NCBI RefSeq assembly: GCF_053078305.1
Contig: NZ_CP166879.1
DNA length: 64,000 bases
Reading direction: 5' to 3' (one strand)
Numbering within the stretch: the stretch's first letter is position 1; each line of letters begins with the position of its first letter. A model generated the notes under the pieces. It had not been told where the DNA came from, did no database searches, and was given only the letters and a program-made list of their open reading frames with translations. Positions 1 to 64,000 of this stretch are shown piece by piece. The position numbers and the translations under genes are program-made.

Positions 1-500
1 TTACCCTGCCTGCGGATCAAAAAGCGGCAGGCGTGCTGCCAGACGGCATGGACGATCGCGCAGTAAACTACCTGTTCAAAACGCCGGGCGGTTCGCTGTA
101 TCACAGCGGCGACTCCCACTACTCCAACTACTATGCAAAACATGGTAACGAACATCAGATCGACGTGGCGTTAGGATCGTACGGCGAAAACCCGCGCGGT
201 ATCACCGACAAAATGACCAGCGCCGATATGCTGCGTATGGGCGAAGCGCTGAATGCGAAAGTAGTGATCCCGTTCCACCACGATATCTGGTCAAACTTCC
301 AGGCCGATCCGCAAGAGATCCGCGTGCTGTGGGAGATGAAAAAAGATCGCCTGAAATATGGCTTTAAGCCGTTTATCTGGCAGGTGGGCGGCAAATTTAC
401 CTGGCCGCTGGATAAAGACAACTTCGAGTACCACTATCCGCGCGGTTTCGATGATTGCTTCACTATTGAACCGGATCTGCCGTTCAAGTCATTCCTGTAA
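1..500 (+). CDS. ulaG: L-ascorbate-6-phosphate lactonase UlaG, C-terminal portion (5' end lies outside window)
   Basis: Frame continues open from position 3 to stop at 498-500; translation recognised as the C-terminus of metallo-beta-lactamase-fold UlaG; located directly upstream of ulaR as in E. coli. Confidence 0.85.
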
Positions 501-607
501 TCTGTCGTTTATACCGGATAGCGTGGAGAAGTTCGCGCTATCCGGCGTAGTATTTCCTGGCTATTTCAAATATCATCTAAAAAAATCAAATTTTATCGGA
601 ATAGCTC

Positions 608-1363
608 ATGACTGAAGCACAAAGACATCAAATCCTCCTGGAAATGCTCGCACAATTGGGCTTTGTGACCGTTGAGAAAGTCGTTGAGCGTCTGGGAATT
701 TCGCCTGCCACTGCGCGACGCGATATCAATAAACTTGACGAAAGCGGCAAACTGAAAAAAGTGCGCAATGGTGCAGAAGCTATTACCCAACAGCGCCCGC
801 GCTGGACGCCGATGAATCTGCATCAGGCGCAGAATCACGATGAAAAAGTACGTATCGCTAAAGCGGCCTCGCAGCTGGTTAATCCGGGCGAAAGCGTAGT
901 CATCAACTGCGGCTCCACCGCGTTTCTGCTTGGGCGGGAAATGTGTGGCAAGCCAGTGCAAATCATCACTAATTATCTACCGCTGGCAAATTACCTGATC
1001 GATCAAGAACATGACAGCGTGATCATTATGGGTGGACAGTACAACAAAAGTCAGTCCATCACTTTAAGCCCGCAGGGCAGCGAAAACAGCCTCTATGCCG
1101 GGCACTGGATGTTTACCAGCGGAAAAGGGCTGACCGCAGAAGGGTTGTATAAAACCGATATGCTGACAGCAATGGCAGAGCAGAAGATGCTGAGCGTGGT
1201 AGGGAAACTGGTGGTACTGGTTGATAGCAGTAAGATTGGCGAACGCGCGGGAATGCTTTTTAGCCGTGCCGATCAAATCGATATGCTTATCACCGGCAAA
1301 AATGCTAACCCGGAAATCCTGCAACAACTGGAAGCGCAAGGGGTCAGCATTCTGCGTGTTTAA
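608..1363 (+). CDS. ulaR: DeoR-family transcriptional repressor of the ula (ascorbate) regulon
   Basis: ORF 608..1363 (251 aa); N-terminal HTH and C-terminal sugar-phosphate-binding domain; sequence recalled as UlaR. Confidence 0.93.
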
Positions 1364-2109
1364 AGATGCTGGCGGAAAAATGTCACGGCAGCATCTAACG
1401 CCTCAGGCGTAATGCGGTGACGCACGCCTGGCTGCCATGAACAGGTTAGCAGTTTATCCCGTCCCGTCTCGCTTAAGGCCTGCTGCAAACGTAGTGATTC
1501 GTCGGCAGGCACAACGTCATCGTCGAGGCCATGCCACAGCAGTAGAGGTCTGTCACTAAGTTGTTCCAGGTGGTTTGTCGCTTCCCACTCTGCCAGTGGC
1601 GCGACAATGTTATTGAATTCATTCTGCTGTGCTGCCGTTTCAGGTATCAGCGGTGGAAACAGTGAACGGGCGAGTGATGTAAAATAGCCCGATCCCATCA
1701 TGCTGGCGGTACATCTCACCGTGGGGTGGCGAGCGGTAATCCCCAGTGCCGTCATCGCGCCCATCGACGCACCACCGACTGCCAGACGGTCATCACGCAG
1801 CCACTTTTCTTCGGCTATTGCCGCACGTAAAGTAGTGAATTCCTGCATACTTTGTAGCAAGATTTGCCAGAATTGATTTAACCGCCGCGCTGCGTCGCCA
1901 CTAAAACGGCTACCGTGATCGGGCGCATCCGGCATGATCACCCGCAAACCAGCCTGCGCCAGCGCAACGGCAAAATAGCTATACACCAGACTGGACGAAG
2001 TAAAGCCGTGATAAAAAATCACGCACGGTAACGGGGTATCTTTTTGTCCGACAGGATAAGCATGAAGAACGGGAATATCTGCCAGCTCGCGTGATTCTAT
2101 TTCAATCAT
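1360..2109 (-). CDS. yjfP: alpha/beta-hydrolase esterase YjfP
   Basis: ORF 249 aa with GxSxG-type hydrolase motif (GGASMG); synteny next to ulaR. Confidence 0.9.
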
Positions 2110-2290
2110 CTGTCTCTCCTTTTTGTCTGGTATGACATGAAGAAATCCTTAGCACAAGTTTCTGCTGGCGGTATTAGTTCATAATGTTGAGATGTGGGTT
2201 ACGCTTTCGTCACGTTTTCATTCGAAAATCGCGTACCAGGTAACAATTCGGGAACATTCCCCCAAAGTTAAATTAATAAGGCACTACACT

Positions 2291-2620
2291 ATGGTTAGCA
2301 GGAAACGTAATAGCGTTATTTACCGGTTTGCCAGTTTATTATTGGTGTTGATGTTAAGTGCCTGTAGCGCACTGCAAGGTACGCCACAGCCAGCACCGCC
2401 AGTAACGGACCATCCGCAAGAGATTCGCCGCGACCAGACGCAAGGGTTACAGCGAATAGGTAGCGTAAGCACGATGGTTCGGGGTTCTCCGGATGACGCA
2501 TTAGCAGAAATCAGAGCAAAAGCTGTCGCTGCAAAAGCTGATTATTACGTTGTCGTCATGGTGGACGAAACCATCGTGACAGGACAGTGGTATTCACAAG
2601 CCATTTTGTACCGTAAATAA
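2291..2620 (+). CDS. bsmA: biofilm/stress lipoprotein BsmA (DUF1471 family)
   Basis: Internal ATG at 2291 of ORF 2192..2620 gives a 109-aa protein with lipoprotein signal (LSAC); matches recalled BsmA/YjfO. Confidence 0.85.
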   Translation: MVSRKRNSVIYRFASLLLVLMLSACSALQGTPQPAPPVTDHPQEIRRDQTQGLQRIGSVSTMVRGSPDDALAEIRAKAVAAKADYYVVVMVDETIVTGQWYSQAILYRK

Positions 2621-2768
2621 ATCAGACAACTTACATAGTCAGCTTTACATTGCTTTGCGTCCCTATGCGTTTACCTGTGCACAATAAATTACCGGCTGGA
2701 AGCCTGGGCGTTTATTACCGCGATGGAATGCCCTGCAACATGTGGGGAAACGAAAAATGGAGCTGACG

Positions 2769-3044
2769 ATGAAACAATTACTTGCCTCACCCTCGCTGCA
2801 ATTAGTGACTTATCCTGCGAGCGCCACGGCACAGTCTGCAGAATTCGCCAGTGCTGACTGCGTGACGGGCCTGAATGAAATAGGTCAGATCTCAGTTAGC
2901 AATATTTCAGGGGATCCGCAGGACGTGGAACGTATCGTGGCGTTAAAGGCCGATGAACAAGGTGCGTCATGGTACCGCATTATTACCATGTACGAAGACC
3001 AGCAGCCTGATAACTGGCGCGTACAGGCGATACTGTATGCATGA
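2769..3044 (+). CDS. yjfN: DUF1471-family small periplasmic protein YjfN
   Basis: ORF 2742..3044; start placed at ATG 2769 to give the 91-aa protein recalled for K-12; start choice uncertain (2742/2760/2769). Confidence 0.8.
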   Translation: MKQLLASPSLQLVTYPASATAQSAEFASADCVTGLNEIGQISVSNISGDPQDVERIVALKADEQGASWYRIITMYEDQQPDNWRVQAILYA

Positions 3045-3068
3045 GTGTCATCTACAGCAAATGAACAA

Positions 3069-3104
3069 TGCCGGATGCGGCGCGAGCGCCTTGTCCGGCC
3101 TACA
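3069..3104. repeat. REP (repetitive extragenic palindromic) element
   Basis: gccggatgcggcgcgagcgccttgtccggcctaca: canonical REP palindromic-unit consensus in the yjfN/aidB intergenic region. Confidence 0.7.
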
Positions 3105-3160
3105 ATTTTCACATATTTCATTGAGTTAATCGAAACCAGCGTCGCATCAGTCGTATACGC

Positions 3161-4786
3161 TTACAAACACACTCCCCCCGTCGCCCGCAGCAATAAATCA
3201 TTCTGGATCTGCTCTGACAACCGTACGCCGCCGCGCGTATCTAACATCACCTGACACCACGCCTGCGCCATTGGCGGAGAGGCATATTTCAACATTTGCG
3301 CACCGCAGCCCAGCAGGAATAGCTGATGAGTAATCTCTCGCCCCAGTTCTTCAGCTGGCTTACGCAGCTGCTGCTGTAAACGACGAACCGCGCGATCAAA
3401 ATAGCGATCCTGCCCTTTCACTTCCACAAATGCTTCCGACAATAAGTCGTATACGCCCGCTTGCTTATTGAGAACGCGCAACACATCCAGGCACATAATA
3501 TTGCCGGAACCTTCCCAAATACTGTTTACCGGCATCTCCCGGTAAAGCCGCGGCAGCTCGCTCTCCTCGCAATAACCAATGCCGCCCAGCACCTCCATCG
3601 CTTCGGCCACAAACGGCATACCTCGTTTGCAGATCACAAATTTTGCCGCAGGCGTAAATAAACGCGCCCACAGGGCTTCTTTGGCATCGGCACGCCGGTC
3701 CCACGCTCGCGCAAGACGAAACAGCAACGCCGTTTGCCCTTCAAGCTGAAGTGCCATGCGACTTAAGACATGACGCATAAGGGGCTGTTGGATCAATGGA
3801 TTACCAAAAACATGGCGTTGATGTGCATGATAAATCGCCAGCGAAAATGCACGGCGCATCATGGCATGGCTACCCAGGGCGCAATCAAAACGCGTCATCC
3901 CCCCCATTTTCAGGATCAGACGAATTCCTTCCCCTTCCTGCCCCAATAACCAGCCAATGGCATCCTGAAACTCCACTTCGCAACTGGCGTTAGAGCGATT
4001 ACCCAGCTTATCTTTCAGCCGCTCGAGGCGAATCGCGTTGCGTTGCCCGTCAGGCAAAAAGCGCGGCACAAAAAAGCAGGACAGACCGCCCGCGGTCTGC
4101 GCCAGCACCAGATGCGCATCGCTTTGCGGAACCGAGAAAAACCATTTATGCCCCACCAGCCGATAAGAGCCATCTTCCAGACGCTCTGCACGGGTGGTGT
4201 TGCTCATGACATCGGAACCGCCCTGCTTTTCCGTCATTCCCATGCCAATCAACAAACCGCGTTTTTGCCCACCTGGCAATAAATGAGAATCGTAGCGATC
4301 GCTCAGCAGCGGCGTGGTCCAGTCCTGAAACGGCGTGGGTAACATCTGTAACAACAATGGCGTGGCGGCAAAGGTCATGGTTATCGGACATAACGACCCC
4401 GCCTCAACCTGTGCGTGCAACATAAAACGCGCCGCGCGCGCCACAAATGCGCCGGAGCGAGCGTCTTCTTCCCAGGCAAGATTGTGCACCCGATTGGTAC
4501 ATAGCGCCTGCATCAGCAGGTGCCAGGCGGGGTGAAAACGCACATCGTCCAGACGGCGTCCTTGCGCATCGTAGCGCAATAATTCAGGCGGATTCACATT
4601 CGCCAGCCGCCCCAGTTCAAGGGATTCAGCCGTTCCTAACTGCTGACCAATACTGGCTAGAAAATCGCTATCCCAGCCAGCACCTTCACGCGTTACCGCT
4701 TCGCAAAGCGCGCCATCAGACAGGTATAAGTTGCTGTTATTTAATGGTATAGGTTGATTAAAAACGGTGTGAGTTTGCCAGTGCAC
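3161..4786 (-). CDS. aidB: adaptive-response acyl-CoA dehydrogenase-like protein AidB
   Basis: ORF 3161..4804; acyl-CoA dehydrogenase fold; start set at GTG 4786 to give 541 aa as recalled for K-12 (alternative ATG at 4804). Confidence 0.9.
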   Translation of the reverse strand: MHWQTHTVFNQPIPLNNSNLYLSDGALCEAVTREGAGWDSDFLASIGQQLGTAESLELGRLANVNPPELLRYDAQGRRLDDVRFHPAWHLLMQALCTNRVHNLAWEEDARSGAFVARAARFMLHAQVEAGSLCPITMTFAATPLLLQMLPTPFQDWTTPLLSDRYDSHLLPGGQKRGLLIGMGMTEKQGGSDVMSNTTRAERLEDGSYRLVGHKWFFSVPQSDAHLVLAQTAGGLSCFFVPRFLPDGQRNAIRLERLKDKLGNRSNASCEVEFQDAIGWLLGQEGEGIRLILKMGGMTRFDCALGSHAMMRRAFSLAIYHAHQRHVFGNPLIQQPLMRHVLSRMALQLEGQTALLFRLARAWDRRADAKEALWARLFTPAAKFVICKRGMPFVAEAMEVLGGIGYCEESELPRLYREMPVNSIWEGSGNIMCLDVLRVLNKQAGVYDLLSEAFVEVKGQDRYFDRAVRRLQQQLRKPAEELGREITHQLFLLGCGAQMLKYASPPMAQAWCQVMLDTRGGVRLSEQIQNDLLLRATGGVCL

Positions 4787-4869
4787 TGTGTCTCCCTCCA
4801 TCAATGGCAGTCACCATTAGTATGGTCACTGCCATGGATTCATGACAGAAAGAGATTGCTAAAACATTC

Positions 4870-6033
4870 TTATCCAGCAATGTAATGCGGAACGAAACGT
4901 GAGGTGTCTTTGGTGATCAGTGTGTTATCTTCACGGATCCCCATTCCGCACGCTTCATCATCGACAATCCAGCTACCGATGAGTGTGTAGCTATCGCCAA
5001 ACCGCGGCAGAGGTTGAAACGCCTGGTAGATCATCGGTTCATCGGCGTAATCACCATCAGCGTGGTCAACGACGTTATTCTGGCCGTCGAAAATGGTGAC
5101 ATTTCCGCCTTCGCGCGAGTAGATCGGTTTACGCACATAGCTTTCGCCAGCGGCAATCTGCGGTTTTTCACCCTCAAACCAGGATGCAAGAAGGTTAGGA
5201 TGACCAGGGAAGAAGCGCCAAAGCAGCGGCATTAGCCCTTTATTACTCAAGATACTTTTCCATAACGGCTCCACCCATTGCTCGCGACGCTTGCGCAGCA
5301 GCGGACCATTATCGTCACGCATCATCCACTCCAGCGGATACAGCTTAAATGCACGCTGGATGACATTATCATCAAGATCGGTCAGTACGCCGCCGACGCC
5401 CAAACCGAGATCTTCAATGTAGATAAACCGCGACTCCTGCCCTGCCTGCTGGGCGCAGTCCTGCAAGTACAGCACGGTACTCCTGTCTTCGTCGGTGTCC
5501 TGACAGCAGCAAAAATAAAACGGCTCCCGACTGTAAAGCTCACTAAAGCGCGAAATCAGGCGTTCCTGAATGGCATTGTACTGATCGGCATCACGCGGAA
5601 TAATGCCGCTGCGCCGGGCATCCTCCAGCCACAACCACTGGAAATAAGCCGACTCATACAACGAGGTCGGCGTATCGGCGTTGTACTCCAGCAGCTTCAC
5701 CGGCGCATTGCCACACCAGGCAAAATCCATCCGTCCATACAGCGAAGGATCGCGTGCGCGCCAGCTTTCAGCGATCACATCCCAGTACAACGGAGGGATC
5801 GCCAGTTGCGTCAGGATCTCTTCGTCTTTAACCGCGCGCTCCACCACCTCAAGGCACATCTGATGCAGTTCCGCAGTCGGTTTTTCGATCTGCTCTTCAA
5901 TCTGGCGCAGAGTAAAACGGTAAGCCCGACTCTCGTCCCAATAGATTTCATTGTCGATGATATGAAAGTCGAAACCGTTGTCAGCGGCGATTTGGTCCAG
6001 ATCCCGCCGCACAGGAACGTTGTGTCTCAGCAT
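4870..6033 (-). CDS. yjfC: glutathionylspermidine-synthetase-like ATP-grasp protein YjfC
   Basis: ORF 4870..6048; start at ATG 6033 (MLRHNVPV...) gives 387 aa; GspS-like ATP-grasp family by recall. Confidence 0.88.
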   Translation of the reverse strand: MLRHNVPVRRDLDQIAADNGFDFHIIDNEIYWDESRAYRFTLRQIEEQIEKPTAELHQMCLEVVERAVKDEEILTQLAIPPLYWDVIAESWRARDPSLYGRMDFAWCGNAPVKLLEYNADTPTSLYESAYFQWLWLEDARRSGIIPRDADQYNAIQERLISRFSELYSREPFYFCCCQDTDEDRSTVLYLQDCAQQAGQESRFIYIEDLGLGVGGVLTDLDDNVIQRAFKLYPLEWMMRDDNGPLLRKRREQWVEPLWKSILSNKGLMPLLWRFFPGHPNLLASWFEGEKPQIAAGESYVRKPIYSREGGNVTIFDGQNNVVDHADGDYADEPMIYQAFQPLPRFGDSYTLIGSWIVDDEACGMGIREDNTLITKDTSRFVPHYIAG

Positions 6034-6035
6034 GA

Positions 6036-6674
6036 TTAGCCTCCCCAATGCCCACGGGCGCTGGAAGAACGACCATAGCCGCCGCGAGAAACGGTTGACG
6101 CTTTTTTGGTGGTAAAGCTGCCTGAAGAGTAAGACTCTTTTTTGCCAGAACCGGAGCGCCAGGAGTAATCACCAGAAGTGTTGCGCCAGACGGGGCGCGA
6201 AGCAAAAGAGGAACCGCCGCTGTTATAGACGAACGGCTCATCGCGATCTTTACGAATAACCCGGCTTAACAAAAATCCAGAAACGACCGGGATCCAACTC
6301 TGTTCAACATTGTCGTAGTAGCAATTTTCGTACTTAGACTGACAGTTCTGCTGAGTCATATTCTTCGGAACATCGGCATAAAATGCCGCTTTGGCGTTGT
6401 TCCAGCCACGCGCGCAAATGTCGGCATTATTACCGTCATCAATACAATCCTGCACTGTCGAATAAAACGTTCCGTCGCCGTCGTTATCGACATCGCCACT
6501 ATCGCCACAACCTTTCAATACAAAAAAAGCGGCACCGCCCATTAGCGCCAACGTTAAGTATTTTTGTGCGTAGCGATTGCGACGCGGTTCAAAAGGATTA
6601 TTCGGTCTACCAATGCGACTGATCGCTCCGTGACCAATTTTACTGTTATTTCTTGATTTGCGTTTTCTGGCCAT
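6036..6674 (-). CDS. yjfM: DUF1190-family protein YjfM
   Basis: ORF 212 aa, Gly/Ser-rich C-terminus, single hydrophobic segment; 2-nt gap to yjfC. Confidence 0.85.
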   Translation of the reverse strand: MARKRKSRNNSKIGHGAISRIGRPNNPFEPRRNRYAQKYLTLALMGGAAFFVLKGCGDSGDVDNDGDGTFYSTVQDCIDDGNNADICARGWNNAKAAFYADVPKNMTQQNCQSKYENCYYDNVEQSWIPVVSGFLLSRVIRKDRDEPFVYNSGGSSFASRPVWRNTSGDYSWRSGSGKKESYSSGSFTTKKASTVSRGGYGRSSSARGHWGG

Positions 6675-6683
6675 GATCGTCCA

Positions 6684-7082
6684 TTACCATGTCATACAAG
6701 CTGCGTTAAAAATACCGCCAGCCAGCGCGGCGGTTCCCATAAACATTCCTGCTGCGGTATTGTGATTAATAATTTTTTCGCTTAATGCGGGCATATAAAG
6801 TCTGACACCAGCAAAAACGAGTAACTGAATCACCAGTGCAATCCCGCCCCAGGCGAAATAGTCTGGAATACTCACCGCATTGATTGCCGCACTGGATAAG
6901 GGGATCACGTAACCCAACAATGTACCGCTGAACGCCAGTGACGCTGCGGTATTATTGTTTTTGATTAATTGCCATTCATTGTGCGGTGTAATTTTGGAGT
7001 AGATAAACAGAAAAATAATCACCATCGCCACGCCAATAAAAAAATAGGCACTAAAGGCAAGAAGTGAATCCAGTATATGCAT
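6684..7082 (-). CDS. yjfL: DUF350 inner-membrane protein YjfL
   Basis: Start at ATG 7082 (MHILDSLLAF...) inside ORF 6684..7163; four predicted hydrophobic helices. Confidence 0.85.
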   Translation of the reverse strand: MHILDSLLAFSAYFFIGVAMVIIFLFIYSKITPHNEWQLIKNNNTAASLAFSGTLLGYVIPLSSAAINAVSIPDYFAWGGIALVIQLLVFAGVRLYMPALSEKIINHNTAAGMFMGTAALAGGIFNAACMTW

Positions 7083-7099
7083 TGTAAACGTCCTTGTAA

Positions 7100-7759
7100 T
7101 TAACCAATAATATGAAGTGATGTCAGCGGGATATCGACACCCAACGCGCGCGAAAATAACCACTCTGGCTCGCCGAGATCGTTAAAAGATTCCTCACCAT
7201 TTAGCAGCAAATATTCGTAAGTATCTTCGGTCACTTGCCGCTGGTAGCCCATGGTAAAATTATGGACTTCCCATTTAGCATGATTTTGATTTTCTACTTT
7301 TTCCAGCATGTAGACGGGTTCGATATTTCCCGGTTCTTCGCTGTTAAAAAATCGCTGCCAGCGTTTTTCCTGCCAGTTTAAGGTCATTGCCCCCATCGTT
7401 TTGGCGTTGATCGCCTCGCGCCAGTGACTCTCTTTACTGATACCGTAGCTCTCTTCATAGACAAAGAGCTTGATATCATCAATGTCATCAATATCTTCGC
7501 CGCCGGTGGTATTGATTTGCAGAAACTCATCGCCTGAAGTGTAGTAGCGGAAAATCTGACTACCGCCGCCCAGATCGATGTGGCTGACAGCGGCTACCGT
7601 AAATTCCTCACCCGGCAGCGCAATCAGCAATTCATCTTCCAGCAAACGAAACGCTAACGTGTCGAGCGTAAAGCCACTATTAAGATGAAGTCCCAGCGGA
7701 CCGCGAGCGATTGCAGGCTTATTATCCTTGCCAAACAGACGCTGGAAAAAACCAGACAT
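7100..7759 (-). CDS. yjfK: DUF2491-family protein YjfK
   Basis: ORF 219 aa; acidic stretch DIDDIDDI; synteny. Confidence 0.85.
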   Translation of the reverse strand: MSGFFQRLFGKDNKPAIARGPLGLHLNSGFTLDTLAFRLLEDELLIALPGEEFTVAAVSHIDLGGGSQIFRYYTSGDEFLQINTTGGEDIDDIDDIKLFVYEESYGISKESHWREAINAKTMGAMTLNWQEKRWQRFFNSEEPGNIEPVYMLEKVENQNHAKWEVHNFTMGYQRQVTEDTYEYLLLNGEESFNDLGEPEWLFSRALGVDIPLTSLHIIG

Positions 7760-7809
7760 ATTTTATCCTTAAAATAGTTGCCAGCCTTGCAGTGAGGCTG
7801 GCAAAAAAA

Positions 7810-8508
7810 TTACTCGCCCTGTTGGCGTTGCAGTCTTGCTAATACATCCTGGGCGCTACTTTTATTGCTACCGCCAATTCCGGCTTCCGCCAGCTTTTCG
7901 TCAAGGTCGCGACCGTCTGCGACTTTCTCCAACTGTGCGGCAGCATCCAGGCGAGCCTGACGTTCGGCCTGACGCGTTTGCAGGCGTTTTAAGGATTCTG
8001 CCGCTGTCGAAACGCTGGAAGATGCGCCAACGGTAGAGGTTGTTACAGCCTGTTGTGCACGCTGCATGGCTTCAGTGGCTTTAACGACTTCCATTTGCTG
8101 CTCAAACTGAGCGATACGCTGCGCTGTCGCTGTAACTGCTTTTTCCACGCCATCACGGGAGACTTCCAGATTCGACAACACTTGCTCTTCAGCGGTAATG
8201 AGATTCTCAAGGTGCGCGATTTCTTCAGCAACTTCGTTAATCAACGACGGATTAACGTTCTTGCTTAACGCTTCCAGCGCACGGGCTTCCAGACTGGCTT
8301 TGCGCTCACGTAAATCTTTCAGCTTATCGTGACTTAATTTCACCCGCGCCAGCAGATCAACGCGAGATTTTCCGGCTTTATCGAGTTCAGCTTTAGCGTC
8401 ACGAATATGCTGTTCCAGCATGCGCACACCCTGGGTTTCTTCAATGGATTCTTCCGCCTGGGAGATAAACGATTTCCCCAGCGTAAATAAACTTTTTAAA
8501 ATTCCCAT
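7810..8508 (-). CDS. yjfJ: PspA/IM30-family (phage-shock protein A-like) coiled-coil protein YjfJ
   Basis: ORF 232 aa, heptad-rich coiled-coil throughout; recalled as the PspA paralog YjfJ. Confidence 0.88.
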   Translation of the reverse strand: MGILKSLFTLGKSFISQAEESIEETQGVRMLEQHIRDAKAELDKAGKSRVDLLARVKLSHDKLKDLRERKASLEARALEALSKNVNPSLINEVAEEIAHLENLITAEEQVLSNLEVSRDGVEKAVTATAQRIAQFEQQMEVVKATEAMQRAQQAVTTSTVGASSSVSTAAESLKRLQTRQAERQARLDAAAQLEKVADGRDLDEKLAEAGIGGSNKSSAQDVLARLQRQQGE

Positions 8509-8526
8509 AAATACCCGTCCTTGTAA

Positions 8527-8928
8527 TTAGTGTGAATATTCTTCTGTAATTTCAGCCAGATCCAATGCGTTATCTACCAGCGAGGTTATCTCAAGCAGGA
8601 TATCTTCAAGAGAAGATTTAAGCGATAACGCCCCGAAAACAATGTAATACGCTTCCTGTTGCACGCTGGAGATTCCTACCGATGACAACGGCATCATCTT
8701 CTGATTTCTTAATAAGAAGGTATTAAATTTATCTGGATTGCTGATACTACTTACCGGACAAATAAAGGTTTCGATAATCATTTGGCGGGAAGTAAAAAGA
8801 ATATTGATTTGCAAATCGCCATAATCATTCATTTTAATAATTAATGCGTTCTCGCTATTTGTTACATCAATATTTTGTTCAGGTACAGTTTGCAGCGCCG
8901 TCGCCAGCGCCAACGGATTCCATGTCAT
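8527..8928 (-). CDS. yjfI: DUF2170-family protein YjfI
   Basis: ORF 133 aa; first gene of the tightly spaced yjfIJKLMC cluster. Confidence 0.85.
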   Translation of the reverse strand: MTWNPLALATALQTVPEQNIDVTNSENALIIKMNDYGDLQINILFTSRQMIIETFICPVSSISNPDKFNTFLLRNQKMMPLSSVGISSVQQEAYYIVFGALSLKSSLEDILLEITSLVDNALDLAEITEEYSH

Positions 8929-9006
8929 ATATTATTCCATATAGATTAAGTTTAAATATTAATAAAATGAATATTTGCAATACGTAATTATCTTACCAGC
9001 TATAGA

Positions 9007-9036
9007 CAAAAAAAAACCATCCAAATCTGGATGGCT
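9007..9036 (-). terminator. rho-independent terminator downstream of rlmB
   Basis: Minus-strand hairpin gccatccagatttggatggc followed by a 9-nt T-run (plus strand aaaaaaaaaccatccaaatctggatggc). Confidence 0.7.
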
Positions 9037-9054
9037 TTTCATAATTCAGAGGAA

Positions 9055-9786
9055 CTAGCTGCGCTGACGAACCGCTTCAAATAAGCAAATTCCGGTTGCA
9101 ACCGAAACGTTCAGAGAAGAAACACTTCCTGCCATTGGGATGCTGATCAACTCATCGCAATGTTCACGGGTCAGGCGACGCATACCTTCACCTTCCGCGC
9201 CCATCACCAGCGCCAGGCGTCCGGTCATTTTGCTCTGATAGAGTGTATGATCCGCCTCACCTGCCGTACCGACGATCCAGATATTCTCTTCCTGCAACAT
9301 ACGCATGGTACGCGCAAGGTTAGTCACCCGAATCAGTGGAACGCTTTCTGCCGCGCCGCAGGCTACTTTTTTCGCCGTAGCGTTGAGCTGTGCGGAGCGA
9401 TCTTTCGGCACAATCACCGCGTGAACGCCAGCAGCGTCCGCGCTACGCAGGCACGCGCCGAGGTTGTGCGGATCGGTTACACCGTCGAGGATCAGCAGGA
9501 ACGGTTGATCGAGCGAAGCGATCAGCTCCGGCAGATCGTTTTCCTGATACTGACGTCCTGGCTTCACGCGGGCGATAATGCCCTGATGCACGGCACCGTC
9601 GCTTTTCTCGTCGAGATATTGGCGGTTTGCCAACTGGATAACCACGCCCTGAGACTCAAGGGCGTGAATCAGCGGTAACAGACGTTTATCTTCACGGCCT
9701 TTTAAAATAAAGACTTCCTGAAAACGTTCAGGGGCGCGCTCCAGCAGGGCCTGCACTGCGTGGATGCCGTAAATCATTTCGCTCAT
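9055..9786 (-). CDS. rlmB: 23S rRNA (guanosine2251-2'-O)-methyltransferase RlmB
   Basis: ORF 243 aa, SpoU/TrmH methyltransferase family; synteny downstream of rnr. Confidence 0.93.
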
Positions 9787-9809
9787 TAATGTACTCGTTG
9801 TTTACGTTT

Positions 9810-9912
9810 TGCCTGATGCACTACGTTTATCCGGTCTACATGATCCCTGCAATATCTTGAATTTGCGTGATTATGTAGGCCGGATAAGGCGTTCACGCCG
9901 CATCCGGCATGA
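9810..9912. repeat. REP/BIME cluster (two REP units)
   Basis: gcctgatgcactacgtttatccggtctaca and tgtaggccggataaggcgttcacgccgcatccggcatg between rnr and rlmB. Confidence 0.75.
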
Positions 9913-9966
9913 ACAAAGCGCATTTTGTCAGCAATCTAACCCTCTTCTGTTTGAAGAGGGCAATGA

Positions 9967-12408
9967 TCACTCTGCCACTTTTTTCTTCGCCGCACGCTTC
10001 GCTTTGGTCGCTGCAGCTATTTTCTGCGTTTTCGCCGATGGCTTTTTCGCTTTTCTCGCGTCTTTCTTCGCTGCTTTCGGCTTCGTTTTTTTCTCACCGC
10101 GGAAGGCGCTGTCTGGCTCAAAGTTTACCTTTTTACCGACCTGACGACGCTTGCCGCCTTTTTTACCTGTATCGCCTTTTTTCGCTTTCTCGCGCGCCGT
10201 TTTACCGACGTTGCGCGGTGCGCGTTCGCTGGAGATCAGGCTAAAGTCGATTTTGCGCTCGTCCATATTAACCGCTTCGACGCGAACTTCCACGCGATCG
10301 CCCAGACGATAAGTCTGGCCGCTGGATTCACCCATCAGGCGTTGCCCTACCTGGTCAAAGCGATAGTAGTCATTGTCCAGCGAAGAGACATGGACCAGAC
10401 CATCAATGAATAAGTCGTCCAGACGGACAAAGAATCCAAAGCCAGTGACGCTGGAAATTACGCCTTTAAAGACGTTACCTACCTGGTCGAGCATAAAGTC
10501 ACACTTCAGCCAGTCAGCCACATCGCGCGTTGCTTCGTCGGCACGACGTTCTGCCATCGAACAGTGCTGACCCAGTTGCAGCATCTCTTCCATCGAATAA
10601 TGGTAGCCGCCGGTTTCAGTGGTGTTACCCTGATGCCCCTGCTCTTTCGCCAGCAGATATTTAATGGCGCGGTGCAGCGTCAGGTCTGGATAACGACGAA
10701 TCGGCGAAGTAAAGTGCGCATAGGACTGCAATGCCAGGCCAAAGTGACCACGGTTTTCTGGATCGTAAATCGCCTGTTTCATCGAGCGCAGCAGCATGGT
10801 TTGCAGCATTTCTGCATCAGGACGATCGGCAACCGACTCCAGCAGCTCCGCGTAGTCACGCGGTTCCGGCTTGTTACCGCCCGGCAGTTCCAGCCCCAGC
10901 TCCGCCAGCACTGAACGGAAAGAGGTAATCGCTTCGGTGCTCGGCTTGTCGTGAATACGGAACAGTGCCGGTTCTTTCGCTTTCTCAACGAAACGCGCCG
11001 CCGAGATATTCGCCAGAATCATGCACTCTTCAATTAACTTGTGCGCGTCGTTACGCTGAGTCTGTTCGATACGCTCAATACGGCGTTCAGCGTTGAAAAT
11101 GAACTTCGCTTCTTCGCTCTCAAATGAGATCCCACCGCGTTCTTCACGGGCTTTATCCAGCACTTTATAGAGGTTATGCAACTCCTCGAGATGCTTAACC
11201 AGCGGGGCGTACTGCTCGCACAGATCCTGATCGCCCTGCAGAATATGCCAGACTTTGGTGTAGGTCAGACGCGCGTGAGAGCTCATCACCGCTTCGTAGA
11301 ATTTGTAGCCAGTCAGGCGGCCTTTCGACGAAACCGTCATCTCGCACACCATACACAGGCGGTCTACCTGCGGATTGAGCGAGCACAGACCGTTAGAGAG
11401 CACTTCCGGCAGCATCGGGATAACCTGCGAAGGGAAGTACACCGACGTACCACGGTTACGCGCTTCTCTGTCCAGCGGCGTTGGCGGACGCACATAGTAG
11501 CTGACGTCGGCAATCGCGACCCATAAACGCCAGCCGCCGCCGCGTTTTTTCTCGCAGTAAACTGCATCGTCAAAGTCACGGGCGTCTTCGCCATCAATGG
11601 TGACCAGCGGTAAATCGCGCAGATCAACACGGCCCGCTTTTGCTTCTTCCGGCACTTCTTCTTTCAGCCCGGCAACCTGTTGCTCAACAGCCTGCGGCCA
11701 GATGTACGGAATTTCATGGGTACGCAGAGCGATATCAACCGCCATGCCGGTGCCCATATTATCGCCAAGGACTTCGACGATTTTACCCACCGCTTTGGTG
11801 CGGCGAGTCGGACGCTGAGTCAGTTCGACTACGACCACAAAGCCCATCCGCGCGCCCATGATCTGATCGGGCGGGATTAAGATATCGAAGCTCAGACGGC
11901 TGTCGTCAGGAACCACAAAGCCGACGCCCGCTTCGGTAAAGTAGCGACCAACAATCTGGCTGGTTTTTGGCACCAGTACGCGGACAATACGCGCTTCACG
12001 ACGACCTTTACGGTCAGCACCCAGCGGCTGAGCCAGCACCTGATCGCCATGAATGCAGGTTTTCATCTGCTCGCTGGAGAGATACAAATCATCTTTACGC
12101 CCTTCAACCCGCAGAAAGCCGTAGCCATCACGGTGGCCAATAACGGTACCTTTCACCAGGTCGAGGCGTTCCGGCAGCGCATAGCACTGACGACGAGTAA
12201 AGACCAGTTGACCATCGCGCTCCATCGCGCGCAGGCGGCGACGCAGGCCTTCAAGCTGCTCTTCGCCTTCAATGTGCAGTTCTACCGCCAGCTCATCACG
12301 GCTGGCCGGTTTTTCACGTTTGGTTAAATGTTCGAGGATAAATTCCCGACTAGGGATGGGATTCGCGTATTTTTCAGCTTCGCGTTCCTGGAAAGGATCT
12401 TGTGACAT
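9967..12408 (-). CDS. rnr: ribonuclease R (3'-5' exoribonuclease) with lysine-rich C-terminal tail
   Basis: ORF 9967..12450; start placed at ATG 12408 ([10 protein letters not shown]...) for 813 aa; RNB-family nuclease with S1 domain and basic tail. Confidence 0.93.
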
Positions 12409-12446
12409 CTCGGTTCCTCCGTTGTCATCTCTGATGAAGATTTTCG

Positions 12447-12872
12447 TCACTCCACCAGCAATAATTTATAAAGCGGTTGATTCTCTTCAACCAAATCGGC
12501 AAGCGTGTAGTTATCCAGTTCCGTAAGAAAACTTTGCACGGCCTTAGAAAGCGCCTGTTTCAACCGACAGGCAGGTGTAATGTGGCAAAACTCACTGCTG
12601 CAATTCACCAGCGATAAGGGCTCCAGCTCGCGCACCACATCACCAATACGTATCGCACTCGCCGGTTTACCCAGGCGAATGCCGCCATTTTTTCCACGAA
12701 CAGCAGTCACGTAGCCGGCACGACTAAGTTGATTGATTATTTTGACCATATGATTACGGGAGACGCCGTAGACGTCAGTCACTTCAGAAATACTGGTCAT
12801 CCGCCCTTCTGGCAATGACGCCATGTAGATCAGCGCACGTAATCCGTAATCAGTGAAACTCGTTAACTGCAC
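12447..12872 (-). CDS. nsrR: nitric-oxide-sensing Rrf2-family repressor NsrR
   Basis: ORF 141 aa; wHTH with three C-terminal cysteines (Fe-S cluster ligands). Confidence 0.92.
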
Positions 12873-13076
12873 ATCAACCTCAAAAGGGAAATCGGGAAAA
12901 AATACATTTATATTGATGATAAACCAGCCACAAGCTGTGTCGCTAATTTATTTCAGTTCGGGGAAGGAAAAAAGCGAGGATTTAACACTGTGTCGGATAG
13001 CGTAATGGCTTAACCGACACAGCAATGTATCACACTGTTAGCCCGGCAGGCAAAATATCTGCCAGGCGTACCAGAA

Positions 13077-14378
<1,302 letters not shown>

Positions 14379-14478
14379 TCAAAATCACCGTTTGCTTAAA
14401 AATGGATTCTACCATCGCTTTTTCAGAGTTACAGCACTTTTTGCACTCAAAAATGACCTCGATCAGTCTGTTTTTTGT

Positions 14479-14676
14479 TCAGCCAATCGTTTTCCTCAAC
14501 ATGTAGTAGACCACAACGCCCGCAACCACAAGTCCACCGCCAAAACGACGTAAAATATTATCGGGCAAATTGGTCATCGCAGAGATCATCTTCTTCCATG
14601 CCTTCGGGTAAAGCATCGGCCCTAAACCTTCCAGTACCAAAACCAGGGCAAGCGCCAGCCAGATTGTCGAATTCAT
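14479..14676 (-). CDS. yjeT: DUF2065 small membrane protein YjeT
   Basis: ORF 65 aa, two hydrophobic segments; synteny between purA and hflC. Confidence 0.8.
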   Translation of the reverse strand: MNSTIWLALALVLVLEGLGPMLYPKAWKKMISAMTNLPDNILRRFGGGLVVAGVVVYYMLRKTIG

Positions 14677-14757
14677 TCATTATCCTTATAGAAAAAGAAA
14701 ACCACCGACATCCCTGAGGATGCGGTGGCTTTATTGACCTGTACCGCAGTCGTTATA

Positions 14758-15762
14758 TTAACGCGTTGCGGAAGTCGGCGTCTTCATGTAGCGGAAGAAA
14801 TCGCTATCCGGGCTCATGACCATCACGTCCTGATTGCCAGAGAAGCTGTTCTCATAAGCACGCAGGCTACGGATGAATGCGTAGAAGTCCGGATCTTTAC
14901 TGAATGCATCAGCAAACAGTTTGGCTGCTTCGGCATCGCCTTCACCACGCATGATACGGCCCTGACGCTCAGCTTCTGCCAGCGTTCTGGTCACTTCATA
15001 GTCGGCAGTCGCGCGCAGTTTTTCCGCTTCTTCCTGACCTTGTGAACGGTGACGACGCGCTACCGCTTCACGCTCGGCGCGCATACGGTTGTAGATCGCT
15101 TCAGACACTTCGGTCGGCAGGTTGATCTGCTTGATACGCACATCGACAACTTCAATACCCAGCGCCGCCATACTGTTCGGGTTGATGACCGGAACTTTGC
15201 CCTTCGTCTCAGCCGTTACGCGCTCTGCCGCTTCGGCAATGGCGTTATCTGCCGCCGGGGTAGTAACTTCATCTTCTGTACCCGCAGAACCGGAGTTCAG
15301 CGCGTCACGTACTTCGAGGGTCAGACGACCACGGGAATCAGTGACGATATCTTTCACGTCCAGGCGACCAATTTCAGAACGCAGACGGTCAGAGAACTTA
15401 CGTTTCAACAGCACTTCCGCTTGCGAAATGTCGCCACCACCCGTTGCCAGGTAGTAACGGCTGAAATCGCTGATGCGCCATTTGATGTAAGAGTCGACGA
15501 TCAGGTCTTTCTTCTCTTTGGTCACAAAGCGGTCGGCCTGGTTGTCCATGGTCTGAATACGTGCGTCGAGCATTTTCACCGTTTCAATGAACGGTATCTT
15601 GAAATGCAGACCCGGCTCATAAACCAGAGGTTTGTTGTCATCGTCACGCAGTACCTTACCAAAACGCAGCGTAATACCGCGCTCACCTTCTTTGACGACA
15701 AAGACAGACATGTAAAGCACTACCAGCACGATGATAATAATCGCGATAACTGACTTACGCAT
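14758..15762 (-). CDS. hflC: FtsH protease modulator HflC (SPFH/band-7)
   Basis: ORF 334 aa; N-terminal TM anchor plus SPFH domain. Confidence 0.95.
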   Translation of the reverse strand: MRKSVIAIIIIVLVVLYMSVFVVKEGERGITLRFGKVLRDDDNKPLVYEPGLHFKIPFIETVKMLDARIQTMDNQADRFVTKEKKDLIVDSYIKWRISDFSRYYLATGGGDISQAEVLLKRKFSDRLRSEIGRLDVKDIVTDSRGRLTLEVRDALNSGSAGTEDEVTTPAADNAIAEAAERVTAETKGKVPVINPNSMAALGIEVVDVRIKQINLPTEVSEAIYNRMRAEREAVARRHRSQGQEEAEKLRATADYEVTRTLAEAERQGRIMRGEGDAEAAKLFADAFSKDPDFYAFIRSLRAYENSFSGNQDVMVMSPDSDFFRYMKTPTSATR

Positions 15763-15764
15763 CG

Positions 15765-17024
15765 TTATTCCCCCTGACGCTGGTAGTCGTTACGCTGCGC
15801 GTTGGCGCGGCGTTGGTCCATAATATCGCCCTGACTGGTGGACGACGTGTTGCTTGCTCCACTGGTTGTGGAGGAAGAGGCTGGCGGCAGACGCAGCAGA
15901 TTGCTGGCACCGTTATCGCTCTTCGCTGCAGGGGCGTTACCACCTTTCAGCATCTGGTCTAACGGCAGAACCATCAGGTTGCCACCTTTATCGTTAACCA
16001 GCACTTTGCGGGTGTTGCCCAACACTTTTTCCATCGTCTCGATATACAGACGCTCGCGAGTAATTTCCGGCGCAGCTTTATATTCCGGCAGAAGTTTAGC
16101 AAAGCGCGCCACTTCACCCTGGGCTTCCAGGATGGTCTGGGCCTTGTACGCACGCGCCTCTTCGAGGATACGTTGCGCCTGACCGTTCGCACGCGGCTGA
16201 ACTTCGTTGGTATACGCTTCTGCTTCACGAATGTATTGCTGTTCGTTTTCACGCGCGGCAATCGCATCGTCAAACGCCGCTTTTACTTCTTCCGGCGGAC
16301 GAGCAGCCTGGAAGTTGACGTCCAGCAGCGTGATACCCATGTCATACGGACGAATCGTCTCTTCCAGTTCGCGCTGAGTATCGCTACGAATCACGGTACG
16401 ACCTTCCGTCAGAATGCGGTCCATGGTGTATTTACCGATAACTCCACGCAGGGCGCTGTCGGTAGCCTGACGCAGGCTGTCATCCGGGCTGGTCACGCTA
16501 TACAGATATTTTTCCGGATTGGTGACGCGGTACTGCACGTTCATCTCAACGCGCACTACGTTCTCGTCCGACGTCAGCATCACACCAGAAGCGGCCAGTT
16601 CACGCACGGCTTCCACGTTCACCGGTTTGACTTCGTCGATAAACGTCGGTTTCCAGTTCAGACCCGGCTCAACCAGATGGCTGAATTTACCAAAGCGTGT
16701 TACCACGCCGCGTTCGGCTTCTTTAATGGTATAGAAACCACTGGCCGCCCAGATAATGACAATCGCTGCCGCTGCGATGGTAACGACACGACCGCCAAGC
16801 TGCGGGCGCGGGCCTTGCGATGAACTGCCACCGCCAGATCCGGTGCCTTTACCGCCGCCCAGACCACCGAGCTTTTTGCTCAGTTTGCGGAAGATATCAT
16901 CTAAATCAGGTGGCCCTTGATCGCGACCGCCTTTGTTTCCATTTCCCTCAGAGTTGCCGCCAGGTTTGCTGCTTCCCCACGGGTCGCGGTCTTGTCCGTT
17001 ATTACCGGGCTGATTCCACGCCAT
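15765..17024 (-). CDS. hflK: FtsH protease modulator HflK (SPFH/band-7)
   Basis: ORF 419 aa; Gly-rich N-terminus, SPFH domain; 2-nt gap to hflC. Confidence 0.95.
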   Translation of the reverse strand: MAWNQPGNNGQDRDPWGSSKPGGNSEGNGNKGGRDQGPPDLDDIFRKLSKKLGGLGGGKGTGSGGGSSSQGPRPQLGGRVVTIAAAAIVIIWAASGFYTIKEAERGVVTRFGKFSHLVEPGLNWKPTFIDEVKPVNVEAVRELAASGVMLTSDENVVRVEMNVQYRVTNPEKYLYSVTSPDDSLRQATDSALRGVIGKYTMDRILTEGRTVIRSDTQRELEETIRPYDMGITLLDVNFQAARPPEEVKAAFDDAIAARENEQQYIREAEAYTNEVQPRANGQAQRILEEARAYKAQTILEAQGEVARFAKLLPEYKAAPEITRERLYIETMEKVLGNTRKVLVNDKGGNLMVLPLDQMLKGGNAPAAKSDNGASNLLRLPPASSSTTSGASNTSSTSQGDIMDQRRANAQRNDYQRQGE

Positions 17025-17109
17025 GTTTGTGCTCCATATTTGTTATGCGGTGATCCCTGTTGTCTTTCGACGCCAGAGGATATGACTCCACGCTTCAGAC
17101 GCTACGCCG

Positions 17110-18390
17110 TTAGATCAGGTAATCGATCAACGCCGGTTCTTGTTTACAGAGGCGACGCCAGTCAACGATCGGCATACGAACTTGCAGACTTACGCTGCCG
17201 TCCTCCTCCATCCACTCTTTTTCTATTGCCTGAAGCTGATAAAAACGACTTCTCAGACGCCCTTCCTGCGGTGGCAGACGCAATGTATGCTGCGCCACCT
17301 CGCCGGAAAGCCGCTCCGTCAAAGCCTGAAAAAGCTGTGGTATCCCCGCTCCGGTCTGTGCGGAAAGCCAGACACGGATCGGTTTGTTCTCTTCGTCCCG
17401 ATCAATACGCGGTTCGAAATCTTCCAGCATATCGATCTTGTTCATCACCAGCAGGGTTGGGATCTCGTGAGCGTCGATCTCTTCAAGAACCGTATTCACC
17501 GCTTCGATGTTTTCTTGTACACGCACATCCGCCGCATCAATGACATGCAGCAGTAATGTGGCTTGCCGCGTCTCTTGTAACGTGGCTTTAAATGCTGCCA
17601 CCAGATCGTGCGGCAGGTGGCGAATAAACCCTACGGTATCTGCCAACACGGTTTCACCGACATCTGCAACGTCAATACGCCGCAACGTCGGGTCGAGGGT
17701 GGCAAACAACTGGTCTGCCGCGTAGACCCGCGCTTCGGTGATGCGATTGAAAAGGGTAGATTTACCGGCGTTGGTATATCCCACCAGCGAAACAGTAGGA
17801 ACGTCGGCTTTGATACGCGATTGCCGCCCCTGCTCACGCTGCTTTTCAACTCTTTCCAGGCGCGACTGTATCTGCACGATGCGATTACGCAACAAACGAC
17901 GGTCGGTTTCGAGCTGGGTTTCACCCGGACCACGCAAACCTATCCCGCCTTTCTGTCTTTCAAGGTGGGTCCAGCCACGCACCAGGCGCGTAGCCAGATG
18001 GCGCAGCTGCGCCAGCTCAACCTGCAACTTACCCTCATGGGTACGCGCACGTTGGGCGAAAATATCTAAAATAAGGCCGGTGCGGTCGATAACACGACAC
18101 TCGCACAAACGCTCCAGGTTACGCTCTTGCGCCGGGCTCAGGGCATGGTCAAAAAGAACGACCGAAGCACCCGTCGCTTTGACAGCTTCCGCAATTTCAA
18201 CTGCTTTACCTTCACCTACAAAATACTTTGGGTGCGGCGCTTTACGGCTACCGGTAATCACCTGCAATGCTTCGACACCGGCGGAAGAGACCAGAGATTC
18301 AAACTCCTGGAGGTCTTCCATATCTTTGTCTTGCGTAAAATAGATGTGTACCAGTACCGCCTGCTCACCAGCATCATAACGGTCAAACAA
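17110..18390 (-). CDS. hflX: ribosome-associated GTPase HflX
   Basis: ORF 426 aa; G-domain motifs GYTNAGKST and DTVG. Confidence 0.95.
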
Positions 18391-18466
18391 GCGTATAACC
18401 CTCTAAATAGATCAGCGGGGAACGCAGGATCGCTGGCTCCCCGTGTAAAAAAAACAGCCCGAAACC

Positions 18467-18787
<321 letters not shown>

Positions 18788-18860
18788 TTATATGCTTATT
18801 TGTACTTTGAACCTTTCGATTCTGAAAAAATTGCGCACGATACGTCTCAATTGTACACAT

Positions 18861-19811
18861 TCAGCCTGCGATAGCACCAACAACCTGTAATACTTCGTCA
18901 CGCGCCTGTTCTGGTTTTTCACTATCAAGCCAGTGAACCCCTTCCCAACCACGCAGCCAGGTTATCTGCCGCTTCGCCAACTGTCTCGTGGCGCAAACAC
19001 CTCGATAAACCATTTCATCGTATGAGATTTCGCCTTCAAGGTAAGACCACATCTGGCGATAACCCACGCAACGAATGGAAGGCAAGTCCGTATGCAAATC
19101 TCCTCGGGCAAAAAGCGCCCGGACTTCTGCTTCAAAACCTGAAGCCAACATCTGATGAAAACGCTGCTCAATGCGTTGATGGAGCAGTTCACGGCTCGCC
19201 GGGGCGATGGCGAACTGATGCACCTGATACGGTAGAGCGTCTCCTGACGTTTGCGTCAGTTCCGTTAAAGTTTTACCCGAAATGAAAAAAACTTCCAGTG
19301 CCCGGGAAAGCCTTTGTGGATCATTTGGATGAATCCTTGCTGCCGCAACCGGATCGATCTCCTGAAGTTGACGATGCAATGACTCCCAACCTTGCTCTGC
19401 CGCCTGTTGCTCAATTCTGGCCCGTACTTCCGGGTCTGCCGACGGTAGCGGCGACAACCCTTCCAGCAATGCCTTGAAATACAACATCGTACCGCCCACT
19501 AACAGTGGGATCCGCCCCGCCGCGGTGATATCGGCCATTTCCGCCAGCGCATCGCGGCGAAAATCAGCAGCCGAGTAAGCCTGCGACGGATCGCGAATAT
19601 CCAGCAATCGGTGCGGCGCGGCGAGTAACTCTTCAGCGTTCGGCTTCGCCGTCCCGATATCCATCCCTTTGTAAATAAGGGCAGAATCAACGCTTATCAA
19701 CTCTACTGGTAAAATTTTACGCAGCTCAATGGCTAACGCCGTTTTACCGGAGGCCGTCGGCCCCATCAAAAAAATCGCCTTAGGCAGGCTCGCCTTACTG
19801 ATATCACTCAT
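18861..19811 (-). CDS. miaA: tRNA dimethylallyltransferase MiaA
   Basis: ORF 316 aa; P-loop GPTASGKT; overlaps the mutL stop by 8 nt. Confidence 0.95.
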
Positions 19812-21651
19812 CTTTCAGGGCTTTTATCGCCGGATGTAAATCAACAGATTGTAACAGACCACCCGGCGGCGTTTTCACAAGTTGCGGACATAACCGTTCC
19901 ACGTCCGCCAGCAGGGTTATGGCCTGTGCCATTGACCACTGCGCATGTTCGCTCATCAGATTTCGTGCAATCCACTGCGCAATATTGCCAGGTTCGAATA
20001 CGGACTGCTTCGCCAGGTAGCCTATCAGTTCAGGAATCAAGATTTGTAAATTTTGTTGGCGTAAGGGTAAAGGCACGGCCCTGATGGTCACATGCTGTGC
20101 ATCTGACTGGAAATCAATACCCAATTCCGCCAGGGCAGACTGCGCTTTTTCTAATGCCGATTTTTCTTCGCCAGAAACTTTTAGCCGCAACGGAATCAGC
20201 AACGGCTGGGCGCAAACGGGCGCTTCACCCGGCGTCAGTTGTACCTGACGCAGCCAACGTTCTGCCACTGGCAAGGCTAAAAGTGAAATGTTGCCGTCGC
20301 GCTCCAGCAACGCACAGTCGGAATGGACGATAGTCAGTACCCGACCAAAACTCTGACTGTTCGCCGCAAGTGCAGGTTCCTGCGGTTCCGGCGCTTTTGG
20401 TTTTTGCATCGGCGCGGGCGTTTGCAAAAGCTGGCGATACACTTCACCTTGCTGTTTCTGGTAACCTGGCTGCGCATTCGGCCAGGGGGCAGCCGGACGA
20501 CTGCCTGATGCTGGCGCAGGAGTGTAGCGCGGAGCTACTGGCTCACGAACTGCCGGTTCAGCAAAGTGATTGCGCCCCGCCGCCACGCGGTTTTCCGGAA
20601 TGGCACGCGGTGCAGGTTGTGGTTCATCGTCCAGCGGTAGCGGCGTTTCCAGTTGCTGTTGTAGCACGCTCAGCACGCCCTGATAGATAAAATCATGCAC
20701 CAGACGCGACTGATGGAAACGCACTTCGTGTTTGGCGGGGTGTACGTTGACGTCCACCTGATGCGGGTCGATCTCCAGATACAGCACAAATGCCGGTTGT
20801 TGATCGGCCCCCAGTTTGTCTTCACAGGCCTGGCGGATCGCATGATTGATCAGGCGATCGCGCATCATGCGACCATTCACGTAGCAATACTGAATTTCTG
20901 CCAGGGCGGGCGTGGTGTGATTCGGATCGGCCACCCAGCCGCGCAGGGTGAGATCGCCGTGTTGCCATTCAATCGCCAGCGCTTGTTCGAGAAAAGCGGT
21001 GCCACAAATCGCGCCTAAGCGCCGTTCTTTTTGCCCGCCTTCCGGCACTGCGCGGTACTGACGCACAATTTTACCGTTATGCGACAGGTTGATCGTGACG
21101 TCGAAACGCGCCAGCGCAATGCGGCGGATGATTTCATCGATATGGTTAAATTCGGTTTTCTCGGTGCGCAGGAATTTGCGCCGCGCCGGGGTGTTGTAGA
21201 ACAGATCCAGCACCTCCAGCGTCGTTCCCACCGGATGCGCCGCCGGTTTAACCGTCACGTCCATATCGCGCCCTTCGGCATAGGCCTGCCAGGCTTCCTG
21301 CTGTTCTGCGGTGCGTGAAGTGAGCGTCAGGCGGGAAACCGAACTGATACTCGCCAGCGCCTCACCGCGAAAGCCAAGGCTGATAATGGCTTCGAGATCG
21401 TCCAGAGAGGCGATTTTACTGGTGGCATGACGAGCCAGCGCCAGCGCCAGCTCATCTTTTTTGATACCGCAGCCGTTATCACGAATGCGGATAAGTTTCG
21501 CCCCACCGCGTTCGATATCAATATCGATACGCGTCGCACCTGCATCGAGGCTGTTTTCCACCAGTTCTTTGACTACCGACGCAGGTCGCTCGACCACCTC
21601 ACCTGCGGCAATCTGGTTCGCCAGTTGTGGCGGTAAGACCTGAATTGGCAT
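19804..21651 (-). CDS. mutL: DNA mismatch repair protein MutL
   Basis: ORF 19804..21654; GHKL ATPase N-domain; start at second ATG (21651) for 615 aa. Confidence 0.95.
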
Positions 21652-21660
21652 CAATCGTCC

Positions 21661-22998
21661 TTAGTTTGGCAGCGTGCGATCTGGCGTCGTCACCGTACTG
21701 GCAGTTTGTGCCGTTGCCCCCTGCGGCGCAGATTGCATCGGATGCGCAAGGAAATAATTGCGCAGGCCTTTGTAAATGGCTTCTGCCAGCTGTTGTTGGT
21801 AATCGTCGCTCGCCAGCAAACGTTCTTCGCTGTTGTTGCTGATAAAACCGGTTTCGACCAGTACTGATGGGATATCCGGCGAACGCAGAACGCCAAGGCT
21901 GGCATGTTCTGGCCGACGTTTATGTATTTCGCCAATGCGTTGCAACTGACTGATCATACTGGTCGCTACATCATACCCTACCCGCTGGGAATGACCGAAC
22001 TGTAAATCCAGCACCGCCTGGCTTAAATAGGGGTCAGACTGACTGTTCGCCAGCACATCACCCGCCCCGCCCAGCAGCTCCGACTGTTTCTCGTGCTGCT
22101 CCAGCCAGCTGGCCATTTCGCTGTTGGCGCGACGGTTAGAGAGCACCCATACGGAAGCGCCAGTCGCACTGCGGTTCGGTGCGGCATCAGCGTGAATCGA
22201 CACGAGGAAATTGGCGTTTTGCTTACGTGCCACATCACTGCGCCCCATCACCGAGATAAAGTAATCCCCGTCACGGGTTAAAACGCCTTTAAACATCGGA
22301 TCGTCATTGAGCAAAGTACGCAATTTACGCGCGATGGCGATGGTAACATTTTTCTCCCGCGTACCACCGGGGCCGATAGCGCCAGGGTCCTGACCGCCGT
22401 GTCCGGCATCAATAGCGATGATAATTTTATCGCCAGTGTTAGCCGTCGCGCGCGCTGCCGGACGCGTTACCGTATTACTGCTGATAACACCCGTAGTGCG
22501 GTTACTTTCCATTTTAAACGGATTGCGCGCCGGTTCGCTGACGCGCGGTGCGACAACCGCAGGCGTTTCAACGCGTTTCGCAACCACGGGCGGCGGAGGA
22601 GGCGGTGGCGGCACATCGGCGTTAATCGTAAAGACGACAGTGTAATTGCTGCCATTCTGCCGCTTCACCGCTTCGGTTTTACCGTTTTCGGTAAGATCGA
22701 CCACCAGCCGTAGCGTTTGTGCATCTTTAGGCGTTCCAGAGCGAATCGCCTTCACCAGATTATTGCCGCTGAACAACAACGGCAGTCCCTGAATCACGCC
22801 CGTTTGTTTGATATCGAGCGCCACGGTGCGTTTGCTTTGATGGCTAAACGCATAATCAGGATCGCCAATAAAACTCAACGTTATCCGCGCCTGTTGATTA
22901 CCGTTAGAAACCTGAATATCAGAGAGCGTCGCGGCACCCACCTGCGCGCACAGCAGCAGCAACGTCGCTACCAACCAATTTCTGATGCGATACATCAT
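21661..22998 (-). CDS. amiB: N-acetylmuramoyl-L-alanine amidase AmiB
   Basis: ORF 21661..23013; start at ATG 22998 (MMYRIRNW...) for 445 aa; signal peptide, AMIN domain, eight-proline linker, amidase_3 domain. Confidence 0.93.
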
Positions 22999-23016
22999 CC
23001 CGCCACCTTTCAAAGG

Positions 23017-24995
<1,979 letters not shown>

Positions 24996-24997
<2 letters not shown>

Positions 24998-26135
24998 GTC
25001 AGAGCCCCTCGATCTCAATCAGTTAGCGCAAAAAATTAAACAGTGGGGGCTGGAACTGGGCTTTCAGCAGGTAGGTATTACCGATACCGATCTCAGCGAG
25101 TCCGAGCCCAAACTGCAAGCATGGCTGGACAAACAATACCACGGCGAAATGGACTGGATGGCACGTCACGGTATGTTGCGCGCCCGCCCTCACGAATTAT
25201 TGCCCGGTACGCTGCGCGTGATCAGCGTGCGGATGAATTACCTTCCTGCTAACGCCGCATTTGCCAGCACGCTGAAAAACCCCAAACTCGGCTATGTCAG
25301 CCGTTATGCGCTGGGCCGTGACTATCACAAACTTCTGCGCAACCGACTCAAAAAGCTGGGCGAGATGATTCAGCAACATTGTGTTTCGCTGAATTTTAGA
25401 CCGTTTGTCGATTCTGCGCCTATTCTCGAGCGCCCGTTAGCTGAAAAAGCTGGGCTCGGCTGGACAGGTAAGCACTCACTTATCCTCAATCGCGAGGCCG
25501 GTTCGTTCTTCTTTTTAGGCGAATTGCTGGTCGATATTCCGCTGCCCGTGGATCAACCAGTCGAGGAAGGATGCGGCAAATGCGTGGCCTGTATGACGAT
25601 TTGCCCGACCGGTGCCATCGTCGAGCCATATACCGTCGATGCTCGCCGCTGTATCTCTTATCTCACCATCGAACTGGAAGGGGCGATCCCGGAAGGGTTG
25701 CGACCGTTAATGGGAAACCGTATTTACGGTTGCGATGACTGCCAGCTTATCTGCCCGTGGAATCGCTATTCACAACTCACTACAGAAGACGATTTCAGCC
25801 CGCGTAAGCCGCTACACGCACCGGAACTCATTGAGTTATTCGCCTGGAGCGAAGAGAAGTTTTTAAAAGTCACGGAAGGTTCGGCGATTCGCCGTATAGG
25901 TCACCTGCGCTGGCTGCGTAATATCGCCGTGGCATTAGGCAATGCGCCCTGGGATGAAACGATTCTGGCGGCGCTGGAGAGTCGCAAAGGTGAGCACCCA
26001 CTTCTTGATGAGCACATAGCGTGGGCGATGGCGCAGCAAATCGAGAGGCGAAATGCGTGCATAGTCGAAGTGCAATTGCCGAAAAAACAGCGTCTGGTTC
26101 GGGTGATTGAAAAAGGGTTACCGCGTGACGCCTGA
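24996..26135 (+). CDS. queG: epoxyqueuosine reductase QueG
   Basis: ORF 24888..26135; start at ATG 24996 (MSEPLDLNQL...) for 379 aa; two 4Fe-4S ferredoxin motifs (CGKCVACMTICP, CDDCQLICP). Confidence 0.9.
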
Positions 26136-26404
26136 TTCATCCACAGCTTGTGAATAAAAATAAAAACGCATTGCAATTCAAGACGAATAAAATCGTCAAG
26201 TGATCGACTCGACAAAACGGAATCTTAATTTTTAACTTACCTATCAATAGGTTAAAAAAATACTATTCACCGTGCGAAGTTTCTTTGAAATTAAGATTAC
26301 AGCCTGAGGCTGTGGATAACTCTGTTTACAAGAGTTTGTCAGAGACAACAAAAACCAGCAATAACGCATCGCGTCGCTGTGGATATTTTATTGAGAGAAG
26401 AATT

Positions 26405-26480
<76 letters not shown>

Positions 26481-26515
26481 TTGGGTGGTCTGTGCCTTAC
26501 AGCACTTTCAAATTT

Positions 26516-26591
<76 letters not shown>

Positions 26592-26627
26592 TTGGGTGGT
26601 CTGTGCTTTGCAGCACTTTTCAAATTT

Positions 26628-26703
<76 letters not shown>

Positions 26704-26760
26704 GTACTACTTAATTTTGCTTTCGTAATTTTCGCATTTCTGCGTCGTTACGGGAGGCGC

Positions 26761-26788
26761 ATTATACGAGAAATCTTTCCCTCTGCAA
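26761..26788 (-). promoter_or_regulatory. sigma-70 promoter of the glyVXY tRNA operon
   Basis: Minus strand reads TTGCAG - 16 nt - TATAAT followed by GC-rich discriminator gcgcc (stringent-type), about 50 nt upstream of glyV. Confidence 0.6.
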
Positions 26789-26913
26789 CCCCCCTAAAAA
26801 ATTTTTTTTGAGTTTTTATCTCAAGTGCTGAAATTATCAGCAAGACGTTCAATTTAGCGTCAAAATCACGCCGCCGCAAGTGGATTCCGGCGCTTACGTG
26901 ACCAGCAAAAATT

Positions 26914-27459
26914 TTACAGCTTGATAAAATGCTCGCGGTAGTAAGCCAGCTCCGCCACCGATTCACGGATATCATCCATCGCCTGATGCGTCCCCTGCTT
27001 GGTAAAACCATCCAGAATTTCCGGCTTCCAGCGGCGCGCCAGCTCTTTCAGGGTGCTGACATCGAGATAACGGTAGTGGAAGTAGGCTTCCAGCTCCGGC
27101 ATGTATTTAAACAGGAAGCGACGATCCTGGCCGATGCTGTTACCGCAAATCGGCGATTTTCCCGCAGGCACCCACTGTTTTAAGAATTCGAGCGTTGCCA
27201 GTTCAGCTTCACGATCGCCCATCGTGCTCGCTTTCACGCGCTCTACCAGCCCGCTGGCGGTATGGGTGCGCACGTTCCAGTCATCCATCAGCGCCAGCTG
27301 TTCATCGGACTGGTGTACTGCAATGGTCGGCCCTTCTGCCAGAATATTCAGGTTGGCATCGGTCACCAGCGTGGCAATCTCAATAATGCGATCGCGCTCG
27401 GGATCCAGACCGGTCATCTCAAGATCGATCCAAATCAGGTTGTTTTCATTGGCACTCAT
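26914..27459 (-). CDS. orn: oligoribonuclease
   Basis: ORF 26914..27603; start at ATG 27459 ([10 protein letters not shown]...) for 181 aa; DEDDh exonuclease. Confidence 0.93.
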
Positions 27460-27553
27460 GCTATTTTCCACCCATTCACAGTGACTATATTGATCCACAA
27501 TTGCGTGTATCATAGATGTTTTGCCCATCAGGGGCGACCAGGAGTCTGTACGA

Positions 27554-28606
27554 TTGAGTAAAAATAAACTCTCCAAAGGCCAGCAGCGCCGCGTGAACGC
27601 CAATCACCAGCGTCGTCTTAAAACGTCTAAGGAGAAGCCCGACTACGACGACAATCTGTTTGGCGAGCCTGATGAAGGTATCGTCATCAGCCGCTTTGGT
27701 ATGCACGCTGATGTGGAATCCGCCGATGGCGACGTTCACCGCTGCAATATTCGCCGTACCATCCGTTCGCTGGTGACCGGCGACCGCGTAGTCTGGCGTC
27801 CGGGTAAACCGGCGGCGGAAGGCGTAAATGTCAAAGGGATCGTGGAAGCGGTGCATGAGCGCACCTCGGTGTTGACGCGTCCGGATTTCTACGACGGCGT
27901 GAAACCTATTGCCGCCAACATCGACCAGATTGTCATTGTCTCCGCCATTTTGCCGGAGCTGTCACTCAATATTATCGACCGTTACCTGGTGGCCTGCGAA
28001 ACCTTGCAGATTGAGCCGATTATTGTGCTCAACAAGATAGACCTGCTGGACGACGAAGGCATGGCGTTCGTCAACGAACAGATGGATATCTACCGCAATA
28101 TCGGTTATCGCGTATTGATGGTTTCCAGCCATACTCAGGATGGGCTAAAACCGCTGGAAGAGGCGTTGACCGGGCGCATCAGCATTTTTGCCGGGCAGTC
28201 TGGCGTTGGTAAATCCAGCCTGCTGAACGCGTTGCTGGGGCTGCAAAAAGAGATCCTGACCAACGATGTCTCTGACAACTCGGGGCTCGGTCAGCACACC
28301 ACGACCGCCGCACGCCTGTATCACTTCCCGCACGGCGGTGATGTGATTGATTCCCCTGGTGTGCGTGAGTTCGGCCTCTGGCACCTGGAGCCGGAACAAA
28401 TCACTCAGGGCTTTGTCGAATTCCATGACTATTTAGGTCTGTGTAAATATCGCGATTGCAAACACGATACCGATCCGGGCTGCGCTATCCGGGAAGCGGT
28501 TGAGGAAGGGAAAATCGCGGAAACCCGTTTCGAAAACTATCACCGTATTCTGGAAAGCATGGCGCAGGTAAAAACGCGTAAAAACTTTTCTGATACGGAT
28601 GACTGA
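27554..28606 (+). CDS. rsgA: small-ribosomal-subunit biogenesis GTPase RsgA
   Basis: ORF 27521..28606; no in-frame ATG at the conserved N-terminus, TTG at 27554 gives (M)SKNKLSKGQ... 350 aa; circularly permuted GTPase with C-terminal Zn-finger cysteines. Confidence 0.88.
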
Positions 28607-28702
28607 CAATTAAGCTAACCGTCGTTAGAATCGTCCCCTTTTTTTCAGGATCCGGCATGTAGGCCGGATCAGGAACGACAAAACAATGGCCTGGAGGCTA
28701 CC

Positions 28703-29671
28703 TTGTTAAATTCATTTAAACTTTCGCTACAGTACATTCTGCCGAAACTATGGCTTACTCGCCTGGCGGGTTGGGGCGCAAGCAAGCGGGCAGGATGGCT
28801 GACAAAACTGGTTATCGATCTGTTCGTTAAATACTACAAGGTCGACATGAAAGAGGCGCAAAAGCCGGACACCGCCAGCTACCGCACCTTTAACGAATTC
28901 TTTGTCCGTCCGCTGCGTGACGAAGTACGCCCAATCGATACCGATCCGAATGTCCTGGTTATGCCTGCCGATGGCGTTATCAGCCAGTTGGGTAAAATCG
29001 AAGAAGATAAAATCCTGCAAGCCAAAGGCCACAACTACAGCCTCGAAGCCCTGCTGGCAGGCAACTATCTGATGGCGGACCTGTTCCGCAACGGTACGTT
29101 TGTGACCACTTACCTCTCCCCGCGTGACTACCACCGCGTACACATGCCGTGCAACGGTATTCTGCGTGAGATGATCTACGTGCCGGGCGATCTCTTCTCC
29201 GTTAACCATCTCACGGCTCAGAACGTGCCGAATCTGTTTGCCCGTAACGAACGCGTGATCTGCCTGTTCGATACCGAATTTGGCCCAATGGCGCAGATTC
29301 TGGTCGGTGCGACGATTGTAGGCAGCATTGAGACTGTCTGGGCGGGCACCATTACGCCGCCGCGCGAAGGCATCATCAAGCGCTGGACCTGGCCTGCCGG
29401 GGAAAACGACGGTTCTGTGGCACTGCTGAAAGGCCAGGAAATGGGTCGCTTTAAACTCGGTTCCACCGTTATCAACCTGTTTGCACCGGGTAAAGTGAAT
29501 CTGGTTGAGCAACTGGAAAGCCTGTCTGTCACGAAAATTGGCCAGCCGCTGGCAGTATCTACCGAAACCTTTGTTACGCCAGACGCTGAACCCGCCCCGC
29601 TTCCTGCTGAAGAGATCGAAGCAGAACACGACGCCAGCCCATTGGTTGACGATAAAAAAGACCAGGTCTAA
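28703..29671 (+). CDS. psd: phosphatidylserine decarboxylase proenzyme
   Basis: ORF 322 aa; LGST autocleavage motif present ([10 protein letters not shown]). Confidence 0.95.
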
Positions 29672-29692
29672 TCCATCAAAGGAAACGCTGAC

Positions 29693-32600
29693 GTGCGCCT
29701 GATTATCACTTTTCTGATGGCCTGGTGCCTCAGTTGGGGGGCGTACGCCGCGACGGCCCCCGATAGCAAACAAATCACCCAGGAACTGGAGCAGGCAAAA
29801 GCGGCGAAACCCGCACAGCCGGAAGTCGTAGAGGCGCTCCAGTCTGCCTTAAATGCGCTTGAGGAACGAAAAGGTTCCCTTGAGCGCATCAAGCAATATC
29901 AAGAAGTCATTGATAATTATCCGAAACTCTCCGCTACTCTGCGCGCACAATTAAACAACATGCGTGACGAGCCGCGCAGCGTGTCGCCGGGGATGTCTAC
30001 CGACGCGCTGAATCAGGAAATTCTCCAGGTCAGCAGTCAGTTGCTGGATAAAAGCCGTCAGGCCCAGCAAGAGCAGGAGCGCGCCCGCGAGATTGCCGAT
30101 TCGCTGAATCAACTGCCGCAACAGCAAACCGACGCCCGCCGTCAGTTAAACGAGATCGAGCGCCGTCTGGGAACGCTTACCGGCAATACTCCGCTCAATC
30201 AGGCACAAAATTTCGCGTTGCAGTCTGACTCCGCACGCCTGAAAGCGCTCGTTGATGAACTGGAACTGGCGCAGCTGTCTGCCAATAACCGCCAGGAATT
30301 AGCGCGCTTGCGCTCTGAGCTGGCTGAAAAAGAGAGCCAGCAACTGGATGCGTATTTGCAGGCCTTGCGTAATCAATTGAACAGCCAACGCCAGCTTGAG
30401 GCAGAGCGGGCGCTGGAAAGTACCGAATTACTAGCAGAAAACAGTGCCGATTTGCCGAAAGATATCGTCGCGCAATTCAAAATTAACCGCGAACTATCGG
30501 CGGCTTTGAATCAACAGGCGCAGCGGATGGATCTCGTTGCCTCGCAACAGCGTCAGGCTGCCAGCCAGACGTTACAGGTCCGGCAGGCGTTGAATACGCT
30601 GCGTGAACAGTCGCAATGGCTGGGATCGTCCAATCTGCTCGGTGAAGCGTTGCGGGCGCAGGTGGCACGGCTGCCGGAAATGCCGAAACCACAACAGCTT
30701 GATACCGAAATGGCGCAGTTGCGTGTGCAACGGTTACGTTATGAGGATCTGCTTAATAAACAGCCGCTGCTACGGCAAATTCATCAGGCCGACGGTCAGC
30801 CGCTGACTGCCGAGCAAAACCGTATTCTCGAAGCACAGCTACGCACTCAGCGTGAGTTGCTGAACTCATTGTTGCAGGGTGGCGACACACTACTGCTGGA
30901 ACTGACCAAGCTGAAAGTCTCTAACGGGCAACTGGAGGATGCGCTGAAAGAGGTGAACGAAGCGACGCACCGCTATCTGTTCTGGACCTCTGACGTGCGC
31001 CCGATGACCATCGCCTGGCCGCTGGAAATCGCCCAGGATCTGCGTCGTCTCATTTCGCTGGACACCTTCAGTCAGTTGGGCAAAGCCAGTGTGATGATGC
31101 TGACCAGCAAAGAGACGATTTTGCCGCTGTTTGGCGCGTTGATTCTGGTCGGTTGCAGTATTTACTCGCGCCGCTATTTCACCCGTTTTCTTGAACGTTC
31201 GGCGGCGAAAGTCGGTAAAGTGACTCAGGATCACTTCTGGCTGACGTTACGCACTCTTTTCTGGTCGATTCTCGTCGCGTCACCGCTGCCGGTGCTGTGG
31301 ATGACGCTGGGTTACGGCTTGCGCGAGGCGTGGCCTTATCCGCTGGCGGTCGCGATTGGTGATGGCGTCACAGCCACCGTGCCGCTGCTGTGGGTAGTGA
31401 TGATTTGCGCTACCTTTGCCCGCCCGAACGGCTTGTTTATCGCTCATTTTGGTTGGCCGCGCGAACGTGTTTCCCGTGGGATGCGCTACTACCTGATGAG
31501 CATCGGGCTTATTGTGCCACTGATTATGGCGCTGATGATGTTCGATAATCTCGACGACCGCGAATTTTCCGGTTCGCTGGGACGGCTTTGCTTTATCCTC
31601 ATTTGCGGTGCGCTGGCGGTGGTCACCCTCAGCCTGAAAAAGGCCGGGATCCCGCTGTATCTCAACAAAGAAGGCAGCGGCGACAATATTACCAACCATA
31701 TGTTGTGGAACATGATGATTGGCGCGCCACTGGTTGCCATTCTGGCGTCGGCGGTGGGTTATCTGGCAACGGCACAGGCGCTGTTAGCGAGGCTTGAAAC
31801 CTCGGTTGCCATCTGGTTCCTGCTACTGGTGGTTTATCACGTTATCCGCCGCTGGATGCTGATCCAGCGCCGCAGGCTGGCGTTTGACCGGGCGAAGCAT
31901 CGCCGGGCAGAGATGTTAGCGCAACGTGCGCGTGGCGAAGAGGAAGCACATCATCACAGTAGCCCGGAAGGGGCAATTGAAGTCGATGAAAGCGAAGTCG
32001 ATCTCGATGCCATCAGTGCGCAATCCTTGCGGCTGGTGCGCTCAATTTTGATGTTGATCGCCCTGCTTTCGGTCATTGTGCTGTGGTCAGAAATCCATTC
32101 CGCTTTCGGCTTCCTCGAAAATATTTCGCTGTGGGATGTCACTTCCACGGTACAGGGCGTGGAAAGTCTGGAGCCGATTACCCTCGGTGCGGTGCTGATT
32201 GCCATTCTGGTGTTTATCATCACCACGCAGCTGGTGCGCAACCTGCCCGCGCTGCTGGAACTGGCGATTTTGCAGCACCTGGATTTAACGCCGGGTACGG
32301 GTTACGCCATCACCACCATCACCAAATATTTGCTGATGCTGATTGGCGGGCTGGTCGGCTTCTCAATGATTGGTATTGAGTGGTCGAAATTGCAGTGGCT
32401 GGTTGCCGCGCTCGGTGTTGGTCTCGGTTTTGGTTTGCAGGAAATTTTCGCCAACTTTATCTCTGGCCTGATCATCCTGTTCGAAAAACCGATTCGCATT
32501 GGCGATACGGTAACGATCCGCGATCTTACTGGTAGCGTGACAAAAATTAACACCCGCGCCACCACCATCAGCGACTGGGACCGTAAAGAGATAATCGTGC

Positions 32601-33016
32601 CGAACAAGGCGTTTATTACCGAGCAGTTTATCAACTGGTCGCTCTCTGACTCGGTCACGCGCGTGGTGTTGACGATTCCGGCCCCTGCCGATGCCAACAG
32701 TGAAGAAGTGACGGAAATCCTGCTCACCGCAGCGCGTCGCTGCTCGCTGGTGATCGACAACCCGGCACCGGAAGTCTTCCTGGTGGATCTGCAACAGGGG
32801 ATTCAGATTTTCGAGCTGCGTATTTACGCCGCTGAGATGGGTCACCGTATGCCGCTACGCCATGAGATCCACCAGCTGATTCTGGCTGGCTTCCATGCCC
32901 ACGGTATCGATATGCCATTCCCGCCCTTCCAGATGCGTCTGGAAAGCCTCAACGGTAAACAAACGGGGAGAACGCTGACGTCTGCGGGCAAAGGTCGTCA
33001 GGCGGGAAGTTTGTAA
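29693..33016 (+). CDS. mscM: miniconductance mechanosensitive channel MscM (MscS family, large periplasmic coiled-coil N-domain)
   Basis: ORF 1107 aa starting at GTG 29693; signal peptide, long Q/L-rich coiled-coil, multiple TM helices, C-terminal MscS domain. Confidence 0.92.
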   Translation: MRLIITFLMAWCLSWGAYAATAPDSKQITQELEQAKAAKPAQPEVVEALQSALNALEERKGSLERIKQYQEVIDNYPKLSATLRAQLNNMRDEPRSVSPGMSTDALNQEILQVSSQLLDKSRQAQQEQERAREIADSLNQLPQQQTDARRQLNEIERRLGTLTGNTPLNQAQNFALQSDSARLKALVDELELAQLSANNRQELARLRSELAEKESQQLDAYLQALRNQLNSQRQLEAERALESTELLAENSADLPKDIVAQFKINRELSAALNQQAQRMDLVASQQRQAASQTLQVRQALNTLREQSQWLGSSNLLGEALRAQVARLPEMPKPQQLDTEMAQLRVQRLRYEDLLNKQPLLRQIHQADGQPLTAEQNRILEAQLRTQRELLNSLLQGGDTLLLELTKLKVSNGQLEDALKEVNEATHRYLFWTSDVRPMTIAWPLEIAQDLRRLISLDTFSQLGKASVMMLTSKETILPLFGALILVGCSIYSRRYFTRFLERSAAKVGKVTQDHFWLTLRTLFWSILVASPLPVLWMTLGYGLREAWPYPLAVAIGDGVTATVPLLWVVMICATFARPNGLFIAHFGWPRERVSRGMRYYLMSIGLIVPLIMALMMFDNLDDREFSGSLGRLCFILICGALAVVTLSLKKAGIPLYLNKEGSGDNITNHMLWNMMIGAPLVAILASAVGYLATAQALLARLETSVAIWFLLLVVYHVIRRWMLIQRRRLAFDRAKHRRAEMLAQRARGEEEAHHHSSPEGAIEVDESEVDLDAISAQSLRLVRSILMLIALLSVIVLWSEIHSAFGFLENISLWDVTSTVQGVESLEPITLGAVLIAILVFIITTQLVRNLPALLELAILQHLDLTPGTGYAITTITKYLLMLIGGLVGFSMIGIEWSKLQWLVAALGVGLGFGLQEIFANFISGLIILFEKPIRIGDTVTIRDLTGSVTKINTRATTISDWDRKEIIVPNKAFITEQFINWSLSDSVTRVVLTIPAPADANSEEVTEILLTAARRCSLVIDNPAPEVFLVDLQQGIQIFELRIYAAEMGHRMPLRHEIHQLILAGFHAHGIDMPFPPFQMRLESLNGKQTGRTLTSAGKGRQAGSL

Positions 33017-33166
33017 TGCATGAAGCTGCCAAATGATGTCAACGTGGCTCATTTAGCAGCTTAACATCATCTTCAGTTATCACCGGCCCTGGAGAGTATC
33101 ATCCATACGCATTACTTCCTGACAACTCATCGCCGGAGAGACGATGAGTTGCAGGATTTCATATGA

Positions 33167-34669
33167 TCAGTCGAGAGCTAACTCAGGTTTATTCGCCATG
33201 CGACTGCAATAGTTCTGGTAAATCGCCATCGCTAACAGCGAGAAGAAGACAGGGCCGCCAATCATCCACAATGTGCTGTCCCAGTCTCCGGCTTCAACCA
33301 CAGGCTGAATAATGGTGAAGACGTTCGCAAATGTCACCACCAGAACGACAACCACCGTCGCAATCATTGCCGACATACGCGTTTTGAAAATCACAAATGG
33401 TCTGTCGAGATCCTGACGTGCTTTAAAGAATGGGAAAGCCAGCGCGAGGAACAGGTAAGGAAGCGTCATAGACACGTTCGCCATCAGCGTCAGCTTGTTA
33501 AAGAACGCCGATGCGGTACCGCCACCAAACGAAACCAGCAGGATGAAGACAGTAACCAACCCGCACTGCATCCACATGGCGATAGACGGCATCCCCATCG
33601 CATTCAGGCGCGTCATCGGTTCCGGCCACAACGCTTTCGGCGTCCCCTGGATGATGGCTTTCAGCGGTGAATAGCAAAGCGTAAAGAACGCACCGGTATA
33701 AGCGAGGAACATCGAAAGTCCGGTAATACGCGCAAACCATACGCCCAGCGACAATGACGCTTCAGGAGACAAATGCAGTGCGTTACCCAGCGTCACCCCG
33801 AGGCTCTTCATCAGCACATAGGTAATATTGCCGAGGTTAACGGAACCATTACTTAATACCTGCTGCCAGTTTGTGCTGACGCCCCATAAAAATATTGCCA
33901 GCGAATAACCGATTGAAATAACAATAGCGGCAAAAACAATACCTTTGGCAAAGTTCTTTTCTGGATTTTCCGTTTTATCGACCAGACCACCAACCGCTTC
34001 AATTCCGCCATAGGCAAAAATAGCAAATACCACAAACGATAACATTGCCAGACCGGACTGATAACCTGGGTTCGGTGATGTAAGGAAATTAATATCCTGC
34101 GCGAAATGCCCACCATTTAATAACAAAATAGTAATGCTTACTAACAGCAATACTAAATTCAGACACATTACTGCAATACCGCCCACCGCAGTAATGCGGG
34201 CAATTTTATTAATCCCCTTAGAAGCAACGACGGTGACCAGAATCATCCATGCCACTGCCAGCAGACCAACCACCTGCGTAGGCTCCAGTCCGGCAATACG
34301 CCAGTGCTGGGTCATGTCGCTACCATAGAGGAATGTTGAGAACGGTACCCAAACTTTCGCGGAGGTACTCACCATCCAGATGATATAAGAGGAAAACCAC
34401 ATAAACGTACCAATGAAGGCAAAACGTGGTCCGACACTATTATTCATCCAGGAATAGATACCACCTTCTTCTTTGCGATAAGCAGCTCCCATTTCAGCCA
34501 TCATTAAGGCGAATGGAATAAAGAATAACAATGCAGAAAATATATAAAAGGGAATCGCACTATAACCCATTAAGTAATAAGCCGATGGGCTATTGGCAAA
34601 TCCAAATACGGAAGTAAAGATCATCAATATGAGTCCTATCAGACTCATCTTTTTTATCGTGTGAGGCAT
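33167..34669 (-). CDS. yjeM: APC-family amino-acid permease YjeM
   Basis: ORF 33167..34711; start at ATG 34669 (MPHTIKKMSL...) for 500 aa; polytopic membrane protein. Confidence 0.85.
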   Translation of the reverse strand: MPHTIKKMSLIGLILMIFTSVFGFANSPSAYYLMGYSAIPFYIFSALLFFIPFALMMAEMGAAYRKEEGGIYSWMNNSVGPRFAFIGTFMWFSSYIIWMVSTSAKVWVPFSTFLYGSDMTQHWRIAGLEPTQVVGLLAVAWMILVTVVASKGINKIARITAVGGIAVMCLNLVLLLVSITILLLNGGHFAQDINFLTSPNPGYQSGLAMLSFVVFAIFAYGGIEAVGGLVDKTENPEKNFAKGIVFAAIVISIGYSLAIFLWGVSTNWQQVLSNGSVNLGNITYVLMKSLGVTLGNALHLSPEASLSLGVWFARITGLSMFLAYTGAFFTLCYSPLKAIIQGTPKALWPEPMTRLNAMGMPSIAMWMQCGLVTVFILLVSFGGGTASAFFNKLTLMANVSMTLPYLFLALAFPFFKARQDLDRPFVIFKTRMSAMIATVVVVLVVTFANVFTIIQPVVEAGDWDSTLWMIGGPVFFSLLAMAIYQNYCSRMANKPELALD

Positions 34670-34887
34670 GAAACCATCCTTCATTTCAGCGCGTGTATAA
34701 AACGCGCCCACTGAACTGCACTGCCCAACATTGAGCGGGCAGCGTAAAAACCAATACAGAATTGATACCTGGATGATATCAAATATCCAGTCTTAAATTG
34801 TGGCCTTTAGCGGAAAAATGAAAACATATGCTACAGAATGGCGCTTATCACGCCATTCTTCGCTGTTAATTCAGTAATTTTTCAGAA

Positions 34888-35865
34888 TTATGCCCGGTCA
34901 ACGCTAAAGGCGATGACTTCAGCCAGTGTCTCCGCACCCAGCGCCAACATCACCAGACGATCAACGCCCAATGCCACGCCGGAACAGTCAGGCATACCGA
35001 CTTTCAAGGCTTCAATCAGATTCTGGTCAATGGGGTGCTGCGGCAAACCACGCGCCGCGCGCTTACGGTTATCTTGTTCAAAGCGTTGTTGCTGCTCACG
35101 GGCATCCGTCAATTCATGGAAACCATTCGCCAGCTCAATACCTTTATAATAAACCTCAAAGCGTTCAGCGACCCGATGATCTTCGGTACTGATTTGCGCC
35201 AGTGATGCCTGGCTGGCTGGAAAGTGGTACACAAAGGTCGGTTTTTCTTTACCAATATTTGGCTCTACGCCAAAGGTAAACAGCAATTGTAGCAACGTGT
35301 CGCGGTCTTCTTCGGTATCAGCAACATTGCTCAAATCCAGTTTCGCTGCCACTTCCCGCAGTTGCGTTTTGTCGGCAGAGAGTGGGTCAATTTCCAGATA
35401 ACGCAAGAAAGCTTGTTGATAAGAAAGGCTTTCTGCTGCCGGGCAGTCCAGCACCTGTTGTAAGAGATCGTCCACCTCGTTCATCAACCGGTACATATCA
35501 TAGTGCGGTCGATACCACTCCAGCATAGTGAACTCAGGGTTGTGATAACGCCCCATCTCTTCATTACGAAAGCTGCGGCACAGCTGGAATACCGGCCCAC
35601 AACCGGCAACCAGCAGGCGTTTCATATGGTATTCCGGGCTGGTCATTAACCAGAGATTCATCCCCTGCGAATGCCCGGGGCCAACGAAACGTGTCTCAAA
35701 CGGGACCAAATGAATATCGGTTACCGTCGCCTGGCTCATACAAGGCGTCTCCACCTCCAGCACTCCACGATCGGCAAAGAAACGACGGATCTCCGCCATA
35801 ATCGCCGCGCGTTTTAATAAGTTAGGAATGGATGCGCTCGGCTGCCAGGATGCCGTTTCGCTCAT
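34888..35865 (-). CDS. epmA: EF-P lysine-34 (R)-beta-lysine ligase EpmA (truncated LysRS paralog)
   Basis: ORF 34888..35910; start at ATG 35865 ([10 protein letters not shown]...) for 325 aa; class-II aaRS catalytic core. Confidence 0.92.
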
Positions 35866-36189
35866 AGTTAAATCTCCAGTTTTTGACAAGGGCACGAAGT
35901 CTACTCGCAACGCGACGGCGAGACAAATTTTACGCAGGAATCAAACAACGGTGGGCAGTGACTAAAAAAAGCACGATCTGATGGTTTAGTAATTAAATTA
36001 ATCATCTTCAGTGATAATTTAGCCCTCTTGCGCACTAAAAAAATCGATCTCGTCAAATTTCAGACTTATCCATCAGACTATACTGTTGTACCTATAAAGG
36101 AGCAGTGGAATAGCGTTCGCAGACCGTAACTTTCAGGCACTTACCCTGAAGTACGGGGCTGTGGGATAAAAACAATCTGGAGGAATGTC

Positions 36190-37990
36190 GTGCAAACCTT
36201 TCAAGCCGATCTTGCCATTGTAGGCGCCGGTGGCGCGGGATTACGTGCTGCAATTGCTGCCGCGCAGGCAAATCCAAATGCAAAAATCGCACTAATCTCA
36301 AAAGTATACCCGATGCGTAGCCATACCGTTGCTGCAGAAGGGGGCTCCGCCGCTGTCGCGCAGGATCATGACAGCTTCGAATATCACTTTCACGATACAG
36401 TAGCGGGTGGCGACTGGTTGTGTGAGCAGGATGTCGTGGATTATTTCGTCCACCACTGCCCAACCGAAATGACCCAACTGGAACTGTGGGGGTGCCCATG
36501 GAGCCGTCGCCCGGATGGTAGCGTCAACGTACGTCGCTTCGGCGGCATGAAAATCGAGCGTACCTGGTTCGCCGCCGATAAGACCGGCTTCCATATGCTG
36601 CACACGCTGTTCCAGACCTCTCTGCAATTCCCGCAGATCCAGCGTTTTGACGAACATTTCGTGCTGGATATTCTGGTTGATGATGGTCATGTTCGCGGCC
36701 TGGTAGCAATGAACATGATGGAAGGCACGCTGGTGCAGATCCGTGCTAACGCGGTCGTTATGGCTACTGGCGGTGCGGGTCGCGTTTATCGTTACAACAC
36801 CAACGGCGGCATCGTTACCGGTGACGGTATGGGTATGGCGCTAAGCCACGGCGTTCCGCTGCGTGACATGGAATTCGTTCAGTATCACCCAACCGGTCTG
36901 CCAGGTTCCGGTATCCTGATGACCGAAGGTTGCCGCGGTGAAGGCGGTATTCTGGTCAACAAAAATGGCTACCGTTATCTGCAAGATTACGGCATGGGCC
37001 CGGAAACTCCGCTGGGCGAGCCGAAAAACAAATATATGGAACTGGGTCCACGCGACAAAGTTTCTCAGGCCTTCTGGCACGAATGGCGTAAAGGCAACAC
37101 CATCTCCACGCCGCGTGGTGATGTGGTTTATCTCGACCTGCGTCACCTCGGCGAGAAAAAACTGCATGAACGTCTGCCGTTCATCTGCGAACTGGCGAAA
37201 GCGTACGTTGGCGTCGATCCGGTTAAAGAACCGATTCCGGTACGTCCGACCGCACACTACACCATGGGCGGTATCGAAACCGATCAGAACTGTGAAACCC
37301 GCATTAAAGGTCTGTTCGCCGTGGGTGAATGTTCCTCTGTTGGTCTGCACGGTGCAAACCGTCTGGGTTCTAACTCCCTGGCGGAACTGGTGGTCTTCGG
37401 CCGTCTGGCCGGTGAACAAGCGACAGAGCGTGCAGCAACTGCCGGTAATGGCAACGAAGCGGCAATTGAAGCGCAGGCAGCTGGCGTTGAACAACGTCTG
37501 AAAGATCTGGTTAACCAGGATGGCGGCGAAAACTGGGCGAAGATCCGCGACGAAATGGGCCTGGCTATGGAAGAAGGCTGCGGTATCTACCGTACGCCGG
37601 AACTGATGCAGAAAACCATCGACAAGCTGGCAGAGCTGCAGGAACGCTTCAAGCGCGTGCGCATCACCGACACTTCCAGCGTGTTCAACACCGACCTGCT
37701 CTACACCATTGAACTGGGCCACGGTCTGAACGTTGCTGAATGTATGGCGCACTCCGCAATGGCACGTAAAGAGTCCCGCGGCGCACACCAGCGTCTGGAC
37801 GAAGGTTGCACCGAGCGTGACGACGTCAACTTCCTCAAACACACCCTCGCCTTCCGCGATGCTGATGGCACGACTCGCCTGGAGTACAGCGACGTGAAGA
37901 TTACTACGCTACCGCCAGCTAAACGCGTTTACGGTGGCGAAGCGGATGCAGCCGATAAGGCGGAAGCAGCCAATAAGAAGGAGAAGGCGA

Positions 37991-37998
<8 letters not shown>
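36190..37998 (+). CDS. frdA: fumarate reductase flavoprotein subunit
   Basis: ORF 602 aa, GTG start; FAD-binding GAGGAG motif. Confidence 0.97.
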
Positions 37999-39131
<1,133 letters not shown>

Positions 39132-39141
39132 GGAGCCTGAG

Positions 39142-40697
<1,556 letters not shown>

Positions 40698-40785
40698 AAT
40701 TTCATCGGGTCCGAATTTTCGGACCTTTTCTCCGCTTTTCCTTGCTGTCATCTACACTTAGAAAAAAACCAGTAAGGAAACATTT

Positions 40786-41319
40786 ATGCGCCTGCTCCCT
40801 CTCGTTGCCGCAGCGACAGCTGCATTTCTGGTCGTTGCCTGCAGTTCTCCTACGCCGCCGCGTGGCGTGACCGTAGTGAATAATTTCGACGCCAAACGTT
40901 ATCTCGGTACCTGGTATGAGATTGCCCGTTTTGATCACCGCTTTGAACGTGGACTGGAAAAAGTCACCGCAACATACAGCCTGCGTGATGACGGCGGCCT
41001 GAATGTCATTAATAAAGGCTATAACCCTGACAGAGAAATGTGGCAGCAGAGTGAAGGGAAAGCGTACTTTACCGGCGCACCAACTCGCGCTGCGCTGAAA
41101 GTGTCATTCTTTGGTCCTTTCTATGGCGGTTATAACGTTATTGCACTCGATCGGGAATACCGCCATGCGCTGGTTTGCGGTCCGGACCGCGACTACCTGT
41201 GGATACTCTCCCGCACGCCAACCATTTCTGACGAAGTGAAACAGGAGATGCTGGCAGTCGCGACCCGGGAAGGGTTTGATGTCAGTAAGTTTATTTGGGT
41301 ACAGCAGCCCGGTAGTTAG
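40786..41319 (+). CDS. blc: outer-membrane lipocalin Blc
   Basis: ORF 177 aa; lipobox VVAC, lipocalin GTWYEIA motif. Confidence 0.93.
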
Positions 41320-41633
41320 TGAGTGCTGAGTTTCAGACCAATAATCCCCAATACGATTAACGCCAGACTCGCCAGACGCATCGGGTTAGCGGACTCACCG
41401 AGCAGCACAATGCCGGTGATGGCCGCGCCGACTGCGCCAATACCCGTCCACACGGCATAAGCCGTCCCTACTGGTAACGCTTTCATCGCCCAGGCAAGTA
41501 GCGCCATACTGACAATCATCGCCGTCACGGTAATAACACTCGGCGTCAAACGACTAAAGCCGTGGGTATATTTCAGGCCAACGGCCCATACCACTTCCAG
41601 CAGACCAGCAATAACTAAGATAATCCAGGACAT
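41316..41633 (-). CDS. gdx: SMR-family guanidinium exporter Gdx (SugE)
   Basis: Start ATG 41633 ([10 protein letters not shown]...) within ORF 41316..41696; 105 aa, four TM helices, conserved membrane Glu. Confidence 0.92.
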
Positions 41634-41649
41634 ATCAGGCTCCGGAGAA

Positions 41650-41696
41650 TTGGGGCCGTCCCCGGTGAAAAGAGGCGTTTGCAGGTCGTCCTGCAA
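41650..41696 (-). promoter_or_regulatory. guanidine-II riboswitch (mini-ykkC) in the gdx leader
   Basis: Minus strand has two GC-rich hairpins each capped by an ACGR tetraloop: gcagg-ACGA-cctgc (41681-41694) and gggg-ACGG-cccc (41652-41663), 16-nt linker, ending about 17 nt before the gdx ATG. Confidence 0.75.
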
Positions 41697-41763
41697 AGCT
41701 GATGGTTGAACGGATATTTTGCCAGGTGGCAGAGGAATTTCAACTATTACCTTTGTGACTATC

Positions 41764-41800
41764 GCAAAAAAACAAACGGCACGACACAGCTGTCGTACCG
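41764..41800 (-). terminator. rho-independent terminator downstream of ecnB
   Basis: Minus-strand hairpin cggtacgacagctgtgtcgtgccg followed by gtttgttttttt. Confidence 0.75.
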
Positions 41801-41813
41801 TTATTGCTTATTG

Positions 41814-41960
41814 CTATTGCTGCGCTTTCGTTGCTGCGCCAGAAATCGCGTTACCGCCATCAGAAATGTCTTCACCAACGCCACGCGTGGTGTTGCAGGC
41901 AGTTAATACTGTTGAAAGCACCAGAACAGAAAAGATCGCTGCAATTGTCTTCTTCACCAT
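41814..41960 (-). CDS. ecnB: entericidin B bacteriolytic lipoprotein
   Basis: 48-aa reading frame [48 protein letters not shown] read by hand (absent from the ORF track, under size cutoff). Confidence 0.85.
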
Positions 41961-42070
41961 AACGTCTTCCTTTTAGGTAATGTTATTTATGTTTGCCTAT
42001 AGCAAATTAATAATAGACAACATCGCCAAAAATGATGGAAATCTGATGATTTTTCGGAAGAGAAGAAAAA

Positions 42071-42196
42071 TTAGCTGGCAGCGCGGGAGATGGAGTTGCC
42101 GAGATGTTTGATGTCTTCGCCGAAACCGCGAGCGGTGTTACAGCCCGTGAGCAGCGTGCTGGCAAGCAAAACAAGAACGATAAGGCGTTTCATCAT
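42071..42196 (-). CDS. ecnA: entericidin A antidote lipoprotein
   Basis: 41-aa reading frame [41 protein letters not shown] read by hand; paralogous to ecnB. Confidence 0.85.
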
Positions 42197-42247
42197 CTCT
42201 GACCTGAATAAGTGATGGTGCAGCCTGCAGGCCGCACCACAACCGCA

Positions 42248-42814
42248 TTACTTCACGCGAGAGACGTATTCACCAGAGCGGGTATCCACTTTGATGACTT
42301 CGCCGATTTGTACGAACAGCGGAACTTTAACCACAGCGCCAGTAGACAGGGTAGCCGGTTTGCCGCCAGTACCTGCGGTATCACCTTTCAGGCCCGGATC
42401 GGTATCAACGATTTCCAGTTCAACGAAGTTCGGCGGAGTAACGGAGATCGGCTGACCATTCCACAGAGTTACGATACACTCTGCCTGATCCAGCAGCCAT
42501 TTAGCGTTGTCGCCAATTGCTTTTGCGTCAGCAGACAGCTGCTCGAAAGTTTCGTTGTTCATGAAGTGCCAGAACTCACCGTCGTTGTACAGGTAAGTCA
42601 GGTTCATATCGACAACATCAGCGCCTTCAGCGGAATCAGTAGATTTGAAGGTTTTTTCTACGCGAGTACCGGTCAGCAGACGACGCAGTTTAACGCGAGC
42701 AAATGCCTGGCCTTTACCCGGTTTTACGAATTCACTCGCTTCAACCGCGTAAGGTTCGCCGTCTAACATGATTTTAAGACCAGCACGAAAATCGTTGCTA
42801 TAGTACGTTGCCAT
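42248..42814 (-). CDS. efp: translation elongation factor P
   Basis: ORF 188 aa; conserved loop KPGKGQA containing the modified Lys34. Confidence 0.96.
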
Positions 42815-42855
42815 AAGGCCCTCTGAAATTTGTTAATTGGTAGCTAAGCCACAAA

Positions 42856-43884
42856 ATGGCGCATATTGTAACCCTAAATACCCCATCCAGAGAAGATTGG
42901 TTAACGCAACTTGCCGATGTTGTGACCGATCCTGATGAACTTCTGCGTCTTTTGAATATAGACGCGGAGGAAAAACTGTTGGCCGGACGCAGCGCCAAAA
43001 AGCTGTTTGCCCTGCGTGTGCCCCGCTCATTTATCGATCGAATGGAGAAAGGCAATCCGGACGATCCGCTTTTGCGTCAGGTACTTACCTCGCAAGATGA
43101 GTTTGCCATCGCGCCCGGATTCTCCACCGACCCGCTGGAAGAACAGCACAGCGTAGTGCCTGGTTTGTTGCATAAATACCACAACCGGGCGCTTTTGCTG
43201 GTCAAAGGCGGCTGCGCGGTAAATTGCCGCTATTGCTTCCGTCGCCACTTCCCCTATGCCGAAAATCAGGGCAACAAGCGTAACTGGCAAACTGCACTTG
43301 AGTATGTTGCTGCGCATCCGGAACTGGACGAGATGATTTTCTCCGGCGGCGATCCGCTGATGGCGAAAGATCACGAGCTGGACTGGTTGCTCACACAACT
43401 GGAAGCCATCCCGCATATCAAACGTCTGCGGATTCACAGCCGTCTGCCGATTGTGATCCCGGCACGTATCACCGAGGCGCTGGTTGAACGCTTTGCCCGT
43501 TCTACGCTGCAAATCTTGCTGGTGAATCACATCAATCATGCCAATGAGGTAGATGAAACATTCCGTCAGGCGATGGCTAAGTTGCGCCGGGTAGGCGTTA
43601 CTTTGCTGAACCAGAGCGTTCTGTTACGTGATGTGAACGATAACGCACAAACGCTGGCAAACCTGAGTAATGCGTTGTTCGATGCCGGCGTAATGCCGTA
43701 TTACCTGCATGTGCTCGATAAAGTACAGGGCGCGGCGCATTTTATGGTGAGTGATGACGAAGCACGGCAGATTATGCGTGAGTTGCTGACACTGGTGTCG
43801 GGATATCTGGTGCCGAAACTGGCGCGAGAAATTGGCGGCGAACCCAGCAAAACGCCGCTGGATCTCCAGCTACGCCAGCAGTAA
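42856..43884 (+). CDS. epmB: EF-P beta-lysylation lysine 2,3-aminomutase EpmB (radical SAM)
   Basis: ORF 342 aa; radical-SAM motif CAVNCRYC. Confidence 0.93.
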   Translation: MAHIVTLNTPSREDWLTQLADVVTDPDELLRLLNIDAEEKLLAGRSAKKLFALRVPRSFIDRMEKGNPDDPLLRQVLTSQDEFAIAPGFSTDPLEEQHSVVPGLLHKYHNRALLLVKGGCAVNCRYCFRRHFPYAENQGNKRNWQTALEYVAAHPELDEMIFSGGDPLMAKDHELDWLLTQLEAIPHIKRLRIHSRLPIVIPARITEALVERFARSTLQILLVNHINHANEVDETFRQAMAKLRRVGVTLLNQSVLLRDVNDNAQTLANLSNALFDAGVMPYYLHVLDKVQGAAHFMVSDDEARQIMRELLTLVSGYLVPKLAREIGGEPSKTPLDLQLRQQ

Positions 43885-43914
43885 CTGATTAAACAGGGAA
43901 GTCAAACATTAAAA

Positions 43915-44017
<103 letters not shown>

Positions 44018-44278
44018 GAGCAACAAACGCAAGTACAGCAACCTGTCATTAAACAGGGAAGTTTAATCTTTGCCCGTTGCATAACCTTTAATTATTCATA
44101 TGCATTGCTGTTGTTACTCTTTATATAACTAACACCAATAATTAACCTTTCTTTTCTGTTTATATAGAGTGAGTACGGCTATTTATGTTATTTTAACAAC
44201 TATTACTACCAAGCCCATTTATCTGGCTTATAAATTAAAATTAATTATTTAATTGAGAAATGGTTAGGGAGAACCTAC

Positions 44279-45148
44279 ATGGCCATAAGCATCAAGGGTG
44301 TTAATACCGGTGTTATTCGCAAGAGTAATAATTTCATTGCACTGGCGCTGAAAATTAAAGAACCTCGCAATAAAGAATCGTTGTTCTTTATGTCTGTCAT
44401 GGAACTGCGCGACCTGCTGATTGCGCTGGAAAGTCGTCTGCATCAAAAGCATAAACTGGATGCTGCTGCACGCCTTCAGTATGAGCAAGCTCGCGATAAA
44501 GTCATTAAGAAAATGGCAGAAAACATCCCAGAAATTCTGGTTGATGAGCTTAAAAATGCCGATATTAATCGTCGGGTTAACACGCTGGAACTTACCGATA
44601 ATCAAGGCGAAAATCTTACCTTCGTATTAACGCTACATGACGGTAGCAAATGTGAGTTAGTCGTCAATGAGTTGCAGATTGAAATGCTGGCGCGAGCAAT
44701 CATTCATGCAATTAATAATGCGGAAATGCGTGAACTGGCATTACGTATTACCTCACTGTTAGATTTCCTGCCGTTATATGACGTTGACTGCCAGCAAAAT
44801 GGCAATCTGGAATATGACACCTATTCCCAACCGGAATGGAAACATAACTTGTTCGACCATTATCTGGCGGTGCTTTACCGCTTTAAAGATGAAAGTGGCA
44901 AAGAACAATTTAGCGGCGCAGTGGTGAAAACGCGTGAAGCAACGCCGGGTAAAGAAATAGAGGCGATCACTCGCCGAATGCTTGATTTCAGCCCACGACT
45001 GAAAAAACTCGTGGGTGTGCCATGTCAGGTCTATGTTCGCACCGTAGCGGCGAATAACGCCCAACCGCTAACCCAGGATCAATGCTTACGCGCGCTGCAT
45101 CACTTACGTGTTCAATCCACCAGCAAAACTGCACCACAGGCGAAATAA
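44279..45148 (+). CDS. yjeJ: uncharacterised protein YjeJ
   Basis: ORF 289 aa; preceded by a very AT-rich 240-bp leader; no recognisable motifs by eye. Confidence 0.8.
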   Translation: MAISIKGVNTGVIRKSNNFIALALKIKEPRNKESLFFMSVMELRDLLIALESRLHQKHKLDAAARLQYEQARDKVIKKMAENIPEILVDELKNADINRRVNTLELTDNQGENLTFVLTLHDGSKCELVVNELQIEMLARAIIHAINNAEMRELALRITSLLDFLPLYDVDCQQNGNLEYDTYSQPEWKHNLFDHYLAVLYRFKDESGKEQFSGAVVKTREATPGKEIEAITRRMLDFSPRLKKLVGVPCQVYVRTVAANNAQPLTQDQCLRALHHLRVQSTSKTAPQAK

Positions 45149-45214
45149 TCTCATCTTTGCTAATGCGAGGCTGGAGCCATCCAGCCTGAAATGACTGATA
45201 ACGTGATCATTGGT

Positions 45215-45315
<101 letters not shown>

Positions 45316-45340
45316 CAATTATACGTTTGTCACCATCACA

Positions 45341-45694
45341 TCAGTTCGGGCACTTATATACCTGGCCGATAATCTGGCTATCCGTCGGGACAAAACTGGA
45401 CAACATTCCCTGCGACGGGCTACTGATGCCATAAATCACGTTACCGCCCATTGCAGCCGCCTGGTTGCGCAGATCGTTTGCTGCGCCGCGCATAGAACCG
45501 CCTTCTTCTCCGTGTTGCCCGGAAAGCCAGTTGCTTTGCTTACCTGTCGCAGTACCAATCAGCTGGCACTCTGCGCCTGGCTGCTCGTCCACAATGCGTA
45601 CACTCTGACCGGCAGCACTCAATTCGTTGCTGGAGCTACAACCCGCCATCAGTAGCGCGGCACCGACAATCCCTGCTAAGTATTTTACGTGCAT
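45341..45694 (-). CDS. yjeI: DUF4156 lipoprotein YjeI
   Basis: Start ATG 45694 (MHVKYLAGIV...) within ORF 45341..45727; lipobox LMAGC. Confidence 0.85.
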   Translation of the reverse strand: MHVKYLAGIVGAALLMAGCSSSNELSAAGQSVRIVDEQPGAECQLIGTATGKQSNWLSGQHGEEGGSMRGAANDLRNQAAAMGGNVIYGISSPSQGMLSSFVPTDSQIIGQVYKCPN

Positions 45695-45769
45695 GTTATT
45701 CCCCATAATCAATGAGCTGGACGCCACTCGCGTCGTCCGTGTCTGAATCTTATACTAGAAAGATGACCA

Positions 45770-45802
45770 AAAGAAAAACCCCCAGACATTTCTGCCCGGG
45801 GG
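45770..45802 (-). terminator. rho-independent terminator downstream of groEL
   Basis: Minus-strand hairpin cccccgggcagaaatgtctggggg followed by tttttctttt. Confidence 0.75.
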
Positions 45803-45831
45803 TTTGTTTATTTCTGCGAGGTGCAGGGCAA

Positions 45832-47490
<1,659 letters not shown>

Positions 47491-47521
47491 TTAAATTCGT
47501 ATGTTCAGTGTCGTGCGAGGA

Positions 47522-47866
<345 letters not shown>

Positions 47867-47895
47867 TTACGTGGTTTCCCGGCTGGTGACCAGAG

Positions 47896-47924
47896 AAATG
47901 GGGATGAGGCTTCGCCCCTTCAAG
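47896..47924 (-). promoter_or_regulatory. sigma-32 heat-shock promoter of groESL
   Basis: Minus strand reads CCCTTGAA - 14 nt - CCCCATTT, matching the sigma-32 consensus (CTTGAA / CCCCATnT), about 80 nt upstream of groES. Confidence 0.8.
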
Positions 47925-48090
47925 GGGGAAAAAGAAAAAAAATTCTGATCAGCACAAAATCGGGTGAAAACCCTGATTCACCTCACATTTCATCGCAATT
48001 TCTTCATCACCGTCATAAGCGAATCTGATTGTGCTACCATCGAAAATCTACGCAGTTGCCCAAAATTTGGGCGCAATCGGACATCAACCC

Positions 48091-49347
48091 ATGAGTGGAC
48101 TCAAACAAGAACTGGGGCTGGCCCAGGGCATTGGCCTGCTATCGACGTCATTATTAGGCACTGGCGTGTTTGCCGTTCCTGCGTTAGCTGCGCTGGTAGC
48201 GGGCAATAACAGCCTGTGGGCGTGGCCCGTTTTGATTATCTTAGTGTTCCCGATTGCGATTGTGTTTGCGATTCTGGGTCGCCACTATCCCAGTGCAGGC
48301 GGCGTCGCGCACTTCGTCGGTATGGCGTTTGGTTCGCGGCTTGAGCGAGTCACCGGCTGGCTGTTTTTATCGGTCATTCCCGTGGGTTTGCCTGCCGCGC
48401 TACAAATTGCTGCCGGATTCGGCCAGGCAATGTTTGGCTGGCATAGCTGGCAACTGTTGTTGGCAGAACTCGGTACGCTGGCGTTGGTGTGGTATATCGG
48501 TACTCGCGGTGCCAGTTCCAGTGCAAATCTACAAACAGTTATTGCCGGACTTATCGTCGCGCTGATTGTCGCTATCTGGTGGGCGGGCGATATCAAACCT
48601 GCGAATATCCCCTTCCCGGCACCTGGTAATATCGAACTTACCGGGTTATTTGCTGCATTATCAGTGATGTTCTGGTGTTTTGTCGGTCTTGAAGCATTTG
48701 CCCATCTTGCCTCGGAATTTAAAAATCCAGTACGTGATTTTCCTCGTGCTTTGATGATTGGTCTGCTGCTGGCAGGATTAGTCTACTGGGGCTGTACGGT
48801 AGTCGTCTTACACTTCGACGCCTATGGTGAACAAATGGCGGCGGCAGCATCGCTTCCAAAAATTGTAGTGCAGTTGTTCGGTGTAGGAGCGTTATGGATT
48901 GCCTGCGTGATTGGCTATCTGGCCTGCTTTGCCAGTCTCAACATTTATATACAGAGCTTCGCCCGCCTGGTCTGGTCGCAGGCGCAACATAATCCTGACC
49001 ACTACCTGGCACGCCTCTCTTCTCGCCATATCCCGAATAATGCCCTCAATGCGGTGCTCGGCTGCTGCGTGGTGAGCACTTTGGTGATTCATGCTTTAGA
49101 GATCAATCTGGACGCTCTTATTATTTATGCCAATGGCATCTTTATTATGATTTATCTGTTATGCATGCTGGCAGGCTGTAAATTATTGCAAGGACGTTAT
49201 CGACTACTGGCGGTGGTTGGCGGGCTGTTATGCGTTCTGTTACTGACAATGGTCGGCTGGAAAAGTCTCTATGCGCTGATCATGCTGGCGGGGTTATGGC
49301 TGTTTCTGCCAAAACGAAAAACGCCGGAAAATGGCATAACCACATAA
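48091..49347 (+). CDS. yjeH: APC-family L-methionine / branched-chain amino-acid exporter YjeH
   Basis: Start ATG 48091 (MSGLKQELGL...) within ORF 48031..49347; 418 aa polytopic transporter. Confidence 0.9.
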   Translation: MSGLKQELGLAQGIGLLSTSLLGTGVFAVPALAALVAGNNSLWAWPVLIILVFPIAIVFAILGRHYPSAGGVAHFVGMAFGSRLERVTGWLFLSVIPVGLPAALQIAAGFGQAMFGWHSWQLLLAELGTLALVWYIGTRGASSSANLQTVIAGLIVALIVAIWWAGDIKPANIPFPAPGNIELTGLFAALSVMFWCFVGLEAFAHLASEFKNPVRDFPRALMIGLLLAGLVYWGCTVVVLHFDAYGEQMAAAASLPKIVVQLFGVGALWIACVIGYLACFASLNIYIQSFARLVWSQAQHNPDHYLARLSSRHIPNNALNAVLGCCVVSTLVIHALEINLDALIIYANGIFIMIYLLCMLAGCKLLQGRYRLLAVVGGLLCVLLLTMVGWKSLYALIMLAGLWLFLPKRKTPENGITT

Positions 49348-49362
49348 TCCGGCGTTTCGACA

Positions 49363-49839
49363 TTAATCCTGGCGATCGTCTTTATGATCAAGGCGGTCGC
49401 GCTCATCATCCTTTCGCTGGTACTCACCATCAAAAGTATTACCGCCACCGGTCCCGGCGCTAAAACCGCCGCCTGGCATACGAGAAAAGCGCAAATGCGG
49501 CATCAACTTCACTGTCAGATGCTTTTGCACCGGCGGCAATAAAAGCAGAAGACCGAGGAAGTCGGTGAAAAAACCCGGTAATAAAAGCAGCAAACCGGCA
49601 ATGATCAGCGAAACACTTTTAATCATCTCCGCCGCAGGGTTTTCACCCGCCGCCATTTTTTGCTGCATCAGCACGAAATTCTTAAAGCCCTGGTTACGTA
49701 CCAGTGACATACCGATAACTGACGTGAATATAACCAGCACGAGGGTCAGCAATACCCCCAATACATGGGCAACCTGAATAAAGATTGAAATCTCAATATA
49801 GACATAAAGGAAAATGGCAATAAAAGGTAACCAGCGCAA
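49363..49839 (-). CDS. fxsA: inner-membrane protein FxsA
   Basis: ORF 158 aa; N-terminal TM helices, acidic C-terminal tail. Confidence 0.9.
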   Translation of the reverse strand: MRWLPFIAIFLYVYIEISIFIQVAHVLGVLLTLVLVIFTSVIGMSLVRNQGFKNFVLMQQKMAAGENPAAEMIKSVSLIIAGLLLLLPGFFTDFLGLLLLLPPVQKHLTVKLMPHLRFSRMPGGGFSAGTGGGNTFDGEYQRKDDERDRLDHKDDRQD

Positions 49840-50174
49840 AGGTTTCTCCTGTAATAGCAGCCGGTTAACCCGGCTACCTGAATGGGTTGCGAATCGCGTT
49901 CAGCTTATATTGTGGTCATTAGCAAAATTTCAAGATGTTTGCGCAACTATTTTTGGTAGTAATCCCAAAGCGGTGATCTATTTCACAAATTAATAATTAA
50001 GGGGTAAAAACCGACACTTAAAGTGATCCAGATTACGGTAGAAATCCTCAAGCAGCATATGATCTCGGGTATTCGGTCGATGCAGGGGATAATCGTCGGT
50101 CGAAAAACATTCGAAACCACATATATTCTGTGTGTTTAAAGCAAATCATTGGCAGCTTGAAAAAGAAGGTTCAC

Positions 50175-51611
50175 ATGTCAAACAACATTCGTATCGAAGA
50201 AGATCTGTTGGGTACCAGGGAAGTTCCAGCTGATGCCTACTATGGTGTTCACACTCTGAGAGCGATTGAAAACTTCTATATCAGCAACAACAAAATCAGT
50301 GATATTCCTGAATTTGTTCGCGGTATGGTAATGGTTAAAAAAGCCGCAGCTATGGCAAACAAAGAGCTGCAAACCATTCCTAAAAGTGTAGCGAATGCCA
50401 TCATTGCCGCATGTGATGAAGTCCTGAACAACGGAAAATGCATGGATCAGTTCCCGGTAGACGTCTACCAGGGCGGCGCAGGTACTTCCGTAAACATGAA
50501 CACCAACGAAGTGCTGGCCAATATCGGTCTGGAACTGATGGGTCACCAGAAAGGTGAATATCAGTACCTGAACCCGAACGACCATGTTAACAAATGTCAG
50601 TCCACTAACGACGCCTACCCGACCGGTTTCCGTATCGCAGTTTACTCTTCCCTGATTAAGCTGGTAGATGCGATTAACCAACTGCGTGAAGGCTTTGAAC
50701 GTAAAGCTGTCGAATTCCAGGACATCCTGAAAATGGGTCGTACCCAGCTGCAGGACGCAGTACCGATGACCCTCGGTCAGGAATTCCGCGCTTTCAGCAT
50801 CCTGCTGAAAGAAGAAGTGAAAAACATCCAACGTACCGCTGAACTGCTGCTGGAAGTTAACCTTGGCGCAACAGCAATCGGTACTGGTCTGAACACGCCG
50901 AAAGAGTACTCTCCGCTGGCAGTGAAAAAACTGGCTGAAGTTACTGGCTTCCCATGCGTACCGGCTGAAGACCTGATCGAAGCGACCTCTGACTGCGGCG
51001 CTTATGTTATGGTTCACGGCGCGCTGAAACGCCTGGCTGTGAAGATGTCCAAAATCTGTAACGACCTGCGCTTGCTCTCTTCTGGTCCACGTGCCGGCCT
51101 GAACGAGATCAACCTGCCGGAACTGCAGGCGGGCTCTTCCATCATGCCAGCTAAAGTAAACCCGGTTGTTCCGGAAGTGGTTAACCAGGTATGCTTCAAA
51201 GTCATCGGTAACGACACCACTGTTACCATGGCAGCAGAAGCAGGTCAGCTGCAGTTGAACGTTATGGAGCCGGTCATTGGCCAGGCCATGTTCGAATCCG
51301 TTCACATTCTGACCAACGCTTGCTACAACCTGCTGGAAAAATGCATTAACGGCATCACTGCTAACAAAGAAGTGTGCGAAGGTTACGTTTACAACTCTAT
51401 CGGTATCGTTACTTACCTGAACCCGTTCATCGGTCACCACAACGGTGACATCGTGGGTAAAATCTGTGCCGAAACCGGTAAGAGTGTACGTGAAGTCGTT
51501 CTGGAACGCGGTCTGTTGACTGAAGCGGAACTTGACGATATTTTCTCCGTACAGAATCTGATGCACCCGGCTTACAAAGCAAAACGCTATACTGATGAAA
51601 GCGAACAGTAA
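50175..51611 (+). CDS. aspA: aspartate ammonia-lyase
   Basis: Start ATG 50175 ([10 protein letters not shown]...) within ORF 50130..51611; 478 aa; fumarase/aspartase signature [10 protein letters not shown]. Confidence 0.96.
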
Positions 51612-51635
51612 TCGTACAGGGTAGTACAAATAAAA

Positions 51636-51666
51636 AAGGCACGTCAGATGACGTGCCTTTTTTCTT
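51636..51666 (+). terminator. rho-independent terminator downstream of aspA
   Basis: ggcacgtc-agat-gacgtgcc followed by TTTTTT. Confidence 0.8.
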
Positions 51667-51728
51667 GTGAGCAGTAACTTAAAAATAACAATCTAATATC
51701 AACTTGTTAAAAAACAAGGAAGGCTAAT

Positions 51729-53030
51729 ATGCTAGTTGTAGAACTCATCATAGTTTTGCTGGCGATCTTCTTGGGCGCCAGATTGGGGGGAATAGGTATT
51801 GGTTTTGCAGGCGGATTGGGGGTGCTGGTTCTTGCCGCTATTGGCGTTAAACCCGGTAACATCCCATTCGATGTCATTTCCATTATCATGGCGGTTATCG
51901 CCGCTATTTCTGCCATGCAGGTTGCTGGCGGTCTGGACTATCTGGTTCATCAGACAGAAAAGCTGCTGCGCCGTAACCCGAAATACATCACGATCCTCGC
52001 ACCGATCGTGACCTATTTCCTGACTATCTTTGCTGGTACTGGCAACATCTCTCTGGCGACACTGCCAGTTATCGCTGAAGTTGCGAAGGAACAAGGCGTT
52101 AAACCTTGCCGTCCGCTGTCTACTGCAGTGGTATCCGCGCAGATTGCGATCACCGCATCGCCAATCTCAGCGGCAGTGGTTTACATGTCTTCCGTGATGG
52201 AAGGTCATGGCATCAGCTACCTCCATCTGCTCTCCGTGGTCATCCCGTCCACCCTGCTGGCGGTTCTGGTGATGTCCTTCCTGGTCACTATGCTGTTCAA
52301 CTCCAAACTCTCTGACGATCCGATTTATCGCAAGCGTCTGGAAGAGGGCCTGGTTGAACTGCGCGGTGAAAAGCAGATTGAAATCAAATCCGGTGCAAAA
52401 ACGTCCGTCTGGCTGTTCCTGCTGGGCGTAGTTGGCGTGGTTATCTATGCAATCATCAACAGCCCAAGCATGGGTCTGGTTGAAAAACCGCTGATGAACA
52501 CCACCAACGCAATCCTGATCATCATGCTCAGCGTTGCAACTCTGACCACCGTTATCTGTAAAGTCGATACCGACAACATCCTCAACTCCAGCACCTTCAA
52601 AGCAGGTATGAGCGCCTGTATTTGTATCCTGGGTGTTGCGTGGCTGGGCGATACTTTCGTTTCCAACAACATCGACTGGATCAAAGATACCGCTGGTGAA
52701 GTGATTCAGGGTCATCCGTGGCTGCTGGCCGTCATCTTCTTCTTTGCTTCTGCTCTGCTGTACTCTCAGGCTGCAACCGCAAAAGCACTGATGCCGATGG
52801 CTCTGGCACTGAACGTTTCTCCGCTGACCGCTGTTGCTTCTTTCGCTGCGGTGTCTGGTCTGTTCATTCTGCCGACCTACCCGACGCTGGTTGCTGCGGT
52901 ACAGATGGATGACACGGGTACTACCCGTATCGGTAAATTCGTCTTCAACCATCCGTTCTTCATCCCGGGTACTCTGGGTGTTGCCCTGGCCGTTTGCTTC
53001 GGCTTCGTGCTGGGTAGCTTCATGCTGTAA
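51729..53030 (+). CDS. dcuA: anaerobic C4-dicarboxylate antiporter DcuA
   Basis: ORF 433 aa polytopic membrane protein; synteny with aspA. Confidence 0.95.
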   Translation: MLVVELIIVLLAIFLGARLGGIGIGFAGGLGVLVLAAIGVKPGNIPFDVISIIMAVIAAISAMQVAGGLDYLVHQTEKLLRRNPKYITILAPIVTYFLTIFAGTGNISLATLPVIAEVAKEQGVKPCRPLSTAVVSAQIAITASPISAAVVYMSSVMEGHGISYLHLLSVVIPSTLLAVLVMSFLVTMLFNSKLSDDPIYRKRLEEGLVELRGEKQIEIKSGAKTSVWLFLLGVVGVVIYAIINSPSMGLVEKPLMNTTNAILIIMLSVATLTTVICKVDTDNILNSSTFKAGMSACICILGVAWLGDTFVSNNIDWIKDTAGEVIQGHPWLLAVIFFFASALLYSQAATAKALMPMALALNVSPLTAVASFAAVSGLFILPTYPTLVAAVQMDDTGTTRIGKFVFNHPFFIPGTLGVALAVCFGFVLGSFML

Positions 53031-53145
53031 TGACCAATCGCGGGGCGTTCACGCCCCGCTTTCTTTCCCGCCGACTAACATCCTTCCCCCGTCCGTTGTA
53101 TAGTGACCTCTCTCTTGCGGTTCCATCTGTTCTTGCGAGGTGTTT

Positions 53146-53484
53146 ATGCTTGATGAAAAAAGTTCGAATACCGCGTCTGTCGTGGTGCTATGTACCGCAC
53201 CGGATGAAGCGACAGCCCAGGATTTAGCCGCCAAAGTGCTGGCGGAAAAACTGGCGGCCTGCGCGACCTTGATCCCCGGCGCTACCTCTCTCTATTACTG
53301 GGAAGGTAAGCTGGAGCAAGAATACGAAGTGCAGATGATTTTAAAAACTACCGTATCTCACCAGCAGGCACTGCTGGAATGCCTGAAGTCTCATCATCCA
53401 TATCAAACCCCGGAACTTCTGGTTTTACCTGTTACACACGGAGACACAGATTACCTCTCATGGCTCAACGCATCTTTACGCTGA
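53146..53484 (+). CDS. cutA: divalent-cation tolerance protein CutA
   Basis: Start ATG 53146 ([10 protein letters not shown]...); 112 aa. Confidence 0.9.
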
Positions 53485-55157
53485 TCCTGCTACTTTGCAG
53501 CACTTCCGTTTTTGCCGGATTATTCGACGCGCCGGGACGTTCACAATTTGTCCCCGCGGATCAAGCCTTTGCTTTTGATTTTCAGCAAAACCAACATGAC
53601 CTTAATCTGACCTGGCAGATCAAAGACGGTTACTACCTCTACCGTAAACAGATCCGCATTACGCCGGAACACGCGAAAATTGCCGACGTGCAGTTGCCGC
53701 AAGGCGTCTGGCATGAAGATGAGTTTTACGGCAAAAGCGAGATTTACCGCGATCGGCTGACGCTTCCCGTAACCATCAACCAGGCGAGTGCGGGAGCGAC
53801 GTTAACTGTCACCTACCAGGGCTGTGCTGATGCCGGTTTCTGTTATCCGCCAGAAACCAAAACCGTTCCGTTAAGCGAAGTGGTCGCCAACAACGCAGCG
53901 TCACAGCCTGTGTCTGTTCCGCAGCAAGAGCAGCACACCGCGCAATTGCCCTTTTCCGCGCTCTGGGCGTTGTTGATCGGTATTGGTATCGCCTTTACGC
54001 CATGCGTGCTGCCAATGTACCCACTGATTTCTGGCATCGTGCTGGGTGGTAAACAGCGGCTCTCCACTGCCAGAGCATTGTTGCTGACCTTTATTTATGT
54101 GCAGGGGATGGCTCTGACTTACACGGCGCTGGGTCTGGTAGTTGCCGCCGCAGGGTTACAGTTCCAGGCGGCGCTACAGCACCCATACGTGCTCATTGGC
54201 CTCGCCATCGTCTTTACCTTGCTGGCGATGTCAATGTTTGGCTTGTTTACTCTACAACTCCCCTCCTCGCTGCAAACGCGCCTCACGCTGATGAGCAATC
54301 GCCAACAGGGCGGCTCACCCGGCGGAGTGTTTATTATGGGGGCGATTGCCGGACTGATCTGTTCACCATGCACCACCGCACCGCTTAGCGCGATTCTGCT
54401 GTATATCGCCCAAAGCGGGAACATGTGGCTGGGCGGCGGCACGCTTTATCTCTATGCGTTGGGCATGGGCCTGCCGCTGATGCTAATTACCGTCTTTGGT
54501 AACCGCTTGCTGCCGAAAAGCGGCCCGTGGATGGAACAAGTCAAAACCGCGTTTGGTTTTGTGATCCTCGCACTGCCGGTCTTCCTGCTGGAGCGAGTGA
54601 TTGGTGATATATGGGGATTACGCTTGTGGTCGGCGCTGGGTGTCGCATTCTTTGGCTGGGCCTTTATCACCAGCCTACAGGCCAAACGCGGCTGGATGCG
54701 CGTGGTGCAAATAATCCTGCTTGCAGCGGCATTGGTTAGCGTGCGCCCACTTCAGGATTGGGCATTTGGTGCGACGCATACCGCGCAAACTCAGACGCAT
54801 CTCAACTTTACACAAATCAAAACGGTAGATGAGTTAAATCAGGCGCTCGTTGAAGCCAAAGGCAAACCGGTGATGTTAGATCTTTATGCCGACTGGTGCG
54901 TCGCCTGTAAAGAGTTTGAGAAATACACCTTCAGCGACCCGCAGGTGCAAAAAGCGTTAGCAGACACGGTCTTACTTCAGGCCAACGTCACGGCCAACGA
55001 CGCACAAGATGTGGCGCTGTTAAAGCATCTTAATGTCCTTGGCCTACCGACAATTCTCTTTTTTGACGGACAAGGCCAGGAGCATCCACAAGCACGCGTC
55101 ACGGGCTTTATGGATGCTGAAACCTTCAGCGCACATTTGCGCGATCGCCAACCGTGA
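53460..55157 (+). CDS. dsbD: thiol:disulfide interchange protein DsbD
   Basis: Start ATG 53460 ([10 protein letters not shown]...) overlapping cutA by 25 nt; 565 aa; C-terminal thioredoxin CVAC motif. Confidence 0.93.
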
Positions 55158-55193
55158 ACGACACTTGCAGTGGGAAAGACGGAGGAAAATAGC

Positions 55194-55769
55194 GTGCAAC
55201 GTGAAGATGTACTGGGAGAAGCCCTGAAATTATTAGAATTACAAGGGATTGCCAACACCACGCTGGAGATGGTTGCTGAACGTGTGGATTATCCACTGGA
55301 CGAGCTACGCCGCTTCTGGCCAGACAAAGAGGCAATCCTCTACGATGCGCTGCGTTATCTTAGCCAACAGATAGATATCTGGCGTCGTCAGCTGATGCTG
55401 GACGAAACGCAAACCGCCGAACAAAAGCTGCTGGCACGTTATCAGGCGTTATCGGAGTGCGTTAAAAACAACCGCTATCCGGGCTGTCTATTTATCGCTG
55501 CCTGTACGTTTTATCCCGATCCTGGCCACCCTATTCATCAACTGGCCGATCAGCAAAAAAGCGCGGCCTACGATTTCACCCACGAACTGTTAACCACGTT
55601 GGAAGTTGACGATCCGGCGATGGTAGCAAAGCAGATGGAACTGGTGCTGGAAGGCTGTTTAAGCCGAATGCTGGTAAATCGTAGCCAGGCGGATGTCGAC
55701 ACTGCACATCGGCTGGCGGAAGATATCCTGCGCTTCGCCCGCTGCCGCCAGGGTGGCGCATTGACCTGA
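55194..55769 (+). CDS. yjdC: TetR-family transcriptional regulator YjdC
   Basis: GTG 55194 within ORF 55170..55769; N-terminal TetR HTH. Confidence 0.85.
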
Positions 55770-55836
55770 CAGAAACACAGAAAAGAAGCGATTTGCCGCA
55801 ATCTTAAGCAGTTGAATCGCTTTTACTGAAATTAGG

Positions 55837-55865
55837 TTGACGAGATGTGCAGATTACGGTTTAAT
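55837..55865 (+). promoter_or_regulatory. sigma-70 promoter of tRNA-Phe (pheU)
   Basis: TTGACG (55837-55842) - 17 nt - TTTAAT (55860-55865), GC-rich discriminator gcgcc, 10 nt before the mature tRNA 5' end. Confidence 0.65.
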
Positions 55866-55875
55866 GCGCCCCGTT

Positions 55876-55951
55876 GCCCGGATAGCTCAGTCGGTAGAGC
55901 AGGGGATTGAAAATCCCCGTGTCGGTGGTTCGATTCCGCCTCCGGGCACCA
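55876..55951 (+). tRNA. pheU: tRNA-Phe (GAA) with variant T-stem
   Basis: GCCCGGATAGCTCAGTCGGTAGAGCAGGGGATTGAAAATCCCCGTGTCGGTGGTTCGATTCCGCCTCCGGGCACCA; identical to recalled E. coli tRNA-Phe except two compensatory base-pair changes in the T-stem (49-65 and 50-64). Confidence 0.95.
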
Positions 55952-56146
55952 TATACCAGAACACGCTGGTTAAGGGATGAGATCCTTGACGGGCGGTTAA
56001 TACAGGATGCGGCATCAAAGGGTCTCCGTTTGTGTAAGTTGTGGTTACACTGATTGAGTTCGGTATCGTATCCTCAAACAGGGTCTCTTTTGCAGAGACG
56101 CCCTGTTCTCGTTAACACTGTATGCTTACATTGCTGATTCAGCCTG

Positions 56147-57217
56147 TCAAGATTTATTCCCCCCTTTGCAAATCTTGCTCACTGTGCGCTCATCTGTATA
56201 CAAACTCAGGGCATCTTCCAGTGTCTGCGCTGCAGACTCCATACAGACATCAACATACCCCATGGTCGTTGTAAGACTCCTGTGTCCCAGTATGGATTTG
56301 ACCAGATGTAAATTACGTTCAGGATATTTCATCAGTCTGGTTGCCAGCGTATGTCTGAAACGATGTGGTGAAACAGGAAAACCACATTCTCGCGAAAGTC
56401 GCCGGAAAAATGAACGTACGGTCTGATGCGCCCGAACGGGACAGTACTGATATCTGTCGGCAGAGATCGGCTCACTGAAACGACAGACGTCAAAAAGATA
56501 GTCATCATCACCTGCCCCGCACTGACGGGCCCGCTCCAGCAGTTTTTCCATCGATACCTTCAGGGGAGCCACCAGAGGAACGCCCCATTCCCTGTGAGTT
56601 TTACTTCCCTCCAGCTTAAGATCAATTATGCTTTCATCCGGACAGACATCCCTCACACGGATATGCTTCAGTTGATTAAAGCGCATTCCGGTATAACGCA
56701 GAACATCCAGAACTGTCAGCCAGTACCAGGCAGGGTATATAGCATTGCGTCGACGACTATTCACCATGTTCTGCTCTTCCGCTTCTGCAAACCTCTGCAC
56801 AACCAGGTAAACCCTGAGCATCTGATTGTCACTCAGTGTCTTTTTCTTTTTTTCAGTACTCGCAACTGATGCTTCCACCAACGGGTTTTCTGTCTGAGGC
56901 AGCAGTTTCATCTTGATCCCGAATCCCATAATTGCCCGCAAGTGGGCCACCTTGTTATTCCAGGTCACCTCCCTGCGCTTCTGCTCTTTCAGGACATAAC
57001 GCCGGTATCGCTGAACATCACGGACAGTCACCTCCCCCGGCAAAATATCACCGATAAATTCCCTGAATACCCTGACAACTTTGCAGTAGCTCCACTCTGT
57101 ATCCGGCCGAAGATTCTTTGAAAAAAAGTACTCTTCCAGCAGTTGTTCCCAGGTGATTTTTGTGACGGAATCGTCATTCTGCATTATATATTCCCCTTGT
57201 TTACTGTGCTCCCGCAC
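56147..57217 (-). CDS. tyrosine-type site-specific recombinase (island integrase)
   Basis: ORF 356 aa; C-terminal catalytic residues visible (HRFRHT ... LGHRS ... MGYV with catalytic Tyr); transcribed toward the tRNA-Phe attachment site; possible alternative start at ATG 57184. Confidence 0.85.
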   Translation of the reverse strand: MREHSKQGEYIMQNDDSVTKITWEQLLEEYFFSKNLRPDTEWSYCKVVRVFREFIGDILPGEVTVRDVQRYRRYVLKEQKRREVTWNNKVAHLRAIMGFGIKMKLLPQTENPLVEASVASTEKKKKTLSDNQMLRVYLVVQRFAEAEEQNMVNSRRRNAIYPAWYWLTVLDVLRYTGMRFNQLKHIRVRDVCPDESIIDLKLEGSKTHREWGVPLVAPLKVSMEKLLERARQCGAGDDDYLFDVCRFSEPISADRYQYCPVRAHQTVRSFFRRLSRECGFPVSPHRFRHTLATRLMKYPERNLHLVKSILGHRSLTTTMGYVDVCMESAAQTLEDALSLYTDERTVSKICKGGNKS

Positions 57218-57251
57218 TCTCCGGTCAAATTCTGCACATCATCGCCTTTAC

Positions 57252-58739
57252 TCACCCGAAAACAATAAGCGGGCTGTCTCCGGGAACCGTAATATTCCCG
57301 TACAGAAACCTGCCCTTAACCAGATATCCCGAAACCATTTTGTAACGTCCGGAATGTTCTGCGTCACTATAAAGACGGGCCTGAAAAAAACGCTCTCCTG
57401 AACGTACCTTATGGATACCTGCCCGTTCAAAGAGCGACTGAACATAACGACGATCCTGCCCGGAACCACTCTCCTTCAGAAAACGATAAAAAATCCCCGG
57501 GGCACACAGAAAAACATATCCGGAAACAACATGAACATTTGAATCAACGCTGTTAACCGAAAGTGAACCCTCCCTCAGCCCCTCTTTTAACCATCTGATA
57601 AATTCACTCTCTACCCTGCTATCCTCTGTCAGGGAAAACTCTGCCGTTTTTTCCACTGTTTCCGGGATACGGTTTCCCTGATTTTCTGTTACACATCCGC
57701 TCTCTTCCGGTAACTCAATACCGCTTTCTTTATCCGGCGGCACGCCTGACGCTATCTGCCCTCCCTCATCCGACAAATCAGCAGCAGAAAACAGCGTAAG
57801 GAGCATTCCGGTATCAGCATCAGTTTCGTTCCCCTCATCCACCTCCTGTTCCGCTGTCCGGCCCTCATTTTCGGCATCCTCCACTGGCGACTGTACAACC
57901 GGCAACGGCTGAATGACGCTTTCTGCTGAAATTGCTGCTGACTGCAGCAGTACCGGAACAACCTCAGCCACCGGAACTTCGGCCACATCTCCTGCAGCGA
58001 GGGGACTCACGACTTCCTCCATAGCTTCCTGTAATACTGTACGTATCAGTGCCATTTCAGGATGCTGATGCCAGACTGCTCCGGCAAGATTCTGTAATGC
58101 CCCCGGGACAGTGGCAAGCCAGGCTCCCGCCTCTCCGGGCAGCAGTTGTCCCGCCATCAGGGCTGCCAGTTGCCGTCCCTCCGTTCCCTGGCAGGGCATC
58201 TTCCTGAACCGGAACCGGTATACGCCCTCAGGTACAGATATCCCCGGCTGCCAGCATCTGCCGTCGGCCTGTTCGCCTTCCAGTTCCGCCAGCAACGGCA
58301 GGTGATAAAACAGAGCCGACCAGAACACCACCATGTTCCACACACTCCCCTGCGCGGCCTGCTCTTCTGCTGTCGCTCCCGGTGGAAACATTCTGCCTCT
58401 GGCCAGCCGGACAGCATACGTCGTGAACTGCAGGGTCAGGTCACCAAAACCACCGGTGTAACCCCAGCGACCTTCTGCTGTGGCCGGCAGATTCTGACTG
58501 ACAGACAACAACTGATGCACAGGATCAAGACAAAGGCGCTGATACATATCCACCGGCATGGAACTGTTTTCCCATAACTGTTTCAGACACCTTTTCCTGA
58601 ACGGTGTGGATACCAGTACATCAGCCGGCAATGGTGTAAAATACCCCTCCGGCACCGTTTCCCCGGGAATATCCGTCCGGACATCAGAACATTCTGTCTT
58701 CACAGGAAATAACCTTTTCAGGCGTTCAAGCATGCCCAT
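57252..58739 (-). CDS. hypothetical 495-aa protein, translationally coupled partner of the SF1 helicase
   Basis: ORF 57252..58739; start overlaps helicase stop by 14 nt; N-domain and C-domain separated by an acidic low-complexity linker (about 57,630-57,900); no Walker A, HD or HNH motif recognisable by eye. Confidence 0.6.
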   Translation of the reverse strand: MGMLERLKRLFPVKTECSDVRTDIPGETVPEGYFTPLPADVLVSTPFRKRCLKQLWENSSMPVDMYQRLCLDPVHQLLSVSQNLPATAEGRWGYTGGFGDLTLQFTTYAVRLARGRMFPPGATAEEQAAQGSVWNMVVFWSALFYHLPLLAELEGEQADGRCWQPGISVPEGVYRFRFRKMPCQGTEGRQLAALMAGQLLPGEAGAWLATVPGALQNLAGAVWHQHPEMALIRTVLQEAMEEVVSPLAAGDVAEVPVAEVVPVLLQSAAISAESVIQPLPVVQSPVEDAENEGRTAEQEVDEGNETDADTGMLLTLFSAADLSDEGGQIASGVPPDKESGIELPEESGCVTENQGNRIPETVEKTAEFSLTEDSRVESEFIRWLKEGLREGSLSVNSVDSNVHVVSGYVFLCAPGIFYRFLKESGSGQDRRYVQSLFERAGIHKVRSGERFFQARLYSDAEHSGRYKMVSGYLVKGRFLYGNITVPGDSPLIVFG

Positions 58740-60276
58740 TCTCCTGAACCCGACCTGATGTGTCGTACCCGGTCCCCCGCAGACCTTCAGTTTTCTGCTG
58801 TTCTTCTGCCAGTTGGTGCATCAGGTCATTCAGTACCAGCGTCCTGAGGGCCCGGGTGACAGCCACATATAACAGACAGGTTTCATCATGACGCTCGGCC
58901 TCCGTCATCAGCGGAACCGTGATATCCTGGAAATCCTCATCCAGCATTACAACCGGCCACTCCAGCCCCTTGCTCCGGTGTGCCGTTGACACCGTGATAT
59001 CTGCATCCTGCTCATTCGTTACCGTATACTGCCGGAGAAGTTCCAGTTTTTTCGGTAACGGAAAACACAACTCCAGAAGCCGAAGGGACTGATTCATCTC
59101 CACATCCTTCGTGGATTTTGCAATATATTTATATTCTTCAAAATTCCTGTAGTCCCGGCGCAGCCTGTCTGAATGCATCCGTTCCGGCATATCAACCTGG
59201 AACCAGTAGAGATCCTCAAGTTCCCCGGTCCTGTAACCTTCGATTCCCCCCACCCAGTAAACCTTTTGCCCTTTCATTGCCGCCATCAGCGCAGTACCAA
59301 TCACACCCGCGACAGTACGACTGAGTACCGTGTAATGCCCCTGCAGATGTTCACGCGCATGGCATTTCAGCAATACCTCATCATCACCACCACAACCTTT
59401 CACCTCTCGTGTTTCACCTTCACGCTGCAGAAGCAGATTTGCCATACGAGCCACCGCCGGACCAAAACGGAAACTCTGTGTCAGCCACAACCGGTCCGCA
59501 TTCTTCAGTGCAGGATGGGAAAGCGCATTATTCGCACCCCGAAAGCGGTAAATCTGTTGATAACAATCTCCAACAAGGACCACCCGACACTTCTGCCCCA
59601 GAACCAGAGCAGTGGTCACCGGATTCGCATCCTGCGCCTCATCAAACAGGATGGTGTCCCATCGGTGAGACAGGTCTGCACCGGACAACTGGAAGAGTTT
59701 CAGATAAGTATCGTGCGTCACCGGGAACGTCCCCCCGGGGTTGCTCATTTCGTTCCAGAGCAACTGCACCGCCCGAAGCGCATCTGCTGGCGGAACACCC
59801 CGCATCTCATCCTTATCCGGCAGGTGATGCAGGCCCGGTACCGCATCAGCAGAACAGATAAAATGATTCAGCCCCGTCCCTGCCACCCGTGCCAGAGCCC
59901 AGTATCGTGTATTCAGCTTTCTCGCCACATCAGTAATACGTAATCCCGGAACCAGCCGATGACGGTAGTGTCTTCCAACCCGGGCATACGCCAGCTGATG
60001 TGACGTTCTGCATTCCACGTTAAAGGGAAATTTACGCTCTGCCTCATCACGTATTGCCCGGTTATAGGCAAGATAGAGCATACGGCTGTCCGGACTGGCC
60101 CGGGCAAACTGCACCAGCGTACTCGTCTTCCCTGTGCCGGAAAACGCATTCACAACCAGTTGCTGCCCCTGCCAGTTAATAATGGCGTACTGTTCATCTG
60201 TGGGATTAAAAGACATGTATTCTCTTCTCCGGAAAAACATTTCCGTAATCTGATGCATCAGGGGTATGCCCACCAC
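58726..60276 (-). CDS. superfamily-1 UvrD/PcrA-like DNA helicase
   Basis: ORF 516 aa; Walker A SGTGKT (about 60,124-60,141), motif II FDEAQD, motif IV QSFRF, motif V/VI TAHRSKGLEWPVV; true start may be an internal ATG (MSFNPTDEQ..., 60216). Confidence 0.85.
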   Translation of the reverse strand: MVGIPLMHQITEMFFRRREYMSFNPTDEQYAIINWQGQQLVVNAFSGTGKTSTLVQFARASPDSRMLYLAYNRAIRDEAERKFPFNVECRTSHQLAYARVGRHYRHRLVPGLRITDVARKLNTRYWALARVAGTGLNHFICSADAVPGLHHLPDKDEMRGVPPADALRAVQLLWNEMSNPGGTFPVTHDTYLKLFQLSGADLSHRWDTILFDEAQDANPVTTALVLGQKCRVVLVGDCYQQIYRFRGANNALSHPALKNADRLWLTQSFRFGPAVARMANLLLQREGETREVKGCGGDDEVLLKCHAREHLQGHYTVLSRTVAGVIGTALMAAMKGQKVYWVGGIEGYRTGELEDLYWFQVDMPERMHSDRLRRDYRNFEEYKYIAKSTKDVEMNQSLRLLELCFPLPKKLELLRQYTVTNEQDADITVSTAHRSKGLEWPVVMLDEDFQDITVPLMTEAERHDETCLLYVAVTRALRTLVLNDLMHQLAEEQQKTEGLRGTGYDTSGRVQENGHA

Positions 60277-60447
60277 AAATAACTCTGTACAGCAACAGAA
60301 AAATTTCCCTGGTCATATGATGAATTAATCATCGCCATCACACCGGATGCTTCTCATCCTGTCCTCAGAAAGACAGGTGGTCTCCTGTCTGCCGCGCTTA
60401 TCCAGGATACCGGGACCTGAAAGGTCATAATCTGGCAGGAAAAAATA

Positions 60448-62124
60448 ATGTCCGAAGTAAAAAAACACGTTTCTTATTCATTAACAGTTGCAGCTATGCT
60501 GTCAGCCGCCATCGTCTGTCAGACAGCACATGCTGATATCAACACACCGAACATCACCGGAGAAAAAAACAATACAACAACACGATTCTCCGGAAATATT
60601 TACGGCAGTGAAAATACTGTCACATCAGAGTCAAACAGTCTGGTTGTGGGTAACAGTAATTCCGTGGAGGGAGGGTATAACAACATTGTTATTGGTAATT
60701 CCTCCACGGTCAAAGCTTCCGGTTTGATCAGAAAAGTGGGCGAAGATATTGTGCTGGATGGTTACAGCGTCAGCCTCGGTAATGCCACCAGAATTAACGG
60801 TGATTCATCTGTTGCCATAGGTCTGACATCGTCCGTAACCGGGAACGACTCCGTGGCACTGGGCAGTCATTCCAGTGCTAACGGAAACAATATCGTATCC
60901 GTCGGCTCTGACACACTGAAACGCCGCATCACAAATCTGGCACAGGGGAAAGATGACCATGATGCGGTAAATCTGATGCAGATGACCAGTGCTGTTAACC
61001 GGGAAGCTGGAGAAAGAATAAAATCAACAAACAACCTGCAGAATCAGCTTAATACCCTCTCTGGTCAGGTCATAACTGAAACCAGGGCCCGAACAGAAGG
61101 TGATGCAGCAGCGCTGGCTGCAGCCAGAGCCCACAGCGATGAAAACGACAAAAGAACACTGGTCAGTGCGAATACCTATGCTGACCAGAAAGAAACCGCC
61201 ATCAATAACCGTACTGACGGATTACTGACGACCGAACGCCAGGCACGCACCGCAGGCGATACTGCAACTCTGGCTGCTGCCAGAACGCACAGCGATGAAA
61301 ACAACAAAAGAACACTGATCAGTGCGAATACCTATGCTGACCAGAAAGAAACCGCCATCAATAACCGTACTGACGGATTACTGGCTACAGAACGCCAGGC
61401 ACGCACCGCAGGCGATACTGCAACTCTGGCTGCTGCCAGAACGCACAGCGATGAAAACAACAAAAGAACACTGGTCAGTGCGAATACTTATGCTGACCAG
61501 AAAGAAACCGACATCAATAACCGTACTGACGGATTACTGGCTACAGAACGCCAGGCACGCACCGCAGGCGATACTGCAACTCTGGCTGCTGCCAGAACGC
61601 ACAGCGATGAAAACAACAAAAGAACACTGATCAGTGCGAATACCTATGCTGACCAGAAAGAAACCGCCATCAATAACCGTACTGACGGATTACTGACGAC
61701 CGAACGCCAGGCACGCATCGCAGGTGATGCCGCAACTCTGGCAACAGCAGCGGCATACAGTGACGCCGGGGATTCACTGACACTGAAACAGGCAACAGCC
61801 TACAGCGATATCAGTACCCGCCGGGCACTGTCAGAGGCCAATCGTTATACCGACAACAAATTCAGAAACCTGAGCAATAAAATTGAACGGGCAGAAAAAA
61901 GACTTAATGCAGGCATCGCCGGAGTGACAGCAATATCCTCCATCCCCTATGTGGCTGAAAATTCTTTTTCATACGGGATCGGCGTGGGTAACTATCAGAA
62001 CGCTAATGCTGTGGCCGCAGGCATTCAGTATAAAACATCACGTAATACCAATATACGCCTCAACATCTCCTGGGACTCATCTCATAACACCGCGATTGGT
62101 GCAGGGGTTGCCGGCGGCTGGTAA
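60448..62124 (+). CDS. YadA-like trimeric autotransporter adhesin (Eib/Saa-like architecture)
   Basis: ORF 558 aa; signal peptide, head with NSxxxG/SxxxG YadA-head repeats, neck, repeat-containing coiled-coil stalk, C-terminal YadA-type beta-barrel anchor ending ...AIGAGVAGGW. Confidence 0.85.
   Translation: MSEVKKHVSYSLTVAAMLSAAIVCQTAHADINTPNITGEKNNTTTRFSGNIYGSENTVTSESNSLVVGNSNSVEGGYNNIVIGNSSTVKASGLIRKVGEDIVLDGYSVSLGNATRINGDSSVAIGLTSSVTGNDSVALGSHSSANGNNIVSVGSDTLKRRITNLAQGKDDHDAVNLMQMTSAVNREAGERIKSTNNLQNQLNTLSGQVITETRARTEGDAAALAAARAHSDENDKRTLVSANTYADQKETAINNRTDGLLTTERQARTAGDTATLAAARTHSDENNKRTLISANTYADQKETAINNRTDGLLATERQARTAGDTATLAAARTHSDENNKRTLVSANTYADQKETDINNRTDGLLATERQARTAGDTATLAAARTHSDENNKRTLISANTYADQKETAINNRTDGLLTTERQARIAGDAATLATAAAYSDAGDSLTLKQATAYSDISTRRALSEANRYTDNKFRNLSNKIERAEKRLNAGIAGVTAISSIPYVAENSFSYGIGVGNYQNANAVAAGIQYKTSRNTNIRLNISWDSSHNTAIGAGVAGGW
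61087..61710 (+). repeat. four near-identical tandem 156-bp (52-aa) repeats within the adhesin stalk, plus a degenerate fifth copy
   Basis: Units begin at 61087, 61243, 61399, 61555 (each starting gca cgc acc gca ggc gat = ARTAGD); partial degenerate unit from 61711. Confidence 0.9.
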
Positions 62125-62269
62125 ATAATCTTGCGTACATACGGCATTATGGTATTCCATAATCACATTAATTCAGTACGCAACACAGCCCCATCCGGAA
62201 CAGACCACTGGACTGAGCGGGATAATCAAGGAAAAAGGGCGCGCAGTGAGGTCAGCCTTCACAACAATC

Positions 62270-62296
62270 CGGCGGCAGATTTCCTGCCGCCGTGTT
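62270..62296. terminator. GC-rich hairpin between convergent adhesin and toxin genes (candidate bidirectional terminator)
   Basis: ccggcggcag-atttc-ctgccgccg; no strong flanking T-run, so terminator function is uncertain. Confidence 0.45.
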
Positions 62297-62363
62297 GCCC
62301 GTTAACATTTAACTTCGTGGGCTGACGTTGCCACAAGCACCGTATTTCCCTGATTTATTCTGT

Positions 62364-62852
62364 TTATTTTATTGTGGATAATGATGCCAATGGCATGAAT
62401 AAAGTTCTTCCGGACTCCGGGAACGCCATAAAGCCATAATGTTTGTAAAATGCGACTGCCGTGTCATCTTTTGCATCAACAATAAGCGCATATGCTGCAA
62501 TTTCAGATGTGTATGCACGATATAGCGCATCAGCTAAAAGTGCTCCCCCAAGCCCCGTTCCTTTTGATGACAGACTTACTGCCAGTCGTCCCATACGAAT
62601 AGCCGGAATAGTGGGATATCGCGGAAGCTTTTTTCTCAAATGCTCAGGTAAGTCAGTTAATAATATACTGGCCGCTGATAACGTATAGTATCCGATGATA
62701 TGATGATCGTTATCTACAGCGACAAAACAGGCCGCGATGCGTCGTCGAATATCCTGTGTGACATGCTCTTTTATGTAACGGTCCAGAGCATCAGAGCCAC
62801 ATAAAAATGAGGTTCTGTCATATGTGCTGTTAAATGGTGTCAGTTGAAACAT
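62364..62852 (-). CDS. GNAT-family acetyltransferase toxin (TacT/AtaT/KacT-like)
   Basis: ORF 162 aa; acetyl-CoA-binding region with Gly-rich loop (TGLGGALLADA) and conserved Tyr; sits 5 nt downstream of a DUF1778 gene. Confidence 0.82.
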   Translation of the reverse strand: MFQLTPFNSTYDRTSFLCGSDALDRYIKEHVTQDIRRRIAACFVAVDNDHHIIGYYTLSAASILLTDLPEHLRKKLPRYPTIPAIRMGRLAVSLSSKGTGLGGALLADALYRAYTSEIAAYALIVDAKDDTAVAFYKHYGFMAFPESGRTLFMPLASLSTIK

Positions 62853-62857
62853 TATAT

Positions 62858-63139
62858 TTATTTTGTGTACAGCATATTATTACGGCGTTTAAAGGCCCGT
62901 TTAAGCGCATCATTCGGCTCTGTTGGTGACAGTAATGCCTGAGCAAAAATTTCCTGATCTGTCCGGGACAGTCGGATTATATCGGTTTGTTCGATAGCGC
63001 GTTGGGCCGCATCCTGAACGGCAGCAATGATAAAATCGGTCATAGTGCGCCCCTGGATTTCTGCAGCGCGCTTCAGCATGGCATGTAGTTCTGTGCTGAT
63101 CCTTGCTTCCAGTCGGGCAGTTTGTGTTGCAGATGGCAT
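62858..63139 (-). CDS. DUF1778 (RHH-like) antitoxin, TacA-like
   Basis: ORF 93 aa; N-terminal segment RLEARISTELHAMLKRAAEIQGRTMTDFI typical of DUF1778 antitoxins; upstream of the GNAT toxin. Confidence 0.8.
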   Translation of the reverse strand: MPSATQTARLEARISTELHAMLKRAAEIQGRTMTDFIIAAVQDAAQRAIEQTDIIRLSRTDQEIFAQALLSPTEPNDALKRAFKRRNNMLYTK

Positions 63140-63374
63140 GATTTGTACCTCCTGAATACACTGTACGGCAAATTGCCGTATTGTGCAAATTACACTCTGA
63201 CACCGGGACGGCAGACAGACATTCTGCCTGAAAAGAAAAATCAGATTCAGACAAAACTATCCGGGGGATGTTAACGCCACGATCTTTGACCATTGCATAC
63301 AGATAAAAGCTCAGATTATTTACCAGCAGTGACATCCGGAGTACACCGGGATTTTATCTGTGAGTGAACATACC

Positions 63375-63405
63375 CGGGCAAAAAAATCCCCCGAATTCAG
63401 GGGGG
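63375..63405 (-). terminator. rho-independent terminator downstream of the BON-domain gene
   Basis: Minus strand: ccccc-tgaattc-ggggg followed by atttttttg. Confidence 0.65.
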
Positions 63406-63556
63406 TGTCAAAGAGGAATTATGTATATTGGTTATTATAATGAGCACGCCTCCGGTATTCCGCGACGAATGTTCACGTGGTGGCATGAACGGCCCGGAAA
63501 CGTGCTCTTCTGATTTTTAACGTAAATTTACACTAAAGGCAACTCTGATACTGCCT

Positions 63557-64000
63557 TCACCGGATATAGGAGAAGGCCGTCGTGACCCGCTTCACTCCGC
63601 TCACCCTACTGGCAACATCTGCTGCCGCTCGCCCTTCCTGCTCTGTAACCAGGCCCAGTAAAAAGACTTCGCTGTTTTCTGTCACCACCTTGACACTGGA
63701 TGATTTGACACGGGCACTTGTGAGTAACTGAGAACGAATTTTTGTCGTAAGCCAGGCATCACCTGCCATTATGACCGGACTGACGGGTGTCCCCTGCCGG
63801 ATTTCATTATAGACCTCCTGAACACCATCGACACCGAGTGCTATCTGACGGGCACGGGCAGATAATTCACGGCCCGGAGACTGACCGATCAGCAGCACGC
63901 GTCCCTGATATGCAATCTCACTGATACGTGCTTCTTTTCTGATTTGTTCATCTTTTGAAAGTGCACTGCTGACCCTCAGCTCCAGCACTTCATCATCCAC
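63557..64000 (-). CDS. DolP/YraP-like dual-BON-domain lipoprotein paralog, C-terminal 147 aa (5' end outside window)
   Basis: Translation aligns by eye along its whole visible length with recalled E. coli DolP (YraP), e.g. LEVRVNSALSKDEQIKKEARI / GQSP..ELSARA / VKRVTTAF blocks, at roughly 60-70% identity. Confidence 0.8.
   Translation of the reverse strand: MDDEVLELRVSSALSKDEQIRKEARISEIAYQGRVLLIGQSPGRELSARARQIALGVDGVQEVYNEIRQGTPVSPVIMAGDAWLTTKIRSQLLTSARVKSSSVKVVTENSEVFLLGLVTEQEGRAAADVASRVSGVKRVTTAFSYIR

Follow-up and report, generated by a model that had tools for sequence, protein, structure and literature searches.

Organization of the locus

Two open reading frames (ORFs) on the minus strand encode proteins of 93 and 162 amino acids (aa) near the end of the window, a term used here for the whole stretch of DNA analysed (64,000 nt of contig NZ_CP166879.1, RefSeq assembly GCF_053078305.1). 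The sequence-only reading had described a 93-aa DUF1778 antitoxin lying 5 nt upstream of a 162-aa GNAT acetyltransferase, and the ORF list agrees with it to the base. The two genes and the signals in front of them are as follows.

62858..63139, minus strand: antitoxin gene, 93 aa, ATG start (ORF and Pfam PF08681)
62364..62852, minus strand: toxin gene, 162 aa, ATG start, GNAT (ORF and GNAT Pfam models)
63147..63152, minus strand: Shine-Dalgarno (SD) sequence GGAGGT of the antitoxin gene (read from the sequence)
63159..63185, minus strand: candidate operator, palindrome CACAATACGGCAA-t-TTGCCGTACAGTG (repeat search and comparison)
63189..63194, minus strand: -10-like hexamer TGTAAT (read by eye; no convincing -35)

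The antitoxin gene is the upstream member of the pair and is separated from the toxin gene by 5 nt (62853-62857), the junction between antitoxin stop and toxin start reading TAA-ATATA-ATG. Its ATG is preceded, at a distance of 7 nt, by the strong SD GGAGGT. The sequence CAGGAGG at this place is identical in the three aligned loci, namely the window and two relatives located in a phage-like contig (L006) and in a Pseudomonas prophage (L007), in which the antitoxin-toxin gene order is likewise kept. Inspection of the sequence ahead of the toxin ATG revealed no recognisable SD. With a strong SD for the antitoxin, none for the toxin and a gap of only 5 nt, the layout favours antitoxin excess.

Both ORFs are intact in all copies examined. 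Against a plasmid copy with 6% divergence (dS of about 0.2; 0.21 for the toxin), the method of Nei and Gojobori gave the toxin a dN/dS of 0.116 and the antitoxin one of 0.048, and these low values indicate that both genes are maintained by purifying selection. Together with the Pfam matches given below, they establish that the ORF pair is not a product of chance.

Family and fold of the two proteins

The 93-aa protein matches the Pfam family TacA1/DUF1778 (PF08681) over profile positions 1-78 of 80, with E=4.3e-27 and a score of 94 bits against a cut-off of 21. A phmmer search of the PDB returned KacA (5zgn_A, 1.9e-9), a TacA3-type chain (7zg5_C), AtaR (6ajm_C) and TacA2 (7ak7_C), and the protein aligns full-length to KacA, AtaR and TacA2/3. 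[quoted passage not shown] The family assignment and the PDB matches to KacA, AtaR and TacA confirm the antitoxin as a DUF1778 protein, as had been claimed.

For the 162-aa protein, three GNAT Pfam models scored above their gathering scores. The best PDB matches by phmmer were AtaT (7e-21), AtaT2 (7f37, 1.6e-20), KacT (2e-20), TacT3 (6g96, 4e-20) and TacT (5fvj, 7f36 and 7ak8, 1.2e-17), together with GmvT (9ilr) and TacT2 (7ak7). In total, 15 chains reached E values between 7e-21 and 4e-17, all of them tRNA-acetylating toxins, and no other chain fell below 1e-3; ItaT was a marginal sequence match (E=0.006) and generic GNATs were weaker still. An AlphaFold model of the toxin, built from a 48-sequence subfamily alignment, reached a pLDDT of 89 and a pTM of 0.85. 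When this predicted fold was compared with the PDB using Foldseek, the best 38 matches were all tRNA-acetylating toxins (TM 0.79-0.92), followed by an abrupt fall to generic GNATs at TM <=0.66. Sequence and predicted fold therefore support the assignment of the protein to the tRNA-acetylating toxins specifically.

It is extremely improbable that the protein is instead an ordinary metabolic or resistance GNAT accompanied by a small RHH regulator. RefSeq labels the two proteins 'GNAT family N-acetyltransferase' and 'type II toxin-antitoxin system TacA family antitoxin', the former being a merely general name that would suit such an enzyme, and NCBIfam gave matches to RimI and ArsN2-type enzymes only. 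However, all of these NCBIfam scores are far below the cut-offs, generic GNATs stand well behind the toxins in the structure comparison, and the partner is a DUF1778 protein, the 'true TA clade' being defined by GNAT toxins paired with this family (PMC9177977). The earlier proposal of a TacAT/AtaRT/KacAT-type pair is thus borne out, since toxins of this kind alone lead the sequence and structure comparisons and the partner is of the DUF1778 family.

Active site and substrate-contact residues

In AtaT, the residues tested by mutation comprise G108 (acetyl-CoA), Y144 (catalytic), Y85, R95 and F30 (PMC7595197), as well as the basic patches of alpha1 and alpha3 and the pocket residues A26, L27 and L136 (PMC7595197). 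The AtaT G108D mutant is non-toxic (PMC7595197). Residues of the query toxin were mapped onto AtaT through the HMMER alignment. The catalytic Tyr (AtaT Y144, KacT Y145, TacT Y140) has its counterpart in Y136 of the motif 'AFYKHYGF', which aligns with AtaT Y144 and does not vary among the 21 toxins aligned or within the subfamily alignment of 48 sequences. The acetyl-CoA loop (x-G-x-G-x-G) is formed by K97-G98-T99-G100-L101-G102, where G102 aligns with AtaT G108 and both G100 and G102 are invariant in the subfamily. A homology and active-site comparison with TacT and AtaT had been proposed in the sequence-only reading, and both the catalytic Tyr (Y136) and the loop Gly (G102) turned out to be kept.

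Most positions that contact the tRNA acceptor end are retained or similar (AtaT to query: F30 to Y26, H34 to H30, R40 to R36, N41 to R37, K79 to R73, Q80 to K74, K81 to K75, Y85 to Y79 and R95 to R89). Two others are not conserved, AtaT R37 and R71 being Q33 and L65 in the query. G102, Y136, Y79, R89, Y26, R36 and K75 are among the residues that are invariant in the 48-sequence subfamily alignment. In the aminoacyl pocket, AtaT A26 and L27 correspond to A22 and L23, and Leu136 of AtaT is Lys128 in the query. Lys128 was considered as a new specificity determinant and rejected, the same Lys being found in the Gly-specific TacT_Bcn, TacT_Ret and TacT3.

The Asp of 'RLAVD', conserved in at least 90% of the subfamily, is Ser93 in all E. 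coli alleles, and this position adjoins the acetyl-CoA loop. Ser93 was also weighed, and rejected, as a sign that the toxin is inactive: AcaT, ItaT and VcaT are active with Thr, Ala and His there, respectively, so that the lack of Asp does not disqualify it. Replacement of a near-invariant Asp beside the loop would nevertheless suit an attenuated or decaying module whose toxin activity is mostly lost (e.g. through D93S) and which is now a neutral passenger or no more than an autoregulated DNA-binding protein, and so would the loss of the toxin from many plasmids and islands described below. Such decay is very unlikely. The intact ORFs and a toxin dN/dS of 0.12 over dS=0.21 speak against it, as do the retained catalytic residues, the retention of most tRNA-binding residues tested in AtaT and the activity of toxins that have T, A or H in place of the Asp. 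In the preferred reading of a functional operon, the toxin would be active.

Candidate operator and promoter

Between the -10-like hexamer and the SD, the palindrome has the core TACGGCA-N3-TGCCGTA (63164-63180), palindrome and core lying 19-24 nt upstream of the antitoxin ATG. Only three of 2000 shuffles of the upstream region match its quality. In L006 and L007, where the flanks are unrelated, this core is found again, equally far from the ATG. In addition, the window and the plasmid copy show 100% identity over the 58 nt that run from the hexamer TGTAAT to the ATG, whereas the coding sequences are 6% diverged.

The operator of KacA-KacT and the neutralisation mechanism of this pair have been described, and the KacA residues that read the operator are R8, D10 and R12 (PMC6698736). 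In the alignment, their counterparts in the present antitoxin are R9, E11 and R13. Across the three loci compared, antitoxin residues 7-51, which make up the RHH part, are near-invariant, whereas the C-terminal toxin-binding part is variable. A near-invariant RHH together with a conserved palindrome and a divergent C-terminal part is the pattern expected of an operator and its reader, and the palindrome is likely to be the operator of the antitoxin.

L006 has TACAAT at the position aligned with TGTAAT. A scan with the sigma-70 consensus found no promoter on the minus strand here, and the promoter assignment is therefore tentative.

A mobile module on the pheU island

A tRNA-Phe gene is located at 55876-55951, downstream of cutA-dsbD-dicD of the E. 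coli chromosome, at a site which we take from the K-12 map to be pheU. It is followed by genes for a tyrosine recombinase, a TraI-domain protein, a UvrD-type helicase and a YadA-like adhesin, the toxin-antitoxin (TA) pair and a dolP paralogue that belongs to the island. In a related strain, the same island continues with subAB (subtilase cytotoxin) and a sialic-acid gene cluster. The features next to the pair are listed below.

60448-62124: YadA-like adhesin
62232..62352, minus strand: hok/gef 3' remnant, following the toxin gene directly (blastn: plasmid hok region matched in inverted orientation)
62353..63268, no strand: mobile TA module of about 0.9 kb (comparison with TA-less islands)

Among 5,426 complete E. 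coli genomes, 22 have the island arm; 10 of these have the full TA region, leaving 12 islands without it. In TA-less islands (L003), the match to the window breaks off after 62352 and resumes at 63269, which marks the module as a discrete block of about 0.9 kb with a GC content of 44.5%, that of the flanks being 51%. That the pair is island cargo, as suggested before, can now be stated more precisely: it is variable cargo of the tRNA-Phe (pheU) island, present in 10 of 22 island arms. In a description of the pheU, pheV and selC islands of LEE-negative STEC, yeeUV is reported and this pair is not (PMC6174562).

Close copies of the module are carried by plasmids. pDETEC45 (L002) matches window positions 62345-63257 at 93.9%, and a block of 94% identity is present on nine plasmids of the IncK2/Z type (IncK/I-type), where it lies between a hok/gef gene and excA. 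The plasmid and island toxins are 94% identical and the antitoxins 98%. About 128 further plasmids, mostly STEC IncFIB/IncK plasmids such as pO104_H21, show an exact deletion of the toxin and of the 3' two-thirds of the antitoxin gene; these plasmids retain the first ~29 codons of the antitoxin together with the putative promoter and operator. The deletion of the toxin in about 128 plasmids and the absence of the module from 12 of 22 islands indicate that it is dispensable.

The hok remnant downstream of the toxin gene comprises the last 16 codons and the 3' UTR hairpin at 62270-62292. Its translation reads QGNTVLVATSAHEVKC up to the stop, compared with ...QGNTVLVATLAYEVKR up to the stop in plasmid Hok. 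When positions 61900-64000 were searched with Rfam for RNAs such as hok/sok, only chance matches below the threshold came up; the remnant was recognised from the DNA and protein comparisons. The hairpin is terminator-like on the minus strand and may serve as terminator of the TA operon. Being inverted relative to the plasmid layout, the remnant points to a plasmid origin of this corner of the island, and the pair was probably acquired from a conjugative plasmid.

More distant relatives occur in other mobile elements. The toxin of L006 is 76% identical and its pair adjoins a lysis cassette; in L007, where the toxin is 65% identical, a Mu-like tail module surrounds the pair. Plasmids of Pseudomonas and Burkholderia carry further relatives of the pair. 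In a tblastn search of the INPHARED phages the subfamily was absent, and only distant KacT-like genes (about 31% identity) were detected.

Predicted tRNA target

Sequences of all target-profiled toxins are given in Supplementary Table 4 of Bikmetov et al. (2022; PMC9177977). Among them, the nearest to the query by far is TacT_Bcn of Burkholderia cenocepacia (AM747721). Its sequence was reconstructed from machine-read DNA with frameshifts at both ends and 122 aa in one frame, and the identity is 57% over 152 aa, or 62% over the 122 aa that were cleanly read. Every other tested toxin shows at most 36% identity. In a neighbour-joining (NJ) tree, computed without bootstrap, the query groups with TacT_Bcn and with its own environmental relatives. 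TacT_Bcn belongs to clade D and acetylates almost only Gly-tRNAGly (PMC9177977), LC/MS values being 2.02 +/- 0.31 for acetyl-Gly, 0.037 for Thr and 0 for all other amino acids (PMC9177977, Supplementary Table 9). Because the Gly-specific TacT_Bcn is 57-62% identical and the other tested toxins are at most 36% identical, Gly-tRNAGly is predicted as the target of the query toxin, although at about 60% identity the specificity may differ from that of TacT_Bcn.

There is a small but appreciable chance that the toxin, while of the same kind, has a broad or different aminoacyl-tRNA specificity resembling that of AtaT and KacT or of ItaT. The scores of clade A toxins (AtaT 78 bits, KacT 77) equal most clade D scores, specificities determined in vitro and in vivo disagree for several toxins (PMC9177977), and the E. 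coli alleles carry the unusual S93. Nevertheless, no other profiled toxin approaches the similarity of the Gly-specific TacT_Bcn. Lys128 (in VDAKD) is common to the Gly-specific TacT_Bcn, TacT_Ret and TacT3 and not to AtaT or KacT, and the marginal match of ItaT argues against a specificity of its type. Gly-tRNAGly is retained as the predicted target in what follows.

Proposed mechanism and biological role

The pair very probably constitutes a functional type II TA operon of the GNAT/DUF1778 (TacAT-AtaRT-KacAT) family that works in the following way. A promoter immediately ahead of 63139 would drive co-transcription of both genes. With its strong SD the antitoxin would be translated efficiently, and the toxin, lacking a recognisable SD, would be made in smaller amounts. 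The antitoxin would dimerise via its N-terminal RHH and bind TACGGCA-N3-TGCCGTA, which would repress the operon, while its C-terminal part would wrap the toxin and block both acetyl-CoA binding and toxin dimerisation. Upon loss of the labile antitoxin, through loss of the element or proteolytic stress, the toxin dimer would be freed. With acetyl-CoA, it would then acetylate the alpha-amino group of charged tRNA, most likely Gly-tRNAGly. As the acetylated tRNA would be useless for elongation, growth would stop.

The main biological effect is most likely stabilisation (addiction) of the carrier element, whether island or plasmid. This role is suggested by analogy and is likely because the module is optional cargo on the pheU island and on IncK/I plasmids. 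If the same mechanism mainly served anti-phage abortive infection or exclusion, the presence of close relatives inside phage gene clusters (the lysis cassette of L006 and the Mu-like tail module of L007), at sites typical of accessory 'moron' genes, would be accounted for. Such a main role is unlikely, however: a search of PADLOC-DB v2 returned no defence family at E <=0.01 for either protein, the subfamily is missing from the INPHARED phages, and it is the hok-excA maintenance region of IncK/I plasmids that holds the nearest copies. The pair might also play a part in persistence, as the sequence-only reading suggested.

Two further possibilities are, taken together, quite unlikely. The island copy could act as an anti-addiction module against IncK/I plasmids that bear the near-identical pair, or the change from Asp93 to Ser, specific to E. 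coli, could have retuned the activity or the substrate of the toxin. If it were an anti-addiction module, hosts would tolerate loss of the plasmid module, and this could help to explain the deletion of the toxin on the roughly 128 STEC-type plasmids. Element stabilisation by an active toxin is the reading preferred here.

A literature search found no paper that characterises this particular pair, and the accession numbers of the two proteins are absent from the supplements of Bikmetov et al. (PMC9177977). The pair is thus a further uncharacterised E. coli member of a well-understood toxin family. Its importance is minor, as the understanding of the family is unchanged; what it adds is a predicted Gly-tRNAGly target and a candidate operator sequence common to the subfamily, along with a module that has moved between IncK/I plasmids and the pheU island. 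Since this island occurs in LEE-negative, subtilase-cytotoxin-type STEC, the module might help to retain a virulence-associated island.

Comparison with known systems

Among the characterised systems, those of clades B (ItaRT of E. coli HS) and C have the GNAT toxin fold in common with the present pair (TM 0.84-0.88 to ItaT 7byy), whereas the sequence of ItaT is only 23% identical, with E=0.006. Clade C toxins (VcaT) pair with DUF4065, whereas the query pairs with DUF1778.

AtaRT of E. coli O157:H7 and KacAT of Klebsiella pneumoniae (clade A, broad specificity) provide the best PDB matches for the toxin (E=7e-21, TM 0.92), and KacA is the closest match of the antitoxin (E=1.9e-9), DNA-reading Arg residues included. 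Both systems have a palindromic operator spanning the transcription start, and the query has a candidate palindrome. Nevertheless, their toxins are only 30-32% identical to the query and fall in another phylogenetic clade. The pocket motif is VEALNE in AtaT and KacT but VDAKDD in the query, which also lacks their C-terminal extension of about 10 residues.

TacAT1-3 of Salmonella Typhimurium, AtaRT2 of E. coli O157:H7 and GmvAT of Shigella pINV are Gly-specific members of clade D. Like the query, they encode a DUF1778 antitoxin in the same operon architecture, and their toxins have the same fold (TM 0.80-0.92) with the catalytic Tyr and the acetyl-CoA loop, although identity between the toxins is only 29-34%. 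The position of Lys128 is occupied by Leu or Ile in TacT1, TacT2, AtaT2 and GmvT and by Lys in TacT3. GmvAT resembles the present pair in being cargo of a mobile element, and it is reported to aid maintenance of the Shigella plasmid pINV (PMC6519299).

The closest likeness is to TacT_Bcn, which likewise has a DUF1778 partner and has in common with the query the motifs VTQD-RRR-AACF, KLPRYP, VDAKDE and FY-H and falls into the same NJ clade. The two differ in about 40% of their residues, TacT_Bcn having Asp where the E. coli protein has Ser93, and in their carriers, the query being found on the pheU island or on IncK/I plasmids and TacT_Bcn in Burkholderia cenocepacia.

Gene content of the island and its relatives

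The pheU island carries its own paralogue of dolP and an adhesin gene, and in the related strain JNEC-KY171 (L001) it runs on into subAB, coding for the subtilase AB5 cytotoxin, together with a gene cluster for the catabolism of sialic acid.

Window 60448-62124, plus strand: YadA-like trimeric-autotransporter adhesin gene
Window 63557-64000, continuing past the window end, minus strand: island dolP paralogue (BON-domain lipoprotein gene)
L001 (NZ_AP045167.1) 29050-30532: subAB and sialic-acid catabolism cluster, continuation of the same pheU island

Since subAB and the sialic-acid cluster lie on the same island in L001, the window island belongs to a virulence-associated island family of LEE-negative STEC. 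JNEC-KY171 also possesses a truncated dolP copy adjoining the toxin-antitoxin (TA) pair and a full copy about 3 kb beyond, suggesting that alternative island segments have recombined. The adhesin gene contains about four tandem repeats, each of about 52 aa (NNRTDGLL.TERQARTAGDTATLAAARTHSDENNKRTL.SANTYADQKET), and its size depends on the strain (1521 nt versus 1677 nt), which suggests variation in repeat number between strains.

Relatives of the TA pair and toxin residue 93

Two close relatives of the TA pair are housed in phage gene clusters, a phage-like contig (L006) and a Pseudomonas prophage (L007).

L006 3714-4510: TA-pair relative, toxin 76% identical
L007 2723-3507: TA-pair relative, toxin 65% identical

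One of these lies downstream of a holin/lysozyme cassette and the other within a Mu-like baseplate/tail module, and upstream of the pair in each is the same candidate operator core as in the window. Codon 93 of the toxin (window 62576-62578) encodes Ser, whereas at least 90% of the subfamily has Asp at this position, in the motif 'RLAVD'. Every E. coli allele, whether from an island or a plasmid, has Ser93, which is absent from the 76%-identical relative. The core-genome part of the window includes an ordinary tandem trio of tRNA-Gly genes, relevant only through the toxin's predicted target, Gly-tRNAGly.

Window 26405-26703, minus strand: three tandem tRNA-Gly(GCC) genes

Plasmid deletion scar and hok/gef remnant

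In PLSDB, the intact TA pair was found in only nine plasmids. An exact deletion between hok and excA recurs in about 128 PLSDB plasmids.

L005 (plasmid pO104_H21, NZ_CP023542.1) 3001-3206: example of the deletion scar

Scar plasmids have lost the toxin gene, and of the antitoxin gene they lack the two-thirds at the 3' end. What they keep, at 93-97% identity, is the putative promoter, the palindrome and the antitoxin's first ~29 codons; this leftover carries no annotation. In the window, a hok/gef remnant lies directly 3' of the GNAT gene, and islands without the TA pair have it too.

Window 62232-62352, minus strand: hok/gef toxin gene remnant, last 16 codons (QGNTVLVATSAHEVKC*) and 3' UTR hairpin
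Window 62270-62292, minus strand: 3' UTR hairpin of the remnant

On the plasmids, hok is convergent with the TA operon, whereas the window remnant has the opposite orientation to this layout.

Follow-up and report, generated by a model that had tools for sequence, protein, structure and literature searches.

The window analyzed in this study, a stretch of 64,000 nucleotides from contig NZ_CP166879.1 (RefSeq assembly GCF_053078305.1), ends within a second, strongly diverged dolP gene that is located on a tRNA-Phe island. This gene, here referred to as dolP', probably encodes a functional, horizontally acquired accessory lipoprotein of the DolP family, which works broadly like core DolP and whose interface with lipids or partners is possibly altered. 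Among the core envelope genes, dolP is regarded as single-copy. This view, which was also part of the original prediction for this locus, agrees with the genomes: 5424 of the 5426 complete E. coli genomes possess a dolP gene of ~70% DNA identity, whereas the island type occurred in 26 (~0.5%), always on the chromosome and in up to three copies per genome. Every genome carrying dolP' also contained core dolP. According to the prediction, the gene was a diverged DolP paralog, which was carried on the island close to an autotransporter adhesin and had its own terminator; our analyses support this identification. The gene dolP' is a member of a known family in an unusual, mobile location, and it is correctly auto-annotated, as RefSeq already names the copies with 98–99% identity dolP. 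A literature search, which covered a minority of the subscription journals, retrieved no description of an island-borne dolP/yraP copy, and this included the papers on the LAA and SE-PAI islands of LEE-negative STEC.

In the window, dolP' is represented by its 3' 444 nt, a minus-strand open reading frame at positions 63,557–64,000 with 147 codons plus the stop codon (63,557–63,559) and no internal stops. The assignment is based on the list of open reading frames, the translation, Pfam, NCBIfam, the PDB, and RefSeq. Pfam detected two BON domains (PF04972; E = 2e-29) in this fragment. The 147 amino acids alone reached 222.7 bits with the NCBIfam DolP equivalog model NF008247 (cutoff 184) and 57 bits with the OsmY model (cutoff 174), so that the predicted second copy of the DolP/YraP family at this position is real.

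Eight complete E. coli genomes matched positions 62,300–64,000 over the full length with 98–99% identity, and each of them contained an intact dolP gene of 191 amino acids as annotated by RefSeq. In the best full-length match (L001; 99% identical), whose island is located at pheV, dolP' has a length of 576 nt and codes for 191 amino acids. Members of the DolP family carry a Sec signal peptide with an L-x-G-C lipobox and, for sorting to the outer membrane, a residue other than Asp at +2. The L001 product starts with MRLLYSAVVLISALLLQGCVAA, which is the DolP lipobox followed by Val at position +2, and the lipobox LLQGC-V was present in L001 and in all 81–98% identical variants of dolP'. The fragment in the window differs from the L001 protein at one residue, with G87 in the window for D87 in L001. 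With regard to the check that had been suggested for the full gene, namely for the lipobox and both BON domains, the near-identical copies contain MRLLYSAVVLISALLLQGC with Val at +2 in an intact gene of 191 amino acids; the N-terminus of the window's own copy lies beyond position 64,000, together with the remaining 5' 132 nt of the gene (the first 44 codons for the signal peptide, lipobox, and linker). A pseudogene or the lack of a lipobox had been named as findings that would speak against the prediction, and neither was observed in the near-identical full-length copies, all of which are intact 191-aa genes.

Compared to K-12 DolP, for which the gene in the lpoA-yraN-diaA-dolP locus was taken as reference, the L001 protein shows 75% identity and 86% similarity in a gapless alignment. 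The DNA identity is 68%, which fits the initial by-eye estimate of 60–70%. The full-length product matched the solved structure of DolP (YraP; PDB 7A2D) with E = 2.8e-77. An AlphaFold model of DolP' (pLDDT 82) comprised two alpha-beta-beta-alpha-beta BON units with a long BON2 helix at residues 119–138, and a Foldseek search with this model retrieved 7A2D as the best match, followed by BonA, OsmY, and Neisseria DolP.

Mutation of W127 or L137 abolishes DolP function, T130, K131, R133, S134, and Q135 are modelled lipid contacts, and G120 and S123 are modelled as membrane-inserting (Bryant et al. 2020, PMC7806268). DolP' keeps W127, T130, K131, R133, S134, Q135, and L137, and both W127 and L137 are retained within the extended first helix of BON2 (predicted at 119–138). 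The N-terminal half of this lipid helix is rewritten across the island clade (G118S, L119P/A, G120V/A/L, E121I/T/R, A122M/I, S123A, N124G, and T126A; also I128L), and the rewritten stretch includes the modelled membrane-inserting residues G120 and S123. As a consequence of these differences, the mean hydrophobicity of residues 119–127 is 0.54 in DolP' versus 0.04 in the core protein, and the net charge of the helix changes from 0 to +1. In BON1, all or nearly all members of the island clade share the substitutions T49V, V52L, N71S, V72E, and T73I. V52 and V72 are Bpa crosslink positions in DolP, and V52 crosslinked to both BamA and OmpA (Ranava et al. 2021, PMC8081527). Altogether, 16 island-fixed substitutions affect positions that are conserved in at least 95% of 107 chromosomal DolPs. 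The changes in the lipid helix and at the BON1 crosslink positions suggest that the activity of DolP' may differ from that of core DolP. We also observed a replacement of lysine by arginine throughout DolP' relative to the chromosomal DolPs (K65R, K78R, K95R, K168R, and K191R); the number of lysines decreases from 12 to 7 and that of arginines increases from 9 to 15, despite the lower GC3 of dolP'.

One could speculate from the island-fixed changes at the crosslink positions and from the more hydrophobic, more positively charged helix that DolP' is a modulator or decoy, which competes with core DolP for BamA, OmpA, or septal lipid and alters envelope traits such as susceptibility to phages, contact-dependent toxins, or antibiotics instead of supporting assembly. 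The defence-type genes in its surroundings (tacAT, a KwaB-like gene, and hsdS beside the 81% variant) would be in line with such a role. However, this scenario is pure inference, most of the changes in DolP' are conservative (K to R, and swaps among V, I, and L), and the fold and the critical residues are kept. We therefore regard it as highly improbable.

The third-codon-position identity between dolP' and K-12 dolP ranged from 0.2 to 0.65 in every 60-nt segment across the whole gene, and synonymous sites (dS) were saturated. These values rule out a recent duplication of, or gene conversion from, the host dolP. When 5.8 billion proteins were searched, the island-type sequences formed a group of their own, which included members labelled as E. 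coli with 96–99% identity and of variants with 87%, 84%, and 81% identity. Chromosomal DolPs of Enterobacteriaceae were 68–76% identical to the island type, yet 85–90% identical to the K-12 protein. Since dolP' is placed outside the chromosomal Enterobacteriaceae DolPs and its synonymous sites are saturated, it is a xenolog and not a recent duplicate. Its position, which is behind a DUF465 gene on the tRNA-Phe island and not in the lpoA-yraN-diaA-dolP locus, likewise identifies dolP' as a xenolog or paralog rather than an ortholog of core dolP. Its GC3 is 0.49, compared to 0.58 for core dolP. No donor genus was found in the search of 5.8 billion proteins, which returned nothing between the island clade (≥81%) and the Enterobacteriaceae DolPs (≤76%), and the sequences on either side of the 87% variant (L012) had zero matches in complete E. 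coli genomes.

Pairwise dN/dS among the island copies was 0.06–0.17 with dS values up to ~0.5, and all 37 full-gene matches in complete genomes were annotated as intact dolP. Hence, dolP' is under purifying selection, and the intact copies together with the low dN/dS rule out that the dolP' family represents a pseudogene. These data also bear on the possibility that dolP' is a hitch-hiking passenger from the chromosome of another bacterium, which brings no benefit to the host and is heading toward decay. Such a fate could be expected for a gene that is as rare as dolP' (26 of 5426 genomes), that is potentially redundant because core dolP is always there, and that is located in a rearrangement-prone, IS-rich region, where two genomes also carry a truncated copy (a 3' fragment) and four have suffered deletions. 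The signature of purifying selection disfavors this explanation, however, as do the retention of the lipobox and key residues across the 81–99% variants and the recurrence of the gene with its short leader in several unrelated contexts. We thus consider it quite unlikely that dolP' is a mere passenger, and the functional accessory lipoprotein remains the preferred interpretation.

The island in the window is inserted at a tRNA-Phe gene (GAA; 55,876–55,951, plus strand) in the pheU position beside dsbD and yjdC/dicD, which was identified by ARAGORN, the Rfam tRNA model, and its flanking genes and serves as the integration site. It is followed on the minus strand by genes for a tyrosine integrase (56,147–57,217), a TraI_2 relaxase-like protein (57,252–58,739), and a UvrD-type helicase (58,726–60,276), all assigned by Pfam, and these genes confirm the predicted island location of dolP'. 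This backbone (56,147–60,276) is shared with >99% identity by 23 genomes, in which it is located at either pheU or pheV. Next to it, on the plus strand, lies a gene for a YadA-type trimeric autotransporter adhesin of 558 amino acids (TAA1; 60,448–62,124), for which Pfam recognized the head, the stalk, and the YadA anchor. The TAA1 gene contains four nearly identical stalk repeats of 156 nt (52 amino acids) at positions 61,114–61,742. Other genomes contain TAA1 alleles with lengths of 1521 and 1677 nt, a difference of exactly one repeat unit, which suggests that the length of the adhesin varies through the number of repeats. Two minus-strand genes separate dolP' from TAA1, and the original statement that the adhesin is two genes away was therefore accurate. 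These are tacT (62,364–62,852), which codes for a TacT-like GNAT acetyltransferase toxin (Pfam GNAT), and the antitoxin gene tacA (62,858–63,139; DUF1778/TacA1, Pfam TacA1 E = 4e-27, and RefSeq annotation of relatives), which lies downstream of the dolP' terminator. Compared to the islands L003, L004, and L015, the tacAT pair of the window fills the position that is held elsewhere by the gene of a second YadA-like adhesin. A tacAT pair with ~94% identity is also present on many E. coli plasmids. Past the part equivalent to the window, the L001 island codes for PilI, a KwaB-like (Kiwa defence) protein, an N6 methylase, a DUF1281 protein, ArdC, and a second integrase (15,549–17,615 and 20,086–21,063). 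No type IV secretion genes were seen in this part of the L001 island, and its gene content suggests a mobilizable or decayed conjugative element.

Downstream of the dolP' stop codon, the minus strand contains a 3' untranslated stretch (63,404–63,556), which was delimited by alignment of the flanks and is conserved in all copies with at least 92% identity. A structured RNA or a small ORF in this stretch was ruled out, because it had no match in Rfam and contained only short chance ORFs. The terminator scan detected a terminator-like element at 63,378–63,403 on the minus strand, which consists of the hairpin CCCCTGAATTCGGGGG (63,388–63,403) followed by ATTTTTTTGC. This G+C-rich hairpin of 6 bp with its T-run is located 155 nt downstream of the gene and bears out the prediction that dolP' has its own terminator. 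It is common to every copy with at least 92% identity (L001, L003, L005, and L006). As dolP' and TAA1 are convergent and separately terminated, dolP' and the adhesin do not form an operon.

On the other side of dolP', a leader of ~70–100 nt is conserved and travels with the gene in the relatives. The constant upstream neighbor in the 84–100% variants is the DUF465 (YdcH-like) gene of 75 amino acids (L001, 14,213–14,440; L007, 9603–9830), whose product is 92% identical across the variants and thus more conserved than DolP'. A hairpin is present between the DUF465 gene and dolP' in both the 99% and the 84% variants; the hairpin sequences differ, which suggests separate transcription of the two genes. 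In L004, the dolP' leader (~14,960–15,000) lacks ~34 nt between two AATTCCGGG repeats and the gene is intact, so that any essential promoter would lie upstream of the AATTCCGGG repeat. The promoter region of dolP' is located outside the window. Core dolP is a member of the sigma-E regulon. Scanning the conserved leader of the relatives for the sigma-E consensus (GGAACTT, about 16 nt, TCAAA) revealed a weak, short-spaced candidate site, GGT(A/G)AACTT followed after 14–15 nt by TCCGG, and the K-12 dolP control was likewise weak. A sigma-70 scan of positions 62,300–64,000 returned fewer sites than shuffled sequence.

The carriers of dolP' are mostly Shiga-toxin-type and bovine E. coli with islands at pheU or pheV. 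A plasmid location of DolP was considered and rejected: at least 10 of 13 matches were in records of ~0.7–5.4 Mb, which are chromosomes or megareplicons filed as plasmids, and two plasmid-sized matches were an Enterobacter dolP (91-kb record) and a Legionella BON protein with 37% identity (106-kb record). None of the 13 matches represented island-type dolP' on a true plasmid, and the nearest one (88% identical) was in four pieces in a 1-Mb E. coli record.

The gene order around dolP' falls into several arrangements. In L003 and L004, the int/TraI_2/UvrD backbone at pheU or pheV is followed by TAA1, two small ORFs, the gene of the second YadA-like adhesin (TAA2), dolP', and DUF465; the cargo behind DUF465 varies and comprises subAB with sialic-acid genes or capsule genes. 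L006 and L014 possess another backbone at pheV, with a P4-type integrase and an AAA protein, and carry TAA2, dolP', and DUF465. L001 is of the window type with TAA1, tacT, tacA, dolP', and DUF465. In L015 (JNEC-KY171; 9912–14,474), the order is TAA1, tacT, tacA, a 270-nt dolP' fragment, TAA2, and a full dolP', and recombination between the two dolP' copies of this layout would give exactly the arrangement found in the window. Within a few kb of dolP', L003 (9365–10,847) and L015 (18,697–20,001) carry subAB, which codes for the subtilase cytotoxin, together with a cluster for the utilization of sialic acid (nan). The dolP' module is thus part of a toxin-bearing island at pheU in strains of the LEE-negative STEC type.

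Within the clade of copies with at least 92% identity, dolP' was always less than ~1.5 kb away from a YadA-like gene or its remnant, and this applied to two island backbones. In all 19 genomes with TAA2, dolP' was directly adjacent, and L005 and L016 retained adhesin remnants next to it. Based on the adjacency to TAA2 and on these remnants, the linkage to trimeric autotransporters is essentially complete in this clade. The picture is different for the older variants. The 84% variant has the int/TraI_2/UvrD backbone and DUF465, and its adhesin slot is occupied by small ORFs in which Pfam recognized no domain. Neither of the other two variants has an adhesin beside it: the 81% variant lies behind an hsdS-like gene, and the 87% variant is located among MFS, HAD, and PAP2 genes. 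As the adhesin is absent in these cases, the oldest stable neighbor of dolP' is DUF465 rather than an adhesin. Moreover, four genomes (e.g., 2012EL-2448; L013, 11,405–14,882) keep an intact TAA1 and have lost most of TAA2, dolP', and DUF465 beside IS66/ISEc8, and TAA2 relatives occur in at least five genomes without dolP'. The four genomes that keep TAA1 and lack dolP' constitute a natural deletion set for phenotype comparison.

This distribution is relevant for the proposal that dolP' is a dedicated helper of the neighboring trimeric autotransporters, which acts in their BAM-dependent insertion or buffers the associated stress and moves with them as a module. The essentially complete linkage in the ≥92% clade speaks for such a function, as does the presence of the trio TAA2-dolP'-DUF465 in two unrelated backbones (int/TraI_2/UvrD and P4-type int/AAA). 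Some trimeric autotransporters are also known to have dedicated helpers, namely SadB for SadA of Salmonella and TpgA for AtaA of Acinetobacter. Furthermore, an association of core DolP with BamA has been described (Ranava et al. 2021, PMC8081527), and the island changes at V52 and V72 could mean a changed partner. These arguments are opposed by the convergent and separately terminated genes, by the tacAT pair that holds the adjacent adhesin slot in the window, by the adhesin-free 84% variant in the same backbone, and by the unrelated contexts of the 81% and 87% variants. The four genomes with TAA1 that lost dolP' and the TAA2 relatives without dolP' point in the same direction. In addition, all linked cases are 92–100% identical in their DNA and thus reflect few independent events. 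A helper module would be expected to occur consistently with its adhesin in independent lineages and to be co-transcribed with it. This was not found here: the genes are convergent, the 81%, 84%, and 87% variants are adhesin-free, and the adjacency is confined to the ≥92% clade. The suggestion that the outer-membrane cargo of the island has in dolP' an assembly or stress factor of its own obtained a mixed outcome: the linkage in the ≥92% clade agrees with it, and the convergent transcription units and the adhesin-free older variants do not. A role as dedicated adhesin helper seems unlikely to us, albeit less so than the passenger scenario. A more specific version, in which DolP' is a specialized variant that is co-mobilized with YadA-type genes as TAA2-dolP'-DUF465 and recruits or protects BamA for adhesin assembly by means of its altered BON1 and more hydrophobic helix, is rather doubtful, slightly more so than a mere passenger.

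For the favored accessory DolP-family lipoprotein, we infer localization, lipid binding, partners, and physiological benefit from sequence features. The gene would be transcribed as its own unit, from the short conserved leader to its own terminator. After export of the precursor of ~191 amino acids, Cys19 would receive the lipid anchor, and sorting would place the protein in the inner leaflet of the outer membrane, with its flexible linker and the two BON domains in the periplasm. Binding of anionic phospholipid and localization to the division site characterize the DolP family. The first BON2 helix (119–138) of DolP' with W127 and L137 may then insert into this type of lipid, and BamA or OmpA in the outer membrane may be among the partners that BON1 contacts. 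The expected outcome would be envelope support of the DolP type that is additional to, or slightly different from, that provided by core dolP, which these cells retain.

Our results show that a diverged and selectively maintained dolP is in circulation on pheU/pheV islands among LEE-negative Shiga-toxin-type and bovine strains of E. coli, where subAB is sometimes close by. The ~50 natural substitutions in DolP', which affect the membrane-inserting helix and the BamA/OmpA crosslink positions, can be used for mapping the important surfaces of DolP. If a role specific for the adhesins were true, DolP' would be the first BON-domain, island-encoded, and client-specific accessory factor of the BAM pathway.

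Among known systems, DolP' resembles SadB and TpgA in being a small envelope protein that is encoded beside a trimeric autotransporter gene. SadB and TpgA are co-transcribed with their adhesins and are not known to have sequence kinship to BON proteins. In contrast, dolP' is convergent with the adhesin gene, and the linkage breaks in the older variants. OsmY (8RJX), BonA of Acinetobacter (6V4V), and Neisseria DolP/GNA2091 (6XMV) share the dual BON fold with DolP' (Foldseek E = 1e-10 to 1e-12) but only 24–29% sequence identity. The W127 determinant, which DolP' keeps, is missing from OsmY (Bryant et al. 2020, PMC7806268). The closest known counterpart is E. coli DolP itself (YraP; 7A2D, NF008247), with which DolP' has in common the length of 191 amino acids, a gapless alignment with 75% identity, the lipobox and +2 residue as seen in the full-length copies, a linker (residues 20–47) that hardly differs, the two BON domains, and the extended BON2 helix with W127 and L137. 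The two proteins differ in their genomic location, which is the tRNA-Phe island for DolP' and the lpoA-yraN-diaA-dolP locus for DolP, and in the 16 fixed changes of DolP' at otherwise conserved positions, to which G120V, S123A, T126A, and I128L of the lipid helix belong as well as T49V, V72E, and N71S of BON1.
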